Positions 1 through 64,000 of a stretch of 64,000 nucleotides of DNA are shown here, one piece after another. How positions within the stretch are numbered: position 1 is the stretch's first letter; each line of letters opens with the position of its first letter. The stretch comes from Candidatus Peregrinibacteria bacterium (GTDB taxonomy: Bacteria; Patescibacteriota; Gracilibacteria; UBA1369): contig OY970195.1 in the NCBI GenBank assembly GCA_963708185.1, forward strand, positions 416,001-480,000, written 5' to 3'. The position numbers and the translations under genes are program-made. The notes under the pieces are model-generated. The model worked only from the letters and a program-made list of their open reading frames with translations. It ran no database searches and was not told where the DNA came from.

Positions 1-2
1 CC

Positions 3-1256
3 ACGCGTATGTTTTTGTATGCCAGCACCGCACCTTTGGCCGAAGACGTCAGGTTTTCTGAAAAACACGTGGAGGAGATGGTCAAGAAGTTCACGCTTCC
101 TCTTTGGAACAGCTACAGCTTTTTCGTGACCTACGCCAATATCGATCAATGGAAACCCAAGAAAGGGAAGGATTTTGAGCCCAAACATAAACTGGACAAA
201 TGGATCCTTTCGGAACTTAACCAGCTCATTCAGGCGGTGACGGAAAACATGGACGACTATAATCTGACGAAAGCGACGCGTCCGATGATGGATTTCGTCG
301 ATAACCTCAGCAACTGGTACATCCGCCGCAGCCGTCGCCGTTTCTGGAAATCCGAGAACGATACGGACAAGGTCGAAGCTTACCGGACACTTCATACCGT
401 GTTGGTGGAATTTTCGAAGCTGCTCGCTCCGTTCATGCCTTTTCTCGCCGATGAGATTTACAGGAATCTGACCGGTGAAGAATCCGTTCATTTGGCGAAC
501 TGGCCCAAGGCGAAAACTGCGCACATCCAGCCGGAGCTCAATGAGGAAACGGCTCTCGTTCGCAAGATCGTCACGTTGGGTCATGCCGTCCGCGACAAGG
601 CCAATATTAAAGTCCGTCAGCCGTTGGGGCTGGCACAGGTTGGTGTCCCGGTTACCGTTGATGCGAAACTCGTGTTGGCACAGAAAGACGTGATCTGTGA
701 AGAGCTGAACGTGAAAGATCTGGAAATTTTAAGTGACGTTCAGGATATCGTGAAATACTTCGTGATGCCGAATGCGCGCGTGCTCGGTCCGAAGTACGGG
801 AAAGACGTCCAGACGATCATCCAGAAAGCCAAGGCCGGGGATTTTAGCATCGAAGACGGGGGCAAAGTGAAGGTCGGTGAATTTACGCTCGAACCTGATG
901 AGGTCCAGGTCGGTTTCCAGGGGAAGTCCGGGTTTGACGTCGCCAGTGCGGACGGGATTTCGGTGGTTCTTGATACCACGGTTTCCAAAGAACTCAAACA
1001 GGAAGGTTACGCCCGCGAAGTTGTCCGTTTCATCCAGGATCTTCGGAAAGATGCGTCATACAATGTGGACGACAGAATTTATGTTCTTGTCGCTGCAGAA
1101 GGGGAAGTTGCCGATGCCGTGACAAAGTTTGCGGATTACATCAGCCGTGAGACTCTTGCCATCGAGCTCCAGCAGAAGGGTGATTTGGAGTGGGACAAGG
1201 AAAAAACCGTGGATGTGGAAGGAACCGCAGTGAAGATTGCGGTGAGACGTGGATAA
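3..1256 (+). CDS. ileS: Isoleucyl-tRNA synthetase, C-terminal part (5' truncated by window edge)
   Basis: LWNSYSFF, LDKWILSEL, LSNWYIRRSRRRFW, LAPFMPF, SVHL, KVRQPL, ELNVK and EGYAREVVRFIQDLRK motifs of type 2 IleRS. Confidence 0.97.
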   Translation, partial: TRMFLYASTAPLAEDVRFSEKHVEEMVKKFTLPLWNSYSFFVTYANIDQWKPKKGKDFEPKHKLDKWILSELNQLIQAVTENMDDYNLTKATRPMMDFVDNLSNWYIRRSRRRFWKSENDTDKVEAYRTLHTVLVEFSKLLAPFMPFLADEIYRNLTGEESVHLANWPKAKTAHIQPELNEETALVRKIVTLGHAVRDKANIKVRQPLGLAQVGVPVTVDAKLVLAQKDVICEELNVKDLEILSDVQDIVKYFVMPNARVLGPKYGKDVQTIIQKAKAGDFSIEDGGKVKVGEFTLEPDEVQVGFQGKSGFDVASADGISVVLDTTVSKELKQEGYAREVVRFIQDLRKDASYNVDDRIYVLVAAEGEVADAVTKFADYISRETLAIELQQKGDLEWDKEKTVDVEGTAVKIAVRRG

Positions 1257-1288
1257 AGCTATAATCCGTACAGCGTTTTTAGAAAATT

Positions 1289-1660
1289 ATGCTCAAGAAA
1301 ATTCTTATCGGCATTGTCCTCAACGGTATCGCACTCTACGCGGTGGCAAAACTGGTTACGGATCTGCAGTACACCGGCGGATTCATGTTCTTTTTGATCG
1401 GCGGCGTTATCATCGGAACGCTCAATACCTTCGTAAAACCTTTGATGAAGCTGCTATCTTTCCCGGTGGTCATGCTCACGGCCGGATTGTTCAGTTTTGT
1501 CATTAACGTCATCATCTTTTGGTTGACTGTCAAGGTTGTGAATGGTATACATTTTTCCGATGTCACGGTCACCGTGGGCAGTATCTGGACATATTTTATC
1601 GCTGCGCTGGTTTTCGGCATCATGAACTGGATCCTGCATATTTTAATTCCTAATAAATAA
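1289..1660 (+). CDS. YvlD/phage holin family 4-TM membrane protein
   Basis: LNTFVKPLMKLLSFPVVMLTAGLFSFVIN signature; four hydrophobic segments. Confidence 0.85.
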   Translation: MLKKILIGIVLNGIALYAVAKLVTDLQYTGGFMFFLIGGVIIGTLNTFVKPLMKLLSFPVVMLTAGLFSFVINVIIFWLTVKVVNGIHFSDVTVTVGSIWTYFIAALVFGIMNWILHILIPNK

Positions 1661-1671
1661 TTGTCTCCGTT

Positions 1672-1893
1672 ATGTTCCACACGATTTTGAAATATTTCGA
1701 ACTGGTCGTTTCTTTCCTGCTCATTGGTGCGATTCTTGTCCAGAACAGAAGTTCCGGGCTGAGCGCCACCTTTGGAGGCAGCGGCACTATCCACGTCAAA
1801 AAACGCGGAGCTGAAAAGGTCATTTACAATGCAACTATTGTCCTCGCTGTTCTCTTCGTAGGCAGCTCGATTCTTGCACTTTTTGTGCGCTAG
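1672..1893 (+). CDS. secG: Preprotein translocase subunit SecG
   Basis: 73 aa, two TMs, ILVQNRSSGLSATFGG and KRGAEK motifs. Confidence 0.93.
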   Translation: MFHTILKYFELVVSFLLIGAILVQNRSSGLSATFGGSGTIHVKKRGAEKVIYNATIVLAVLFVGSSILALFVR

Positions 1894-1923
1894 AAGGGGT
1901 TCGTTCAATTTTTCTCTTCGTTT

Positions 1924-3606
1924 ATGAAGCGACTGTGGAAGATATTCGTCAGAGTTCTTCGCTCGTACAGTGTTGAAGAAAAAGTCATCACTATTATTGT
2001 TTTCGGGATCGTGGTTTTTGTTTTGGCCCAAGCGATTGTTGATGTTTTTAAAAGACCGAATGTTTTTACCATGGACGGGCGTTCTTTTACGGAAGGAATG
2101 GTCAGTGACCGGCCGGTCATCATCAATCCGCTTTACGTGGACTTTAACGATTCGGGGCGCGATATTTCGAGCCTGGTTTTTTCGGGTTTAAGCAAATATG
2201 ACCCCGCAAACCACGCTTTCGTCGACGATATGGCTACTTTGGCGATTTCCGAGGATAAAATGACCTACAGCTATACGCTCAAGCCGAACATTCTTTGGCA
2301 GGACGGACAGCCGGTGACGGCTGATGATGTGTATTTCACCTACCATGACATCATTCAGAGTCCGGATTTCCAGAATCCGGTCATCAAGGTCGATTTTGAC
2401 GGGGTTGATATCAAGGAGGTCAACAGCAAAACGATCGAGTTCAAGCTCAAGAAACCCAACGCGTTCTTCATCACCAATATGAACGTCGGCATTCTGCCGA
2501 AACACCTTCTGGCCGATACGCCGGTGTCCGAACTGCCCACTTCGCAGTTCAACGTGAAACCAGTGGGGACGGGTCCATACATGGTTGATGCTCCCGTGGA
2601 GATTTTTGATGACGGAAGAGAGAAAGTTTCCTTGAAAGCTTTTGAGAATTTTTACGGCAACAGGCCGCAAATTAACCAGATCCATTTCAATATTTATCCG
2701 AATTTCGATAATCTGCTCGATGAAATCGGCACGGTCAATATTATCGCCAAGGTTCCGACCGCGAACCTGGGCGACGTTCAAAAGACGGGAAGGTTTTCTT
2801 TGATGAACTACGAACTTCCCCAATATACCGCCGTTTTCTTCAATATGGATAACGAAGCGCTTAAAAAAGACAAGGTAAGGGTCGGACTCCTGAAAGCGGT
2901 CGATAAGCAGCAATTGCTTAAGCAATTCAGCGATAAAATTGCCGTCGATACCCCCTTGCTGGAGTTGAACCAGGAAGATTGGATTTATAAACCGAGCCTC
3001 GAAGAGGCGCAGGGAGCGATGTACGATGCCGGATACAAGATCGACAAGACCAAAGACCAGCCTTTCCGTGTGGATAAGGACGGAAAACAGCTTTCGTTCA
3101 CGCTTCTTGCGCGAGCATATGATGAAGGGACGGCTTTGGCCGATGAAACCCAGAAAACCGTTCAGTTTTTAAAGGACCAGTGGGCTCAGCTTGGCATTGC
3201 CATCGATGTTCAGATGGTTGATGGAGATACCTACCTCAAACGCCTCCAGGCGAGAGATTACGACATGGCGTTAGTTGGGCAGAGCCTTGGATACAACCTC
3301 GATACTTATTCCTACTGGCATTCGACCCAGGCTACCGCCAAAGGGTTGAATCTTTCCAATTACAAGAGTTTCGCGGCGGATCAGCTCATTGAGAAGATCC
3401 GTGACACTTTTGATCCGACCGTGAAAGCCGATGACCTCAAACAATTGGCAAAGGTGATTGCTGACGACGTTCCGGCCGTGTTTTTGTACAGACCGAAATA
3501 CACGCTGGCCACAGACAACAAGGTCCATGGCCTTACTCTCGACAATCTTGCTTTCCCCAGCGACCGTTTTGCAGGCATCGCCAAATGGTGCGTCGTCTGT
3601 CAGTAA
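1924..3606 (+). CDS. Peptide ABC transporter substrate-binding protein (family 5), N-terminal TM anchor
   Basis: WQDGQPVTADDVYFTY, PVGTGPY, NLSNY and DVPAVFLY motifs. Confidence 0.9.
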   Translation: MKRLWKIFVRVLRSYSVEEKVITIIVFGIVVFVLAQAIVDVFKRPNVFTMDGRSFTEGMVSDRPVIINPLYVDFNDSGRDISSLVFSGLSKYDPANHAFVDDMATLAISEDKMTYSYTLKPNILWQDGQPVTADDVYFTYHDIIQSPDFQNPVIKVDFDGVDIKEVNSKTIEFKLKKPNAFFITNMNVGILPKHLLADTPVSELPTSQFNVKPVGTGPYMVDAPVEIFDDGREKVSLKAFENFYGNRPQINQIHFNIYPNFDNLLDEIGTVNIIAKVPTANLGDVQKTGRFSLMNYELPQYTAVFFNMDNEALKKDKVRVGLLKAVDKQQLLKQFSDKIAVDTPLLELNQEDWIYKPSLEEAQGAMYDAGYKIDKTKDQPFRVDKDGKQLSFTLLARAYDEGTALADETQKTVQFLKDQWAQLGIAIDVQMVDGDTYLKRLQARDYDMALVGQSLGYNLDTYSYWHSTQATAKGLNLSNYKSFAADQLIEKIRDTFDPTVKADDLKQLAKVIADDVPAVFLYRPKYTLATDNKVHGLTLDNLAFPSDRFAGIAKWCVVCQ

Positions 3607-3668
3607 GTTTTGCTTTTTCCCGGGTCCTTCAGTACAATTTGATCGATATATTTCTTCATATTCGAACT

Positions 3669-4115
3669 ATGCAGGTTATTTTACGGCAGAACGTTCCCAA
3701 CCTCGGCAAGAAGGGCGAAGTCAAGAACGTCAAAGACGGATATTTCATGAATTTTCTCCAGCCGAGAAACCTTGCGGCGGTTGCGACTGCTGCCGCGGTG
3801 AAACATTCCGAAGAAATTCGAAAGCGCGAGGTTGTCCAGCATGAACGTATCCAGGAACAGGCCTCGGAAATCAAGGAAAAACTTAAGGGATTGAAGATCA
3901 CCCTCAAGGCCAAAGCCAAAGGAGATAAACTTTACGGTTCCATTACTGAAAAGGAGATTCTTGACGCTCTCGAAGAGAAAATCAACGTGCGACTCGAAAA
4001 GGACAATCTACTCCTTTCCGAGCACATCAAGGTGGTGGGAACCTATGAGGTCCCGGTGCGTCTTACGGAAGGCGTGGAAGGAAAATTCACGCTTGATGTC
4101 AAAGCTGAAAAGTAG
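3669..4115 (+). CDS. rplI: 50S ribosomal protein L9
   Basis: MQVIL..VPNLGKKGEVKNVKDGY..NFL.P and KLYGSI; start moved to ATG 3669. Confidence 0.97.
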   Translation: MQVILRQNVPNLGKKGEVKNVKDGYFMNFLQPRNLAAVATAAAVKHSEEIRKREVVQHERIQEQASEIKEKLKGLKITLKAKAKGDKLYGSITEKEILDALEEKINVRLEKDNLLLSEHIKVVGTYEVPVRLTEGVEGKFTLDVKAEK

Positions 4116-4138
4116 GCGTTTTATCCATTATTCTTGAC

Positions 4139-4549
4139 ATGTTGTTCAAAGGGAAAATCCTCGGCATTGATTACGGTACACGGAATATAGGCCTGGCTGT
4201 CAGTGACGACGCCAGGCTTTTGGCTTTTGGAAGAGGTGTTTTGGACAGGACCAAAGGGTTTGATGATGTGGTCCGGAAAATAAAGGCGCTCTGCGAGAAA
4301 GAAAATGTCAGCGTGATCGTTTTCGGCTTGCCTCTCGATGATGAAGGCCAAGAAGTGGAAACGGCGGGGAAAATACGTAATTTCGTCAAAAAATTTGGAT
4401 TACACTTTCCCGGAATGCCCATCCATTTTATCGATGAATCTTTTTCTTCCTTTGAAGCTCAGAATTTACAGCGTGAATCCAAACGTTACGGTCACGACGA
4501 CGAACTTGCCGCCACGATCATTCTCCAGCGTTATCTGGATACGCTTTGA
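4139..4549 (+). CDS. ruvX: YqgF/RuvX family nuclease
   Basis: ILGIDYGTRNIGLAVSD, VFGLP, DESFSS, DELAATIILQRYL. Confidence 0.93.
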   Translation: MLFKGKILGIDYGTRNIGLAVSDDARLLAFGRGVLDRTKGFDDVVRKIKALCEKENVSVIVFGLPLDDEGQEVETAGKIRNFVKKFGLHFPGMPIHFIDESFSSFEAQNLQRESKRYGHDDELAATIILQRYLDTL

Positions 4550-4608
4550 TTCGCTTTTTAGAGCTTTTTTGGCTATACTTCCTTTGAAATACTTCGTTTA
4601 AGACTCGT

Positions 4609-7335
4609 ATGGAGTTGCTCGACATTCTGTTATGGTTGATTGGTGGCATCGTCGCTTTTGTTCTCTTCCTTGTATTGTTGGAACTTTTTGTCCGTTCACA
4701 GCAAAAGAGACGCTGCGGGAAAGAACCTTCAACCGTGCTTTCGGTCCGTGTGTCCAAGGATAATGAAACGGGGCCGATTGTCGCAGAACAGATCTTTTCA
4801 ACCGTCCACGGGATTGCCAAGAAATTGAGTTTCTGGGATCGTCTTCGCGGGTATGATCAAGATCAGGTGAGTTTTGAAGTTGCGAACATTGGCAGAAGTA
4901 TCAGATTTTTTGTTCATTTTCCGACGAAATTGAGGAACCTGGTCGAAGGTCAGATCTACGCCCAGTATCCCAACGTTGAAATCGTTGAAGTGGAGGACTA
5001 TGCGTCACCGAGTGAGGTTGAGGTCAGTCCCGGTGAACAGAAATCACCGGAGGAGGGAAGGTCCGTGGCTATCATTCCGGCAGCGAACGTCCCGGCGATG
5101 AAAGAAATAACTCCAGGCAAGTTCAATAAAATCAGTGAATTCAAAAATGCCGTGGGATTGGAACTGGCGCTTGCCGAACCGGATATTTTTCCGATCAAGC
5201 GTTATCCTCAATTTGAGGATAAAAAAGCGAAAGTTTCCCTCGATCCACTTGCAGCCGTTACGGCGACGCTCGCCAAGTTCAACGATAACGACGAGCAGGC
5301 CTGGATCCAGATCATCGCCAAACCGATGGAAGAGAAATGGCGCATGGTTTTCGTCAAATGCATCCGGATTTTAAAGAAAGGCATTTTCCTCAACATCGAC
5401 ACGTTCCAAAAGGCCTATGCGCGGGCATTCTGTACCAGAAGCAAGCTTTTGCGCATCATATTTTTCCCTGTGTACTGGATCATGTGGTTTCAGGGTGTTT
5501 TTTCAGGGACTTCCGTTCTGGATGCTGGCGGTCACGGTTCCGATGAAGAGGTTGAAGAACAGATTTCCAAAACCCATGAGAAAGAGACCTCGATGGTCGC
5601 CGCGATCGACAAAGTCGGCAAACTTCTCTATGAGGTCAGTATCCGTATCGTCTATGTTCCCAAGGAAAAAAATCCAGACGTCGCTCTGCTGAAACTCAGA
5701 GAAATCGCGGGTTCCTTCAAACAGTTCAACATTCCGCATCTTAACGGATTTCACGTCGAAAAAATCATCAAGAGCGATGCCATCGTGGAGACTTACCGTA
5801 AACGTGAAATGAGCCATCCGTTTGTGCTGAACGTGGAAGAACTGGCGACGATCTACCATCTCCCGAACACCACCGTCATGACGCCGAATATTTATTGGGT
5901 GCGTTCCAAGAAGATCGAACCTCCCAATGATCTGCCGACGCCCAAATCCGTTCCGGAAGCCGATTTTACCATGCTCGGAAAAACGAACTTCCGCGGCAGC
6001 AATCAGGAGTTCGGTATCAAGACCCTGGACCGTCGCAGACACATTTACATCATAGGTAAAACGGGTATGGGTAAATCCACGCTGCTTGAGAACATGATCT
6101 TTTCGGACATCCAGGCCGGCAAAGGGGTGGGCGTCGTGGACCCGCACGGTGATCTCGCCGAAGCCGTGCTTGATTTTGTCCCATCGAGGAGAACGAATGA
6201 CGTCATCTTGTTCGATCCTTCGGACCGCGACTATCCGGTTGCGTTCAATATGCTTGAAAATATCGATCCTGCCTTGAACACGATCGTATGTTCTGGGCTG
6301 GTGGGCATTTTTAAGAAGATTTACGGTGAAAGCTGGGGTCCCCGTCTTGAACACATTTTGCGCAATACGATTCTTTCCCTGCTGGAGTATCCGAATACGA
6401 CGATGCTCGGTATTCCCAGGGTTTTGCAGGACAAAGAGTTCAGGGGACGTGTTATCCGCAAGATCAAAGACCCTATCGTCAAAAGTTTCTGGATGAATGA
6501 GTTCGAAAAGATGGATCCCAAGAACCGCGTCGAAGCAATCTCGCCGATTTTGAACAAAGTCGGACAGTTTCTTTCTTCCCCGATCATCCGGAATATTCTC
6601 GGCCAGCCGCAAAGTACGCTTGATCTGCGTTTTGCGATGGATCACAACAAGATCATTATCGTCAACCTTTCCAAGGGAAGGATCGGTGAAGACACGTCGT
6701 CGCTTTTGGGTGCCATGATCATTACCAAGTTCCAGCTCGACGCCATGAGCCGTGCCAATGTTCCGGAGAAAGATCGTAAGGATTTTTACCTTTACGTTGA
6801 TGAGTTCCAGAATTTCGCGACCGACTCTTTCGCGACGATTCTTTCCGAAGCCCGTAAATATCGTCTCAACCTCACCATGGCCAACCAGTATATCGCCCAG
6901 ATGCCGGAAGAGGTCCGAGATGCAGTGTTCGGTAACGTCGGTACGATCATTTCCTTCCAGGTAGGTTTCGATGACGCCGAGTATTTGAGCGGTCAATACG
7001 GTGAGGAAGTGCTCCCCAATGATCTCGTCGCTCTCAGTAAATATACCGCGTATTCGCGTCTGCTCATCGACGGTATGCCTTCCAAAACGTTTTCGTTCGA
7101 CACGCTGCCTCCACCGAACCTTGAGGTCGAAGAAGGCCGCAAAGAAAAAGTCATCAAGCTTTCACGCGAACGTTACTCCACTCACCGCGAGATCGTGGAA
7201 GATAAAATCCGCCGCTGGAGCGAGGGTGCCCAGATTGGAGAAGGGGATGATAAAAAACCGTTACCGACACGAAAAAATAAACCGACGCTTCCGTCCAAAG
7301 AGGTTCCACCCAAAAAGCCGGGTTCGGAGGACTAA
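4609..7335 (+). CDS. VirD4/TraD-like coupling ATPase with N-terminal membrane region (CPR type)
   Basis: RRHIYIIGKTGMGKS (Walker A), DPHGD, WGPRLE, LYVDEFQNF (Walker B), LSEARKY, ANQY. Confidence 0.88.
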   Translation: MELLDILLWLIGGIVAFVLFLVLLELFVRSQQKRRCGKEPSTVLSVRVSKDNETGPIVAEQIFSTVHGIAKKLSFWDRLRGYDQDQVSFEVANIGRSIRFFVHFPTKLRNLVEGQIYAQYPNVEIVEVEDYASPSEVEVSPGEQKSPEEGRSVAIIPAANVPAMKEITPGKFNKISEFKNAVGLELALAEPDIFPIKRYPQFEDKKAKVSLDPLAAVTATLAKFNDNDEQAWIQIIAKPMEEKWRMVFVKCIRILKKGIFLNIDTFQKAYARAFCTRSKLLRIIFFPVYWIMWFQGVFSGTSVLDAGGHGSDEEVEEQISKTHEKETSMVAAIDKVGKLLYEVSIRIVYVPKEKNPDVALLKLREIAGSFKQFNIPHLNGFHVEKIIKSDAIVETYRKREMSHPFVLNVEELATIYHLPNTTVMTPNIYWVRSKKIEPPNDLPTPKSVPEADFTMLGKTNFRGSNQEFGIKTLDRRRHIYIIGKTGMGKSTLLENMIFSDIQAGKGVGVVDPHGDLAEAVLDFVPSRRTNDVILFDPSDRDYPVAFNMLENIDPALNTIVCSGLVGIFKKIYGESWGPRLEHILRNTILSLLEYPNTTMLGIPRVLQDKEFRGRVIRKIKDPIVKSFWMNEFEKMDPKNRVEAISPILNKVGQFLSSPIIRNILGQPQSTLDLRFAMDHNKIIIVNLSKGRIGEDTSSLLGAMIITKFQLDAMSRANVPEKDRKDFYLYVDEFQNFATDSFATILSEARKYRLNLTMANQYIAQMPEEVRDAVFGNVGTIISFQVGFDDAEYLSGQYGEEVLPNDLVALSKYTAYSRLLIDGMPSKTFSFDTLPPPNLEVEEGRKEKVIKLSRERYSTHREIVEDKIRRWSEGAQIGEGDDKKPLPTRKNKPTLPSKEVPPKKPGSED

Positions 7336-7838
7336 TAAGAGTTATGTTTGTTATCCGAACATCGTTCTGTGAGTCTCGGGTCCATTTGCCGATCCTCGGC
7401 GATTTTGTATTCGATCTTTGCTCTTCTGATACTGTCGTTGATGTCCTCAATTTTCCCGAAAAGTTCCGGATCTTGCGTGTAGAGGCTCAGGGCGTTGTAG
7501 CAGGCGCTTTTGCAGTCGGATATGACACTGTGGACGTCCTTGAACGTTGAACACTGGCGGTTACCGCTTTCAATGCTGTTCATGTAAAAAGTGATGCTTT
7601 TCCCAAGACTTTTGCAGTCTCTGAGATTGGATTCGAGTGCATTCTTTTTCAGTTCCTTTTCGTTTTCCTGAGCTTTTTCGATACCTTCTTTTTCGCGTTG
7701 CTGGGCTGTAGCGACCTCTTCATTGATTTTATCCCTAAGGGCGTTCTGTTTGAATCCATTGTATCCCGTGCAAAGGCCAGTACCAAATGCGAGCGCGCCG
7801 ACGAGCATGGTTTTTTCGAAGTGTCCGAACTTTTCCAT
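7332..7838 (-). CDS. Hypothetical membrane-anchored coiled-coil protein with several Cys
   Basis: ORF fills the gap; N-terminal hydrophobic segment then K/E-rich helix; start 7838 is tentative. Confidence 0.6.
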   Translation of the reverse strand: MEKFGHFEKTMLVGALAFGTGLCTGYNGFKQNALRDKINEEVATAQQREKEGIEKAQENEKELKKNALESNLRDCKSLGKSITFYMNSIESGNRQCSTFKDVHSVISDCKSACYNALSLYTQDPELFGKIEDINDSIRRAKIEYKIAEDRQMDPRLTERCSDNKHNSY

Positions 7839-7946
7839 GGTTTCTGGTGAAAGGTTTGTTATTATAGTATTTTTTTTATGTATGTCAAATTTTGCCGCAG
7901 GGCCGCGAACTCTTCGCAAAGGAGGCATGAGCGTGCTATGCCGAAG

Positions 7947-9167
7947 CTATCTTCTTCTTTTTTTCTTCGGCGCTGGTTTTCCTTTTTGGAGGAGGACGGC
8001 GACTCCAGGAAGGACTTTCCCTTCAAGGAATTCCAGCATGGCGCCTCCTCCGGTTGATACAAAAGTAAAATGTTCTTCTTTGAAGCCAAGTCGTTTGACG
8101 GCTTCGATGGTGTCTCCGCCTCCGAGGATACTTTTGACGTTACGTGACCAGACAAGCGTTTGCGCGATAACGGCGGTGCCGTGACTGAACGGCTTGAGTT
8201 CGGAGAGGCCGAGCGGGCCGTTCCAGATGACTGTTTTTGATTTCTTGATGACCTCGGCGAATTTCTTGAGGGTTTTCGTGCCGATATCAAGAATTTTCAT
8301 CTCACCGATGACGTCTTCGACAGGAATGTCCAGTGTCTGGGCGTCGTTCGTGATTTCATCGGCCACGATGACGTCTTCAGGAAGAACGAAGGGGATGTGC
8401 ATCTGTTCGGCGGCCATCAGAGTATCCTGGGCGACATTGAGCTTGTTGGCTTCATACAGAGATTTCCCGACGTTATATCCTTGCGCTGCGAGAAAAGTGT
8501 TGGCCAGCCCACCCCCGATAAGAAAGGTGTCGGCTTTTCCGAGAAAGTTTTCGATGATGCCGATTTTGGTGTCGATCTTGGCCCCTCCGATGACCATCGT
8601 CAGCGGTTTGGCTGGTTTTTGGGTAAGTTTGGTGAGCTCTTCGATCTCTTTTTGCATGAGAAATCCGGCGTAGCTCGGGAGATACCTGGCGATGCCTGCC
8701 GTGGAAGCGTGGGCTCTGTGGGCTGTGGCGAAAGAATCACTGACGTAGACGTCGGCGAGTCCGGCGAGCTGTTTTGCGAAAGCTGGATCGTTTTTTTCTT
8801 CCCCGATGTGGAAACGCAGGTTTTCCAGAAACATCATCTGGCCGGGCTTCAGTTCTTCGGCGGCTTTCCGTACGGCGGGTCCGACGCTTTCTTTCATCAT
8901 TTTTACGGGTTTTTTGAGCAGTTTGGCCATATGTTCTGCAGCCGGACGCATGCTGAGGTCTTTGACGACCTTCCCCTCCGGGCGTCCCATGTGGGAGCAG
9001 AGGATGATTCTGGCTTTTTGCTTCAGGAGTTGCTTGATGGTGGGAAGCGTCTGTACGATGCGGGTGTCTTCAGAAACTTTTCCGTTTTTCATGGGAACGT
9101 TGAAATCCACACGTAAAAGGATTCGTTTTCCTTTGAGGTCGACGTTTTGGAACTTTCGAATATTCAT
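7947..9167 (-). CDS. pgk: Phosphoglycerate kinase
   Basis: RVDFNVP, SHMGRP, LENLRFH, AHRAHAS, GGGDT, STGGGAMLEFLEG. Confidence 0.98.
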   Translation of the reverse strand: MNIRKFQNVDLKGKRILLRVDFNVPMKNGKVSEDTRIVQTLPTIKQLLKQKARIILCSHMGRPEGKVVKDLSMRPAAEHMAKLLKKPVKMMKESVGPAVRKAAEELKPGQMMFLENLRFHIGEEKNDPAFAKQLAGLADVYVSDSFATAHRAHASTAGIARYLPSYAGFLMQKEIEELTKLTQKPAKPLTMVIGGAKIDTKIGIIENFLGKADTFLIGGGLANTFLAAQGYNVGKSLYEANKLNVAQDTLMAAEQMHIPFVLPEDVIVADEITNDAQTLDIPVEDVIGEMKILDIGTKTLKKFAEVIKKSKTVIWNGPLGLSELKPFSHGTAVIAQTLVWSRNVKSILGGGDTIEAVKRLGFKEEHFTFVSTGGGAMLEFLEGKVLPGVAVLLQKGKPAPKKKRRR

Positions 9168-9225
9168 AGACTGAACGAAAAGATTACTGTCTGTATTGTA
9201 ATGGCAGTCGTCCGGAATTTCCAGC

Positions 9226-9693
9226 TTATCGTCTGAGCAGCATGGCCATTTCTATCGCGGATTCTGCGTATTCTTTTCCTTTGTTCATTTTTCCTTTCGC
9301 CACGCGTTCTTTGGCCTGTTTGAGGTTGTTGGTGGTGAGAATGCCGAAGATAATGGGGGTGTCGCTGCAGAGGCTGATGTCCATCAAGCCGCGGTAGCAT
9401 TCGTTGGCAACGAGGTCGAAATGGGGAGTGTCTCCGCGGATGACGACTCCAAGGCAGATAATGACGTCGTAACGGTCTTTGAGCGCCAGGACGTTTGCGG
9501 TTACAGGAATTTCCAGAGCCCCTGGGACGCGGTACAGATCCATGTTTTTTTCCTTCACTCCGTGTTTGACGAGCGTTTCGCGTGTGTTTTTGAGCAGTTC
9601 ATTGCCGATATTGTCGTTATATCTGGAGAGGATAATCGCAAATTTGAAAGATTTTCCGTTCAGTTTTTCCGGCATTGATTTGGAAGTTTTCAT
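9226..9693 (-). CDS. ribH: 6,7-dimethyl-8-ribityllumazine synthase
   Basis: VPGALEIP, LGVVIRGDTPHFD, FGILT, NKGKEYAESAIEM. Confidence 0.96.
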   Translation of the reverse strand: MKTSKSMPEKLNGKSFKFAIILSRYNDNIGNELLKNTRETLVKHGVKEKNMDLYRVPGALEIPVTANVLALKDRYDVIICLGVVIRGDTPHFDLVANECYRGLMDISLCSDTPIIFGILTTNNLKQAKERVAKGKMNKGKEYAESAIEMAMLLRR

Positions 9694-9733
9694 GGAAGGT
9701 TGAATCAAGAATTAGTTTTCTGTTTTTATCATT

Positions 9734-10368
9734 TTAAATGAATCCGCGCTCTTTGAGAAAGAAATAGTTGGATTCGTCTTCTTTGTGATCGAGGAGATTC
9801 TCGAGGTAGCGGGCCAGCAGGTCTATTTCCACGTTCACCAGACCGTGTTTTTTGAGCTGTTTGAGGTTGGTGTTTTTGAGAGTATGGGGGATAAGGCTGA
9901 TTTCAAAACTCCGGGAATTGATTTTGGAGATGGTGAGGCTCACGCCGTTGACCGTTACCGACCCTTTGAGGCTGAAGTATTTGCCCATACCTTTGGGATA
10001 ATCAATGGTGAGAATCCTGGATTCACCTTCTTTTTTTTCGTCCGTTATTTTTCCGATAAAATCCACGTGTCCGCTCACAAAGTGGCCGTGAAAACGGTCG
10101 GAAGCCTGCATTGCAGGTTCCAGGTTCACGGATGTTTTTGGTTTGTAGCCGTCGCTGATCGTCAGCTTGAGTGTTTCCGGGATGGCTTCGACAGTGAAAA
10201 TCCGCCCCTTTTTTCCGGTCACGGTGAGGCAGGCTCCGTCGACGCTCACGGAATCCCCGGGTTTCAGTTTGCGGACCGTTTTCGGGGCTGATATGGAAAA
10301 TGTTTTGAGCCCTTTTTCTCTTTGACGCTGTCGATGATGCCGATCTCCTGAATGATTCCTGTGAACAT
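9734..10368 (-). CDS. ribE: Riboflavin synthase alpha chain (frameshift near 10315)
   Basis: MFTGIIQEIG starts at ATG 10368 in a different frame from GDSVSVDGACLTV...GHFVSGHVD...KGSVTVNGVSLT; one A missing in an A-run. Confidence 0.93.
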
Positions 10369-10525
10369 AAACAGTATTGTTTGAAGACCTCTTTATTGTT
10401 GATGAATATGGGAAAAAATGCAAGGTGACCTGGCAGCCGTTTTTAAAGATTTTTTAGGTTCGGCTGAGATTTTTTTCATCGTCGGACGGTTATGATCGGG
10501 ATGTTTATTTTTTAACTTTTCAGTT

Positions 10526-10903
10526 ATGAGAAGTGTCAACAAAGTCCTCTTAATGGGGCACCTGGCTACCCAGCCGGAAATGAAAATGACCACCGGCGGT
10601 CATACCGTCACGACGTTCAAAGTCGCCACCAATCGTGACTGGGTGAACAAAGACGGCGAAACGAAGCCCAATGCCGATTTCCACAAGATCGTGGCCTGGC
10701 GCAAACTCGGCGAGGCCTGCGGTGAATATCTCAAAAAAGGTTCCGGGGTCTACGTGGAAGGCCATCTTTCCAGTCATCACTTCAAGGATAAGGAGGGTAA
10801 TAATCGAAAATCCACAGAGATCATTGCCGATGTCGTGAATTTTATCAGCATTAAGAAGTCCAAGGACGCCGATGAAGTCACACTGGTGGATGTTCCGGCA
10901 TAA
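10526..10903 (+). CDS. ssb: Single-stranded DNA-binding protein
   Basis: SVNKVLLMGHL, VATNR.W, FHKIVAW, YLKKGSGVYVEG. Confidence 0.93.
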   Translation: MRSVNKVLLMGHLATQPEMKMTTGGHTVTTFKVATNRDWVNKDGETKPNADFHKIVAWRKLGEACGEYLKKGSGVYVEGHLSSHHFKDKEGNNRKSTEIIADVVNFISIKKSKDADEVTLVDVPA

Positions 10904-10963
10904 GGACGTTTACTTCAACCATGGGGTCGACTACAATGTGGATAAGTTTTTTTCGCCGACTCC

Positions 10964-11878
10964 ATGGTTTTGAGTGTTGTCATCCCGACGTTTAATCGCG
11001 CGGCCATTCTTCAGGAATGTCTCGACGCGGTTTTGCATCAGGATCTTCCTCATAATGATTATGAGATCATCGTCGTTGATGACGGGAGCACTGACGAGAC
11101 GCTCAAGGTTTTGGAACGCTATGCCGCCAAGCATAAAAATGTACGATCTTTTCGGCAAAAAAATCAGGGGCAGGGGATTGCGAGAAATCTCGGCATCGAA
11201 CACGCACAGGGCAATATTGTGGTGATGATCGGCGACGATATCATCGTCAAGGAAAGTTTTTTGAGCGAGCATCTCCGTTACCATCTGAGGCATGGAAAAG
11301 AAAACGAGGCGGTACTGGGATTGACGCTCTGGCATCCTAAACTCCACATCACTCCTTTCATGAAGTGGCTGACGAACGGATCCACGGTTTTCGGAAGGTT
11401 CGGCGGGCACCAGTTCGCTTACGAGAAACTGGAGGGGAAAACGGAAGCCGATTACAATTTTTTCTACACTTCCAACATTTCGTTGAAGCGTTCACTGCTG
11501 GACAAGTACCCTTTCGATCCCTCCTTTTCAGGGTACGGATGGGAGGATATTGAGTTAGGATACCGGCTTTATCTCCGTGAGGGCCTGAAACTTTATTACA
11601 ATCCCGATGCCGTCGGGTACCACGATCACGTCATGACCGAAGCCAGCCTTGAAGACAGGATGCGCAATATTGGCAGATCCGCCTGGATTTTCCATAAGCG
11701 ATATCCGGAACTGCATAAGGTTCCCGGAACACTGAAGAGGTTCGTTTTTCATCTCCTGTCTTTCCCCCTCGTCGTCCGTTTTTTCAAGCTTGTGAATCAT
11801 AATTTTTACTATTACTGCCTTTCCAAAAAGTATTTTTTGCTGGGTTTGAAAGAAGGGGCCGGGGCGATAAAACGATAA
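10964..11878 (+). CDS. Glycosyltransferase family 2
   Basis: SVVIPTFNR, VVDDGSTD, ARNLG, GDD, GWEDIELGYRL. Confidence 0.93.
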   Translation: MVLSVVIPTFNRAAILQECLDAVLHQDLPHNDYEIIVVDDGSTDETLKVLERYAAKHKNVRSFRQKNQGQGIARNLGIEHAQGNIVVMIGDDIIVKESFLSEHLRYHLRHGKENEAVLGLTLWHPKLHITPFMKWLTNGSTVFGRFGGHQFAYEKLEGKTEADYNFFYTSNISLKRSLLDKYPFDPSFSGYGWEDIELGYRLYLREGLKLYYNPDAVGYHDHVMTEASLEDRMRNIGRSAWIFHKRYPELHKVPGTLKRFVFHLLSFPLVVRFFKLVNHNFYYYCLSKKYFLLGLKEGAGAIKR

Positions 11879-11937
11879 AAGCTTTTGTTTCTCCCGAAAA
11901 TTTTTTATAATGAGAGAAGTTTTTGTCCTTTTGATTT

Positions 11938-13386
11938 ATGCATTTCAAACGATTCATTGCTTCCGCACTCGTCGCCACCATGGGGATGGGATTGTTATCG
12001 GGTTGCGTCAAGAAAGACCAGCCGGTTGTTCAGAAAACGCAAAAGGTAAATCTCGTCTATTACAGCCTTTTTGATAATGAAGATGTCATGCAGCCGCTCA
12101 TTCAGCAGTATTCGGCCCAACATCCCAACGTCACCATCACGTATCGAAAATTCACCGATCCGGTTGAATACATGAATTTGATCATCAATGAACTTGCTGA
12201 GGGACAAGGGCCTGATATTTTCTCGGCGCCGAACTATTGGTTTTTGAGGAACGTCCGTAAAATTTCTCCGTTGCCAACGGCGACTTTTTCACCGCAGCAG
12301 TTTGAACAGACCTTTGTGAGCGTGGCCAATGACGACCTTGTCCTGCGTGATCCCACCGACGGCCTGAGTAAGGTTTACGGCATTCCGCTGTACGTCGATA
12401 CACTCGCGCTTTACTACAATAAAGCCGCTTACGATGACAAGATTCCTTCACAGGGGAAACCGGCCGCTACGTGGGAAGGCCTCAAGGACGATGTTTTCAA
12501 GCTGACCAAGACGGACAACAGTTTCGAGCGTTTTCAGGTGGCCGGCATCGCCATGGGCAGAGCCGATAACATTGCCCGTGCTGTCGATATTCTTTATTTA
12601 CTGTTGCTCCAGTACAAGACGCGTTTCTACAACGACAATATTTCCAAGACGGCTTTCGTGAACCAGCAGGTCACGACGGCAACCGGGCTGCTCATCAATC
12701 CGGCTTCGGAAGCTTTGCGTCTGTACACCAGTTTCGCCCTCCCAACGAACAAGAACTATTCATGGAACGATTATCTTTCGAGCCCCGATTCTCCGGTAAA
12801 GGAAATGGAAACTTTCGCCAAGGGCAAGGTGGTTATGATTTTCGGGTATTCTTACCTTTACGAACAGATCAAAGCCGAGATCAAAGACCTTCAGAGTAAA
12901 GGCGTCCAGACGATCGATCCCAATGACATCCGCGTCAGCGTCGTTCCGCAAGTCAACGATCCTGCGACATCGACCGAACCGCGCGTGGCCTATGCCAACT
13001 ATTATGCAGACACCGTCGCCAGAACTTCACAGCATCCCGATGAGGCTTGGGATTTTCTCCTGTTCCTGAGTTCAAAGGCTAATCTGACCTACTACAATTC
13101 CAAAACACATGAGCCTTCGAGCCGCCGCGATATGATCGAAGACCAGAAGAAAGATCCGGTGTACGGGGTGTTCGCAGAACAGACCGGATACGCCAAGAGC
13201 CTGCCCGTCTATGATTACGACCGTTACGTGACGATCTTTTCGCAGGCGATCACCAATGTTCTTGCTACCACTTCACCTGAAGATGCCATGAGGAACGCAG
13301 CTTCGGCCATCGACTCCCTGCTGCCGGCGACAGGACTTATACCGGCACTGCCCAAATCGGCATCGACTCAACAAAGTTCTCAGTAA
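11938..13386 (+). CDS. Extracellular solute-binding lipoprotein (sugar SBP family 1)
   Basis: Lipobox LLSGC, GPDIF, GIPLYVDTLALYYNK, AWDFL. Confidence 0.87.
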   Translation: MHFKRFIASALVATMGMGLLSGCVKKDQPVVQKTQKVNLVYYSLFDNEDVMQPLIQQYSAQHPNVTITYRKFTDPVEYMNLIINELAEGQGPDIFSAPNYWFLRNVRKISPLPTATFSPQQFEQTFVSVANDDLVLRDPTDGLSKVYGIPLYVDTLALYYNKAAYDDKIPSQGKPAATWEGLKDDVFKLTKTDNSFERFQVAGIAMGRADNIARAVDILYLLLLQYKTRFYNDNISKTAFVNQQVTTATGLLINPASEALRLYTSFALPTNKNYSWNDYLSSPDSPVKEMETFAKGKVVMIFGYSYLYEQIKAEIKDLQSKGVQTIDPNDIRVSVVPQVNDPATSTEPRVAYANYYADTVARTSQHPDEAWDFLLFLSSKANLTYYNSKTHEPSSRRDMIEDQKKDPVYGVFAEQTGYAKSLPVYDYDRYVTIFSQAITNVLATTSPEDAMRNAASAIDSLLPATGLIPALPKSASTQQSSQ

Positions 13387-13400
13387 TCCCAACAAGACAA

Positions 13401-14762
13401 ATGGTGACTTTCTTGCGACAAGCTCGAACATCTTGGGCACACTTTTGCAAAACGCTTACCTTTCTCAAAGTCAGCAGGTTTTTCCTGGCGCTTTTTCTCC
13501 TGACGTTTTTCTTCCAGGTTCGTTCTTTGCTCTATGCCGTTCCGGTTTACCAGAGCGGAGAGTTCGATTTCTATTCGTCGTTCTTTTTGTATTTCAGTGA
13601 TATCTGTTTTTTTCTGGCGTTTATTTCATGGGGAATGAGCTTGTGGAAAGAGGAAGGAGAGTGGCATTTCCATCTCGGGGACGACATGCTCAGTTTTATT
13701 TTGCTTGCCTTGTTGCTCGTGATGATCGGCAATATTTTTTTGGTGCCGCGGACCGAGCTCCAGTTTTTTGCCATGTTCCGGTTCGCGGAACTGTTGCTGC
13801 TTTATCTTATGGTGGTGAACAGGGTTCTGCGCCAGGAACAGATCGTGTTCTATCTCTTGTTCGGACTTTGTTTTCAGGGGCTGCTGGCGTTGTATCAATA
13901 TGTGCTTCAGCAATCGGTGGGATTGACGTTCTTGGGCGAGGCATCAGTCAATACGTCGACGCTTGGGGTCGCGAAAATCGACCTCGGCAACCAGCAGATT
14001 TTGAGGGCTTTCGGAACGCTCCCGCACGCCAATGTGCTTGGCGGGGTCATGTTCATGGGGATCATCTATAGCGTAGCGCTCATAAAAAAGTACCGTTGGT
14101 TCATCGCCGGGGTTTTGTGGCTGCTGGCGATGGGTTTGCTTTTTTCTTTTTCGAGGAGCGCTTTTTTCGCGCTGATCGCCGCCTTTCTGGTTTACATATC
14201 GATTCAGAACAGTAAGATCGTGATGAAGTACATGGTTCTTGCCATGAGTTTTCTGTTGTTTTTTATCGTCGTTTTTGGACTTGAGAACGTCGTCGTCAAC
14301 CGGCTGATGTTCGAAGATCAGGCTTCGACGGTCGAGCGCACGATGTACCTGAAGATCGGAATGGATATGCTTTATGCCCAACCTCTCGGAGTCGGGCTTG
14401 GAGGGTTCACGCTGCAAATGCAGGACTATACGACTACCAAACTCACGCCGTGGCTGTTCCAGCCCGTCCACAATATTTTTCTTCTGATGGCCGATGAGTC
14501 CGGTCTGGTGGGAGGTGCGCTTTTTCTCGCTTTATTCTGCTACAGTTTTTACCGACTTCTGAGGATCATCAAACATCAAAAAACGCCGGAAAACCGTTTT
14601 TCGGTCACACTTCTGTTGTCGATGCTCGCCGGCATTATCGTCATAGGCATTTTCGATCATTACTTCGTGACGATCTATCAGGCCCAGGTGATGCTTTTTA
14701 TTTACTTCGGGTTTGTGAGCAGTTTGCTGAGCAGCGAGCGGTTGCCTGCGAGGAATTCCTGA
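13401..14762 (+). CDS. O-antigen ligase (Wzy_C) family membrane protein
   Basis: RAFGTLPHANVLG, SFSRSA, GVGLGGF, PVHNIFLL, FDHY; about 12 TMs. Confidence 0.88.
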   Translation: MVTFLRQARTSWAHFCKTLTFLKVSRFFLALFLLTFFFQVRSLLYAVPVYQSGEFDFYSSFFLYFSDICFFLAFISWGMSLWKEEGEWHFHLGDDMLSFILLALLLVMIGNIFLVPRTELQFFAMFRFAELLLLYLMVVNRVLRQEQIVFYLLFGLCFQGLLALYQYVLQQSVGLTFLGEASVNTSTLGVAKIDLGNQQILRAFGTLPHANVLGGVMFMGIIYSVALIKKYRWFIAGVLWLLAMGLLFSFSRSAFFALIAAFLVYISIQNSKIVMKYMVLAMSFLLFFIVVFGLENVVVNRLMFEDQASTVERTMYLKIGMDMLYAQPLGVGLGGFTLQMQDYTTTKLTPWLFQPVHNIFLLMADESGLVGGALFLALFCYSFYRLLRIIKHQKTPENRFSVTLLLSMLAGIIVIGIFDHYFVTIYQAQVMLFIYFGFVSSLLSSERLPARNS

Positions 14763-15655
14763 ACCGTCATGGCATTTTTGCCTTCGATCTGGATTTTTTC
14801 CGGAATGATTGATCCCTTTTTGGTTCCGATGGCGATGGAACTTTTTGAGAGTTCCCTGAAAGCTCCCGGTTGGAGCTGAAGGTTTTCGTCCACTTTCGCT
14901 TCAAGGATTTTGAACCGTTTGCCGTCGAGAAAAAAGTAGACGGACGGCCATGGGGTGTAGGCCCGGATTTTGTTGTGGATTTCAAGGGCCGTCGATGTTT
15001 TCAAGTCAATGAGACCATCCTCTTTGGTTATCTTGTGGCAGAATGTTGCTTTGCCCTCGTCTTGCGGGATTGGATGGATTTCGTCTTCAGCGAGGTCTTT
15101 CAGGACGTAGGGAAGGAGTTTTCCGCCGAGAAGGCTGAGTTTCGTCGTAAGCGTTTCAGCGTTGTCAGACGTTTCGATTTTGAGTTTGGCGACGTCGAGA
15201 ATGTCTCCGGCATCAAGCTTTTGGACCATTTTCATGATGGTCACGCCGGTTTCTTCGTCTCCGTTGAGGAGGCTCGCCTCGATCGGTGATGCCCCGCGGT
15301 ATTTGGGAAGCAGGGAGGCGTGGACGTTGACGGCTCCGTATGCAGGGAGCTGAAGAATTTTTTGCGGAAGGATTTTTCCGTATGCCACGACGACGATGAT
15401 GTCCGGCTTGAGGTTGCTGAGGAGCAGGATGAATTCATCGTTGGTGACGTCGGGCGGTTGGAAAACCGGGACGTTGTATTTTTGCGCGAGTTGTTTGACC
15501 GGAGGTGGGGTAAGTTCCTGCTTGCGTCCGATTTTTTTATCCTCCTGGGTGACGGCCGCGAGGACTTCGAAGTCTTCATCCTTTAGCAGTCCCTGGAGTG
15601 ATGGAAGGGCGAAATCCGGCGTCCCCATGAAGATAATTTTGATTTTTTTATGCAT
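14702..15655 (-). CDS. fmt: Methionyl-tRNA formyltransferase
   Basis: IIFMGTPDFA, NVHASLLPKYRGASPI, LDAGD, PWP; start could instead be 15679/15682. Confidence 0.97.
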   Translation of the reverse strand: MHKKIKIIFMGTPDFALPSLQGLLKDEDFEVLAAVTQEDKKIGRKQELTPPPVKQLAQKYNVPVFQPPDVTNDEFILLLSNLKPDIIVVVAYGKILPQKILQLPAYGAVNVHASLLPKYRGASPIEASLLNGDEETGVTIMKMVQKLDAGDILDVAKLKIETSDNAETLTTKLSLLGGKLLPYVLKDLAEDEIHPIPQDEGKATFCHKITKEDGLIDLKTSTALEIHNKIRAYTPWPSVYFFLDGKRFKILEAKVDENLQLQPGAFRELSKSSIAIGTKKGSIIPEKIQIEGKNAMTVQEFLAGNRSLLSKLLTNPK

Positions 15656-15774
15656 ATCGTTGCTGTTGGTCTTTGCCATCATAGCAGATTCCGGCATGAC
15701 AGGATATTCCGCCAAAATAACTTGCAAAAATATCGATCTTTCTGTAGTATCCCTCTCTAATAACAACCGCAAGA

Positions 15775-16797
15775 ATGCAGGAAAAATTCCTACAAGCCAA
15801 GAGACTTATCGAAAAGGCGCAAAAAATCCTTTCGATTTCGCATAAGCGGCCCGACGGGGATACGCTCGGTGCTTCCTGCGCTTTGCACCTTGCTTTGCAG
15901 CAATGGGGGAAGCAGGTGGACATGGCCTGCATCGACGAGATTCCTGAAAGATTCAGCTTTCTCGCTGACATGAACAAGGTCATTCACGAGTTTAATTTCC
16001 GTGATTACGATTTGATCATCGTTTCCGATGCGGGCGCTTCCTATATGACGCGTTACCACGAAGTCTATCCCGATATCTTCAAAGGGGACGTTCCTGTCAT
16101 CAATTTTGATCATCACGCTTCAAACGATAATTTCGGTACGCTCAATATCGTCGACGCGGCCTGCCCGGCGACGACGGTTTTGCTGAACAGGGTTTTTGAA
16201 GCCTGGGGCGTTCAGATCACTCCGGCCATTGCTACTGCTTTGCTTTGCGGCATTTACAACGATACCGGAAGCCTGATGCATTCCAATACGACCATCGAGG
16301 TGTTCGAAGTCTCGGGTAAGCTTATGGAAAAAGGTGGAAAACTTACCACGGTCGCGAAGAAACTTTTCCGAACGACACCAGTTTCAACTCTTAAACTGTG
16401 GGGAAGGGTTTTGGAAAATGCCCATGTCAACGAAGAAGGCGTGACCGTTTCCGTCGTAACATGGAAGGATTTCCTGGAATGTGGAGCCGGCCCGGACGAG
16501 ATATCCGGGGTCGTGGATTTCCTGAATTCCGTGCCTGGATCGAAATTCACGGTTTTACTCAATGAAGACGCACATGGGAACATAAAGGGTTCTTTCCGGA
16601 CTCAGCGTGAAGACGTGGACGTAGCGGCTCTTGCCGCGCAGTTCGGCGGCGGTGGGCATCGCAAGGCCGCAGGGTTCACCATGCCGGGTCGTCTCCATAA
16701 AGAGGTTCACTGGAAAATCGTTCCGCAGCATCAGCATATCGAAGGAGATGATATCGTTTCGTTCCAACTTCCGAAGCTTGAAAAACAGTCGTCGTAA
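15775..16797 (+). CDS. nrnA: DHH/DHHA1 phosphoesterase (nanoRNase NrnA)
   Basis: SHKRPDGDTLG, DHH, DTG, GGGGHRKAAG. Confidence 0.92.
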   Translation: MQEKFLQAKRLIEKAQKILSISHKRPDGDTLGASCALHLALQQWGKQVDMACIDEIPERFSFLADMNKVIHEFNFRDYDLIIVSDAGASYMTRYHEVYPDIFKGDVPVINFDHHASNDNFGTLNIVDAACPATTVLLNRVFEAWGVQITPAIATALLCGIYNDTGSLMHSNTTIEVFEVSGKLMEKGGKLTTVAKKLFRTTPVSTLKLWGRVLENAHVNEEGVTVSVVTWKDFLECGAGPDEISGVVDFLNSVPGSKFTVLLNEDAHGNIKGSFRTQREDVDVAALAAQFGGGGHRKAAGFTMPGRLHKEVHWKIVPQHQHIEGDDIVSFQLPKLEKQSS

Positions 16798-16818
16798 GGT
16801 ATAATAAACAAGCTTTTT

Positions 16819-17820
16819 GTGTTGTTTATGAGTTTTCGGCGTATTGTTGCTTCATTACTGGTTTTTTTCTTCGTCATCGTCTCATTGCTCACGTTCGTTG
16901 TCTTCGGTGTGAGCAGAACTTTTCTCGATCCGCAGTTTTACGTGGACACCGTTTCTCCTCCCGCCTACGAGCTTTTGTTGAACGCGGTAGCTTCAAAGAT
17001 TTACGCCAAGGATCCCGTCATCCAGAAACATTTCAAAGAAGAAGATATCCGTAAGATTGTCGGTGAGACGATTTCTCTGGATTTTTTCAAAGGGAGCATG
17101 CAGGATTTCGCCAATGATTTCCAGCAGGTCAAAACCCAGCCGGATCATCCGTTGACGTTCGATTTGAAACCTTACAAGAGCAGCCTCGAAAGCATCGCCC
17201 AGCGTCTGGCCATTCATATTTTTCAGGCGCTTCCAGCCTGTAAAACAAATGAACTCCCGGAGTTTAACGAGGAAGGCATTGCGACCTGCGTTCCGGACGG
17301 AACCAATTACGACGTTGTCGCCGGACCTTTGTCCAAGCAGTTTGAATTGAGCGTTCTGAACGCACTTCCCGATACCATGGACCTGACGCTTGCTCATGAT
17401 GAGAACGGCTCGGTCTTCACCTTTATTTTGGGTTCCACCGAAACCGCGAGGTTTTACGGCATCGCCGCACTGATGTTTTTGATCGTCATCATCGCTTTTG
17501 TTTTGTACCGTCCGTTTACGATGATCGTGCGCTACGAAGGGATGGCTTTTTTGTTCAGCGGGTTTCTGGGCTTTTTGATGAGCCTTGCCTTCAACGAAGT
17601 GCCGTTGTGGCTTGTCCAGACCTACAGTGCGAAAAATGTAGACGTGGTCAATGTTTTAGGAGGCGACCTCGTCTTGGTAAAATATGCCCAGCAGATTTTT
17701 TCAGTCTTTACGGGAGAGGTCCAGAAGATCGCTTTTGTCTTCCTGGCGCTCGGCGTCATCCTGTTGGGGGTTTATTTTATCTTCTTGAGAAAATACACCA
17801 AGGAAGTAACGGAGGATTAA
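16819..17820 (+). CDS. Hypothetical membrane protein
   Basis: N-terminal TM, extracellular domain with LPAC...CVP Cys pair, three C-terminal TMs. Confidence 0.75.
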   Translation: MLFMSFRRIVASLLVFFFVIVSLLTFVVFGVSRTFLDPQFYVDTVSPPAYELLLNAVASKIYAKDPVIQKHFKEEDIRKIVGETISLDFFKGSMQDFANDFQQVKTQPDHPLTFDLKPYKSSLESIAQRLAIHIFQALPACKTNELPEFNEEGIATCVPDGTNYDVVAGPLSKQFELSVLNALPDTMDLTLAHDENGSVFTFILGSTETARFYGIAALMFLIVIIAFVLYRPFTMIVRYEGMAFLFSGFLGFLMSLAFNEVPLWLVQTYSAKNVDVVNVLGGDLVLVKYAQQIFSVFTGEVQKIAFVFLALGVILLGVYFIFLRKYTKEVTED

Positions 17821-17823
17821 TCT

Positions 17824-18387
17824 ATGGACCGACTGTCCCAGCTCGGCGAAATCATCAGGGCCTGCAAAGCATGTCCTCTTTATAAAGGTACCACTCACGC
17901 CGTTCCGGGGAACGGCAGTCCGAAGGCGAAAGTTTTTTTTATCGGTGAAGCTCCGGGTCGCAACGAGGATCTCCAGGGGGAACCGTTCGTGGGGGCTGCG
18001 GGAAAGTTTTTGAATACCATGTTGGAAAGTATCGGTTTGGAACGAAAAGATGTTTTTATCACCAGCATCATCAAGCATCGTCCGCCGGAAAACCGCGACC
18101 CGAAACCTTCGGAAATCAAAGCGTGCGCTCCGTATTTGATGGAACAGCTGAAAATCATCAAGCCGAAAATTATTGTTTTGCTCGGCCGACACGCCATGGG
18201 TTGGTTTTTCCCGGGACTCGTTATTTCCGAAGCTCACGGAGTTCCTCAACAAGGAACAGGAATCTGGTCAAAATCGCCGCAACTTTTTTTGCCGCTTTAC
18301 CATCCGGCGGCGGCTTTGTATAATCCAAACATGAAGAAGGTCCATCTGAAGGATTTCAGGAAGATTTCCGAGCTTTTAAAACAATGA
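17824..18387 (+). CDS. Uracil-DNA glycosylase family 4
   Basis: C..C.L, GEAPG..ED..GEPFVGAAG, RPPENRDP, YHPAA. Confidence 0.95.
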   Translation: MDRLSQLGEIIRACKACPLYKGTTHAVPGNGSPKAKVFFIGEAPGRNEDLQGEPFVGAAGKFLNTMLESIGLERKDVFITSIIKHRPPENRDPKPSEIKACAPYLMEQLKIIKPKIIVLLGRHAMGWFFPGLVISEAHGVPQQGTGIWSKSPQLFLPLYHPAAALYNPNMKKVHLKDFRKISELLKQ

Positions 18388-18767
18388 GTATGTCTCACAA
18401 CCGTTATTTGACCATCATTGCCGCCGCCGGCGTCCTGAGTTGGGTCGCCTGGATCGTCGTGTTGAATAAGCTTGATCCGTTTGAATCCACGGGGCTTGCT
18501 TTGGGTTTGTTTTTTATCAGTCTGTTTTTTGCTTTGACCTGTACTTTCACGGTTGCCGGGTATTACTTCCGGGTTTGGCTGAACAAGAACGAGATTTTTT
18601 ACAGCCATATCAACGTGGCGTTCCGTCAGGGGATTTTGCTGACGTTGATTGCCGTGGGATGTTTGTTGTTCCAGCTTCTGGGTGTTCTGACCTGGTGGTC
18701 GGGTCTTCTTTTTATCGGAGCCGTGACTCTTGTGGAGTTTTATTTCATGGCGAAAGAGGAAGCGTAG
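18384..18767 (+). CDS. Conserved hypothetical 4-TM membrane protein
   Basis: Four hydrophobic segments; DP and FRQG motifs resemble a CPR-conserved family. Confidence 0.78.
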   Translation: MSMSHNRYLTIIAAAGVLSWVAWIVVLNKLDPFESTGLALGLFFISLFFALTCTFTVAGYYFRVWLNKNEIFYSHINVAFRQGILLTLIAVGCLLFQLLGVLTWWSGLLFIGAVTLVEFYFMAKEEA

Positions 18768-18812
18768 TTTTGCGTGAGCTGCGCTCTTGTTTTTTTGGGA
18801 TGAGTTTTTTGG

Positions 18813-18952
18813 ATAAGGGAAACAGGCGCTTCGTCTTTGTCCGTGAACCGATCCGTGAGGATGGTTCGTGGAACGAACGAAACGCCTGTCTCTACCTTGT
18901 TGCTTGTTGAATGTACAGCGCATGGAGTCCGCAACGGCGCACCATACGCTGT
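18813..18952 (-). other. Structured 3' trailer of GC-rich cassette 1 (two long hairpins)
   Basis: 16-bp stem 18819-18834/18877-18892 (two G-U on minus strand) and an 11-bp stem within 18915-18952 (one G-U). Confidence 0.7.
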
Positions 18953-18958
18953 TGACCG

Positions 18959-19507
18959 TCACGGCCCGCCGCTTGCGAAGACGGCCGGATTGCCGACCTG
19001 GGTGAGGTCGATGCGAACCGGGACCATCTTGGTCCCGTTGTGCGGCTTGGGCGTGGGCGGTGCGGTCGCGGGGGCGACGGCGGAGTCCGCGGGCTTGCCG
19101 CAATTGTCGGGACAGGGGATGTTGACCGTGATGGCGCTCGGGATGGCCGGCGCCTGCACGATCTGCTGAGGGACGCAGCGTTTCTTGCTGTTGTCCCAGA
19201 GCGTCCCGTCTCCGCAGGACTCGGGGGTCGGCTCTGCAGCGGTTTTCGTCGGATCCGCGTTGTTCGCCATGGGGGCGGACGTCGAGGCCGTCGTCGTCGA
19301 TGCGGTGCTCTTGGAAGAGCCTCCACGGAAGAGGTAGTACCCTCCGACGAGGAGCCCCAGGACCGCGAGCACTCCGAGAACCGCAGGCCACCGGCTCTTC
19401 TTGGGTGCCGGGGTTCCGAACAGGCCTTGCTGAGGGCCGGGGGGCGGGTTCGAGGGACTATTGCCCGGGTTCGTGGGCGGTGCGGGAGGCGGGTTCGAAT
19501 TCGACAT
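18959..19507 (-). CDS. GC-rich Pro/Thr-rich single-pass membrane protein with a Cys motif (CGDGTLWDNSKKRCV)
   Basis: 182-aa ORF, strong SD AAAGGAG, high GC3, one TM (WPAVLGVLAVLGLLVGGYYLF). Confidence 0.82.
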   Translation of the reverse strand: MSNSNPPPAPPTNPGNSPSNPPPGPQQGLFGTPAPKKSRWPAVLGVLAVLGLLVGGYYLFRGGSSKSTASTTTASTSAPMANNADPTKTAAEPTPESCGDGTLWDNSKKRCVPQQIVQAPAIPSAITVNIPCPDNCGKPADSAVAPATAPPTPKPHNGTKMVPVRIDLTQVGNPAVFASGGP

Positions 19508-19957
19508 GCTAAACTCCTTTGCGCCGAAGCGCGTTTCTGATGAGACGCGCCACCATGGCGCATGCGTCGTTTGTTAGCAGCACCCAAAGGGTGCGTACTC
19601 CTGCCGAGGTAGACGCGAAAACCTCTGGGCATTGTACCAAACTGCGTCAACAACTTCCCAAGCCTAGAAACTTGTTCAAAACCCAAAGAAATTGTCAGCG
19701 GCAGCCCAGTGCACTGCCCAGAGATGCGCGTCCTAAAATAAGCAACAAAGCAGAGAGAGTATCTGCCTTTCGTAATCGTCCGTGCCATGGCCTTTTTAAG
19801 GGTCTTAGCCGGACCATCATCGCTGAAGGCAGGTTGCTCTCTGCTTGTTTTGATCTTGTTGTCAATGAGCTCGATCAACACGGTTTGAGCGCCCCGAAGT
19901 TCTTTTGGGTCGCCATAACAGTGAAAGAACAGCCTTTCTGACCTATTACAGGAAAGG
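19508..19957 (-). ncRNA. Candidate ~450-nt highly structured 5' leader RNA
   Basis: Lies between the promoter and the SD; irregular ~120-nt hairpins at 19612-19732 (many G-U on minus strand) and ~19737-19860, plus several small stems. Confidence 0.55.
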
Positions 19958-19962
19958 GTGTA

Positions 19963-19991
19963 ACTATACCAAAAAAAGGAGTTTTTGTCAA
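19963..19991 (-). promoter_or_regulatory. sigma70 promoter TTGACA-N17-TATAGT (extended -10 TG)
   Basis: Near-consensus boxes with exact 17-nt spacer. Confidence 0.8.
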
Positions 19992-20027
19992 TACTCTTTG
20001 GAGTGTTTTTCCGGTACGGTGGAAAGT

Positions 20028-20753
20028 CTAGATTTGATAGGCCGGATCGTTCAAAACGGCTATCTTGCTCAACGGCCAAAGGATGACCCAGGCTTTGCCT
20101 TCGATACGGTCGAGTTTAAGGTAGGGTGTATTGCCGTTTTGGTTGCATCCGCCGCTGGTGATACTTTCCTTGAAGCAGCTTCGGGCATCAGAACTTGCGG
20201 TACGGTTATCGCCCATCACGAAGTAGTTACCTTCCGGTACTTCAAAAACGGTTTCGTCTTCGGTGTATGGATGAGTGTTGCCGGAATTTACCGCATTGAG
20301 ATAAGGTTCATCGAGTTTATAGCCGTCCGGATGTTCTTTGTTGAAGATGTAGACGTCGCCGTTTTGGAGTTTGACCGTTTCTCCGGGCAATCCGATGACG
20401 CGTTTGATGAAGAACTCCTCGTCGTTGGTTGGTGGGCGAAAGACAATGACGTCACCGCGTTTGGGCAGACCGACCTGCCATCCGAGGAAATTCTGATAGC
20501 CGAATTTGTTGACGATGATGTACTCACCGTAGCCGTGTTGGCAGGAATTATCGATGTTATTGAGCGTGTCGCACATGGAAGGCCCGTATACCTGGAACGG
20601 TGAGATCAAAAAAGTGCGGATCACGAAAACCATGGCCGCGATAATCACCAGATTGAGGAGAATATCGAGGGCGAAGAGAATCGATGCTTTATGCTTTTTG
20701 AAGAACTCCTTCACAATATCGCCGTTGGTCACCCTGGGTTGCTGTTCGTCCAT
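20028..20753 (-). CDS. lepB: Signal peptidase I
   Basis: V.GPSM (catalytic Ser), RGDVIVF, IKRVIGLPGE, YFVMGDNR..SSDAR. Confidence 0.96.
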   Translation of the reverse strand: MDEQQPRVTNGDIVKEFFKKHKASILFALDILLNLVIIAAMVFVIRTFLISPFQVYGPSMCDTLNNIDNSCQHGYGEYIIVNKFGYQNFLGWQVGLPKRGDVIVFRPPTNDEEFFIKRVIGLPGETVKLQNGDVYIFNKEHPDGYKLDEPYLNAVNSGNTHPYTEDETVFEVPEGNYFVMGDNRTASSDARSCFKESITSGGCNQNGNTPYLKLDRIEGKAWVILWPLSKIAVLNDPAYQI

Positions 20754-20873
20754 CGTCAGTAGTCGTAAGAGAAAACAAATTAGAAAATTTGCTCATCCAC
20801 TTTAACCCGAATGCCCTTTCTTTACAAGGAAAGTTGATTATAGTACGCTTATGGAAGCTCATGACAAGCTTTT

Positions 20874-21491
20874 ATGAAGAAGATTCCCCAGCTTTTGTTC
20901 CAACCTCATCTTGATCCGGGAGAAGAAGTGCTCGAAGTGTTCCACCGTCATCCATTCATCATTCTTCCGAGCCTTGGTCGGATCTTGTTTTTCACCTTTC
21001 TGGTGCCGCTTTTTTTGTTTTATCTTTTTCCTGAATTTTCAATATTCTTTTTTATCTGGATGGGAATCGGGTGCATACGTCTGGTCTATCTTTTTTTTAA
21101 TTGGTATCACGACGCTCTTCTCGTCACCAACGTGAGCCTACTCAAGACATACTGGAGCGGATTTTTCGACCGATCATCGTCGAGACTGGAGTACCCGATG
21201 ATTGAAGGTATCAGTTATGCCATTCAGGGATTCCGCAGGACGGTTTTCAATTACGGTCACGTTCACGTCAACAGGTCAGGCGGTTCCTCCGTTCTTGAAC
21301 TTCCGGACGCCATGAACCCCCCGAAAGTCGAAAGGGTCATTCTTTCCCATCAGGAACAGTTCGTGACCGATCAAAGCATGAAAGATTCCGAAACCCTGAA
21401 AAGTCTTTTGGTGACGATGATCCGTCAGCATAATAAAGATGCCGGCTCCCAGGATGACGGTCAAGGAAAGGCTTCCCCTTCGAAGAAATAA
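20874..21491 (+). CDS. Bacterial PH-domain membrane protein
   Basis: GEEV...HRHP, two TMs, WY.D...VTN, FNYG.V pattern. Confidence 0.75.
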   Translation: MKKIPQLLFQPHLDPGEEVLEVFHRHPFIILPSLGRILFFTFLVPLFLFYLFPEFSIFFFIWMGIGCIRLVYLFFNWYHDALLVTNVSLLKTYWSGFFDRSSSRLEYPMIEGISYAIQGFRRTVFNYGHVHVNRSGGSSVLELPDAMNPPKVERVILSHQEQFVTDQSMKDSETLKSLLVTMIRQHNKDAGSQDDGQGKASPSKK

Positions 21492-21493
21492 AA

Positions 21494-21901
21494 ATGATTT
21501 CCATGAATTTATATCTCTATTTAGCGATTTTTCTGGCGGTCGATCTGCTCTTGGTTATTTATGTCGTCTATCGTCGTTCAAAGAAGAGGTTCAGCTCTGG
21601 TGAAATACGTTTTTTTCATGCACAGTGGAAAAAGATTTCCGGGCTGAGTGATCCCAAACATGCCATTCTCGATGCCGATAAGCTTCTTCACGCCGTTTTG
21701 CAAAAAAAAGGATACAGCGGGAACGTCGGCGACCAGCTTAAAAGAGCGGGTAAACTTTTCAGCGACGTCAATGCCGTCTGGTATGCCCACAAGCTCAGAA
21801 ACCGCATCGCCCACGAGCTCGACATGAAACTCACGGAAGCGGAGAGGCACAGGGCCCTGCGTTCCTACGAAAAAGTTCTCAAAGACCTCGGCGCTTTATG
21901 A
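21494..21901 (+). CDS. Conserved hypothetical protein (N-terminal TM, HEPN-like R...H motif)
   Basis: AILDADKLL and W.AHKLRNRIAHE. Confidence 0.75.
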   Translation: MISMNLYLYLAIFLAVDLLLVIYVVYRRSKKRFSSGEIRFFHAQWKKISGLSDPKHAILDADKLLHAVLQKKGYSGNVGDQLKRAGKLFSDVNAVWYAHKLRNRIAHELDMKLTEAERHRALRSYEKVLKDLGAL

Positions 21902-22488
21902 AAAAGCATAAAAAATACGTCCTCGGAATTGGAGGATACATCGGTTCCGGGAAGTCCACTGCCGGCAAGTTTTTCCAGAAACTCGGTGCGCGTTTCATTG
22001 ATGCCGATGAAGTTGTCGACGAGCTTTATGGGGAAGGGGAGGATGGTTATCGTAAAATCCTGAGTTTTTTCGGCGAAGAGTATTTTCTGAAAGACGGAAG
22101 GTTGAACCGTAAAAAGCTCGCGAAGACCGTTTTTAACGACCCCAAGAAATTGCGGATTCTTCACGACCTGATCCATCCTCTTGTCACGAATCGAATCCAG
22201 CAGATGGTCGATCGGGAGGATGCGCGGGTTTTTGTCCTGGAAGCAACTTATTTTGAAAAAAAACATCTCAAGGCTTTGATTGACGGTTTGTTATGGATTG
22301 ACTGCCCAAAGAACGTCGCCTTTGAAAGGTTGCGAAAAATCAGACCCATCGAACGATCTCTTTTTGAGAAAATTCTGCGCATTCAGGTACAACCGTTAAA
22401 AAAGGATTTTGTCGTGGACAACAGCGGTTCAAGGCAGAAGTTCGAAGATTCACTGCTGAAGGTTTGGAAACGGATCGATAGGAGTTGA
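21898..22488 (+). CDS. coaE: Dephospho-CoA kinase
   Basis: GYIGSGKS, IDAD, LNRKKLA..VF, IHPLV. Confidence 0.93.
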   Translation: MKKHKKYVLGIGGYIGSGKSTAGKFFQKLGARFIDADEVVDELYGEGEDGYRKILSFFGEEYFLKDGRLNRKKLAKTVFNDPKKLRILHDLIHPLVTNRIQQMVDREDARVFVLEATYFEKKHLKALIDGLLWIDCPKNVAFERLRKIRPIERSLFEKILRIQVQPLKKDFVVDNSGSRQKFEDSLLKVWKRIDRS

Positions 22489-22542
22489 GTTTTCGGACTT
22501 TTTTTGGTAAAGTTGAAGAAGTTTTTTAGGCATGTCCAAGTT

Positions 22543-23979
22543 ATGAATGATCGTTTTGAATCAGTTATAGGACTGGAGATTCACGCCCAGATTTCGACGA
22601 AGACGAAAATGTTCTGTACATGCAGCAGCGATGCCTTCAATCATGAGCCGAACATCAACACGTGTCCGATCTGCATGGGTTTCCCGGGACAGCTTCCCGT
22701 CATTAACAAAGAAGCTGTCCACAAGGGCCTGAAAGCGGCAGTGGCGCTCCATTGCCAGATTCCGTCTTTTTCCAAGTTTGACCGCAAGAACTATTTTTAT
22801 CCCGACCTTCCGAAAGGATTCCAGATTTCCCAGTACGATCAACCGGTTTCATTGAACGGGTGGCTCGAAATCCAGGTGAACGGTGAGAAAAAGAAAGTCC
22901 GCATCACCCGTCTGCACCTTGAAGATGACGCGGGGAAACTGACGCACGTTGAAGGCGGTACGTTGTGCGATTATAACCGTTCGGGTATCGCTTTGATGGA
23001 GATTGTCAGTGAACCCGATATCCGGAATCCCGAAGAGGCAAGCTCTTACGCCAAAACGGTCCAGACGATTCTCCGCTATGTCGGCTCTTCGGAAGCGGAT
23101 ATGGAAAAAGGAATGATGCGTTTTGACGCCAGTGTCAGTATCCGTCCGAAAGGAGATACCAACCTCTATCCGCGCGCTGAAATCAAGAATTTGAACTCTT
23201 TCAAATCACTCGAAGCTGCCATTGCTTACGAGATAGAACGTCAGATCTTCCTGTGGGACGAGGGTAAACCCTTGAATGGGGATATCACCGTCGGATGGAG
23301 TGACGATCATCAAAAGACCTATTTTCTTCGCGATAAAGAAGGTGCCGATGATTACCGTTATTTTCCTGAACCCGACCTCCCGCCTTTGCTCGTGACACCT
23401 GATTTTATCGATAAACTCAAGAGTGAAGTGCCGGAACTGCCGGTGGAAAAATTGGAACGTTACCGGAGCGAATGGAATATTTCCGAAGCGGAGGCCGCCC
23501 TTTTAAGCTCCCAGATTGAACTGGCGAGGTATTTTGAAGAGGTTGTCGCGGCAACAGAGGATCCAAAGAAAGCCGCGACGTTTATCACTACGATCCTCAT
23601 GAGTCATCTGAACAGGGACGGTTTTTCCATCGGCGAAACCAAAATAAAAACCCCGATGATGTCCAAACTCATCACGATGGTTAATGAAGGGAAAGTTTCG
23701 ATGAATCTCGCGAAAAGCGAGGTTTTCGAGTCGATGTATATGGATGGGAAAGATCCTGAGGACGTCGTGAAGGAAAAAGGGCTTGTCCAGATGAACGATG
23801 CCGGAAAACTTGAGGAGATCTGCAAGAAAGTTATAGCTGATAATGCCAAGTCGGTTGAGGATTACAAGGCGGGGAAACAGGCGGCTTTGCAGTTCCTGGT
23901 CGGGAAAGTCATGAAAGAGACGAGGGGACAGGCCAATGCCGTGATGGTGCTGGATCTCTTGAAAAAGCTCGCTGGATAG
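22543..23979 (+). CDS. gatB: Asp/Glu-tRNA amidotransferase subunit B
   Basis: IGLEIHAQ, FDRKNYFYPDLPKGFQISQ, EIVSEPD, DYRYFPEPDLPP. Confidence 0.98.
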   Translation: MNDRFESVIGLEIHAQISTKTKMFCTCSSDAFNHEPNINTCPICMGFPGQLPVINKEAVHKGLKAAVALHCQIPSFSKFDRKNYFYPDLPKGFQISQYDQPVSLNGWLEIQVNGEKKKVRITRLHLEDDAGKLTHVEGGTLCDYNRSGIALMEIVSEPDIRNPEEASSYAKTVQTILRYVGSSEADMEKGMMRFDASVSIRPKGDTNLYPRAEIKNLNSFKSLEAAIAYEIERQIFLWDEGKPLNGDITVGWSDDHQKTYFLRDKEGADDYRYFPEPDLPPLLVTPDFIDKLKSEVPELPVEKLERYRSEWNISEAEAALLSSQIELARYFEEVVAATEDPKKAATFITTILMSHLNRDGFSIGETKIKTPMMSKLITMVNEGKVSMNLAKSEVFESMYMDGKDPEDVVKEKGLVQMNDAGKLEEICKKVIADNAKSVEDYKAGKQAALQFLVGKVMKETRGQANAVMVLDLLKKLAG

Positions 23980-24025
23980 ACTGCATAACTTGTCAAAAAT
24001 TATTATTTATTAATCAAACAAAATT

Positions 24026-24349
24026 ATGGATCCATTGTCATTTCTTTACATAGCCCTCGGCGTTGGTTTTCTCCTCGTTGCGATTTTTCTTTGCGCCACG
24101 CTTATCTACATTATTCAGATTTTACGCGACGTCACCAAGATAACCGATAACATCAGTGAGACGACCGAACGCGTCAACGATTATCTTGTTCAGCCTTTTG
24201 CTTTTTTGAGTAGTGCCAGCGAATACATTAAGCCCATTTTGGAGACTTTAAAGAATAAACGCGGGGAGCTCAACGATCTTGTGAATGAGAAAGTTCATAA
24301 AGCGGCAAAAAAAGTACGGAAAAAGATGAAGGAAATGGATGAGGAGTGA
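24026..24349 (+). CDS. Small membrane-anchored coiled-coil protein (DUF948-like)
   Basis: N-terminal TM followed by a heptad-like helix. Confidence 0.7.
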   Translation: MDPLSFLYIALGVGFLLVAIFLCATLIYIIQILRDVTKITDNISETTERVNDYLVQPFAFLSSASEYIKPILETLKNKRGELNDLVNEKVHKAAKKVRKKMKEMDEE

Positions 24350-24474
24350 TCTTTTTTTATGATGAAAACGGCAGCCTCTTCACGTTTTTGTGGATAGGCT
24401 GTTTTTTGAACGTGCCTCTTGCCTTTTTTAGAAATTGTGGTTATACTCCTACCTCATCATTTTTTCTTCGCGTT

Positions 24475-26055
24475 ATGGCAACTCAATCACGTTCCCGTCT
24501 TATCCGTAGAATTGTCTACGTTTTGGTAGGCATCGTTATCGTCGGATTTATCGTCAGCCGTTTTCTTGCGGCACCAAAAGGCCCTGAATATATTACGGCC
24601 AAGGCTGAAATGGGCGATGTCCAGCAAACGGTGGCTCTGACCGGCACAACCGAGCCGAAGACTCGTTACCAGCTTCAGTTTGCAAAAAGCGGTACCGTGG
24701 GACAAATACTTGTCCAGGTGGGGAGCGTGGTGAAGCAGGGTGATGTCCTTGCTGTTTTGAAAAATGATGATGCCCGGTATCAACTGGATTCACAGAAGGC
24801 GGTTTTACATATAGCCCAAGCGAATCTTGCCAAGGCTGTTGCCGGAAAACCTTCACAGGAAGTGAATGTGAGCAAACTGCAGATCGATTTGGCCCAAGCA
24901 GGTGTCGACGGCGCGAACGCTTCAAGGAATGATTTCAATACTTTGTCCGAAAAAACCTTGAACAGTGCATACATTGCGGAACACACCGCAAAAACGTCGC
25001 TTGATCAGGCTCAGGATACTTACAATTATACCTTTCAGAGCATTCAGGATACTACATGGGATCACCCTTCCAATCCTGTGTATGACAGCGGATACTATTT
25101 TGGTGATCTTCGCGGTTCATTACCGCAGACAGATACGTCGGCCATGGATCCGGGCGCTTCGGCTTCCGCGTCAACAAGCTCATACGGATCTTCCTCCTAC
25201 AGTCCGACCGGCAGCTATTTAGGGAACGTCAACAGCCTTCAGAACGCTGAGTTTGCCGTACAAAAGGCCCAGGAAGCCTATGATCAGGCCAAGGAAGCGT
25301 ACGATAAAGCCGTAGCTGACCTCAAAAACCAGACGGATCAGCTCGACAGCACCGTGACGAAAGCCAATATTTCCCTTCAGAACGCAAAAGAGCAGTATAA
25401 TCTGACAGTAGCCGCACCGAGAGACGTTGACATCGCTCCGTTGAAAGCCCAGGTCGACCAGGCCTGGACCGGCGTGAACCTTGCTCAATACCAACTTGAT
25501 CAGACCGAGTTGAAGTCACCGACCGACGGAATCGTTACCGATATCGCTTCCGATGTCGGTGAAACAGCCGGACTCTCACAGCCTTTCATCACCGTCGACT
25601 CCAAGTACCTTTACATTAAAGCGCTTGTTTCCGAAGCCGACATCGCCAAGATCAAGGTCGGTCAGGACGTTGATCTTACTTTCGACGCCTTTGGTTCAGA
25701 TCAAGCATTCAAAGGAAACGTCTATGAGGTGGATCCTTCCGAGACGATCGTCCAGGGCGTGGTGTATTATGTCGTCAAAGTCCAGTTCGATGCCAATAAT
25801 CAAGCAGTCAAACCCGGCATGACCGCAAATCTGACGATTCACTCGCAATCAAAATCCAATATCTTGGAAGTTCCGGCCCGTGCCATCCAGTATGACGGAA
25901 ACCAGGCCTACGTCCAGGTTCTCAAAACCACGGACAACAAGCAGGAGGTCGAACAACGTGACATCCAGGTCGGTCTCCAGGGAGATGAAAACGTGGAAGT
26001 CGTTTCCGGCCTTGAGAACGGTGAGGACGTCGTCACCTTTACTAAAACAACCTAA
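24475..26055 (+). CDS. Efflux periplasmic adaptor (MacA/YknX-like)
   Basis: TM anchor, lipoyl halves [21 protein letters not shown] and [22 protein letters not shown]. Confidence 0.92.
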
Positions 26056-26057
26056 TC

Positions 26058-26768
26058 ATGAACTCACTCATCTCTCTCCACGACATCACCAAAGAATACG
26101 TCATGGGGGAGGGGGAGCGCAGTGTGACGACCCGTGCACTTCGCGGCGTCTCCCTCTCCATTCAGGAAGGTGAATTTGTCGCGATCATCGGGCACTCAGG
26201 ATCGGGAAAATCCACGCTCATGCATATTCTCGGTTTTCTGGATTCTCCCTCGGGAGGCAAGTACGTCTTCGACGGACGCGAAACCTCCAAATATGATGAG
26301 GACGAACTTGCCGATATTCGCAGCCAGAAAGTCGGATTTGTTTTCCAGGCGTTCAATCTGCTTCCGAGGACTTCGGCTGTCGATAATGTCAGACTTCCCC
26401 TTATTTATCAGGGCGTTTCGATGAAGGAACAGAAGGAACGTGCCGAGGAAGCGCTTGTTCGCGTCGGCCTCAGTGACCGTCTCACCCATAAACCCAATGA
26501 ACTTTCAGGAGGTCAACAGCAGCGCGTCGCAATCGCTCGAGCTTTGATTACCAATCCTCGCCTTATTCTTGCCGATGAGCCGACCGGAAATCTCGACACC
26601 AAATCTTCCGAAGAGATCGTTGCGCTGTTCAAGAAGTTGAATGCTGAAGGACGAACGATAATTCTGGTTACCCATGAAATGGACGTCGCTCAGATAGCCA
26701 AAAGAATCGTCACCATCCGTGACGGCAATGTTATTGCCGATGAACAAAACCATTTATGGAAATCCTAA
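26058..26768 (+). CDS. ABC transporter ATP-binding protein (MacB/LolD type)
   Basis: [34 protein letters not shown]. Confidence 0.96.
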
Positions 26769-28000
26769 ATATCATCAAACTCGCGTGGAATGGGCTTATC
26801 ACCAATAAAAGCCGTTCGTTCCTGACGATGTTGGGGATTATCATCGGCGTGGCTTCGGTGATTATTATTATTTCTGCCGGCGCCGGAGCGCAAAGTTTGA
26901 TTACGAATCAGGTCAGCAGTCTTGGATCGAATCTGATCGGTGTGCTGCCGGGGCAGGGAGGGACCAACGGCCCTCCGGCTTCCGTATACGGTGTCGTCAT
27001 CACGACACTGAAATATGAAGACGCCGTCGCGATGATCAAAGGTCCGAATGCCATTTCGCACCTCGAAGCCGTTACGGCGTATGCTCGCGGGCAGGAGAAC
27101 GTTTCTTACACAAATAAAACCGTCAATGTTCCTTTGAACGGGGTGATGGCGATGTATCCGCAAGTTATCGATGAGACCATCGAAGAAGGCAGATTTTTCA
27201 ATGAAGAAGAAGAGAAGAATCTGGCCAAAGTCGTCGTGCTCGGTTATCAGGTAAAACAGGATCTTTTCGGCAGTCTTGATCCGATCGGCAAAACGGTGAA
27301 GGTCGGGAACGAGAAACTTCAGGTCATCGGATATTTTTCCGAAAAAGGTACCGTCGCTTTCCAGAATCTTGACGATCAGATTTACCTTCCCATCAGCACC
27401 GCCCAGAAAATCATCATCGGTGTCAATTATGTCGGCGTTATCCGCGCGAAAGCCGATTCCGACAAGTACGTTGATCAGGTCATGGAGGATATGCGCCGGA
27501 CCCTGCGTCTTCGACATCATATCACCGACCCTGCGAACGACGATTTTTCGGTTTTGAGTTCGAACGCTGCTTTGTCCGCCATCAAAGGAGTGACCGATGC
27601 CATAACGATGGTTCTTGCAGCGGTGGCTGCGATTTCTCTCCTCGTCGGAGGAGTCGGAATTATGAATATCATGCTTGTCGTGGTGGCGGAAAGGACCCGC
27701 GAGATCGGCCTTCGTAAAGCAATCGGTGCCAAGCCCTCCAATGTCCGTAATCAGTTTTTGGTGGAGTCGGTCTTTGTGACGCTCTGTGGAGGAATCATCG
27801 GGATTCTTCTGGGGATGCTCGTGACGACGATCGTGGCTTTGATTATTCAGGCACTTGGCTACAACTGGGATCTGAGTTTCTCCATGAATGCCATGATCGT
27901 GGGAGTCGGTGTCTCCAGTGCGATCGGAATTATTTTCGGTTACTACCCCGCCAGAAAAGCATCCAAATTACCCGCCATTGAAGCGCTTCGCTATGAATAA
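26756..28000 (+). CDS. MacB-family ABC permease
   Basis: [43 protein letters not shown]. Confidence 0.95.
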
Positions 28001-29252
28001 ATTCCTCAACATTCAGGATCTGCTCGGACTCGCTTTTGAAGCCCTCAAGAAAAACCGTATCAGAACGGTGCTTTCAGTCGTCGGCATCGTCATCGGTATT
28101 TCAACGCTTGTTTTGGTTCTCGGTATTTCCAACGCGGCGGAAGGTTTTATCCGCGATCAACTGGCTTCGTTCGGAACCGACACAATTTTTGTTGAAATTC
28201 AGGTTCCGAATGCGGGAACTGGGGCTTCGGCTTCGGCCATAGCCAGCGGAGTCCAGGTGAAGTCCTTGAAGATGAACGACGTTATTGCCGCCAGGAAGCT
28301 CCCTAACGTTAAAGATTCCTACGGCGTCGCGATCGGTCAGGACAAGATTTCTTATCGCAGTAATTCCAAAACAACTCTTATTTACGGAACCAACGCCGAC
28401 TATATCAACATCGACAGCAGTAAGATCGACACGGGACGTTTTATCACCCAGGCCGATGAAGACAGCCTTGCCCGTGTTGCCGTTATCGGCAGTAATGTCA
28501 AAGACGACCTGTTTGGAACGGAAGAACCTCTTGGGAAAATGATCAGGATCAACGGGACCAACTTTAAAGTCGTCGGAGTGATGCAAAAACGAGGTGCGGC
28601 TTTTTTCCAGAACAACGACGATTACGTTTATCTTCCTTTGAAAACCCAGCAGAAACTTTTACTTGGTTACGATTACCTTCCTTATTTCGTTATCCAGGTC
28701 AAAGATCCTGCGTATATGGCCCTGACCGTGGATGATGTGACGCGCTTTTTGAGGCAGAGGCACCACATCCAGAGCAGCGACCCTAAAAAGGATGATTTCA
28801 GGATCGAAGATTCTCAGTCTTCGCTCGATACTATTAACGTGGTGTTTGACGCCGTGTCCTTGCTTTTTGGAGCGATCGCCTCTATTTCTTTGGTGGTCGG
28901 AGGCGTGGGCATCATGAACATCATGTACGTCAGCGTGACGGAACGTATTCGTGAAATCGGTTTGCGCAAAGCGGTGGGGGCAAGAAGACGCGACATTCTT
29001 TTGCAGTTCCTGCTTGAAGCTTTGGCCATTACTTTACTTGGAGGCATTTTAGGTATTTTGAGCGGTTTGTTTTTGACGGCGGTGGTCAGTTTTGGCGCCA
29101 AACTGGCGGGCATCCATTTGGACATGAGCCTCTCGCCCGGCGGTTTCATCATCGGATTGATCGTGACGGTGGCCTTCGGCGTGGTTTTCGGATTCGGACC
29201 GGCTAGAAAAGCCGCGGGATTGCAGCCGATCGAAGCTCTGCGTTCCGATTAG
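27993..29252 (+). CDS. MacB-family ABC permease (second paralog)
   Basis: [34 protein letters not shown]. Confidence 0.95.
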   Translation: MNKFLNIQDLLGLAFEALKKNRIRTVLSVVGIVIGISTLVLVLGISNAAEGFIRDQLASFGTDTIFVEIQVPNAGTGASASAIASGVQVKSLKMNDVIAARKLPNVKDSYGVAIGQDKISYRSNSKTTLIYGTNADYINIDSSKIDTGRFITQADEDSLARVAVIGSNVKDDLFGTEEPLGKMIRINGTNFKVVGVMQKRGAAFFQNNDDYVYLPLKTQQKLLLGYDYLPYFVIQVKDPAYMALTVDDVTRFLRQRHHIQSSDPKKDDFRIEDSQSSLDTINVVFDAVSLLFGAIASISLVVGGVGIMNIMYVSVTERIREIGLRKAVGARRRDILLQFLLEALAITLLGGILGILSGLFLTAVVSFGAKLAGIHLDMSLSPGGFIIGLIVTVAFGVVFGFGPARKAAGLQPIEALRSD

Positions 29253-29993
29253 TTCTTTCTGAAAAGCGAAACCAGGAACAGGACCGGAAATTTGACCGTC
29301 GCGTTATAGATCCTTTTGATGCGACTGGGCTGTTTGATCAGCCTGAAAAGCCATTCGAGGCCGACCTTTCGCATCCACCCCGGCGCTCTTTTGACATTTC
29401 CGGAAATGAAATCGAAGGCTCCTCCCACACCCATGGCGATTTTGACGTGATGCAGATGCCTGAGGTTTCTGGCGATCCACGCTTCCTGTTTCGGAAGCTC
29501 CGTAGGCGACGAAAAGAACCTGGGCTTCGCTCTTGTTGATGAGGCTCCGGATATGTTCTTCTTCTTCCGGGGCGGGGGATCCGCCGTACGAGCCGGTGAC
29601 GGTGAGATATGGATACTGTCTTTCAAGTTCTCGGGCCGTTTTTTCAGCGATACCGGGTGAAGCTCCCAACAGGAAAATTTTTGTTTTTTCAGGGGCAAAC
29701 CTGCAGATTGACTGCATGAGGTCCGTTCCGGTGATGCGTCCTCCCAACGGCTTTCCGGTGAGATACGAAGCCAGAACAATACCGAAACCGTCGGGTATGT
29801 TGAGGTCGGTTTCGTTCAAGAGTTTTTTGAACGTATGGTTTTTTCTGGCCTCAAGGAGCATTTCGGGGTTCGGCGTGGCGATGAAAAAATGTTTTTCATT
29901 TGATACGAGTTTCTCCAGGACCAAGGCAAGGACCTGACTTTCCTGCAAGCTCGTGAAGGGAACTCCCATAATGTTTATGTGCTGATGTTTCAT
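29249..29993 (-). CDS. WecG/TagA/CpsF glycosyltransferase (frameshift near 29495)
   Basis: TPNPE, DGFG, RITGTDL, VAYGA | PKQEAWI, GVGGAFDF, RAP, GLEWLFRL spread over two frames; one extra T. Confidence 0.9.
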
Positions 29994-30700
29994 GGACGGG
30001 CAATAACGATGTAGTCGTAGGCTTTGGTCGTCGGGTCGGTCTTGGAAATTTCAATGATATTCCATTTGCTTCCGATGAAAAGTTTGTGAAGTTCTTTCAG
30101 TGTAAAGGCGTGATAATACCTTGGTTTTTTCGTCTTTCCCCATGGAATGAACGTGTCGTTTGGAGCGTACTTCCCGAAACTCACTATACTCCTGCCCAAA
30201 GCTTTCATCAGCTGCCAGAAATATTTTTTTTGCCAGAGATCCCACACCGTCAGTATCAAAATACCCTGAGGTTTGAGTACCCGTTTGATTTCCTTGAGCG
30301 ATTTTTGACGCAAGTTCCTGGTTGGGAGATGATGGAACGCCCTGATGCAGAAAATGATATCTGCGCTTTTGTCTTTGAGGGGGATTTTGGTCATGTCGCC
30401 TCTTTGGAAGGTTTTGCCGGGATATTTTTTCCTGGCTTCTGAAAGGAGATTGGAGCTCGTATCCAGACCGACATAGTGAAAGGTTTTTTGATGCCAGTTT
30501 GACGCTTCCTTTTCAATGAACTGAAGAAGCCTGCCGTTTCCGCAGCCGAGATCGATGATTGTCTGTCCGGGCCGGAGGTAGTCCTTGTATGCTTCGAACT
30601 CTTTTCCCGCGAAGGCCCTGCTCTCGGAAAATTCCTTGCTGATTTCGTCGTAGGTCGCGGTGACTCCGTTCATGATTTTTTTTGCTGATTTTTCGTCCAT
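29990..30700 (-). CDS. Class I SAM methyltransferase, Trm9/ALKBH8-like
   Basis: YD.I...FS.SR, DLGCGNGR, AFHHLP...R, RVLKP.G...TVW, RYYH.F...EL. Confidence 0.85.
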   Translation of the reverse strand: MDEKSAKKIMNGVTATYDEISKEFSESRAFAGKEFEAYKDYLRPGQTIIDLGCGNGRLLQFIEKEASNWHQKTFHYVGLDTSSNLLSEARKKYPGKTFQRGDMTKIPLKDKSADIIFCIRAFHHLPTRNLRQKSLKEIKRVLKPQGILILTVWDLWQKKYFWQLMKALGRSIVSFGKYAPNDTFIPWGKTKKPRYYHAFTLKELHKLFIGSKWNIIEISKTDPTTKAYDYIVIARP

Positions 30701-30788
30701 AAGAAGGTATTTTCAAGGCTTTCCTCCTTGTAAAATATCAATATTCGTTGTAATCTGCAACTCCCGGAGGGGGTACTTTTTTCTCACT

Positions 30789-32368
30789 ATGCAGCAAGCA
30801 CTGGAAAATCTGGTAAAAGAGGCTTTCCAAGCCAAAATTCGGAATTATCATGGTCTCCATGCCCTAAAGAACCGCTTTGCTGTGGAACAGAAAACAGGAT
30901 TTCCCAGCAACGCGGAGATGATCCAGGTGTACCGTCAGCTCATTGAACGCGGAGATCTCCCCGAAGACCGTGATTTCATGAAGACCCTTCGCAAGCGTTC
31001 GGTTCGTTCACTTTCGGGCATCGCTTCCATTACCGTCATCACCAAAGCTTATCCCTGTCCCGGGAAATGTATTTTTTGTCCGACTGCGCCGAGATGCCCA
31101 AGAGCTATCTTTCCAACGAACCTGCCATCATGCGGGCCATTTTGAATAATTTTGATTCGTATAAGCAGACATTGAACCGTCTCAGCAGTTTGAGCAAAAC
31201 CGGCCACAGAACCAATAAGATCGACGTCATTGTTTCCGGAGGAACGTTTTCTTTTTATCCTCACCGTTATCAAACCGATTTCACGAGAGGCATTTTCAAC
31301 GCTCTCAACGGCAAGAAATCGAGGTCGCTCGAAGAGGCTCAGAAGATCAACGAAACGGCCGAGAACCGGTGCATCGGTTTGTCTTTTGAGACCAGACCCG
31401 ATCACATCACTGAAAATGAGCTTCGCCGCTTGCGATGGCTGGGTTGTACGAAAATTGAAATCGGCGTGCAAAGCCTCAACGATAAAGTTCTGGAGATCAA
31501 CAAAAGGGGACACGGGATCGCTGAGACCAAGCGTGCCCTGCAGCTGATCCGCGACGCGGCCTATAAGGTGAATTGCCATATGATGCCGAACCTCTACGGC
31601 AGTACCCCGGACATCGATTATGAAGACATGGTCGAGCTTTTCAGTAATCCTGCATACCGTCCGGACTGGCTCAAGATTTACCCCACGATGGTGGTGCCGT
31701 GGTCTCAACTTGAAGGTATCTGGAAAAAAGGGCTTCATGTTCCCTATACTGACGGGCAACTTGTCGATCTTCTGGTGAAGGTGAAACAGATTATTCCCGA
31801 ATATACCCGTATTACCCGCTTGTACCGCGACATTCCAGCGACGACGATCACCGCAGGTTCCAAGATTTCGAATCTCCGACAGCTCATTCAGGCGAAAATG
31901 AAGCAACTCGACGTGAAGTGCCGCTGTATCCGCTGCCGTGAAATCAAGGATGAAAAGGTAAAATTCGATGACCTCACCTTGAACGTTCAAGAGTTTGAAG
32001 CTTCCGAAGGCCGGGAGTTTTTCATCACCTTCGATGACATGAAACGTGATCGGCTTTCGTCTCTGCTGCGTTTGAGGTTTTCATCGTACAGTCTTCAGGG
32101 TAAACCGCACTTTTTAAAAGAACTTGAGGGGGCGGCCCTGGTACGTGAAGTTCACACCTACGGCGAACAGGTCGAAATCTCTTCAAGAGAAAAAGCTGTG
32201 TCGCAACACATCGGGTTGGGCCGCCGCATGATGAAGAAAGCCGAGGAGATTGCACTCAAAAACGGCTATAAGAAAATCGCCGTCATCAGCGGGATCGGCG
32301 TTCGTGAATATTATCGTAAGCTGGGCTACGAGTTGGAAGGGACGTACATGATGAAAAAGCTCGCTTAG
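30789..32368 (+). CDS. elp3: Elp3 radical SAM/GNAT tRNA U34 carboxymethyltransferase (frameshift near 31088)
   Basis: VRSLSG, CPGKCIFCP | PKSY..NEP, ETRPD, KIYPT, CRCIRCRE, REVHTYG, QHIGLG, VISGIGVREYYRKLGY. Confidence 0.93.
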
Positions 32369-35300
32369 GGAGCCTGGACCAGGGGATGGTCGATCTTCGG
32401 AGGTTCGATGTCGGTGTCGTGGATCTGGTCGCCCATGATATCTTTGATTTCCGGTGTTATTTCAACGGAAGCCACAGGCTGCATGATGAGTGCATAACCC
32501 ATCGCTCCCAATGCGCCTCCCATGGCGAGCTTATTTACCCAGTGCCCGCTTTTTGAAATGTCACGCAAGGCCTCCAGATCCTCAATTTCGTTTCCGGCTT
32601 TTTTGAGTGCCTGGCCCATCTCCATACTTTTTCCGGTTTCACTTGCTTCTTGCATGATTGCTTTGGCTGCCTTAAGTCTCATAAAAGTGCCCGCCATCGT
32701 CGATGCATCGCATAGCCCGGAGCCAACTCCGAACGCTGCTCTCAATGTACGGTCGGTTTTGTCGAGTTTTCTTCCTGTGACCATCTCTTCGCCGGTAAAG
32801 GCGGAATAAAAGTTGGAATATGTGGAAATGAAGGGCACCGTGTCGACGACGGACTGGCCAAGAGCATTGGAAAGCGCTTTACTGAACTCTTCACTTGCGT
32901 TCCGGTCTTTAAAGTTTATAGCTGTTCCCAAAGCGATAAAACCACCGTAAAGTAACAACTTTCCCCTTGTAATGTTGGTGACGCTTTTCAGAATTCCTTC
33001 TTTTTCGCTCTGTTTATTCAATACTTTGTAGAACAGTTGCTGCATCTGATTTTTTTCCTGTTTGGCTATTTGTTCGATTTCTGGTGTTGCGGCGCCCTTG
33101 CCTTTCATCGCTTTTCTGAGCTTCCATTCTGTCGTAAATTTTTGGGCAAGGCTTTTGTATGTCGTAAAGTCTCCGAGATCGATTCTGATTTTTTCTTTCA
33201 TGAGATCGTTGTATTCTCTTGCTATTCCCTTGATGTCTTTCCCCTCCTTTGCCAGTTTTTCCATTTCAGCCATTTTGTCGGCCATTTGTAGATTTATCTG
33301 CTTTCTGTGGGCGTCAATGGTGTTCTGAAGGGTATCCATCTGGTCAAGATACGTTTTGGTCAATACGCCCTTTTCTCCTTCCGGACCGAATTTGTTTGTG
33401 AAGACAGCTTTGCGTTCAGCCATCTCATAGACAAGATAGTTTCCCTGAAGTTCCACACGTTCTTTTATAAATGCCCGCATGGTCGATTGGTTTTCCTTGA
33501 TGATCTCTTCGGCTTTTGTAATCTCCGGACCGGTGGAAATTCTCTTGGATTTCAGCTCTGCGATTTTTGCTTCCTGTTCGGCGATGGTTTTTCGATAACC
33601 ATGAATTTGCTGGTCTTTTTCGAGAAGCGCCACTTTGGCTTTGTTATGTTCGATCTCTCTCGTAATCTCTTCAGTAGACTTTATTTTTGGTTGTTTTTCA
33701 GCAATTTCCAGGCTTTTCTTGGCGCGCGTAAGTTCCTCTTCGTTATTTTTGATATCCTGATCGACTTCGGAAGGTGTGGCGTTGGTTTTGAATTCCCGTC
33801 CGATCAGTCCGCTCTCGGGAGAAATGCCTTTTGCTTTATTGATGAGTTCAGTCGCTGTTTTTATCGGCGCTTTGAGGTACTTGGAGACAATGTATTTGCC
33901 GTACTCTTTTTTCCATTCGGGTAACAATAACCAACCAATGGCTTTGGGAGCGTGCGTCGCGGACAAAAGTTCCAATTCGGTCCAGCCCCGACGTTTCATG
34001 ATTTGATCTCTCAGGTCGTTGTATTCGTCGCCAAGCGCTACGTTTGTCTTAAATACCCTATCCGCTTTTTCGGCAATGCTTTCAGTACTTTCTTTATTTG
34101 CAATGCTGTTGTTCAGATCTTTCAGTGCATTCTTCCATTCCCGGTAAAGTTCGGTGATTTTTTTGGTATCAATGTTCAGTTTTTTCGCTTCGCTGATAAT
34201 ACTGAGGACACTTTTTTCGTTCATTAATTTTTGCAGGTCCAGCTTGAGCTCCTTGCCCATTTCCTGTTGTTCCGGAGGAAGTTTACTGATGGCGTCGTCA
34301 ATCGACGCTACTTCAGGAGCTGGAGGTTCGGTGCTTACCGCTTCTCCGCTGAGGTTTTTCAGAACATCGTCGACGGTGGTGGTTGGGTTGACGAAATGAC
34401 TGATTTCTTCCTGATGTGCTTCAAAATATTTGCGGATTATCTCTTCCTGCTCCGCTGTTGAAGCGCTTCCCACGATAAGATTTAAGCCAGGAATCTGGCC
34501 GAGTACGCCGGCAATTGCTGATTTTCCTTCAGCAATAGTTGACATGAAATCGCTGTATTTGATGTTGCCGATACCCTTCAGGGTTTCTGGATCAACGGTT
34601 CCCCCCATCTCTTGACTGATTTTTTCCGCCATGTGCCGGTGAATTTCAAAATTTTCGTCCGGTCCGGCGAAAAGAACCTTGAACGCTTCGACGAACTCTC
34701 CATGAGAAAGATGAATGAGAAACTGGCTCAAACGGTTGCCGGTGATGTTGATGCCAAGCTTGTCCTTCAGCCATTTACTGACATCCTCATTACCGATCAA
34801 TCTTCCCAGGACAAAAATGCCGGCGCTGATGCCAAGACCCCATTTGAGTCTTTTTCCCCATTTGTCTCCGAGGATTTTGTCGATGAACCCTTCTTTTTTT
34901 TCTCCGTTTCCCTGCTCTTCATCTTCATCGGACGAAGTGAACCATTTGAAGATTTTATAGACACCGTACGCGCCTGCGGCCGCGATTCCGGCCGTGAGGA
35001 TAGGATGCTCTTTGGCAAAACCGGTTATTTTTTCCCAGAAGGTCGTTGGTTCTTTTTCCACTGTGGCTCCGGGGTATTTCCCGGGCTGTTGAGTCGGTGC
35101 GCTTAACGCTTCTTTGGTTTTATGGGCGCTTTCGTAAATTTCATGACCGCGTTCTACCAGTCTGCTCCAACGTTCTTTCAATACGGCGTATATTTTGGAG
35201 TCGGGTTTCGATGCGATTTCCTGGAGTTTCTTGAGTGAAATTTTTTCCGCCGGGTTCAATTTTTCCAGCGTAGCTCTTCCAATATTTTTCAAGCTTTCGA

Positions 35301-35658
35301 TGTTTTTCAGCGCTTCTTTCGTCGTCCCGCTCTCAAAAAGCATTGCCAAAAGCGTTGTTCCGGTTACGGTCTGTAAAAGGTCGAAAGACTCCTTTTGTTC
35401 CTTACTTTCCAGTCCTTCTTCCACGTTCAGCCTGTCGATCTTGGAAGGCGTATCTTTATCCGGATTTACCTCCATCTGGAGGACTTCGCGTTTGATTTCC
35501 GAAGTCTCCTTGGTGGCCTCTTTTTTGACATCGGTTTTTTCAGCTGCGATTTCCGGAGCTTTTTCCGGCATCTTTACTTCACCGAGTTTGAGGACGTCGG
35601 GAGTGTTTTCAGACTGTCCATTTGGATTTTCTTCCGGTTTTTGTTTATCACCTGCCAT
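32365..35658 (-). CDS. Large coiled-coil membrane protein with a C-terminal pre-toxin TG-like motif
   Basis: 1097 aa, several Gly/Ala-rich hydrophobic helices, DTVPFI...AFTGEEMVTGRKLDKTDR. Confidence 0.8.
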   Translation of the reverse strand: MAGDKQKPEENPNGQSENTPDVLKLGEVKMPEKAPEIAAEKTDVKKEATKETSEIKREVLQMEVNPDKDTPSKIDRLNVEEGLESKEQKESFDLLQTVTGTTLLAMLFESGTTKEALKNIESLKNIGRATLEKLNPAEKISLKKLQEIASKPDSKIYAVLKERWSRLVERGHEIYESAHKTKEALSAPTQQPGKYPGATVEKEPTTFWEKITGFAKEHPILTAGIAAAGAYGVYKIFKWFTSSDEDEEQGNGEKKEGFIDKILGDKWGKRLKWGLGISAGIFVLGRLIGNEDVSKWLKDKLGINITGNRLSQFLIHLSHGEFVEAFKVLFAGPDENFEIHRHMAEKISQEMGGTVDPETLKGIGNIKYSDFMSTIAEGKSAIAGVLGQIPGLNLIVGSASTAEQEEIIRKYFEAHQEEISHFVNPTTTVDDVLKNLSGEAVSTEPPAPEVASIDDAISKLPPEQQEMGKELKLDLQKLMNEKSVLSIISEAKKLNIDTKKITELYREWKNALKDLNNSIANKESTESIAEKADRVFKTNVALGDEYNDLRDQIMKRRGWTELELLSATHAPKAIGWLLLPEWKKEYGKYIVSKYLKAPIKTATELINKAKGISPESGLIGREFKTNATPSEVDQDIKNNEEELTRAKKSLEIAEKQPKIKSTEEITREIEHNKAKVALLEKDQQIHGYRKTIAEQEAKIAELKSKRISTGPEITKAEEIIKENQSTMRAFIKERVELQGNYLVYEMAERKAVFTNKFGPEGEKGVLTKTYLDQMDTLQNTIDAHRKQINLQMADKMAEMEKLAKEGKDIKGIAREYNDLMKEKIRIDLGDFTTYKSLAQKFTTEWKLRKAMKGKGAATPEIEQIAKQEKNQMQQLFYKVLNKQSEKEGILKSVTNITRGKLLLYGGFIALGTAINFKDRNASEEFSKALSNALGQSVVDTVPFISTYSNFYSAFTGEEMVTGRKLDKTDRTLRAAFGVGSGLCDASTMAGTFMRLKAAKAIMQEASETGKSMEMGQALKKAGNEIEDLEALRDISKSGHWVNKLAMGGALGAMGYALIMQPVASVEITPEIKDIMGDQIHDTDIEPPKIDHPLVQAP

Positions 35659-35730
35659 GGTTGTTCTTCGAAAATAATTCCTATTATTATACCCTAAATC
35701 GGTTGTTTTGAGTAGGCCTTTCTGGAGTTT

Positions 35731-37009
35731 TTAGATTTTTACGGTCAGCAGTTCGTCCCATTGGGTGGTGTAGTTCGGCGAGCGTTTTTCCTGACGATAA
35801 CGCCATTCCTGCCGTATTCCGTTGCTTCCGTATTTTAAGGTGTCCGTGCCCCAGCGCCAGTTGAGCCGGTCCATGACCGCCATCAATGACTCTTTTCGTT
35901 CATATTCCCGTAAAGGAGTGAAGAGCTTCCAGCTGCTGGTGGCGTTTGGGCGTTATCCCCGTCAGGATGACGCCGGCCTTCTTGTAGTTGTAGCCGTCTT
36001 TATAGATTTTTTTGAGGCATTCCCGGGCTGTTGCCATACATTCCGGCGTTGAAGCCGTGGGGTAGGGAAGTTCCCGTCCTCCGCTTTGCCGGTATATGGA
36101 CCCTTCCTGGTAATGGCCGGTACTGACGTAGACCTGTATGTATGAGGCCACACAGCCCTGTTCGCGCAGTTTTTCGGTGGCGCGACTGACGAACGTTGAA
36201 ACGGCTTCTTTGAGAGCTTCAAAGGTGGTGACAGGATGACGGAACGAACGGGATGTGATAATGCTTTTTTGGGCTTCGGGTTCTTCCTGCATCTCAATTT
36301 TTGGAATTCCACGAAGTTCCAGGACAGTGCGTAATCCGTTGACGGAGAGGTGTTTTTTGACCCAAACATCGTCGCTGTTTTTGAGCTGAAGCACATTGCA
36401 AATGCCGTACTGGCGCAGCAGTTTTCCCGTCCGGTAGCCGATGCCCCAGATCTCTTCAACGTCAAGTTTTTGCAATATTTCATCGGCGTGGGGGTGTCCG
36501 GTGATGTTGAAAACACCCTTTTGCAAAGGGTCTTTTTTGGCGATTTTGTTGGCGATCTTGGCTAGGGTTTTGGTCGGTCCTATGCCGATGGAAATCGGGA
36601 TTCCCGTCCATTTCCAGACCGTGCTCCGGACGGTGCGGGCGTACGATGCTATATCGTTTGTCGGCATATTGGTGAAGTCCATGAATGCTTCATCAACGGA
36701 GTAAATTTCGAGATCCGTGGTGAACGTTTCCAGGATGTTCATGACCCTCGCCGAAAAGTCGCCGTACAGGGCGAAATTGGAGGAAAATACCGCGATATTG
36801 TGTTTTTTAACGAGTTTTTCGCATTCAAAATACGCTTGGGCCATGCCGATGCCGATCGTTTTGGCTTCGTTTGATCTTGCAATGACGCATCCGTCGTTGT
36901 TGGAAAGAACGATGATGGGTCTTTTGCGTAATTTTGGCTGAAACACCCGCTCACAGGACGCATAGAAATTGTTGCAGTCGGCCAGCCCGAAGAGCTTCAC
37001 GTGGTTCAT
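35731..37009 (-). CDS. umuC: Y-family DNA polymerase V subunit UmuC (frameshift near 35928)
   Basis: DCNNFYASCE, SNNDGC, YSVDEAF, TKTLAK; C-terminal LF...W...Q..RSP.YTT.W.EL in the shifted frame, ending at TAA 35731. Confidence 0.93.
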
Positions 37010-37434
37010 GCGCGGGTCGAGTGAATGATGTAGGTGACGACTCCCCATATTTCAAATTCCATGTCCGGCGTCATGGCCATTGGTCTATAACGGGGATTTT
37101 CAGGCATGAGCCAGATGTTTTTTCCGTTTTTCTTGAGACGTTTGACCGTAAACTCTCCGTCGATGAGGGCAATGACGATCTTATTATTGGTGCTTTCGAC
37201 GGAACGGTCGACGATAAGAATGTCTCCGGAACGGATGCCGGCATTGATCATGGAATCCCCCTGGACGCGCACGAAGAATGTTGCTGCCGGGTGTTCGACA
37301 AGGTGACTGTTCAGATCCAGGTTTTTTTCAAGAAAGTCGTCGGCAGGTGACGGAAAACCCGCTGAAACCGGCGTGGCGAAGAGCTTGATGGCGGTCTGTT
37401 TTTCCGGGGGGCGGTTTTTGAAAAATTCCAACAT
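37006..37434 (-). CDS. umuD: UmuD S24 autopeptidase
   Basis: VSAGFPSPA.D, RVQGDSM, FTVKRL, IWGVV; ATGA overlap with umuC. Confidence 0.94.
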   Translation of the reverse strand: MLEFFKNRPPEKQTAIKLFATPVSAGFPSPADDFLEKNLDLNSHLVEHPAATFFVRVQGDSMINAGIRSGDILIVDRSVESTNNKIVIALIDGEFTVKRLKKNGKNIWLMPENPRYRPMAMTPDMEFEIWGVVTYIIHSTRA

Positions 37435-37447
37435 CGGCAGTGAAGTA

Positions 37448-37485
37448 AGTGCTCATGGGTGAGTATATGCTCACCCATGAGCACT
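37448..37485. promoter_or_regulatory. Perfect 16-bp inverted repeat made of two TGCTCA-N4-TGAGYA boxes upstream of umuD
   Basis: AGTGCTCATGGGTGAG-TATATG-CTCACCCATGAGCACT. Confidence 0.7.
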
Positions 37486-37542
37486 GTGAAGAATATTGGC
37501 TTTGTGCTATAATAAAAAGATTGTTTAATCATTTTACAGGCC

Positions 37543-39180
37543 ATGTCTCAACCGGGTGAAACCCCCAAACCGTTAGAAGCTTCTCTTACAAGAGAGGTCG
37601 TGCATCGCCACGCACTTGAATTCAAGCCCTCGTTTGCGTTTCTGCAAAAACAAAAAGAGATCCAGTCCATAGCCATCAACCGCGAATTGGAGGAGCATAA
37701 ACTGAAGCTGGAGGAGGGAAGCGATCTTCTTTCCCTCAGGGTCCAGGCTGCGACGATCGGTTCGGAAAAAGACGTGAACCAGCAACTGGATGATGAAAGC
37801 TGTTGTTTGAACGATGAGGAGAAAAAGGCTTATTGCGAGACCGTTGATCAGTGCGTGGATGAACAGGGGACCACCGAGGATGATAAAGAGGCTCTTCGAA
37901 GAACGATGACGGAGGTCATCTTCAAACCCCGGGTCTTTCTTGCACACTATAAACACTGGCGGAAAAATTGGGATTCAGATCCAAAACTCCAGGAAAAATA
38001 TCCTGATTTCCAGGATTACGTTTTTGAACGGGCGAGAGCTTTTATCAATGCGCGCCGCAATGAAATCATTGCCTCACGCTTAAGGAAATTCCAGAAGGAT
38101 TCCATGCCAAAGACTCCGACGGCCGATCAGGGAAAAGAACAACTGAAGGATATCGATCGCAAGGTGATGAGTTTTATCAGGAAGCATGAAGATGAGTTGC
38201 TCGAATATAACGATTTGGACATCAAAGACCCTAAAAGGCAGGCGCTTTCCCAGAAATTTCTTGCTGAATCAGGTTTACAGGGGGCGAAAGCCGCAGAGGC
38301 GCGGAAGCTTTTTGAAGATATCATCGGGGACATCGAAGTGGCGTTTCTGGCTCAAAGAAAATTGGTCTCAAGTTATCAGGATATGGGAGGCCTTGCCCAG
38401 GACGCCATTGATCATAACGAAGATATCGATCAAGAAAAATGGAACAAGATGCTTCAAGACGATCTTCAGAAAGATCCATATTTTAAAGAGGCCCTGGAAC
38501 AGCAACAGGCTTTTGTCTATCAAGCAAGTGCGGATGCCGCTCTCGCGACGATGCCGTTGGACTCTCCGGAATCCGTAGCCATGCAGGCAGGCGGTTTACG
38601 CATCATGGGCTATGATCCCGCAACGGACACCTACACCGTTCGCTATCCGGACAGTACACTTGAAACGAAAATGAAAATTATTCCACGTCCGGGTTCAAAG
38701 ACCTTTGATGATGCCGAGTTCGTTTTTTATGATAAATATGCCGATAAAGCCAAAGGCAACGAGGTGCATTTTAAACGCGATAACTTGCGGAGCGGCTGCA
38801 ACCAGATGTTTCTTGATTACCTCATGAACGACTGGATCAGACAAAACAGCATGAGTCCGGATTTCAACGTCAATGATATCCTTACCGATGATACGATGTC
38901 ACGTATGGCGGAAAGACTTTTTGACAGAAGTCTCAACGATATCGTGCTGACGAAAAACATGCGTTTTATTTTCAGCAGATTTCTGGAGGTCATGATGAAA
39001 GGAGACAACTCATCGACGAAGTACGGTGATCTCGGTTCTTTTGAAGCTCGGGTAAAAAAGATGGATACGGTTATGATGAATCCATCCTATGCGAAAAAAC
39101 TTTACAAGGAGTTTGAAAAAATCGGATCGGTGGCTTTTACGGTTTCTACTTTGTTGGAGCACATCGATTATAAGGAGTAG
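37543..39180 (+). CDS. Hypothetical 545-aa charged helical protein
   Basis: Long ORF with native-like codon usage and no recognisable motif. Confidence 0.8.
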   Translation: MSQPGETPKPLEASLTREVVHRHALEFKPSFAFLQKQKEIQSIAINRELEEHKLKLEEGSDLLSLRVQAATIGSEKDVNQQLDDESCCLNDEEKKAYCETVDQCVDEQGTTEDDKEALRRTMTEVIFKPRVFLAHYKHWRKNWDSDPKLQEKYPDFQDYVFERARAFINARRNEIIASRLRKFQKDSMPKTPTADQGKEQLKDIDRKVMSFIRKHEDELLEYNDLDIKDPKRQALSQKFLAESGLQGAKAAEARKLFEDIIGDIEVAFLAQRKLVSSYQDMGGLAQDAIDHNEDIDQEKWNKMLQDDLQKDPYFKEALEQQQAFVYQASADAALATMPLDSPESVAMQAGGLRIMGYDPATDTYTVRYPDSTLETKMKIIPRPGSKTFDDAEFVFYDKYADKAKGNEVHFKRDNLRSGCNQMFLDYLMNDWIRQNSMSPDFNVNDILTDDTMSRMAERLFDRSLNDIVLTKNMRFIFSRFLEVMMKGDNSSTKYGDLGSFEARVKKMDTVMMNPSYAKKLYKEFEKIGSVAFTVSTLLEHIDYKE

Positions 39181-39197
39181 TTCACTTCGAGCATAGG

Positions 39198-39239
39198 AAA
39201 AAGCGCCCCTGAAGTCCTATGAAGGAAGCAGCGAGGCGC
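39198..39239 (-). terminator. Intrinsic terminator of cassette B
   Basis: GCGCCTC...GGGGCGC stem followed by TTTTT; conserved in cassette A. Confidence 0.7.
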
Positions 39240-39298
39240 CGAGTTGGTGGTTATTCAATGAAGTGAAGAAAAGTGGAGATAAGAAAGCTCGGCGGGGA

Positions 39299-40050
39299 TC
39301 AGTACTGGAGCAGGAATTCCGCTCCGTTCGGGCAGGAAGACGAGAGGTTGATGTTGGGGTTGGAACCGCAAGAGATTGCGGTGTACCCAACGCTGAAGAG
39401 TTCTCCCTCCATCTGCGAGTGATCGGGAGCGGGCCCGGACTGAACGTCGGGGCGCACTTTTTCGAACACGAGACGGGGTAGGAACCGAGCGAGCTTGCCT
39501 GGGATGCGTTGTTGTTGGGAGGGTCACCGACCCATACCATCACGACGCTTCCCGCGATGGGGTGGGTGTAGAACGGTTGGGTACCGTCCTGACACGTCGA
39601 GTCGTCGGGCGACGACTCCATGTTGTAAGTCGTCCCCAACTTGTTGAGGATGACCTTGTAGCACGAGTTCGTGCACTTGAAGGTGACCGCGTTGGGCTGC
39701 GGCGGGTCGTTGCAGAGAGGGGGAGCTCCACCGGAACCACCCGTACCGCCCATACCGCCAGAGCCGCCCATGCCGCCACCGCCGGTGGAGCTGGTTGCTC
39801 CGCCCATGCCGCCAGAACCGCCCTGGCCGCCTGAAGAGCTCGTCGAGCCCCCCATGCCGCCGGAGCCGCCCTGACTGGAACTGCTGGTGGTCTTGCCACC
39901 TCCAGTATCAGAGGTGGACATTCCTCCGGAACCACCTCCGCCTTGGTTGCAGATGTCCGGACAGGTGCCGTAGGAATCCAGGACGCATGCCTGGAGGACG
40001 AAGATCCCCATGCAGGGGAGCGACGTCATCAGTAAACTTTTCAGATGCAT
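39299..40050 (-). CDS. Gly/Ser-rich putative lipoprotein with an 8-Cys C-terminal domain, copy B (frameshift near 39434)
   Basis: SD GGGAGG; lipobox-like VLQAC; GGSGGMGG linker; restoring one G (present in copy A) gives ...APDHSQMEGELF...GAEFLLQY*. Confidence 0.82.
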
Positions 40051-40117
40051 ATGACCTCCCGGGAGAAGAAAGTGCCTCCCTTGGAAATTTCGTAACTTCA
40101 TTGATGTCAAACACCAG

Positions 40118-40180
40118 TCTTTTTGTTTGTAAACCGTCAGAAACTCCTTTAGGTGTTTGCGGTTCACAAAAGCAAAAAGA
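40118..40180 (-). other. Conserved 5' leader hairpin, cassette B
   Basis: TCTTTTTG/CAAAAAGA and TTTGTGAACCG/CGGTTTACAAA stems. Confidence 0.65.
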
Positions 40181-40187
40181 GCGTTTA

Positions 40188-40216
40188 ATTATGGTGTAAA
40201 AGTGATAAAAAGTCAA
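40188..40216 (-). promoter_or_regulatory. sigma70 promoter TTGACT-N17-CATAAT
   Basis: Near-consensus boxes with 17-nt spacer. Confidence 0.72.
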
Positions 40217-40224
40217 TACATAGG

Positions 40225-40264
40225 AAAAAGCGCCCAGAAGTCCTGGTAAGGAAGCAGCGGGCGC
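40225..40264 (-). terminator. Intrinsic terminator of cassette A
   Basis: GCGCCC...GGGCGC stem followed by TTTTT. Confidence 0.7.
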
Positions 40265-40319
40265 CGGGTTGATGGTTGTACAATGAAGTAGAGCTAAGGA
40301 AGTTCGTCCGGCGCGAGAC

Positions 40320-41094
40320 CTAGTACTGGAGCAGGAAATCCGCTCCATGGGTGCAGGAAGGTGCCGAGAGGTTGATGTTGGGATTGGAACCGCACCCGAT
40401 GGTGTTGTATCCGGACGTGAAGAGTTCCGCTTCCATCTGCGAGTGATCGGGAGCGGGCCCCGGATTGAACGTCGGGGCGCACTTGACCGAACACGAGAGA
40501 GGGAACGAACCCTGGGAAACCGCCTGGATATTGTTGTTGTTCGCGGGGTCGTTGACCCACGCCATGACAACACTCCCGACGTTGGGGTGGGTGTAGAACG
40601 GTTGGGTACCGTCCTGGCACGTCGAGTCGTCGGGTGACGACTCCGCGTTGTTGGTCGTCCCCAACTTGTTGAGGATGACCTTGTAGCACGAGTTCGTGCA
40701 CTTGAAAGTGACCGCGTTGGGCTGCGGCGGGTCGTTGCAGAGGGGGAGCTCCACCGGAGCCGCCCATGCCGCCTGCACCACCCTGACCACTTGAACCGCC
40801 CATGCCGCCGGAACCCGCAGTTCCACCGGTGCCCGTTGCACCAGCTTCACCGCCCGCTCCAGCAGAGCCGCCTTGGCCGCCCATGCCGCCGAAACCCGCA
40901 GTTCCACCGGTGCCCGTTGCACCAGCTTCGCCACCGGTTCCTGCAGAGCCGCCTTGGCCGTCGCTTCCGGCCTGACCGCTCGAACCGCCGGAACCTCCGG
41001 GGCCGAACAGCGGGTCCGAATTCAGACCGCATCCCCCCGAGTAGAGGGCGGCGGCCAGGATCATCGGACAATACATGAATACCGTGAGACGCAT
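40320..41094 (-). CDS. Gly-rich putative lipoprotein with an 8-Cys C-terminal domain, copy A (2-nt frameshift near 40740)
   Basis: SD AAGGAGGAG; signal ending SGGC; Gly linker; lacks one CT unit relative to copy B at GAPPL|CNDPP; ends GADFLLQY*. Confidence 0.82.
40797..40960 (-). repeat. Two 81-nt direct repeats encoding GQGGSAG.GGEAGATGTGGTAG.GGMG
   Basis: CATGCCGCCG at 40801 and 40882; near-identical units. Confidence 0.85.
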
Positions 41095-41175
41095 CAGTTT
41101 ACTCCTCCTTTTATAGGTTATGTCCTTCTAAATGTTGAGGACAGTTTCGTTTACTTCATTGATTTCAAACATCAG

Positions 41176-41237
41176 TCTTTTCGTTTGTAGGCCGTCAAAA
41201 CTCCTGTCTATATTTGCGGCTCACAAAAGCAAAAAGA
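41176..41237 (-). other. Conserved 5' leader hairpin, cassette A
   Basis: Same stems as cassette B, with one A-U to G-C compensatory change and one mismatch. Confidence 0.62.
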
Positions 41238-41244
41238 GCAGTTT

Positions 41245-41273
41245 ATTATTATACAAAATTGCAATTAAGTCAA
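41245..41273 (-). promoter_or_regulatory. Putative sigma70 promoter TTGACT...TATAATAAT
   Basis: Homologous position to the copy B promoter; spacer is 14 nt to TATAAT or 17 nt to AATAAT. Confidence 0.55.
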
Positions 41274-41579
41274 TAGCTCCAATTTTTATTTTGTTTGAAG
41301 GTAAAGAAGAAGAAAGTGGAATGAAGTTAGAATGCAAAAAATATTCATGAAAAGAGAGGAGGGGGACAGTCTAAAGGTATTTGGTCCTCTATCTTTTATT
41401 TTGCACAATATATCTTGTGCAAATATTAAACTTATTCTTGCTTCAAAAAGTGGGTTTTTTTCAGGTTTATCGTTGATATGTGGCTTCTCGACTGGCTTTA
41501 CTAAAAACTTTCGATTTTAGCCGTTTTAATATCTTTTTTGGGTTTTGATACCTTTGAATAAATTTTTCGAAATGTGTTT

Positions 41580-43907
41580 TTAGCGTTTGAAACGATTTTT
41601 ACCGATTTCGATAATTTTTTCGAGCAGTTGTCTCGGACTGAGAGGTTTTGGTAAAGATGCCGCTTGCTGGAAGAAAGTCGTTGAAGGCGTGAGTGCCGGT
41701 AAGGTATTTGCTTCTATAATGATCAATTCACCGGTTTTACGGTTCATAAAACAGTCCATACGGGTATAACCCTCGATATCCAAGGCGTCGGCAACCTTTT
41801 TTAATCGTTGTCTGACTTTTTTCAAGACCGTGCGACTCACGAATTTTTCTGGAGGAGGGACAAGATTGATGCCGGTACCGCCCATGAATTTTTCTTCAAG
41901 ACTGAGCGTTTCGCCCTTGGCGATGGTCTGGCTTGGAGAAAGGACGGTCAATTTGCCTTTCGGACCGAGAAAACCGACGGTCATTTCGATCAATCCGCTG
42001 CGGTTTTCCCAATGAATGGTAAGATTTTCGAGTGTTACTTTGTCACAGACAATAAAGTTTTCGATGAGTATTTCATTGAGTTTTTTTTCTGGAAGATCGA
42101 TTTGTCCGTGGAACGGATGAATTGCCCGTTCCGGAATGCAGGGGTTGCCGCTGCGAAAATATTGAATAGCTTTTTTGAACTCGTTTTCGTTGTTGATGCG
42201 GATAACCCCGGCGGAACAACCGTCACCTCTCGGTTTCAAGATAATTGACTTGTTGAATTTTAATTCTTTGAGTTTTTTCCAGGTTTTCTGCGGATTTTCG
42301 TCGATAGGCATCAAATATTTTTTTGCGATACCGACTCCAGGAATTTTGGCTTGTTCAATCCTCTGCCCCGTGGCGAATTTATCCATACAGAGCATGGAGC
42401 AGCCCGTACCGGGACCGTTATAGGGAAGGCGGAGGCGGTCGAGAAGATTTTGCATGGTGCCGTTTTCCCCCGCTCCCCCATGCAGCCCGAGAAACAGAAA
42501 TTTGTAATCTTTTGAAATAGATTCAATGGATGTCTGACGCGGAATAAAAATGGGCTCCTTCACGTTTTTTTTGTCGATGACGAGTCCGGCAAGAATGTGG
42601 TCGGCCTCTTTTTCGAGCCTTTCGAAATAATTGGAGTTCTTGAACAGTTTGATCTTTTCTTCGATCTCTTCGACGGTGTGTTGAAGACACAGAAATTGCG
42701 GTATATAAAAGATTTTTTGATCGAACGTCAGAAAAAGAGGCACCGGACTGTATTTTTTACTTAACTTGAGTTTCATCCAGACATTGGTTCCACTCATCAC
42801 AGAAACCTGCCGTTCTGCGGTGTTTCCTCCGAAAATTACCGGAATTTCTTCTTTTTTTTCATCGTCAGGTCCGGATTTTCCGACAGTTTTATTGATGATG
42901 TAGTCGAGCAGCTGGCGATGACTTAATCCCAATAATGCGGCCTGCTGGAAAAGGAAACTGTTCTGCTCCATACCGCTGATGGCGTTGATGTCGCTGAACC
43001 AGATCGATCCGTCATCGAGCACCCAGCCGTCAAGACGGCCGAAATCGTTCATGCCCAGGCATTTGAAGGCGTGAGCCGCCTGTACGCGGATTTTTTCGGT
43101 GGTTTTCTCGTCAAAGCGCGCAGGGGTGTGATATCGGGTTTCAGCAGTTGGAAGATATTTCTTGCGATAGTCGAAAAATCTGTCTTTCTTCAGTTCGATT
43201 TCCGTCGGCATCAATGCCACTGCGTCTCCTCCGGCATTTTCCAGCACAATAATAGTGAATTCCCTGCCGCTGACTTCAGGCTCAATGATGGCTTTATCTT
43301 CGTGTTTAAAAACCTCAACCAGTTTGTCTTTCAGTTCTTTGGGGTCACGGATGTACTGTACTCCGATACTCGAGCCGCCATGGAGTGGTTTTGCAACCCA
43401 TTTGCCTTTCGGAAGTTTCGGTAATTTCGCCCCTTTTTTTATTACATAGTCCTTTAGGGTGAAGAATCCGTGTTTCTTGAGGATTTCCTGGCAACGGTGT
43501 TTGTCCGACGTGTTCATGCAGGCTCTCGGACTCGAGCCGAGATAAGGAACCTCCATTTTTTCGAGCAGCGTTTGGAGCTGTCCGTCCTCTCCGAATGCTC
43601 CATGGATTGCCGGAAAAACAAGGTCGATTTTCTTAAGAAGTTTTCGCAGCTGCGCTGTAGTCAGCATCCTTTTGCTTTTTTTCAGCTTGTAATCAAAATC
43701 AAGAGGCGTGTTGGAGTAAATTTCCGTGGATTTTATCTGAAAAAACCTCAGTTTGGGATTGACGTATACAATGGTGAGTTCGTAGTTGTCCGGATCAAGA
43801 TTATCAAAGAGCGAACGCGCGGAGTTCAATGAAATTCCGCGTTCAGCCGAAGGTCCGCCGCAGATGATAGCAATTTTTTTCCTTTTTCGAGATTTTTTTT
43901 GAGGCAT
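41580..43907 (-). CDS. ddl: Tandem double-domain D-Ala-D-Ala ligase
   Basis: Two ATP-grasp Ddl units: GGPSAERGISLNSA/HGAFGEDG/GSSIGV and GGNTAERQVS/HGGAGENG/EANTLP. Confidence 0.9.
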   Translation of the reverse strand: MPQKKSRKRKKIAIICGGPSAERGISLNSARSLFDNLDPDNYELTIVYVNPKLRFFQIKSTEIYSNTPLDFDYKLKKSKRMLTTAQLRKLLKKIDLVFPAIHGAFGEDGQLQTLLEKMEVPYLGSSPRACMNTSDKHRCQEILKKHGFFTLKDYVIKKGAKLPKLPKGKWVAKPLHGGSSIGVQYIRDPKELKDKLVEVFKHEDKAIIEPEVSGREFTIIVLENAGGDAVALMPTEIELKKDRFFDYRKKYLPTAETRYHTPARFDEKTTEKIRVQAAHAFKCLGMNDFGRLDGWVLDDGSIWFSDINAISGMEQNSFLFQQAALLGLSHRQLLDYIINKTVGKSGPDDEKKEEIPVIFGGNTAERQVSVMSGTNVWMKLKLSKKYSPVPLFLTFDQKIFYIPQFLCLQHTVEEIEEKIKLFKNSNYFERLEKEADHILAGLVIDKKNVKEPIFIPRQTSIESISKDYKFLFLGLHGGAGENGTMQNLLDRLRLPYNGPGTGCSMLCMDKFATGQRIEQAKIPGVGIAKKYLMPIDENPQKTWKKLKELKFNKSIILKPRGDGCSAGVIRINNENEFKKAIQYFRSGNPCIPERAIHPFHGQIDLPEKKLNEILIENFIVCDKVTLENLTIHWENRSGLIEMTVGFLGPKGKLTVLSPSQTIAKGETLSLEEKFMGGTGINLVPPPEKFVSRTVLKKVRQRLKKVADALDIEGYTRMDCFMNRKTGELIIIEANTLPALTPSTTFFQQAASLPKPLSPRQLLEKIIEIGKNRFKR

Positions 43908-43932
43908 ATTAGCTCTTATTCTAGTGAAAAGG

Positions 43933-45971
43933 TTAGTCTTTGACAAATACCTCCTGGAGTTCGTCGATTTTCGCTTTGAGCGTGGGATACGAAACAAGTT
44001 CGGGATCTTTTTCGATGACGTTCTGCGCGGCCTGTCGGGCGAGGCTGATCGTAAAGGAGTCGCTCAGCGACGCCATTTTGAGATCGGGTATGCCGCTTTG
44101 CCTGACTCCGTAAATTTCCCCGGGGCCGCGGATCTGGAGGTCGATTTCGGCCAGTTTGAATCCGCTGGAAAAATCCACCATGGCGCGGAGTCGTTTTGTC
44201 GCCTCTTCCCCGGATTTTTTCATGAAGAGAAAACAGTAGGACTGATGTTCTCCTCTTCCGACGCGTCCCCTGAACTGATGGAGCTGCGAAAGGCCGAATC
44301 TTTCGGCGGCTTCGATGACCATGATGCTGGCGTTGGGGACGTCTATGCCGACTTCGATAACCGAGGTGGATACCAGGATGTGTATCTTGTTCTGTGAAAA
44401 GAGCGTCATAGTTTCTTCTTTGTCTTTCGGTTTCATTTTTCCGTGCAGGAGCCCGACTTTGAGTTCGGGAAAAATGTGCTCCTGAAGATATTCGTATTCC
44501 TGGATGGCGGACTTTACTTCGAGAACGTCGGATTCGTCAATCAACGGGCAGATGATGAAAGCCTGTCTTCCCTTCTTGACCTGTTCTTTGATCCATTTGT
44601 AACCGTCGAGGCGTTTTTTTTCGGGAACGATGCGCGTCTGGATCTGCTGACGTCCTTTGGGCATTTCATCGATGACGGAAAGGTCCTGGTCGCCATAGAC
44701 GGTCATGGCGAGCGTCCGAGGAATTGGCGTGGCCGAAAGACTTAGTAAATGCGGGCTTCCCTGGGACTTGAGGATGTCGCGTTGTTTCACCCCGAAGCGG
44801 TGTTGTTCATCGATGACGGCCAGGCCGAGTTTTTTGAAGCCGATGGTTTCCTGGATGAGCGCGTGCGTTCCGATGACGATATCGATTGTCCCGTTTTTCA
44901 GCTGAAGTGTGATGTCGTCTTTGATGCTTTGCGGAGTGCTTCCGGCGATGAACTGGATATTGAGACCGAACGGCTGGAGCATCTTGTAGACGGTGTGGTA
45001 GTGCTGTTTGGAAAGGATTTCGGTCGGAGCCATGAGTGCAGTTTGATAGCCGTTTTTTACGGCATCGAGCATGGCCGCAGCGGCCACGACGGTTTTTCCG
45101 GAGCCTACGTCACCCTGGAGGAGCCGCGACATGGGGTATGGTTTGTTGAGGTCGGTAAAAATTTCTTCGATGGCACGGAGCTGGGCTCCGGTCAGTTCAA
45201 AAGGAAGTTGCTTGAAGAATTTTTCAACCTCGGGAAGGCGCGGTAACGGTTTTTGTTCATGGACGGCCACGTTCTGCCAGCGCCATTTTTTCTGGAGCGC
45301 CTTGACCTGGAGCAGGAACAATTCGTCGAAACTGAGGCGTTTTTTGGCTTCTTCCAGGGTTTGTTCGTCCGTGGGAAAGTGGACTTCAGCGACGGCCTGC
45401 TGATAGTTCATCAATTTGTATTCCTTGATGATTTCAGGAGGCATGTAGTCCTTGAAATGTTTGACCCAGTCCTTGATGAGCGGCTGGATTTTTTCGCGCA
45501 GCCACTTGGAACTCAGGCCTGCGGTTTCGTGATAGACCGGAACGATGCGGCCCACGTGTGTCTGCTCTTTTTTTTGTTCTTCGAACGAGGGCTCTGGAGC
45601 GTCATTTTCCCCAGGTTGAATTTTGCTTTTCCGGAGAGGATGATCTCCTGGCCGTTCTTGAGGACGCGTTTGAGGTAGGGCTGGTTGAACCAGATGACTT
45701 CGACCGAACCGGTGTCGTCGCTCAAAAGCGCTTTGGTCAGATGTTTGCCGTTCTTGGTCCTTTTGTGGAAAATGTTGCTGAGCGTTCCGATAACGTTGTT
45801 GATTTCATCTGTTTTGAGATCGCTGATGTTGGTGTAGGCGCTTTTGTCGACGTAGGTCCGCGGAAAATACAGGACGAGATCGCGTACGGTCTTGATCCCC
45901 AGTTCCTGGAGTTTCACCGCGTGTTCCTTGTTGGTGCGGAGGACTTGTTGTAGAGGAGATTTGAGGCTCAT
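43933..45971 (-). CDS. recG: ATP-dependent DNA helicase RecG (frameshift near 45590)
   Basis: N-terminal wedge domain plus QGDVGSGKT, DEQHRFGV, SATPIPRTL, QLHQFRGRVGR; one C missing in a C-run. Confidence 0.96.
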
Positions 45972-46014
45972 ATTTTCAGGTAACGGGTTTTTTGTTTGTC
46001 TTGATACCTGAATG

Positions 46015-47241
46015 TCAGTTGCTTTTTACTCTGAGAAATTTGCGCTTCCCGGCCTGAACGGTTCGTTCTTTTTCCAGTGAAATCATGGCGTTGATGTCTT
46101 CGATTTTTTCTCCATCAACCTTCACTCCCCCTCCCAGAATGAGACGTTTTGCTTCGCTTTTTGAAGGCAGAAGCGGTGTTAAGGATCCGTATTGATCGCA
46201 AAGTATATTCAGGATGGAGATCTCTTTTCTGTCTTCGGCAGGATACTCAACGAGAGGAATGTCGTCGGGGATTTCTTTGTTGGAGACCGTTTTTACGAAA
46301 TACCCTTCCGCGGCTTTGGCTGATTTGGCATCGTAATATTCGGTGACGATCTGGCGGGCCAGTTCCATTTTGAGGTTGCGCGGATTTTCTCCTGCCTTGA
46401 GCGCTTTTTTGACTTCGTCGATTTTTTCGTCGGGAACGCCCGTGGCGAGTTCAAAGTAGTTGACGATGATGTCGTCGGGGATGGACATGACTTTGCCGTA
46501 CATGTCGTTGGGAGGTTCGTTGACCCCGATGTAGTTGCCGGTGGTCTTGCCCATTTTGATTTTGCCGTCGGTTCCTACGAGGATCGGAACGGTCATGATA
46601 TCCTGGGGCCTCTGTCCATGGGCTTTCTGAAGCACTCGTCCGGCGAGGAGGTTAAAGGTCTGTTCCGTAGCGCCGAGTTCGACATCCGCTTTCAAAGCGA
46701 CGGAATCGTAACCCTGCATGAGCGGATAGAAAAATTCGTGGAGGGAGATCGGTGCGTTTTTTTTGATGCGTTCCTGGAACATGTCGCGTTCGAGCATCTG
46801 GGCGACGGTAAAATTGCTGGCCAGTTTGATGACATCGGTGAAGGTCAGTGGACTGAGCCATTCAGCGTTCCAACGCACTTCAAGTTTGTCGACGTCGAGG
46901 AAAGTTTTGACCTGTTTGAGGTAGTGTTTGGCGTTTTTTTCAAGATCCTCCTGCGTGCGCATGGTGCGGGTTTCGCTTTTTCCGGTGGGGTCGCCGATCT
47001 GTCCGGTGAAGTTCCCGAAGAGCAACTGGATGTTGTGGCCGAGCTCCTGGAACTCTTTGAGTTTTCGGACAACGACCATGTGTCCAAGGTGGAGGTCACT
47101 TCCGGTCGGATCGATACCGAATTTGATGTTCAGTTTTTTCCCTGACAAAAGTTTTTTTTCAAGATCAGGTCTGACCTGCACTTCAACGGTGCCGCGGTTG
47201 AGGAGTCGGTTGATTTGCTGGAGATCGGGTTTCTGGGGCAT
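46015..47241 (-). CDS. tyrS: Tyrosyl-tRNA synthetase
   Basis: GIDPTGSDLHLGH, YPLMQGYD, KMGKT, C-terminal S4 domain. Confidence 0.97.
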   Translation of the reverse strand: MPQKPDLQQINRLLNRGTVEVQVRPDLEKKLLSGKKLNIKFGIDPTGSDLHLGHMVVVRKLKEFQELGHNIQLLFGNFTGQIGDPTGKSETRTMRTQEDLEKNAKHYLKQVKTFLDVDKLEVRWNAEWLSPLTFTDVIKLASNFTVAQMLERDMFQERIKKNAPISLHEFFYPLMQGYDSVALKADVELGATEQTFNLLAGRVLQKAHGQRPQDIMTVPILVGTDGKIKMGKTTGNYIGVNEPPNDMYGKVMSIPDDIIVNYFELATGVPDEKIDEVKKALKAGENPRNLKMELARQIVTEYYDAKSAKAAEGYFVKTVSNKEIPDDIPLVEYPAEDRKEISILNILCDQYGSLTPLLPSKSEAKRLILGGGVKVDGEKIEDINAMISLEKERTVQAGKRKFLRVKSN

Positions 47242-47315
47242 GAGTAAACATTAAGAACGCAATTATCATAAGCAAAAAAAGCCTTTTTTACAATGTTATC
47301 CTTTGGCTTGCGGCA

Positions 47316-47924
47316 TCAGGCCCGAGGTTCAATGAGCGAGGCGAAATATTGGTGAAGCCTGGAGTCTTTTCGCAGTTCGGGATGAAAAGTCGCCGCGAGG
47401 ATGTTTTCCTGTTGAACAAGGATGATTTTTTTGTCATGTCGGGCGAGGATTTTAACTTCCCGGCCGGTTTTTTGGATAACCGGAGCGCGGATAAACGCAG
47501 CGTGCAGTGCTTTTATATGGAGTTCGGGAATGTCGACGTCGGTTGAGAAACTGTCGATCTGCCTTCCGTAGGCGTTCCTTTGCACCGTGATGTCGATGAG
47601 TCCGAGGTGCGGCGGAATAATGTTGCCGATGATTTGTTTTGCCAGGACGATGGCTCCGGCACATGTTCCAAAGACGGGAAAACCGTCAGCCGCGAGTTTC
47701 TTCAGCCTGGCACCTGTTCCGCTTTGTTCAAGAAAAAAGCCGATGGTCGTACTTTCGCCGCCGGGGATGATCAGCCCGTCACATTGCTCCAGATCATCAA
47801 CGGACCTGACTTCAACGGCGTCGTGGCCCAATCCTGCAATAATGTTTTTGTGTTCAAGAACATCGCCCTGGAAAGCCAGGATACCGATAGTTTTGACTCG
47901 GCGGTGTTTGGAGTGGGATTTCAT
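47316..47924 (-). CDS. pdxT: PLP synthase glutaminase subunit
   Basis: PGGESTT, GTCAG, RNAYGRQ, FIRAP, FHPEL. Confidence 0.96.
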   Translation of the reverse strand: MKSHSKHRRVKTIGILAFQGDVLEHKNIIAGLGHDAVEVRSVDDLEQCDGLIIPGGESTTIGFFLEQSGTGARLKKLAADGFPVFGTCAGAIVLAKQIIGNIIPPHLGLIDITVQRNAYGRQIDSFSTDVDIPELHIKALHAAFIRAPVIQKTGREVKILARHDKKIILVQQENILAATFHPELRKDSRLHQYFASLIEPRA

Positions 47925-47939
47925 GGCGGTAGTGGCCTT

Positions 47940-48863
47940 TTAGAGGTTTTTCCCTCTCTCCTGGAGACGCGTTTCAACTTGGTGCGTCTGAATTCCGAAC
48001 ATCGGTTCTTGGAGATCTTCCGAGACTTCGGCCAGTTTTTTGGGGTTGTTGTAATTCATGGTGGCCAGAACGATGGCGCGCGCCCGTTTTGCAGGATTTT
48101 TCGATTTAAAGATTCCGGATCCTACAAAAATTCCCTCGGCACCGATTTGCATGAGCAAAGCTGCGTCGGCGGGTGTGGCGATGCCGCCTGCAGCGAAATT
48201 GACCACGGGGAGTTTTCCGTGCGTTTTTACCTTTTCGAGTAATTTCAGTTCAATACGTTCGTCGCTGGCGTATTTCTTGAGCTGTGCAGTGTTCATTTTC
48301 TTGAGACCGTCAATTTCCTTGAGAATTTGCCTCATGTGGCGTACCGCTTCGATAACATCTCCTGTTCCGGCTTCGCCTTTTGTCCTGATCATGGCGGCTC
48401 CTTCCTGGAGACGACGCAGGGCTTCGCCCAAACCCGTCGCTCCGCATACAAAAGGAACGGCAAATCCGGTTTTATCAACGTGTCTGGTGTCGGCAGGTGT
48501 CAGGACCTCACTTTCATCAATAAAATCTATTTTAAGGGCTTCCAGGATCTGCGCTTCGACAGCGTGACCGATACGGACCTTGGCCATGACGGGGATCGAT
48601 ACTGCAGCCTGGATTTCTTTGATAAGCTTCGGATCGCTCATTCTGGCAACCCCTCCCTGTGCTCGGATGTCGGCGGGAACGCGTTCCAAAGCCATGACGG
48701 CCACGGCTCCGGCATTTTCGGCGATTTTGGCCTGTTCGGCGTTGGTGACGTCCATAATGACGCCTCCCTTGAGCATCTGTGCCAGGTTGGATTTTACGGA
48801 AAATGTCCCCTTGGCGTCATTTTTCGTGTTTTTCTTTTTTGAGACTGATGATTTTCTCGTCAT
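47940..48863 (-). CDS. pdxS: PLP synthase lyase subunit
   Basis: [38 protein letters not shown]. Confidence 0.97.
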
Positions 48864-48954
48864 AAGAAGAGGTAAAAGCTTGAGCAGATTAACAAATAGC
48901 TCCTTGATTTTCAATGGATGTTATGGCATATTTTGCACTCTTTTCATTTTTGCC

Positions 48955-49479
48955 ATGGCTACCAAAAAGAAACTCGGTGGACTCGAGCCTCGGGAGTATG
49001 AGGGGCTCAAAAACGACATGATGGAAAAAAGGGGCAAGCTTGCTCCTTATGAGCGTCCGATTATTCCTTTGAAGATTGCCTGTCATGCGCACGATTTTTT
49101 ACGAAAGATCGGCGCGGAAGTCACGATGGACAGTGAGTATCGGGTCAATTCAATCTCTTCGAGGTTTCCGGACGGAAACGAGATACAGATTCTGGGAGGC
49201 ACCAATGAGCAGAAAATCGTTTTTTCCTTTCACGCCAATATTCCAAAATTTGTGGTGAACGATGAGGTCATCAAATCGATGAAAGCCTTGATGCGTATAA
49301 TGGCTTTTTTCGTGAAAGCGGGATATCTTGATATCGATCGTTCAGGCGGTGATCATGCAACCGACGTGGTGACGATGCGAAAGCTGTGCGATACTTCAGA
49401 TGCTCTCACGGTTACCACGGAGTTGAGGAGGATAGCCGGAAAACTTGGGTATATTACAACGAGAAGAAAGCAAAAATAG
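48955..49479 (+). CDS. Hypothetical protein
   Basis: Non-overlapping part of the ORF, starting at ATG 48955. Confidence 0.65.
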   Translation: MATKKKLGGLEPREYEGLKNDMMEKRGKLAPYERPIIPLKIACHAHDFLRKIGAEVTMDSEYRVNSISSRFPDGNEIQILGGTNEQKIVFSFHANIPKFVVNDEVIKSMKALMRIMAFFVKAGYLDIDRSGGDHATDVVTMRKLCDTSDALTVTTELRRIAGKLGYITTRRKQK

Positions 49480-49501
49480 ACATCATTTGAATTCAATTTT
49501 C

Positions 49502-50500
49502 ATGAAAACTTCTGGCATTACGGTTGAAGAACAGTATGCCGGCGTGCGCCTGGATAAAGTGTTAACCCACTATTTTTCCGAGCACACCCGCAGTTATTTC
49601 CAGCACCTTCTGGAAAGCGGTTCGGTGAAAGTAAACGGGAAAAGCGTCAAAGCGAGCTATACCGTCAAAAGCGGCGATAAGGTTGAGGTTTCCTTCCCCA
49701 CCCCGAAAGAGCTTCTTGTAGAGCCGAAAAACATTCCTTTGGACATCGTTTACGAGGATCCGAATATTCTTGTCATCAATAAACCGGCCGGGCTGGTGGT
49801 TCATCCCGGCACCCACGGTTCGCATAGCGACGATTCTCTGGTCAACGCGATTCTGTACCATTGCAAAACCCTGAAGGATACCTCCAAAGGTTCATTGAGC
49901 GGCATTAACGGCGTTGTGAGACCCGGCATCGTCCACCGGCTCGACAAAGATACCTCGGGGCTGCTGGTCGTGGCGAAGAACGATGCAGCCCAGCAGTTCA
50001 TGATGGAACAGTTCCAGGAGAAAACGGTGCAAAAGGTTTATTACGCTCTCGTGGTCGGACATCTCGAACCTGAGCAAGGCACTATCGATGCTCCGATCGG
50101 CCGCAGTCTTCATGACCGTAAAAAAATGGCCGTGGTCCAGGGGAAGACTTCAAAAGAGGCCGTGACGAAATATGAGGTTGTGCGTTACTACGGCGACTAC
50201 AGTTACGTAAAAGTTCATCTTCTTACCGGAAGGACCCATCAGATCCGCGTGCATTTCGCCGCGATCGGGTTTCCTCTTGTGGGTGACAGAACGTACGGCA
50301 GGGCCAAGACAAACCACAGTTTTGAAAAACATTACGGTCTGCAGCGGCAGTTTTTGCATGCGACCGAGCTTTCTTTCATGATCCCTCCTGCTGGTCGAAA
50401 CAAACGTTCAAAAAAGGGAGAGTTTGAATCTCCTCTCCCTTTGGATTTGCAACGTGTCCTGGACGGTTTGAGCCGTGAAGCCTCAACCGTTAACCGTTAA
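49502..50500 (+). CDS. rluD: RluA/RluD family pseudouridine synthase
   Basis: S4 domain, NKPAGLVVHP, HRLDKDTSG, TGRTHQIRVH. Confidence 0.92.
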   Translation: MKTSGITVEEQYAGVRLDKVLTHYFSEHTRSYFQHLLESGSVKVNGKSVKASYTVKSGDKVEVSFPTPKELLVEPKNIPLDIVYEDPNILVINKPAGLVVHPGTHGSHSDDSLVNAILYHCKTLKDTSKGSLSGINGVVRPGIVHRLDKDTSGLLVVAKNDAAQQFMMEQFQEKTVQKVYYALVVGHLEPEQGTIDAPIGRSLHDRKKMAVVQGKTSKEAVTKYEVVRYYGDYSYVKVHLLTGRTHQIRVHFAAIGFPLVGDRTYGRAKTNHSFEKHYGLQRQFLHATELSFMIPPAGRNKRSKKGEFESPLPLDLQRVLDGLSREASTVNR

Positions 50501-50804
50501 TGGCCGTAATTTCCAGTTGTGTGTAGTTTTGTCGATGGCCCTGGGTTTTCTTGAAGCGTTTCTTTGGCGTGAATTTGAAAACGCGGATCTTTTCGCCCTT
50601 GAAATGTTTGACCACTTTTGCCTCCACGGTCGCGCCTTTCAGGTAAGGCATGCCGATTTCAACTTCTTTGTCGTCTTTCGAGACCAAAAGGACTTTATTG
50701 AATTTTACCGGTTTTCCGGCTTCCGTTTCCAGAAGTTCAACGTCGATTTTGGCATTTGGGGCGACCTTGTACTGTCGTCCTCCGATTTCTACAACTGCAA
50801 ACAT
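50490..50804 (-). CDS. rplU: 50S ribosomal protein L21
   Basis: MFAVVEIGGRQYKV, GHRQNYT. Confidence 0.97.
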   Translation of the reverse strand: MFAVVEIGGRQYKVAPNAKIDVELLETEAGKPVKFNKVLLVSKDDKEVEIGMPYLKGATVEAKVVKHFKGEKIRVFKFTPKKRFKKTQGHRQNYTQLEITAING

Positions 50805-50861
50805 AGGTTTTTTGATAAAAATTGCTCTGATAAATTACTGAAGTTTGACCCAAAAATCAAG

Positions 50862-51311
50862 CTATTCTTTTGATTTATTCCCTGTTTCTTGAGAAATTCC
50901 TGCAGAATGGACCGTCGGAGGAGGGATGGTCGGCACCTGTCGACGTGAACGGATCAGCATTTCATTGACGGTACGACGGCAATCGCGAAGGGCTTCCTGA
51001 TTTGCTGGTGAGTCGATTGATTGCTCGTTGGCCGTAATTTGTCTTTGCAGGGCGGAAATGATTTCAACCCTTCGGGCCGGCAGGGTTTCGGCCGCCTGTT
51101 CAAATACCCGGTCAAGGTCGCTGAAATCAAGACTCAATGGCTGATTTGTACGATTGTCCCCATTCGGACCTGAAGTTTTTTTTATATATTTGTCCAGATC
51201 CGGGTTCCTTATCGTGGGTTTGGTGAAGACGTCTGAAGCTTTTACAGTTGAAGGAGCGCTTTCTTCTCGGAATTCCTCGATGTCGAATCCTGAGTTTCTT
51301 CTGTTGTTCAT
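50862..51311 (-). CDS. Hypothetical protein
   Basis: ORF fills the rplU-pth gap; start uncertain. Confidence 0.55.
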   Translation of the reverse strand: MNNRRNSGFDIEEFREESAPSTVKASDVFTKPTIRNPDLDKYIKKTSGPNGDNRTNQPLSLDFSDLDRVFEQAAETLPARRVEIISALQRQITANEQSIDSPANQEALRDCRRTVNEMLIRSRRQVPTIPPPTVHSAGISQETGNKSKE

Positions 51312-51486
51312 GTCCGATATGTAAAGTTTATAGAATGCGCGCAAATAGTAATTTTTTCACCATGAAAGTCAAGAGTTGGCTGGATAAGGAATATTTCCGC
51401 AATTAAGGAGGATATGCACGCAGCTTTGGACGAGCCGCTTGCCAGTCTTGATGAATTTGAAGAGAAACACTGATTTCGTTGTTGTT

Positions 51487-52065
51487 TCAGTTGTAGGTAT
51501 TCATGGCGTCTTCAATTCCTTGATTCAGCCATGTTTTGGCTGCGGCTGCCGCTTTTTTGAGGACACGAGGAAGTTCTTTCTTTTCTTCCTTGTTGAATGG
51601 TTTTAAAACCGCGTTTTTCATATCCATTTTCATCTGGAGTACCAGATCGTTGTTTGCATTTTTTAGTCCTATTCTTATCCGCGGGAAATTTTCACCGAGA
51701 TGCTGGACCATGGATTTCATGCCGTTATGCGTCCCGGGACCGCCGTTGGCACGGATCCTCAATGTTCCAAAGGGGATGTCGAAATCATCGAAAATGCAGA
51801 GAATGTCTTCAGGTATCACTTTATAATATTTGGCGAGCAGTTGAACAGATTCGCCCGAGAGGTTCATGAAGGTGAGAGGTTTAACCAGCAAGAGTTTTTC
51901 ATTTTCAAATGCGGAAACGCTTAGGAGAGTTTTGAATTTTTTTTCTTCCTTGAAAGCTTCACCGTCGAGTTCTTTCCTGAGTTCGTCCAGGACCATCCAG
52001 CCGGCATTGTGTCTGCTGCCTTCGTACTCTTTTCCCGGATTGCCGAGTCCGACGACGATTTTCAT
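51487..52065 (-). CDS. pth: Peptidyl-tRNA hydrolase
   Basis: VGLGNPG, RHNAG, KPLTFMNLSG, GTHNGMKS. Confidence 0.96.
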   Translation of the reverse strand: MKIVVGLGNPGKEYEGSRHNAGWMVLDELRKELDGEAFKEEKKFKTLLSVSAFENEKLLLVKPLTFMNLSGESVQLLAKYYKVIPEDILCIFDDFDIPFGTLRIRANGGPGTHNGMKSMVQHLGENFPRIRIGLKNANNDLVLQMKMDMKNAVLKPFNKEEKKELPRVLKKAAAAAKTWLNQGIEDAMNTYN

Positions 52066-52340
52066 AAGGGGTGGATAAGTATCTGAAATAAACCAAAGAT
52101 TGCTATCAGCGCCCAAACGACGTTGAGTGCCGCCGGCTGGTAGGCCTTTTTGTTGAGGGAAAGGATGATAATGCCGACTGCTCCCGTGCCGTTGAGTATT
52201 TGGTACCACGGATTGACGACAGATATGACGTTAAAGCTGTTGAGGGCATATGCGGTGATGATGGCAACCGTACCGTACCAGCCAAGTATTTCAATAATGA
52301 TGCTGCGCGATGGGTTTTGTTTTTTCGGAGTCATGGTCAC
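52062..52340 (-). CDS. Small 3-TM membrane protein (CBU_0592-like)
   Basis: GW.G...II.AY.L, YQ.LN..G, LN.VW..I. Confidence 0.75.
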   Translation of the reverse strand: MTMTPKKQNPSRSIIIEILGWYGTVAIITAYALNSFNVISVVNPWYQILNGTGAVGIIILSLNKKAYQPAALNVVWALIAIFGLFQILIHPL

Positions 52341-52358
52341 AGTTTATGAATGCAAGAG

Positions 52359-53819
<1,461 letters not shown>

Positions 53820-53944
53820 TTAAAGCGTATTCTTGGGGTAATTCATCTTCCCATTGGTATCGTCGTTGTATTGTTAAAATTGCCGTTTTTTGTTATAATG
53901 ATAGGAAAAAAAGGGTTTTTTTGAGTGCCAACAGCATCCTCATT

Positions 53945-56185
53945 ATGCAATTCAGACTTAAAAAAGAATTAACCAATGAAATCCTCATTCTTACGAGTGG
54001 TTTTATTTGTTATTTTTTGGTGATTTCGCTCTATGTCGAATCTTTGAGTAATTTTATTTCAGATGTCGGTGTCAATATGCTCCCGATAGTTTTACTGGTG
54101 AGATCGTTGCTGTTTGGCATATTTACGATCATTTTTGTGGGTATATCTTCAAGATTCCGCCAGCAGAGAATTTTTGCGGTTTTGGTTTTGATTTTTGCTC
54201 TTTCTTTTGCCGTTCTCCCTCATCTTGAAAAAGGATCTTGGTTTTTGACGGTTTATTTTTATTTTGTTACTTCGTTGTTTTTTACTTTCTTAGACGTGGG
54301 TCTTATCTTATTCGCTACAAATTTCGTCAATCCTATTCGTGCAAAAACTTTCTTGCCTTTGCTTTCCTCCGTTGCTTCGATCGGTTTGATCGCAGGTTCA
54401 TATTTCAGCGCGAACTTCAATCATCTCAATTCTGAAACCGGATATGGTTATATCCCTGCTACTTTGCTTGTGCTTGTGGCAACCATGATGAGTTCACTGA
54501 GGAAGCCGCACGGGTTGCCATCACCACAAAATATTCAGAAAGTTCATCATGGAAATTTCAAGAAAATGATCGCTCAGAGCCTTGAATACGTCTTCAAAAC
54601 ATCTCTTTTTCGCTATCTCGCCATAGGGACAGTTCTTTTCATCTGCTTGCAGTTTTTTGTAGAATTCAAACAAAACACCGTTTTGATGCAAAGTATTCTT
54701 CCTGAAGATCTGAATACCGTCTTGGGAAAAATTTTCTTTGCGGAAAATATGCTCCGACTAGCAGTTTCAGTTTTTTTCGTAAAAAAAATTCTCTTCCGAT
54801 TTGGAGTTCTCAATACAATGATGTTATTCGCCGTGGTAGTATTACTTTCTGTTGTAAGCGCTTTTTTGCTCGGATGGAACGTCGCCGGAGTTGTTCTGGT
54901 CTACCTCGTTTTTTCAGTTTCCTACGTGACGCTCTATCAGGTCGCTTCGTCGCAATCCGTTGCTTTTTTGCCTGAGCATTTTGTTCAAGGCGTCAGTTAT
55001 ATTTTTAATCAATTGAGTGTAGCTGTTGCTTCGGTCTTGGCTTCGTGCTTTCTTCTTTTATATTCTTATAATCTGGGTCTTGAAAGATACATCAATACCG
55101 GATTTATTACCGTGATCGCAGTTGTCGGCATGGCGTTGATCTTCAAACTTCGCAAGAGCTATCAAGGTAAACTTCAGGAGAACGTTGCTTCAGAAAACGG
55201 TTATCTTCAAAAAAAGGTCATCGCTTTACTTGCCGAAAAGGCTCAGAAAAATAAAGGAGAAAACCTTCTCAGGAAGTTACTGAGTAAGCACGACCTTTCA
55301 AAAGACATGAAAGAAGACGTCATCTACTCGTTAAGTATTATCGGTAATCCTCAGACGGTTGCAGACCTTATCCAGTGTCTCGACGACACGAGTGACAAGG
55401 TGAAGTTCGCGACACTCCGTGCTATCCACCATATGCTTCGTTATCACAGGATTTTAAAAAAATATCCTTTTACCAAACATCAGCTCCTTGAGGCCTACGA
55501 AAACATTTTCATCAGCAATGTTTCGAACTATATCAAGCAAGAAGTCATGAACACCCTCAAGTATTTTGAAATTGAGGACATCATCCAGTTTTTGGAAAAG
55601 AACCTCCGCAATGATGACAATAACGTCGTCATGTATACTCTTGAAACACTTTCGAATTTCAACGACAGAAGCATTGTCCATTATTTGAAACCTTTTCTTG
55701 AAAACCAAAATCCCCATTTGAGAAGTTCAGCGATCGTGGGGATGTGGAAGTTCAGCGATTACCGTCCTCTGCTTCTCCAGAAAATTGGTGAAATATTGAA
55801 GTGCAAAACCCAGGATGACGAAGAGTGTGCAGTGTTTTTGATCGATCATCTTGATCTCTACTGGGAGAAAGATCTTTTGAGGAAGATTGTGGAGAAAAAT
55901 AACGATAAGAGCGCCCTTTATGCTCTTATTACCCTTATTAAACTCGGGGAAACGAATTATATCGAAAAACTTCTTGCTGAGATGAGTGAGCTGGAACGAA
56001 AAAATGAAAAATCGAAACTTGAACTCCTTTTATCAAAATACCGTTCCCTCAATCGCAAAACGAAGAATGCTATTTTGAAAAAGATCGACCGGATGCCTTA
56101 TGAAAGGATTCAGGATTTTTACCAGAGTTTCGCGACATCGCGCTATATTTTCAAGAAAGAACTTGAAGCCCTGGGGCCTGATTGA
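53945..56185 (+). CDS. MFS/NTT-like transporter fused to HEAT repeats
   Basis: About 12 TMs with P.RAK...PL...ASIG.I.G and FRFG...; C-terminal HEAT-like helical repeats. Confidence 0.7.
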   Translation: MQFRLKKELTNEILILTSGFICYFLVISLYVESLSNFISDVGVNMLPIVLLVRSLLFGIFTIIFVGISSRFRQQRIFAVLVLIFALSFAVLPHLEKGSWFLTVYFYFVTSLFFTFLDVGLILFATNFVNPIRAKTFLPLLSSVASIGLIAGSYFSANFNHLNSETGYGYIPATLLVLVATMMSSLRKPHGLPSPQNIQKVHHGNFKKMIAQSLEYVFKTSLFRYLAIGTVLFICLQFFVEFKQNTVLMQSILPEDLNTVLGKIFFAENMLRLAVSVFFVKKILFRFGVLNTMMLFAVVVLLSVVSAFLLGWNVAGVVLVYLVFSVSYVTLYQVASSQSVAFLPEHFVQGVSYIFNQLSVAVASVLASCFLLLYSYNLGLERYINTGFITVIAVVGMALIFKLRKSYQGKLQENVASENGYLQKKVIALLAEKAQKNKGENLLRKLLSKHDLSKDMKEDVIYSLSIIGNPQTVADLIQCLDDTSDKVKFATLRAIHHMLRYHRILKKYPFTKHQLLEAYENIFISNVSNYIKQEVMNTLKYFEIEDIIQFLEKNLRNDDNNVVMYTLETLSNFNDRSIVHYLKPFLENQNPHLRSSAIVGMWKFSDYRPLLLQKIGEILKCKTQDDEECAVFLIDHLDLYWEKDLLRKIVEKNNDKSALYALITLIKLGETNYIEKLLAEMSELERKNEKSKLELLLSKYRSLNRKTKNAILKKIDRMPYERIQDFYQSFATSRYIFKKELEALGPD

Positions 56186-56211
56186 TATCATGGTTTTTAC
56201 TTTCAGCTTAG

Positions 56212-56240
56212 TTGACTTGGCTGGGTTTTATGCCTACTAT
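56212..56240 (+). promoter_or_regulatory. sigma70 promoter TTGACT-N17-TACTAT for tRNA-Leu
   Basis: Near-consensus boxes about 50 nt upstream of the tRNA. Confidence 0.65.
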
Positions 56241-56291
56241 TCACCGTGCATTTATCAGCTGTTTAAACGTACTTCGATAAGTCTTTTTTTC

Positions 56292-56378
56292 GGGCGAGTG
56301 GCGGAACTGGCAGACGCGCACGACTCAAAATCGTGTATCAGCAATGATGTGAGGGTTCAAGTCCCTCCTCGCCCACCA
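56292..56378 (+). tRNA. tRNA-Leu(CAA)
   Basis: GGGCGAG/CTCGCCC acceptor stem, CACGA-CTCAAAA-TCGTG anticodon arm, long variable arm, GGTTCAAGTCC, encoded CCA. Confidence 0.97.
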
Positions 56379-56470
56379 TAGAACGTCTTGGTTGACTTTG
56401 AGGAGTTATATGTGTTACTTTGTGGTTGTCCAATAGGTTGTAGTTTTGTGGGGTTATGTGAAGTCACGTC

Positions 56471-56510
56471 AATAAATTCCTGCAGCGAAGCTTAAAGGAA
56501 TTTATTTTTT
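56471..56510 (+). terminator. 11-bp hairpin plus T-run upstream of the cold-shock gene (terminator or attenuator)
   Basis: AATAAATTCCT/AGGAATTTATT followed by TTTT. Confidence 0.5.
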
Positions 56511-56524
56511 AACCTTTTCTTCAT

Positions 56525-56743
56525 ATGAAAGGTACCATCAAAAAACTTACAGATAAGTTTTTTGGATTCATCACTCCTGAAGATGGCGGTAAAGACGTCT
56601 TCTTCCATGGAAACGATGTTGTCGGAGGCAAATTTGACGATTTGCACGAAGGCGACGCCGTGACCTTCGACATGGGTGATTCCCCAAAGGGCCCGAAAGC
56701 CACCAACGTGGCCAAGGCCGGAGACATGGACAACGCTGCTTAA
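56525..56743 (+). CDS. cspA: Cold-shock protein
   Basis: [17 protein letters not shown]. Confidence 0.93.
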
Positions 56744-56761
56744 ACAGTTTGTACATCTTCA

Positions 56762-56793
56762 AAAGACCGTTTTCCTTCGGGGAAGCGGTCTTT
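56762..56793 (+). terminator. Intrinsic terminator with C(UUCG)G loop
   Basis: AAAGACCGTTTTCC-TTCG-GGGAAGCGGTCTTT. Confidence 0.8.
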
Positions 56794-56833
56794 CTGGTAT
56801 AATGGGTCCAATGTTTCACTAAATCAATTTCTT

Positions 56834-57073
56834 ATGCTTATTCTTATACACAGAGAAGAGTGCCCGTTCTGTCAGAAAGTGCGTCAGTTCATGTCTGACA
56901 ATCATGTGAGTTACGTCAGTCTCGTCAGCCCGAAAGGTTCCCCATCCCGTAAGATTTTGACCCAGCTTGGGGGAAAAGAGCAGGTGCCCTTTCTTGTCGA
57001 TACCGATAAAGGTGAGATGATGTATGAATCGGACGATATCATTGAATACGTAAAGAAGCATTACCTGAAGTAG
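56834..57073 (+). CDS. Glutaredoxin/GST N-terminal domain protein
   Basis: CPFC, QVPFLVD, YESDDII. Confidence 0.9.
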   Translation: MLILIHREECPFCQKVRQFMSDNHVSYVSLVSPKGSPSRKILTQLGGKEQVPFLVDTDKGEMMYESDDIIEYVKKHYLK

Positions 57074-57157
57074 ATTGACGACGCGGTATCTATGTTTTTC
57101 GTGGAAAAAATGTTATAATACTTTCAGTATGTATTTCTGATTTTTTCTTCATCTCAA

Positions 57158-57868
57158 ATGCCAAAAAAACAAAAAACACAAGGAAAAAAAACACTCATGG
57201 TGAAAGCTGATAAGGTCCTGAAACCCAAAAAACTCAATCTGAAGCAAGAGCTTGAAAAGTGCGACTTCGGCGTGGCCATTTTCGGTTCGGCACGCATCAA
57301 AATGAACCAGAAGGTCTATAAGCAGGTTTTTGATCTTGCGGAAATGATCGGAAGACGCGGGTATGACCTCATCACCGGCGGGGGGCCGGGACTCATGGAG
57401 GCTGCAGCTTCCGGACACGATGAAGGCGATAAATTGCGCCGAGCCGATTTGATCGGCCTGACGATCAAGTTGCCTTTCGAGGAATCAGTGAATCAATATC
57501 TTGAACTCCGTAAAGATTTCACAAGATTTTCGGAACGTCTTGAAAATTTCATGGCTTTGTCCAACGTTCTCGTCGTGACTCCTGGAGGAATCGGAACGAT
57601 GCTGGAACTGTTCTTCAGCTGGCAGCTGCTGCAGGTCCATCATGTCGAATTCAAACCGATCATTTTGATAGGAGGCATGTGGAAGCATCTTATCGCCTGG
57701 ATGAAGCGTTATATGCTTAAGGAAAATCTGGTCAGCAAGGGTGATTTTCGTTTTATTCACATCGTCAAATCACCGAAAGAAGCCATGAGGATTATCGACA
57801 AGTATCACAAAAGTTACGTCAAAGACGGGAAATGCAATTTAAGGTCCTCGAAGCATAAGCCTCGCTGA
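57158..57868 (+). CDS. LOG family nucleotide-binding protein
   Basis: IFGSAR, TGGGPGLMEAA, PGGIGTMLEL. Confidence 0.9.
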   Translation: MPKKQKTQGKKTLMVKADKVLKPKKLNLKQELEKCDFGVAIFGSARIKMNQKVYKQVFDLAEMIGRRGYDLITGGGPGLMEAAASGHDEGDKLRRADLIGLTIKLPFEESVNQYLELRKDFTRFSERLENFMALSNVLVVTPGGIGTMLELFFSWQLLQVHHVEFKPIILIGGMWKHLIAWMKRYMLKENLVSKGDFRFIHIVKSPKEAMRIIDKYHKSYVKDGKCNLRSSKHKPR

Positions 57869-57872
57869 TCGA

Positions 57873-58211
57873 TTATTGCTTGTTGATTAAATCGTCAAAT
57901 TCACTTAAGAGCTTGACCAGTTCTCCGGCTTCATCATACCCGTCGAATTCCCGGATGGCTTTCGTCGAAACCATGCTTCGGGGAGGGAATCCGCCGTTGG
58001 TGTCCAGAACCTCATGGACTCTCGGAACAAAAATAAACTGGAGCCACTGATTGAACGTCATGGTGTCGGAGGCAAAAGCTTCTTTGAATTCGTACTTTTC
58101 CGATGGTAAGGGATCGTCCTGCCACATGTGGATTCTCTTCATCTCATTTTCTATTTTTTCTATTTCTTGTGCGACCTTTTTGCGATCGACCTGTTGCTCA
58201 TTTTGGTCCAT
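57873..58211 (-). CDS. YqcC-like protein
   Basis: W...P, F..DTM.F.QWLQFIFVPR, FD.L. Confidence 0.85.
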   Translation of the reverse strand: MDQNEQQVDRKKVAQEIEKIENEMKRIHMWQDDPLPSEKYEFKEAFASDTMTFNQWLQFIFVPRVHEVLDTNGGFPPRSMVSTKAIREFDGYDEAGELVKLLSEFDDLINKQ

Positions 58212-58238
58212 TGAAACACGGTTATGATAGTTTTAGGT

Positions 58239-58679
58239 TTAAGCGTCTTTTTTGAAGAGGTTCAGTTTCGCCTCGTCCATGGAGTTATAACATTTTATGA
58301 GCTCTGTGATCCCGACGGCTTGAAGAATGTCCAGGATGGTCGCGGGAGCTCCCAGAATGACAGCTTTCCCACCTTCTTCATTGATTTTTCCGTACCAGTC
58401 GGTCAGATAACCGATCGATTTACTGTTCATGTATTGGAGTTCGGTAAAATCGAAGAGGAGATAAAGGTTTTTCGGGTGCTGGGCGATCACGTCATAGATC
58501 GTTTTGGAGTTTTGATCGATGTTGCTTTCATCAAGCTGCCCGGAAAATTTGATGATTTTGGCGGTCATGTCCGGTTGTGGAGCTTCAAGGTCCTCGATCC
58601 TGATGTTTACGGGCGTTTGCCCCGGCATTGTCTGTTGGGAATTGGGCGGATTATTTGCCATTGGTGGGTTGTCAGCCAT
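58239..58679 (-). CDS. STAS-domain anti-sigma factor antagonist
   Basis: GQLD, DFTELQYMNSKSIG, DIL..VG. Confidence 0.87.
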   Translation of the reverse strand: MADNPPMANNPPNSQQTMPGQTPVNIRIEDLEAPQPDMTAKIIKFSGQLDESNIDQNSKTIYDVIAQHPKNLYLLFDFTELQYMNSKSIGYLTDWYGKINEEGGKAVILGAPATILDILQAVGITELIKCYNSMDEAKLNLFKKDA

Positions 58680-58759
58680 AATTTTGTTTTTAAAAAACTA
58701 ATATTATTTTATCATGAATTTCGGCCTTTGGCGAGAGGCGGTTGAGGTGAATTTTTCGG

Positions 58760-61060
58760 TCAGCCGAGTGTTTTCTTGATCTTCATGGCCGTTTTTTGTC
58801 CGACTACCTGGGCCAGTTCGTGCATGGTTGCGTTTTTGACCCCTTCGGGAGAACCGAAAGCCTGGAGGAGTTTTATCTTAAGTTCCGTTCCGATGCCGGG
58901 AACGGTGTCCAGAATTGAACTTGTGGTGGCTTTCAACCTGAGGTTTTGATGGTAACTCACGGCAAAACGATGCGCCTCGTTGCGTATGTGCTGGATGAGC
59001 AGGCTGACCGGGTCGGATTTTTCCAGTTGGATGGGGTTGGGATTCTCCGGAAGGTAAATCTCCTCTTCTTTTTTAGCCAATGAGATCATGGGAATGCTGA
59101 GTCCGTATTTTTTCATGGCTTTTTGCGCTGAACTTAACTGTCCTTTTCCTCCGTCGATAATGATGAGGTCTGGAATTTTCTTGAAGGATTTGTCTTCGGC
59201 GTATTTCGTTTTGTCGAAGGCCAGGTAGGTCATTTTTGCAACGGAAGTGAACTCATCAGGGATTTTCCGGATATGCTGAAAACCGGTTTCTTCGAAACGG
59301 GAGACCTGTTTGTCCGGGCAATGGTAATAGATGCGTTTCGCTTTGGTTTTTTCGATGATTTTTTTGACGAGAAAATTCAGGTCTATTTCATCGTCGAGCT
59401 TGATGCGTTCGATGAGGTGTCGTTTCCCGTCGGTTATTTCAACGTGAACAAATCCAATATTTTCTGCGTTTTTTTCGACAGTAAAAAAGTGTTCGTCTGC
59501 TTCAGGTTTTTTTCCGTCTGGGTACTCCCCTGCTTCCCGTATACTTACAAGGTCTTTTTTCGTCGCTTTCTTTATCTTGAAGTCATTCGAAGCCTTCGAT
59601 GACTTGAGGTATTTCAAACGACGGGTAAGCGTTTCTTCCATCGATGCGAAATCGTTCGGAGCCCCGGATTCTTCCTGATGAAGTTTGAATTTACGATAGT
59701 CCTCTTTTTTGGGAAAACCCTTTTCGAAAACGGTCATGGAACTCACGGTTTCGGTGCCTCCGAAATGGGAGATGTCATAGCATTCCAGGCGGTAGGGAAT
59801 CTTGGAAAGATTGAGCAAGTCCCTGAGATCCTGGAGAGCCTGTTCGCGATTGCCCTTTTCGGCACCCTGCCATTTGATCTGACTTTGACGGGCAAAGCTT
59901 CTGGCGTTTTCCAGTGAAAGATCCAAGAGGTGGTTTTTCTTACCGCGTTCGGGGACGATGATGGTCACTTTCTGGCCTTTCATACGGGTGAGCCATTCTT
60001 CAAGCGTTTCTTTATCGTCAATCTTATGCGGGATCAGTACTTCTTTGGGTAAATCCGCGGCTTTTTCATAGTATTGTTCAAGGAAAGCGCTGAGAGCGTC
60101 TGAATCGTCCGCGGCGTTTTGTTCCGGAGCAGCGGAGGCACTCTTGAAGGTGAAATTTTCCTGATCGATGACTTTTCCGTTCCTGAGCTGAAACAGGTTG
60201 AAATAGATTCTGCCGTCCTGTTCAACATAGTTGATGATATCGAGGTCTTTCTGGTGCGGATCACTGATGCGCTGGGGTTCAATGATGTCCTCGACTGCCT
60301 TGAGCTTGTCACGGATGGCGGCGGCGATCTCGAATTTTTTTTCCGCCGCAGCCCGGAGCATCTCGCGTTTGATGTCTTCGATAATGTCTTCGTGTTTCCC
60401 TTCCAGGAATTCGATGACTTTGTTGATTATTTTGCGGTATTCTTCAGGTGAAACGCTTGTGATGCACGGCCCGATGCAGTGCTTGGTGTGGTAGCGGAGA
60501 TTCGCTTCGGTCATGAGCATGGATTTTTTGTTTTCGCCGTATACTCCGTAATCGATCGCCATGGAGCAGTTCCTGAAGGGAAAGACCCGTTTGAGAACCT
60601 TGAGGGTTTTAATGACTTTGTGGGCCGCAGTTTTAGGGCCGATGTACTTGGCTTTGTCTTTTTGAACTTTTCTCACGAGATAGATGCGCGGGTACGGTTC
60701 CTGGACCGTGATTTTGATGTAAATGTAATTTTTGTCGTCTTTCATGAGAACGTTGTATTTCGGCCGTAGTTCTTTGATGAGGTTGGTTTCAAGGAAAAGA
60801 GCCTCAAGTTCGGTTCCCACCTCGATGTATTCGATATCTTCAATCTGTTCCACCATTTTCTGGGTACGGACGGGCTTGTCGCTTTTGTTCTGAAAATAGC
60901 TTGAAACACGGTGTTTAAGATCTTTTGCTTTGCCGACGTAGATAATCTGCCCTTCGGCGTTTTTCATTTTGTATACACCCGGTTTGTGCGGAAGATTCTT
61001 GAGTATGTGCTCAAGATAACGCCGGCGGTCTTCGGGGGTTTTTGATTCGTTCGTGGTCAT
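58760..61060 (-). CDS. uvrC: Excinuclease ABC subunit C with an internal GNAT-like insertion
   Basis: GIY-YIG PGVY/IYVGKA, PKYN, ECYDISH, DGGKGQL, RNEAHRFA, HhH. Confidence 0.96.
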   Translation of the reverse strand: MTTNESKTPEDRRRYLEHILKNLPHKPGVYKMKNAEGQIIYVGKAKDLKHRVSSYFQNKSDKPVRTQKMVEQIEDIEYIEVGTELEALFLETNLIKELRPKYNVLMKDDKNYIYIKITVQEPYPRIYLVRKVQKDKAKYIGPKTAAHKVIKTLKVLKRVFPFRNCSMAIDYGVYGENKKSMLMTEANLRYHTKHCIGPCITSVSPEEYRKIINKVIEFLEGKHEDIIEDIKREMLRAAAEKKFEIAAAIRDKLKAVEDIIEPQRISDPHQKDLDIINYVEQDGRIYFNLFQLRNGKVIDQENFTFKSASAAPEQNAADDSDALSAFLEQYYEKAADLPKEVLIPHKIDDKETLEEWLTRMKGQKVTIIVPERGKKNHLLDLSLENARSFARQSQIKWQGAEKGNREQALQDLRDLLNLSKIPYRLECYDISHFGGTETVSSMTVFEKGFPKKEDYRKFKLHQEESGAPNDFASMEETLTRRLKYLKSSKASNDFKIKKATKKDLVSIREAGEYPDGKKPEADEHFFTVEKNAENIGFVHVEITDGKRHLIERIKLDDEIDLNFLVKKIIEKTKAKRIYYHCPDKQVSRFEETGFQHIRKIPDEFTSVAKMTYLAFDKTKYAEDKSFKKIPDLIIIDGGKGQLSSAQKAMKKYGLSIPMISLAKKEEEIYLPENPNPIQLEKSDPVSLLIQHIRNEAHRFAVSYHQNLRLKATTSSILDTVPGIGTELKIKLLQAFGSPEGVKNATMHELAQVVGQKTAMKIKKTLG

Positions 61061-61127
61061 AATTTTTCGTTTGTCTTTGAAAAGTCCGTTCTCTAGTATA
61101 AGCTTTTTTTGATCTTTGTGCACTGCT

Positions 61128-62054
61128 ATGAAGTTCCCACTGCAATCACTCCGTGAACGTTGCCTTGCTACGCTGGCTTACTTTGATCTTTTCGACTATC
61201 CGTTGAAACTGGAAGAGATAGAGAGGTATTTTTTGGGCGAACTGTCTTCAAGGGAAGCACTGGAGCACTTTTTAGCTTCTTCGCGTACTTTTATCCATCA
61301 GCTGGACGGTTATTATTTCTTTCCGGGTCGGGAGCATATCGTCATCACACGGGAGGAGAGAGAAAAGGTTTCGCAACGCTACTGGAAAAAGGTAAGAAGT
61401 TTTTTGCCGTTCATACTTTTGGTTCCTTTTGTCAGGATGGTCGGCGTCTGTAACACCCTTTCCTTCAATAACGCCTCCGCGGAGAGCGATATAGACCTTT
61501 TCATCGTGGCAAAAGCCGGCAGGCTTTTCATCGTGCGCTTTTTTACGGTTCTTTTGTTCGCTTTGTTGGGCGTTCGCCGTCACGGCAATAAAATAGCAGG
61601 CAGATTCTGCCTGAGTTTTTACGTCGACGACAGTGCACTGGATATGTCGAAAATCCAGTCGGGGAGCGGAGACATTTATCTGCCGTTCTGGGTTCTGACG
61701 ATGAAACCGATCTTTGGTCGAGATACCTACAGTGCGTTCGTCAAAGCCAATCTCTGGATCGAAAAATATTTCGGACATCCGCTTTCCTTTGCCGTGGACA
61801 TCAGGAAAGGCAATCCCTTAAGGTTTTTAGGGTGGATCAAGGAGCACTTGCTCAAAGGAAAGCTCGGCGACCGGCTCGAAAACAAGCTGCGGTCGATCCA
61901 GATGAAACGTCACAAACACCATCTGGAAGATCTTCCTTCCGGAGCTTCCATCGTCGTTACCGACCATATGTTGAAGTTCCATAATATTGACCGACGTCAT
62001 GATATTGCGGTGAAGTTCCGTCGGAGGTTGGACGATATCATCGCTTCATCCTAA
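61128..62054 (+). CDS. Conserved hypothetical protein with a nucleotidyltransferase-like motif
   Basis: YFDLFDYPL, PFVRMV.V.NTLS, ESDIDLFIV, LKFH..D.R. Confidence 0.75.
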   Translation: MKFPLQSLRERCLATLAYFDLFDYPLKLEEIERYFLGELSSREALEHFLASSRTFIHQLDGYYFFPGREHIVITREEREKVSQRYWKKVRSFLPFILLVPFVRMVGVCNTLSFNNASAESDIDLFIVAKAGRLFIVRFFTVLLFALLGVRRHGNKIAGRFCLSFYVDDSALDMSKIQSGSGDIYLPFWVLTMKPIFGRDTYSAFVKANLWIEKYFGHPLSFAVDIRKGNPLRFLGWIKEHLLKGKLGDRLENKLRSIQMKRHKHHLEDLPSGASIVVTDHMLKFHNIDRRHDIAVKFRRRLDDIIASS

Positions 62055-63414
62055 GCCTGTTTTTATAAATCAGGCGTATTCCGGTTCCGTTGAATCCGTA
62101 TTTTTTGCGTATTTCATTTTCGAGATAACGCCGGTAGGAAAAATGTAAAGCTTTCTCGTCATTCACCCAAAAGGTAAAGGTTGGAGGGTTGATCCCGGTC
62201 TGTTCCAGCGAATAAATTTTTGGGGTTGTCAGCGTGACCTTCGGGGGGATGTGTTTATAAGTAATTTCCTTCATGAACCCGTCGAGCTCTTCATTGCCGA
62301 TCTGTTTGAACCTTTCAAGGTAGATTTCACGGGCCAGCTCCATGATTTTTTCAATGTTTTTTCTTTTGAGCGCACTGACAAAAAGCACGGGAACCCATGG
62401 GAGAAAATCAAAACGATGGCGCAGAATTCTTATGAAACGGTTACGGTCGCTTTCGGTGTTTTTCATAAGATCGCATTTATTCACCACGAGCATCAGGCCC
62501 TTTTTGGAGTCCTGGGCGTATGACGAGATGTTAAGGTCCTGTTTGCGGATTCCTCTTTCGTAATCAAGGATTAGGCAGACCACGTCGCTGCGTTCAAGAG
62601 CTTCCAGCGAACGCAGGGCGCTGAGTTTTTCGAGTCCGGGTTCGATTTTGCCGCGACGCCGTAGCCCCGCGGTATCGATAAGGTTGAATTTCTGATCTTT
62701 GTAGATCACTCCGGTGTCGGTCGCGTCGCGGGTTGTCCCCGGAATGTCGGACACGATAAGTTTTTTTTCTCCGAGAATGGCATTCACGAGTGAGGATTTT
62801 CCCGCGTTCGGTCGTCCCAGAAAACAGATGCCGATCTCGTTCTCCTTGCTTTCGGCACGTTCTTTCTGTTTTTTCCAGCCTTCCTTTTTCAATTTGTAAG
62901 TGAGCGTTTCTCTAAGTTCCTCTACACCGGTTTTATGGATAGCGGAAACGGCGAGTGGTTCTCCGAAGCCGAGTTTTTCAAGTTCTTCGAGATTTCCCTT
63001 GAGGCCCTCATGATCGAACTTGTTGGCTACGAAGATGATGTTTTTCCCGGATTTCCGAAGGAGGGTGGCCGCTTCGTAGTCGTTTGAAGTCAGCTCTTCG
63101 CTGACGTCGACGACAAAAATTATCAGATCGGCTTCGTTGACGGCGATGCGGGCCTGGCTCTGGATATCCGCTTCGATGTTTTCCTTTTTCCCGTATTCAA
63201 GGCCGCCGGTATCCACGACGATGGCAGGGATTCCGTCGGCGTTGATCTGATAGTAAATGCGGTCGCGGGTGGTGCCGGCCTGTTGATGGGTCACTGCAAG
63301 ACGTTTGCGAATAATCCTGTTGAAAATACTGGATTTTCCAACGTTGGGGCGCCCGACGATTGCGATGATCGGGACGGTATGGGTCGGGTTTTGTGGGCTT
63401 TTTTTCGTGCTCAT
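62038..63414 (-). CDS. der: Ribosome biogenesis GTPase Der
   Basis: Two G domains (GRPNVGKS, GRPNAGKS), DTGG/DTAG, KH-like C-terminus. Confidence 0.97.
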   Translation of the reverse strand: MSTKKSPQNPTHTVPIIAIVGRPNVGKSSIFNRIIRKRLAVTHQQAGTTRDRIYYQINADGIPAIVVDTGGLEYGKKENIEADIQSQARIAVNEADLIIFVVDVSEELTSNDYEAATLLRKSGKNIIFVANKFDHEGLKGNLEELEKLGFGEPLAVSAIHKTGVEELRETLTYKLKKEGWKKQKERAESKENEIGICFLGRPNAGKSSLVNAILGEKKLIVSDIPGTTRDATDTGVIYKDQKFNLIDTAGLRRRGKIEPGLEKLSALRSLEALERSDVVCLILDYERGIRKQDLNISSYAQDSKKGLMLVVNKCDLMKNTESDRNRFIRILRHRFDFLPWVPVLFVSALKRKNIEKIMELAREIYLERFKQIGNEELDGFMKEITYKHIPPKVTLTTPKIYSLEQTGINPPTFTFWVNDEKALHFSYRRYLENEIRKKYGFNGTGIRLIYKNRLRMKR

Positions 63415-63458
63415 ACTGCCGTATAGTATAGTTAAAGCTTGTTTCTTCCACAATATTC

Positions 63459-64000
63459 ATGGGATTCGAGGTCCAGAGAGTACATCAACTGTTCCAGGAA
63501 ATAAAGCGGGTTTGCGCCAATGTTCAGAGAAATTCTGAGGATATCACCGTTCTTGCCGCATTAAAATACGCTACCCTTGAACAGGCGAACACGCTGATTT
63601 CAGCAGGGATCAGAGTTGTCGGAGAAAATCGTATTCAGGAAGGACAAAAAAGGTTTCCCAATCTGCTTCCGTGCGAGAGACATTTCATCGGTTCTTTACA
63701 AACGAATAAAGTGAAAAATGCTGTGAAGCTTTTTCAGATGATCGAGTCCGTGGATCGATACGAACTGGCGCTCGCTTTGGAAAAAGAGTGCGATAAGCTG
63801 AATAAGAAAATGCCCGTGCTCCTTGAAGTTAACGTGGCGAAGGACCCAAAAAAACACGGCATCGGTCCCAAGGAAACTTTTCAATTCATCAAAGAGATTT
63901 CCGGATTTTGGCATCTGCAAATCCTCGGCCTGATGACGGTCGTCCCCTATTTTGAAAATCCGGAAGAGTCCCGACCCTATTTTCGCATGATGAAAGGGCT
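63459..64000 (+). CDS. yggS: YggS/PLP homeostasis protein (3' truncated; absent from the ORF track)
   Basis: Manual translation gives LAALKY, GENRIQE, HFIGSLQTNK, IESVD, GLMT. Confidence 0.92.
   Translation, partial: MGFEVQRVHQLFQEIKRVCANVQRNSEDITVLAALKYATLEQANTLISAGIRVVGENRIQEGQKRFPNLLPCERHFIGSLQTNKVKNAVKLFQMIESVDRYELALALEKECDKLNKKMPVLLEVNVAKDPKKHGIGPKETFQFIKEISGFWHLQILGLMTVVPYFENPEESRPYFRMMKG

Follow-up and report, generated by a model that had tools for sequence, protein, structure and literature searches.

The 5' and 3' flanks of rRNA operons pair to form processing stalks, which are cut by RNase III. In synthetic toehold switches, a free toehold lies beside a stem, and a longer complementary invader displaces one strand of that stem. 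Within a single mRNA, pairing between the two untranslated regions (UTRs) has been reported for hbs of Bacillus subtilis, where it spans 14 nt; the 5' arm comes shortly after a hairpin of the 5' UTR and the 3' arm shortly before the terminator, and the compensatory mutants described there indicate that the pairing restricts RNase Y cleavage (Braun, Durand and Condon 2017, PMC5737220). The 3' UTR of Staphylococcus aureus icaR is described as pairing with its own 5' UTR into double-stranded RNA, with a 3'-UTR motif that prevents initiation by pairing with the Shine-Dalgarno region (Ruiz de los Mozos et al. 2013, PMC3868564). Intramolecular pairing of ribosome-binding sites over hundreds of nucleotides is also reported in vivo for bacterial mRNAs (Gill et al. 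2025 preprint, PMC12697547). A literature search for Peregrinibacteria or Peribacteria together with UTR or noncoding RNA found nothing relevant.

The locus described here belongs to an uncultured, Peribacteria-type bacterium and lies on the minus strand of the window, the whole stretch of 64,000 nucleotides that was analysed. Two complementary arms (19756-19740 and 18905-18889) flank the open reading frame (ORF) 18959-19507 within one transcription unit. A sigma-70-type promoter was predicted by consensus at 19963-19991 (TTGACA-17-TATAGT, 11/12 consensus matches plus a TG extension), which would place the start of transcription at about 19956. Of the 14 orthologous loci, 13 gave a pattern match to TTGAC-N17-19-T/G,A/T,NNN,T upstream of the leader; in the remaining one (G020) this arrangement was recognised by eye. 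The structured 5' UTR of about 450 nt (19508-19956) is 68 to 81% conserved in congeners by BLAST of the flanks, whereas in the same comparison the ORF could not be aligned at the DNA level. In the genus alignment of the 5' UTR (A1), RNAalifold found 97 pairs, 13 of them with compensatory changes. A conserved box, YTTGA(A/C)AA (19860-19865), lies shortly 5' of the leader hairpin, at most 30 nt from its stem P1 in 12 of 14 leaders. This hairpin, C (19748-19846), consists of P1 (19846-19837/19757-19748), P2 (19832-19826/19769-19763) and a variable apical part. The leader arm of the long-range helix, Y (19740-19756), shares 19748-19756 with the 3' strand of P1, and 19740-19747 is the predicted single-stranded toehold between hairpin C and the next leader domain. 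This next domain, D (19621-19725), is a long irregular hairpin with a closing stem at 19723-19709/19637-19623 (inverted repeat I12), and several of its pairs are compensatory (columns 303-408 of A1). The Shine-Dalgarno sequence AAGGAG (19514-19519) lies 6 nt 5' of the ATG at 19507-19505 and is kept in the genus alignment. Downstream of the ORF, the trailer arm X' (18889-18905) lies in the 3' UTR, 53 nt past the stop codon, and the predicted terminator (18807-18892) consists of a 17-bp stem with three G-U pairs (18892-18876/18835-18819) and a pyrimidine-rich tail. Positions 18889-18892 belong to both the terminator hairpin and the trailer arm.

The ORF (P0001) encodes 182 amino acids, with a Pro-rich N-terminus, one hydrophobic helix, a Ser/Thr/Ala-rich linker and four Cys residues. 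It is homologous to the congeneric ORFs at 35 to 37% identity. The Pfam search gave no match above cut-off, only CBM_14 below threshold (17.1 versus 22.1 bits), and the NCBIfam search gave no match. As judged from its sequence, the product is a small, rapidly evolving protein predicted to be membrane anchored. The GC content of the ORF is 0.68, and its GC3 is 0.83. The genome (G000), at 49.8% GC, contains 82 windows of at least 60% GC, and GC-rich islands are therefore not special there.

The plus-strand sequences of the arms are TCTCTACCTTGTTGCTT (18889-18905) and AAGCAACAAAGCAGAGA (19740-19756). The 17-bp long-range pairing proposed in the initial annotation was reproduced, with all 17 minus-strand positions pairing consecutively, and the two DNA-level mismatches are indeed wobbles on the transcribed strand (G-U and U-G on the minus strand). 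A repeat search of the window returned the arms as inverted repeat I3 (18886-18908/19737-19759; 23 nt, 83% complementary). Both local partners that had been assigned to the arms were also recovered. Positions 19837-19846 (transcript AAGCAGAGAG) pair with 19748-19757, overlapping the leader arm by 9 nt, and 18819-18835 pairs with 18876-18892 in the terminator stem, overlapping the trailer arm by 4 nt. When the 1142-nt transcript was shuffled 300 times by dinucleotides, no shuffle (0/300) contained a helix of 17 bp or more with two or fewer G-U pairs, and 7 contained one of 15 bp or more. When the whole window was scanned on both strands with a span of at most 1300, a second long-range helix of 17 bp with two G-U pairs was found at 38106-38090/37265-37249. 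Because of this second helix, the helix alone is weak evidence and lies within chance for a 64-kb scan. The evidence that the helix is real comes from comparison with the sequences of relatives.

The family set comprised 14 orthologous loci from eight genera, and the genus set used for the helix columns comprised five distinct sequences. A covariance model of the leader arm and domain D (R1) gave one match per genome in all five genomes of genus g1 (G000-G004) and a single weak match outside it, in G008; R1 is nearly confined to the genus because the genus-specific domain D dominates the model. Loci in other genera were located by synteny with a neighbouring 127-aa protein, and this search returned no locus in G017, G025 and G028. 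G001, with a leader present but its trailer arm lost to a contig end, was dropped or kept as a partial row; G006 is partial, with 291 nt available downstream at the contig end. G005 was left out of the 14 since it has a leader but no convincing trailer arm. Its leader hairpin and arm are present, but the best duplex reaches only -16.3 kcal/mol, and its site falls within the repeats that separate the end of the ORF from the terminator, not beside the latter. A pattern scan of genome contigs gave four matches, apparently the four known congeners. The scan of metagenomes gave three, of which L017 and L019 are near-identical and L018 is an unrelated chance match. Rfam 15 had no match at E ≤ 1 within 18700-20100, and at the gathering score its only match in the whole window was a tRNA.

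Within the genus, 82 of 83 cells in the helix columns were paired, compared with 37 to 60% when the 3' partner was slid by one to three columns as a control. Two pairs had changed on both sides (U-A to C-G and G-C to A-U), and all four one-sided changes stayed paired as wobbles on the transcribed strand. Across the family, RNAduplex was run with the Y window against everything more than 300 nt downstream, and the best partner was the terminator-adjacent site in all 14 loci (dG, -19.6 to -42.1). The long-range helix measures 15 to 19 bp, with a single C.A mismatch in G008. Between genera the arms also differ by indels. The distal half of the leader arm is unrelated between genera, and a matching trailer follows each version, for example UUCGCGAUC/GAUCGCGAA in G024 and CUUCGCUUCAAC/GUUGAAGCGAAG in G021. 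In 13 of 14 rows, the cognate duplex was more stable than any formed with a trailer from another genus, by 3.6 to 14.9 kcal/mol; over the 14 rows, mean non-cognate energies were -11.4 to -18.0 and cognate energies -19.6 to -34.0. In G012 and G021, Y changes from G to A, and the 5' strand of P1 and the trailer both change from C to U.

Promoter, leader, ORF and trailer share one orientation in all 14 loci, the leader arm has its start at or within the 3' strand of hairpin C in all 14, and the downstream hairpin starts 3 to 6 nt before the 3' end of X' in all 14, within the rough hairpin limits set by the script. The arms have co-evolved, and the pairing itself is therefore under selection. The comparison shows the complementarity to be a selected RNA-level feature of the predicted 5' and 3' UTRs. 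The preference of the initial annotation for RNA structure over a DNA inverted repeat was borne out by the compensatory changes in the genus and by the turnover of the distal half with matching trailers in eight genera. Its argument from the strand on which the G-U pairs occur held inside the genus, where every one-sided change is a wobble on the transcribed strand. Outside the genus it adds little, since the helices there are almost purely Watson-Crick. The sense duplex was more stable than the antisense duplex in 9 of 14 loci, and wobble strand asymmetry was set aside as a family-wide test.

The hairpin with which the long-range helix competes is conserved as well. RNAalifold of 14 sequences from eight genera gave 17 pairs for hairpin C, seven of them with both sides changed and pairing kept, and in partition-function folds of the leader only, the core of Y paired upstream with a probability of 0.85 to 1.00 in 14 of 14. 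The leader arm overlaps P1 by 11 to 16 nt and leaves a free toehold of 4 to 9 nt (14 loci). The proximal half of the 5' arm is the 3' strand of P1, and the two helices therefore exclude each other. Y:X' was the stronger helix in all 14 loci (-19.6 to -32.9 versus -13.9 to -19.3 for P1). In co-folds of the leader with the 3' UTR, the arm paired with the 3' UTR in part (mean probability, 0.23 to 0.82), and P1 often persisted; the closed form may therefore involve the toehold only. Hairpin C and the U-rich stretch that follows it were flagged as terminator-like on the minus strand (19769-19747). With respect to a role of this hairpin as an attenuator, its apical part measures 50 to 100 nt, and the tail after it is not U-rich in G002.

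The initial annotation had also suggested a switch that closes only when the full transcript has been made. Both mutually exclusive helices are conserved and covary, and the anatomy can therefore fairly be read as an exchange that becomes possible only after the 3' UTR has been made. In thermodynamic modelling, Shine-Dalgarno accessibility did not change consistently. The unpaired probability of the Shine-Dalgarno sequence was 0.00 to 0.66 with the 3' UTR and 0.00 to 0.67 without it, with no consistent direction among the 14 sequences. For the 5' end, predicted pairing with either the 5' strand of P1 or the Shine-Dalgarno region mostly did not exceed what shuffled controls gave, and no excess was consistent across the 14 sequences. 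A relay in which the freed P1 5' strand captures the 5'-terminal pyrimidine stretch and so frees the Shine-Dalgarno sequence was considered and dropped, being unsupported by the co-folds and the shuffled controls.

The reading we prefer, with a probability of roughly one half, is that Y and X' of one mRNA undergo strand exchange and that complete transcripts are thereby protected, as in hbs, or processed differently. During transcription, P1 would form first and leave 4 to 9 nt of single-stranded toehold between two hairpins. The emerging 3' UTR would then pair with the toehold and could displace the 5' strand of P1, and the product would be a helix of 15 to 19 bp abutting the terminator. By analogy with B. 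subtilis hbs, this helix would cover the single-stranded leader linker and the stretch adjoining the terminator. These would be natural entry sites for RNase Y-type cleavage and 3' decay, so that a complete transcript might be more stable than an incomplete one or be processed in another way. The genome contains two matches to RNase Y (116.3 and 50 bits), as well as RNase J (579.9 bits) and RNase III (139.1 bits versus a cut-off of 35); no RNase E/G was found in it. We infer that the output of the UTR pairing would most likely be the masking of complete transcripts from nucleases, or alternatively a site for RNase III. Pure nuclease masking leaves the trailer's copying of the P1 5' strand unexplained.

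If RNase III were to act on the locus, the helix of the full transcript would be cut in both arms, and the first approximately 200 nt of the leader and the terminator would be removed, so that the mRNA would be matured or destabilised. The helix directly abuts the terminator stem, which could give a longer coaxial duplex, the genome has an RNase III gene, and the 5'/3'-UTR pairing of icaR is reported to make an RNase III substrate (PMC3868564). However, the helix falls short of two full turns and frequently has a bulge, and it excludes the Shine-Dalgarno region, unlike that of icaR; we consider this outcome possible but rather unlikely. Less probable again is control of translation, in which the freed purine-rich 5' strand of P1 would re-wire the leader and change how accessible the ribosome-binding site is, restricting translation to complete transcripts. 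Both competing helices are conserved, in the genus RNAalifold structure the Shine-Dalgarno sequence is paired with a run of pyrimidines close to the 5' end (columns 36-40/568-572), and ribosome-binding-site pairing in B. subtilis is reported to act over hundreds of nucleotides (PMC12697547). Against this stand the results for the 14 sequences described above, in which Shine-Dalgarno accessibility was about equal with and without the 3' UTR and pairing of the 5' end mostly stayed within the shuffled-control range.

Covariation cannot separate pairing in cis from pairing in trans, and a short RNA ending after hairpin C, where the sequence looks terminator-like (19769-19747), or whole mRNAs might pair with the 3' UTR of other transcript copies. 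The arms lie on a single transcription unit in 14 of 14 loci, though, some relatives such as G002 lack a U-rich tail after hairpin C, and a short RNA ending at that tail would miss most of the toehold, which makes pairing in trans improbable. It is very improbable that the arms act as DNA, either as inverted repeats at which site-specific inversion would flip the ORF against its promoter (phase variation) or as terminal repeats of a mobile cassette. The repeats do flank a surface-protein ORF with the promoter outside them, the locus is variable in the family, and in the other genera the arms come close to perfect Watson-Crick repeats. Yet none of the 14 loci was inverted, and L017 and L019 from the metagenomes share this orientation; no match to Phage_integrase or Resolvase was found in the window, the nearest of those in the genome (2 + 2) being about 287 kb away. 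Bulges and wobbles are tolerated in the helix, with G-U kept on the transcribed strand in 4/4 one-sided genus changes, and the proximal half of the arm is also part of a covarying local RNA hairpin. Cassette-less genomes also lack the promoter, hairpin C and the terminator, although these elements are not enclosed by the repeats. Chance complementarity without function, to which the second 17-bp helix with two G-U pairs in the window would lend some colour, is contradicted by conservation, compensatory change and cognate specificity over eight genera, and its probability is negligible.

A broader proposal is put forward tentatively, as we consider it less likely than not. The locus may be a natural sensor of transcript completion, in which a conserved chassis of promoter, leader hairpin, toehold, trailer arm and terminator lets the 3' UTR invade the leader hairpin only after completion, by toehold-mediated strand exchange. 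This chassis would carry different, fast-evolving, GC-rich surface-protein ORFs across an ultra-small bacterial family, and the same logic in other sequences would apply to two cassettes at 39-41 kb. These had been described as alike in architecture and unrelated in sequence, which is correct as far as they were compared.

At this locus, natural evolution has repeatedly supplied compensatory-mutation evidence, in that the arms turn over completely from genus to genus while complementarity stays and the competing helix covaries. The locus provides a testable model of a cis-acting strand-exchange device in mRNA, and it shows that long-range mRNA interactions are discoverable by comparison alone in uncultured lineages. 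The device is linked to a variable surface-protein locus of Peribacteria, in which gene regulation is almost unknown. If its output is control of decay, the hbs mechanism would extend beyond Firmicutes; if it is translation or processing, this would be a new kind of control.

Compared with rRNA processing stalks, the locus would share the pairing of the flanks of a long functional RNA only after the whole unit has been transcribed, but the RNA here is an mRNA and the helix is shorter. As in toehold switches, the invading helix is the stronger one in all 14 loci by computation, but this is a natural system, whose invader would be the molecule's own 3' UTR. With icaR as reported, it shares the pairing of a 3' UTR with its own 5' UTR, predicted in this case, and an RNase III gene is present in the genome; in contrast to the icaR pairing described, the arm lies about 220 to 230 nt upstream of the Shine-Dalgarno sequence and excludes it. 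The pairings reported by Gill et al. involve short repressing sequences resembling anti-Shine-Dalgarno sequences (PMC12697547), whereas the covarying UTR arms here lie away from the ribosome-binding site.

Anatomically, the Y:X' interaction is closest to the long-range interaction of hbs. It differs from hbs, as that system is described, in that the 5' arm overlaps a conserved competing hairpin by 11 to 16 nt and leaves a toehold, in that the leader is much longer (194 to 491 nt), and in that the gene encodes a fast-evolving membrane protein and not a nucleoid protein. The support also differs, consisting of mutants for hbs and of natural covariation in eight genera here, where the interaction is known from sequence alone. 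Among the features shared with hbs is the enzyme set of the host, in which RNase Y and RNase J are present and RNase E/G is absent. In common with the published hbs structure, the pairing is contiguous, over 14 nt in hbs and 15 to 19 bp here, and in all 14 loci a stable hairpin immediately precedes the 5' arm and the terminator immediately follows the 3' arm.

The ORF of cassette 1 (18959-19507, minus strand, 182 aa) lies between the leader and trailer arms. It has a GC content of 0.68 and a GC3 of 0.83, and its product has a Pro-rich N-terminus, a single hydrophobic helix and 4 Cys; a search of Pfam gave nothing above the cut-off, and NCBIfam gave no match. A near-consensus promoter (TTGACA-17-TATAGT, 11 of 12 matches) is predicted at 19991-19963 on the minus strand and follows the stop codon of the gene for a signal peptidase (Peptidase_S26, 20028-20753). 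At the other end, a long predicted terminator hairpin of 17 bp (18892-18876 with 18835-18819, minus strand) marks the transcript 3' end. It faces the terminator of a convergent gene for a 127-aa membrane protein (18384-18767). By the positions of promoter and terminator, both arms belong to a single transcript, predicted to be about 1.14 kb long and to start with a 5' UTR of some 450 nt. The genome holding the window (G000) is a single contig of 1.437 Mb, whose largest GC-rich stretches (1.5 kb and 3.9 kb, 63-64% GC) are found outside the window at 573582-580460.

The trailer arm (18889-18905, TCTCTACCTTGTTGCTT in plus-strand letters) and the leader arm (19740-19756, AAGCAACAAAGCAGAGA) were claimed in the initial annotation to pair fully. 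On the minus strand, all 17 positions pair in an unbroken run, two of them as G-U, and a repeat search recovered the arms as a 23-nt inverted repeat with 83% complementarity. The local partners proposed for both arms are also real. The stem P1 (19846-19837 with 19757-19748) has 9 nt in common with the leader arm, and the terminator stem overlaps the trailer arm by 4 nt. Among 300 dinucleotide shuffles of the transcript, none contained a helix this long (17 bp or more, two G-U pairs or fewer). As a chance control, the entire window was scanned too, and a second 17-bp helix with two G-U pairs turned up (38106-38090 with 37265-37249, minus strand, span 857 nt), so that the cassette 1 helix by itself is unconvincing.

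Other structures were observed in the window. In each of two tandem GC-rich cassettes on the minus strand (39185-40175 and 40225-41225), leader and trailer are complementary along some 100 nt (core CAATGAAGT/ACTTCATTG), with RNAduplex energies of -56.4 and -40.6 kcal/mol. As stated initially, these stems are unrelated in sequence to cassette 1; the theme of leader-trailer pairing is alike. Each tandem cassette contains two overlapping long frames within 39217-41094 on the minus strand (for instance 40294-41094 with 40320-40934, and 39217-40167 with 39540-39935); possible causes are a frameshift, an assembly error and a frame that is an artefact of high GC. A loopless, near-perfect palindromic hairpin of 19 bp at 37448-37485 probably serves to terminate transcription between genes that are convergent or in tandem.

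DNA similarity to 18780-20000 was detected in all four congeners (genus g1) among 61 genomes searched. The flanks of the ORF, including the entire leader and trailer, are 68-81% identical in the congeners, and the ORF is unalignable at the DNA level. In one congener (G001), the leader is present and the trailer is cut off by the contig end. Metagenome contigs added a further g1 species (L017 and L019, near-identical); another metagenome match, L018, was due to chance. In the alignment of five distinct full g1 transcripts, which are non-independent kin with most of the arm in common, the 17 helix pairs were intact in 82 of 83 cells. Two pairs were changed on both sides and four on one side, all of the latter still forming wobble or Watson-Crick pairs. 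When the 3' partner was slid by 1-3 columns as a control, 37-60% of cells were paired. In the G003 locus (L003), the ORF ortholog has a stop 12 codons after the ATG beside the Shine-Dalgarno, and the conserved Cys-rich N-terminal motif goes on in a different frame; this is either a frameshift or an assembly error.

At the family level, the convergent 127-aa protein is encoded in 34 of 36 genomes, and the interval from its gene to that of the signal peptidase varies (examples include L033, L034, L040 and L042). The interval is without the cassette in G010, G029, G013 and G034. In several genomes, a lipoprotein-like gene of ordinary GC fills it; the product has a coiled-coil tail, and the leader is short and unstructured. 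The remaining genomes have a GC-rich ORF with the local leader hairpin (hairpin C). The comparison set consisted of 14 loci with both UTRs from eight genera: g1 (G000, G002, G003, G004 and the metagenome species), g5 (G008), g9 (G012), g12 (G015, G030, G035), g17 (G020), g18 (G021), g21 (G024) and g23 (G026). The limits of the terminator hairpins across these loci are rough. In 14 of 14, of all downstream positions beyond 300 nt, RNAduplex ranked the stretch immediately 5' of the terminator as the best partner for the arm window. Within the arm, the proximal half (CUCUCUG/A...) is conserved among loci. The distal half bears no relation from one genus to the next, nor even among the g12 loci, and the trailer matches each version. 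The cognate duplex was stronger than that with every other-genus trailer in 13 of 14 rows, G008 being a near tie. The homolog search for covariation proposed initially gave compensatory changes in g1 and cognate matching in eight genera. G005 is an exception, with promoter, hairpin C and arm present and no convincing trailer arm found. Its locus (L063) has, after the ORF stop and ahead of the terminator, about 900 nt of ~120-nt repeats containing GTCCC..GGGAC hairpins (around 1130-2050, transcript strand). At 7 of the 14 loci, the 25 nt preceding the trailer arm contain an AAGGA/AGGAG Shine-Dalgarno-like motif. The ORFs of the 14 loci have a GC of 0.55-0.75 and a GC3 of 0.57-0.92, versus a leader GC of 0.32-0.55, the AT-rich G008 included. 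The encoded proteins sort into weakly related groups, at least two in number. An N-terminal hydrophobic helix and C-terminal parts with Cys are features of nearly all of them, and those of G008 and G024 have a lipobox-like N-terminal signal.

The predicted leader fold (RNAalifold, six leaders) has 97 pairs, 13 with compensatory changes, and includes a long domain D and hairpin C, in which the 3' strand of P1 overlaps the arm. No Rfam family matched the leader. With a covariance model of arm and domain D, each g1 genome gave a single copy and G008 a weak match, together 6 of 36 family genomes. The G008 match is a syntenic cassette in a much AT-richer genome, with the same hairpin C, a different hairpin replacing domain D, the leader-trailer helix again present, and an unrelated GC-rich, lipoprotein-like ORF. 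Across the 14 sequences, 7 of the 17 predicted pairs of hairpin C were changed on both sides. In G012 and G021, the arm has A for G, and both the 5' strand of P1 and the trailer have U for C, indicating that one arm nucleotide is matched by two alternative partners. A conserved box YTTGA(A/C)AA (19860-19865 in the window) precedes hairpin C at a short distance in 12 of the 14 leaders.

At the 14 loci, the 3' strand of P1 overlaps the long-range helix by 11-16 nt, and 4-9 nt are left free of P1 as a toehold. In all 14, P1 (-13.9 to -19.3 kcal/mol) is less stable than the long-range duplex (-19.6 to -32.9 kcal/mol). P1 had a probability of 0.85-1.00 in leader-only folds; in co-folds of leader plus 3' UTR, the mean pairing probability of arm and 3' UTR was 0.23-0.82 and P1 was often retained. 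The models therefore put both states near each other in energy. The comparison shows that pairing of the leader linker with the pre-terminator 3' UTR is under selection and mutually exclusive with a local hairpin that is itself selected.

At 14 of 14 loci, the arms are enclosed by the transcription unit and their orientation is unchanged. This placement, the covarying hairpin sharing the arm, the tolerance of bulges and the g1 wobbles argue that the complementarity is an RNA feature. The initial annotation had drawn the same conclusion from G-U pairs specific to the transcribed strand. That argument holds inside g1, where all one-sided changes keep a wobble on the transcribed strand, but it adds little beyond g1, as only 9 of 14 loci favour the sense duplex over the antisense in stability; the G008 helix has one C.A mismatch. 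Of the three features of an invertible DNA switch, the flanking inverted repeats are present and the other two are lacking: none of the 14 loci is inverted, and there is no recombinase gene within about 287 kb. Evidence also stands against the arms being the ends of a mobile cassette, since cassette-less genomes also lack the promoter, hairpin C and terminator, all of which are external to the repeats.

For the RNA exchange, P1 would form co-transcriptionally; the 3' UTR would nucleate later on the toehold and could displace the 5' strand of P1. The proposal of a switch that closes after the full transcript is made is partly supported, by helices that are mutually exclusive and selected. No support was found for a translational switch, as Shine-Dalgarno accessibility was the same in co-folds and pairings of the 5' end were mostly inside the shuffled-control range.

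Among known systems, B. subtilis hbs (PMC5737220) has a 14-nt sequence just 3' of a 5'-UTR hairpin that pairs just 5' of the terminator, restricting RNase Y cleavage of the leader and slowing the 3' pathway, as compensatory mutants showed. Cassette 1 agrees on both positional features tested. By this analogy, the favoured output would be the same restriction of RNase Y cleavage and slowing of the 3' pathway. G000 encodes RNase Y (two matches), RNase J and RNase III, and a genome search found RNase E/G absent. Alternatively, the helix might be an RNase III site as in S. aureus icaR (PMC3868564), but the Shine-Dalgarno region lies outside the helix and the defining feature of the icaR type is lacking. 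For long-range UTR interactions in bacterial mRNA, the literature search led to hbs and to a 2025 preprint (PMC12697547) in which the ribosome-binding site is paired over a long range. A literature search on UTRs or noncoding RNA in Peregrinibacteria or Peribacteria gave nothing relevant. Compared with these systems, the layout of competing hairpin and toehold, the depth of natural covariation over eight genera, the occurrence in Peribacteria and the association with a variable, GC-rich surface-protein locus are new.

Follow-up and report, generated by a model that had tools for sequence, protein, structure and literature searches.

Candidate long-range pairing between leader and trailer segments in a family of glycine-rich lipoprotein cassettes from an uncultured bacterial lineage

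To our knowledge, only a few intramolecular interactions between the 5′ untranslated region (UTR) and the 3′ UTR of bacterial mRNAs are known, namely those of hbs, icaR, and RNAIII/hld. A related arrangement is found in 16S and 23S rRNAs, which are flanked by leader–trailer processing stems cut by RNase III. Compensatory mutants confirmed the hbs interaction of Bacillus subtilis, which holds back cleavage by RNase Y (Braun, Durand and Condon 2017, PMC5737220); as described there, the duplex is a single perfect 14-bp helix in one gene, with an energy of −19 kcal/mol. According to a review (PMC7821165), the hbs interaction is unconserved among close relatives, and the same is said of known functional 3′ UTRs generally. 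That review also describes icaR of Staphylococcus aureus, in which translation is blocked by pairing between the Shine-Dalgarno sequence and a UCCCC motif of the 3′ UTR (Ruiz de los Mozos 2013, in PMC7821165), and RNAIII/hld of the same species, in which long-range 5′–3′ pairing within one transcript has been probed (PMC7821165).

Here we describe a candidate helix of this kind in a window of 64,000 nucleotides, the whole stretch of DNA analyzed, in which two tandem minus-strand cassettes (copies A and B) each encode a Gly-rich lipoprotein. In copy A, a sigma-70-like promoter (41245..41273, minus strand; TTGACT, 17 nt, AATAAT; 10 of 12 matches) lies upstream of the leader arm, which places that arm inside the predicted transcript. 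The arm itself, UGAUG-u-UUG-aaau-CAAUGAAGUA (41152..41174, minus strand), is seen directly in the sequence, and its UUGAAA motif starts 74 nt upstream of the ATG. Beyond the open reading frame (ORF; 40320..41094, minus strand), a trailer arm (40270..40290, minus strand) ends 4 nt upstream of a terminator-like hairpin with a U run (40225..40265, minus strand; −16.8 kcal/mol). Copy B repeats this layout: a sigma-70-like promoter (40188..40216, minus strand; TTGACT, 17 nt, CATAAT; 10 of 12 matches), a leader arm likewise seen directly, UGGUG-u-UUG-aca-UCAAUGAAGU (40095..40116, minus strand), whose UUGACA motif starts 60 nt upstream of the ATG, the lipoprotein ORF (39299..40050, minus strand), a trailer arm (39245..39264, minus strand) ending 4 nt upstream of the hairpin, and the terminator-like hairpin with its U run (39198..39240, minus strand; −18.0 kcal/mol). 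In both window copies and in eight related cassettes, a promoter-like site precedes the two arms and a terminator-like hairpin follows them.

Both window ORFs are frameshifted. The copy A frameshift lies in a CT run near 40737–40746, which is 2 nt short relative to copy B and intact homologues, so that the C-terminal domain past this point runs in a different frame to the TAG at 40322–40320. Copy B carries its frameshift in a G run near 39434–39436, 1 nt short relative to copy A and intact homologues, and its homologous end is the TGA at 39301–39299. Given that two of the four G003 copies are frameshifted as well as both window copies, present-day function in the source genome is uncertain.

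A sequence-only reading of this stretch had reported that leader and trailer segments of each copy pair, with a compensatory change between the copies. On re-reading, the four arm segments matched exactly on the minus strand, as did the outer 5-bp helix, UGGUG:CACCA in copy B versus UGAUG:CAUCA in copy A, a G-C to A-U change on both sides at a distance of ~850 nt. A repeat search recovered the 10-bp inner helix as an inverted repeat, and RNAfold placed the helix in the minimum free energy (MFE) and centroid structures of the 951-nt copy B transcript. In full-length folds, 18 nt of the copy A leader arm and 21 nt of the copy B leader arm were paired with P > 0.5, those of copy A with the trailer arm. 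When narrow windows were anchored on the arms, the observed duplex energy was reached by 0 of 1,000 shuffles for copy A and 1 of 1,000 for copy B. With wide windows (the 143-nt leader against the whole trailer), shuffles did as well in 0 of 200 cases for copy B and 22 of 200 for copy A. Chance complementarity of such size is common as well. The two copies alone would thus be weak evidence, and it is the related cassettes that carry the support.

The long-leader subfamily forms a small sample of 11 cassettes from four genomes of one genus, which are paralogues sharing ancestry. In 10 of the 11, the leader arm surrounds the conserved UUGACA motif and has a complementary partner, the trailer arm, beside the terminator. 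Among these 10, the UUGACA-type leader anchor is present in nine (G4_C7 has UUAGCA), and the motif starts 36–74 nt upstream of the start codon in nine (26 nt in G3_4). The trailer arm ends 0–4 nt upstream of the hairpin in every case, with hairpin energies of −13.4 to −24.1 kcal/mol. Duplex energies span −14.1 to −27.3 kcal/mol. The helices contain bulges and measure 14–27 bp, roughly half of them being at least 20 bp long. The strongest helix belongs to a stand-alone gene, G4_C7 (27 bp, −27.3 kcal/mol, equaled by 0 of 1,000 shuffles); G3_4 and G0_B form 26 and 22 bp, respectively, and the helices of G2_3, G2_2, G3_2, and G2_4 are interrupted and 14–18 bp long. In anchored windows, three of the 10 cassettes were individually non-significant, their energies being matched by 57, 85, and 104 of 1,000 shuffles. 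The 11th cassette, G3_1, had no helix (35 of 100 shuffles did equally well), and the helix of G3_3 contains two uncompensated U-U mismatches.

With wide UTR windows (143-nt leader against whole trailer), only three of the 10 cassettes exceeded shuffles: G0_B, G4_C7, and G3_2. All-against-all duplex and local-alignment tests on 270 × 140 nt windows were uninformative, as RNAduplex chained long loops and the windows also took in the terminator of the neighboring cassette. In all 10 cassettes, partition-function folds of the entire 911–1,048-nt transcripts gave a pairing probability above 0.5 between the two arms for 8–25 nt of the leader arm, and the leader–trailer pairing was part of the MFE structure in nine. 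Shuffling the trailer arm at its own position left such pairing in 5 of 20 folds; the base composition of the arms and neighboring pairs therefore contribute to these values. In the search for further homologues, a genome-collection scan returned the G003 contig alone, and a metagenome scan returned one 1,136-nt contig (L033) with a homologous leader followed by two genes, the trailer of which is not visible because the contig contains no terminator. Rfam searches of positions 38900–41600 on both strands gave three matches with E values of 3.8–9.9, far under the gathering scores. By eye, the UUGACA motif was also rejected as an internal −35 promoter element, as no cassette showed a consistent −10 box at 16–18 nt.

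The complementarity is specific to the individual cassettes. Summed over the cognate arm pairs, the duplex energy was −201.3, compared with a mean of −130.2 (sd 14.6) for permuted pairs, and 0 of 100,000 permutations reached the cognate sum. The cognate partner was the best in its row for seven of 10 cassettes and the best in its column for six. This signal disappeared when the trailer was swapped for the first 20 nt past the stop codon (10,177 of 20,000 permutations, N = 8) or for sequence past the terminator (16,653 of 20,000, N = 4), and nearly disappeared when the leader window was moved 40 nt upstream (794 of 20,000). Three clean two-sided changes were found in all: the G-C to A-U change between copies A and B, and two in the G002/G004 group (C-G to U-A and G-C to A-U). 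Pair counts were made on anchor-registered segments, as whole-cassette MAFFT alignments registered the leader motif, though not the trailer arms between groups. In G3_2, G3_4, and G4_C7, the arm sequences are mostly different and complementarity is kept. The arms thus stay complementary across paralogues that differ in arm sequence.

The core proposal of the sequence-only reading, a bulged closing stem under selection, is supported by the cassette-specific complementarity, the anchor in nine of 10 cassettes, the trailer abutting the terminator in all 10, and the three two-sided changes. The missing helix of G3_1, the mismatches of G3_3, and the three individually non-significant cassettes count against the pairing. 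On the opposite view, the complementarity has no function: it would descend from an ancestral cassette and persist in part by chance, and the few double changes would be coincidental. Such an origin would account for the decay of pairing in the broken copies G3_1 and G3_3, and it fits the small number of independent lineages and the unremarkable standing of single-cassette helices in wide-window and genome-wide scans. In the genome-wide scan, the 5′ and 3′ flanks of 1,196 crude ORFs scored the same in cognate and random pairs (means of 24.22 and 24.21), although the crude gene calls misplace the boundaries of two frameshifted cassettes; complementarity of comparable size was common by chance, and the top scores were chance-like. 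Since the two distributions coincide, the helix is not a general feature of the source genome. Simple inheritance is nevertheless difficult to reconcile with arms that have strongly diverged between groups while retaining cognate complementarity at a level that the permutations never reached, with the clean two-sided changes, or with the G4_C7 helix that none of its shuffles equaled, and we consider an absence of function improbable.

Whether the arms act as sense RNA is a separate question. The duplex was better on the sense strand in five of the 10 cassettes and on the antisense strand in the other five, and a wobble-pair test found no asymmetry between strands, with 13 wobbles among 195 bp for sense and 16 among 199 bp for antisense. 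Sequence alone cannot show whether the arms act in sense RNA or at the DNA or antisense level. The arms could, for instance, be inverted repeats that flip the ORF relative to its promoter (phase variation) or could structure an RNA from the opposite strand. The complementarity is nearly all Watson-Crick and equal on both strands, and variable surface-protein genes in tandem arrays with frequent frameshifts are typical of contingency loci. Weak promoter-like matches also occur on the opposite strand at 40163–40192 and 41220–41249, but these match at nine of 12 positions and lie within the AT-rich promoter region. Inversion is difficult to support on several grounds. Because the arms differ between cassettes of one genome, one site-specific recombinase could not recognize them all. 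The longest perfect runs, 9–10 bp with bulges, are too short for homologous inversion. No recombinase was present among the five flanking ORFs, and each of the 10 cassettes faces its promoter in the ON orientation. The locus does not resemble an inverton. On balance, a role as DNA or antisense RNA seems quite improbable.

If the helix forms in the mRNA, translational control is one conceivable outcome: the ribosome-binding site (RBS) could be hidden or freed once the 3′ UTR has been made, or the stop codon could be brought to the start for ribosome re-use. Long-range RBS pairing is described as functional in vivo in B. subtilis (PMC12697547). Within the present family, the inner helix of G3_4 covers the Shine-Dalgarno region, in keeping with its short motif-to-start distance, and the optimal wide-window duplex extends toward the start codon in G3_2, G2_4, and G4_C2. 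In seven of the 10, however, the extended pairing did not outperform shuffles. Comparing the accessibility predicted for the RBS in the presence and absence of the trailer arm gave no consistent change (lower in seven of 10, higher in three). The resemblance to icaR is accordingly limited. Both cases involve intramolecular pairing of 3′ and 5′ UTRs, predicted here, and a double-stranded target with consequences for the mRNA (PMC7821165), but the arm here starts 36–74 nt upstream of the start codon in nine of 10 cassettes, and G3_4 is the single cassette in which it overlaps the Shine-Dalgarno sequence. We regard control of translation through this pairing as very unlikely.

The architecture is closest to that of hbs. 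In both, the arms lie in the 5′ and 3′ UTRs with the 3′ arm directly upstream of the terminator, here as predicted from sequence, and the duplex energies are similar (−19 kcal/mol for hbs, −14 to −27 kcal/mol here; PMC5737220). The source genome also encodes the relevant decay enzymes: RNase J and RNase Y (one copy over the family cut-off and one RNase Y-like paralogue under it) are present, and a search for RNase E/G found none in this genome, which is 99% complete. A host decay machinery based on RNase Y and RNase J would resemble that of hbs, a likeness that concerns gene presence. Unlike hbs, the helix here is interrupted, carries a conserved UUGACA-type motif, and is found repeatedly, with covarying arms, among paralogous lipoprotein genes of an uncultured lineage with small genomes. 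It likewise differs from the RNAIII/hld pairing, which as presented in the review spans 7 nt in a regulatory RNA, without family-wide covariation (PMC7821165).

We therefore favor, with a probability of roughly 40%, a long-range clamp of the hbs type that would control mRNA lifetime by restricting nuclease access. Each cassette would form its own transcription unit, comprising a promoter, a leader of ~130–145 nt, the lipoprotein ORF, a 3′ UTR of 54–58 nt, and a hairpin as terminator. After transcription of the 3′ UTR, the final ~20–30 nt of this region would pair with the leader segment centered on the conserved GNUGYUUGACA-type motif. The resulting interrupted helix of 14–27 bp would loop out the whole ORF and stack beside the terminator hairpin, where it could limit access of an endonuclease such as RNase Y to the leader as well as attack from the 3′ end. 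Limited access of this kind would in turn set the lifetime of the surface-protein mRNA. Given that the leader arm lies 60–80 nt from the predicted 5′ end, the 5′ terminus itself would be unprotected. That the sense mRNA pairs in this way in vivo, and that ribonuclease access is what the pairing affects, is our inference.

The sequence-only reading had likened the helix to rRNA processing stems and suggested a possible signal for processing, circularization, or export. As in those stems, a long RNA would be enclosed by pairing of the segments that flank it, but rRNA stems are longer and surround a non-coding RNA that is part of a polycistronic precursor, whereas here a protein-coding ORF is enclosed within its own promoter–terminator unit. 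By analogy, RNase III could cut both arms and remove the first 60–80 nt together with the terminator hairpin, leaving an mRNA with paired ends or initiating its decay. An RNase III gene over the family cut-off is present in the source genome, several helices (those of G0_B, G3_4, and G4_C7) may, with their internal loops, reach approximately the two turns expected for RNase III, and the icaR duplex between 5′ and 3′ UTRs is described as cut by RNase III (PMC7821165). Against this, four helices are short and interrupted, and it is in hbs that a 3′ arm directly against the terminator has been described, with protection from RNase Y as its effect (PMC5737220). Cleavage by RNase III seems rather improbable, and an rRNA-type RNase III stem fits the architecture no better than the nuclease-protection clamp does. 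A further reading treats the helix with its conserved UUGACA-type internal loop as a dedicated closing module for a family of surface-protein mRNAs, one that could form only after transcription has arrived at the terminator. Recognition by a nuclease or binding protein would follow, trimming the RNA to base-paired or joined ends, such that only complete transcripts become stable, translatable closed-loop mRNAs. We give this scheme a slim chance of being correct.

The class represented by hbs is already known, and it is conservation with covariation that is unusual here. If the pairing is real, it would constitute an hbs-like clamp maintained by covariation through an entire paralogous gene family. 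The host lineage consists of uncultured bacteria with small genomes, in which post-transcriptional control is essentially unstudied. The arms, at ~25 nt each, also make a compact and transferable test system for nuclease clamps.

The gene family extends beyond the long-leader cassettes. A second subfamily, with a short leader and a long N-terminal region, comprises G0_c1-3, G0_1175, G2_1, G2_far, G1_C162, G4_C2b, G4_C5, G3_C5, and G3_C13. The motif was absent from this subfamily and from an ~800-aa paralogue, and the leader–trailer signal was absent in the seven tested. Fold prediction for the C-terminal domain gave a confident beta-sandwich model with generic matches only, and Foldseek returned no match to this model at E ≤ 0.001. 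The best VIA-align match was the C-terminal beta-sandwich of a glycosidase (Z = 6.3).

Copies A and B are one cassette present twice in tandem on the minus strand of the window (~41290..40200 and ~40235..39170, respectively), with 82% identity by column. Each has a sigma-70-like promoter with 10/12 matches (minus strand, 41273..41245 in copy A and 40216..40188 in copy B), a leader of roughly 130-145 nt, and an ATG (minus strand, 41094 and 40050) preceded by a strong Shine-Dalgarno sequence. Both ORFs run from a signal peptide with a lipobox-like cysteine through a Gly-rich low-complexity stretch to a conserved, cysteine-containing C-terminal domain of ~125-140 aa. A 54- or 58-nt 3' UTR then leads to a GC-rich, terminator-like hairpin and U run (-16.8 kcal/mol in copy A, -18.0 in copy B). 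Each copy is frameshifted when compared with the other and with intact homologues, through a CT run short by 2 nt in copy A (near 40737-40746, minus) and a G run short by 1 nt in copy B (near 39434-39436, minus). Two of the four cassettes of the same-genus genome G003 are also broken (contig L010, 5503-6352 and 7710-8792). These frameshifts could reflect decay, short-repeat phase variation, or assembly errors. Gracilibacteria are known to read UGA as glycine, and copy B stops at a TGA (39301-39299) where homologues have TAG. Given this stop, the absence of tRNA-Gly(UCA) among the 45 tRNAs of the window's genome (1.44 Mb, single contig), and long ORFs that are open under table 11, this genome reads the standard code.

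Inside each predicted transcript, a leader arm 60-74 nt upstream of the start codon is complementary to a trailer arm that abuts the terminator, ending 4 nt before the hairpin. The four segments lie precisely where the sequence-only reading placed them (minus strand; leader and trailer arms at 41152-41174 and 40270-40290 in copy A, 40095-40116 and 39245-39264 in copy B). The two-sided G-C to A-U change that it called compensatory is borne out, with outer 5 bp of UGGUG:CACCA in copy B and UGAUG:CAUCA in copy A. The next 3 bp go from G-C in copy A to G-U in copy B, and the 10-bp inner helix has the same sequence in both. When the whole 951-nt copy B transcript was folded with RNAfold, the MFE and centroid structures both contained the helix.

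Related cassettes allowed a broader comparison. Of the 11 cassettes that make up the long-leader subfamily, two lie in the window and four are arrayed in tandem at the syntenic G003 locus (L010). G002 contributes three of its four tandem genes (L011), and G004 has two cassettes (L014 and L018). The conserved UUGACA-type leader motif is absent from a second subfamily, with short leaders and long N-terminal regions, and from a third of ~800-aa proteins. Arm segments were chosen independently of complementarity, as the 38 nt around the leader's last TTGA[AC]A (TTAGCA in cassette G4_C7) and the final 34 nt ahead of the terminator hairpin. For the 10 cassettes with both landmarks, cognate duplex energies ranged from -14.1 to -27.3 kcal/mol. 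Among 1000 shuffles each, 0, 1, 57, 5, 7, 13, 104, 11, 85, and 0 matched the observed energy; three of the ten cassettes are individually not significant. In 7 rows and 6 columns of the ten-by-ten comparison, the cognate partner ranked first, and the summed cognate diagonal (-201.3, vs a permuted-partner mean of -130.2, sd 14.6) was reached in 0 of 100,000 permutations. In slid controls, the corresponding counts were 10,177/20,000 with the first 20 nt past the stop codon as trailer (N=8), 16,653/20,000 with sequence past the terminator (N=4), and 794/20,000, a weak residue, with the leader window moved 40 nt upstream.

Pair counts on anchor-registered segments of the G002/G004 group revealed one pair that changes from C-G to U-A and a second that changes from G-C to A-U, along with two one-sided G-U changes. 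The arms of G3_2, G3_4, and G4_C7 are largely different in sequence and keep their complementarity. When the 911-1048-nt transcripts were folded by partition function, all ten cassettes had 8-25 leader-arm nt that paired with the trailer arm at P>0.5, and the pairing was in the MFE of nine. After in-place shuffling of the trailer arm, done twice per cassette, 7-25 nt paired in this way in 5 of 20 folds and none in the other 15. The observation is confirmed, and the interpretation that selection keeps a closing stem is partly supported: cognate complementarity persists across cassettes with different arms, in evidence drawn from four related genomes. The eleventh cassette, G3_1, which has a motif variant and a broken gene, forms no helix (35/100 shuffles equally good), and G3_3, also a broken gene, has two U-U mismatches without compensation. 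With wide windows, only 3/10 cassettes stand out. In a crude genome-wide scan, flank complementarity of this size was common by chance and was not a general property of genes in the window's genome.

The strand on which the arms act cannot be read from the sequence: five cassettes have their better duplex on the sense strand and the other five on the antisense strand, with wobble pairs at 13/195 and 16/199, respectively. A switch inverting the DNA between the arms is unlikely, because the arms differ between cassettes, the longest perfect runs are 9-10 bp, and all ten cassettes face their promoters. A translational switch is not supported, as the core arm lies far upstream of the RBS in 9/10 cassettes and predicted changes in RBS accessibility are inconsistent.

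The nearest known parallels are hbs, icaR, and RNAIII/hld, single-gene cases that a review describes as not conserved among relatives (PMC7821165). In Bacillus subtilis hbs mRNA, 14 nt of the 5' UTR form a duplex of -19 kcal/mol with sequence immediately ahead of the terminator. This pairing, verified with compensatory mutants, restrains leader cleavage by RNase Y and the 3' decay pathway (PMC5737220). The cassettes share the arm layout, including a 3' arm abutting the terminator. They go beyond hbs in that the predicted pairing is conserved, with covariation, across the family and its interrupted helix carries a conserved motif. Among ribonucleases, the window's genome has genes for RNase J and RNase III; RNase E/G was not found in it. 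Two RNase Y-like genes are present (G000:C1:253084-254586 and 1196606-1198114), with scores of 605.8 and 419.4 bits, one above and one below the family cut-off of 454.35. RNases Y, J, and III with no RNase E/G found point to decay machinery of the Bacillus type. Based on this machinery and the hbs-like arm arrangement, we favor a helix that would clamp the mRNA against nuclease access and may work like the hbs interaction. The main rival is that RNase III cuts through the helix, with which helix lengths of 14-27 bp are compatible. The helix matched no Rfam family, and a limited, general literature search that included the review (PMC7821165) found no conserved clamp of this kind in print.

Other leader features were observed. 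The copy B leader arm contains an AUG (40096-40101, minus) in frame with the main ORF, and a start there would lengthen the protein by 17 residues. In copy A, the codons after this AUG are AAG UAA. The AUG has no Shine-Dalgarno sequence ahead of it. Upstream of the arm, the leader 5' part has conserved blocks without Rfam matches (40120-40181 and 41178-41238, minus; metagenome contig L033, 60-150): a UUUGUGARCCGCAAA-like block is confined to copies A and B, and a CUGACGG-like block occurs in A, B, and L033. On L033, the homologous leader is present and no trailer is visible. In this part of the contig (924-1136), a second lipoprotein gene follows that cassette after 57 nt with no terminator between, and any closing arm would have to span a two-gene operon.

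The secreted/lipoprotein family is genus-restricted and often in tandem arrays, with members at 39299-41094 in the window, elsewhere in its genome (G000:C1:178020-180187, 576551-576916, and 1175118-1175471), and at L010, L011, L014, L018, L022, L026, L028, and L030. A single-protein query found the C-terminal domain in 4/36 genomes of the taxonomic family, all of the window's genus; a profile search found it in 5/5 genus genomes. The domain has no Pfam family and is predicted to form a conserved beta-sandwich of ~125 aa with four invariant cysteines (AF2 pLDDT 84.5; fold matches generic only), preceded by hypervariable, low-complexity linkers that are Gly-rich or Asp/Ala-rich. Flanking genes encode a Y-family polymerase, an S24 peptidase, a 545-aa protein, a doubled D-Ala-D-Ala ligase, and RecG, with no recombinase among those flanking the window cassettes. 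The 545-aa protein (37543-39180, plus; L010 2833-4464) has no Pfam family, is conserved and syntenic in G003, and directly adjoins the cassette array in both genomes. The ligase gene (41580-43997, minus) is an 805-aa ORF in which two complete modules are fused, with two N-terminal and two C-terminal Pfam stretches.
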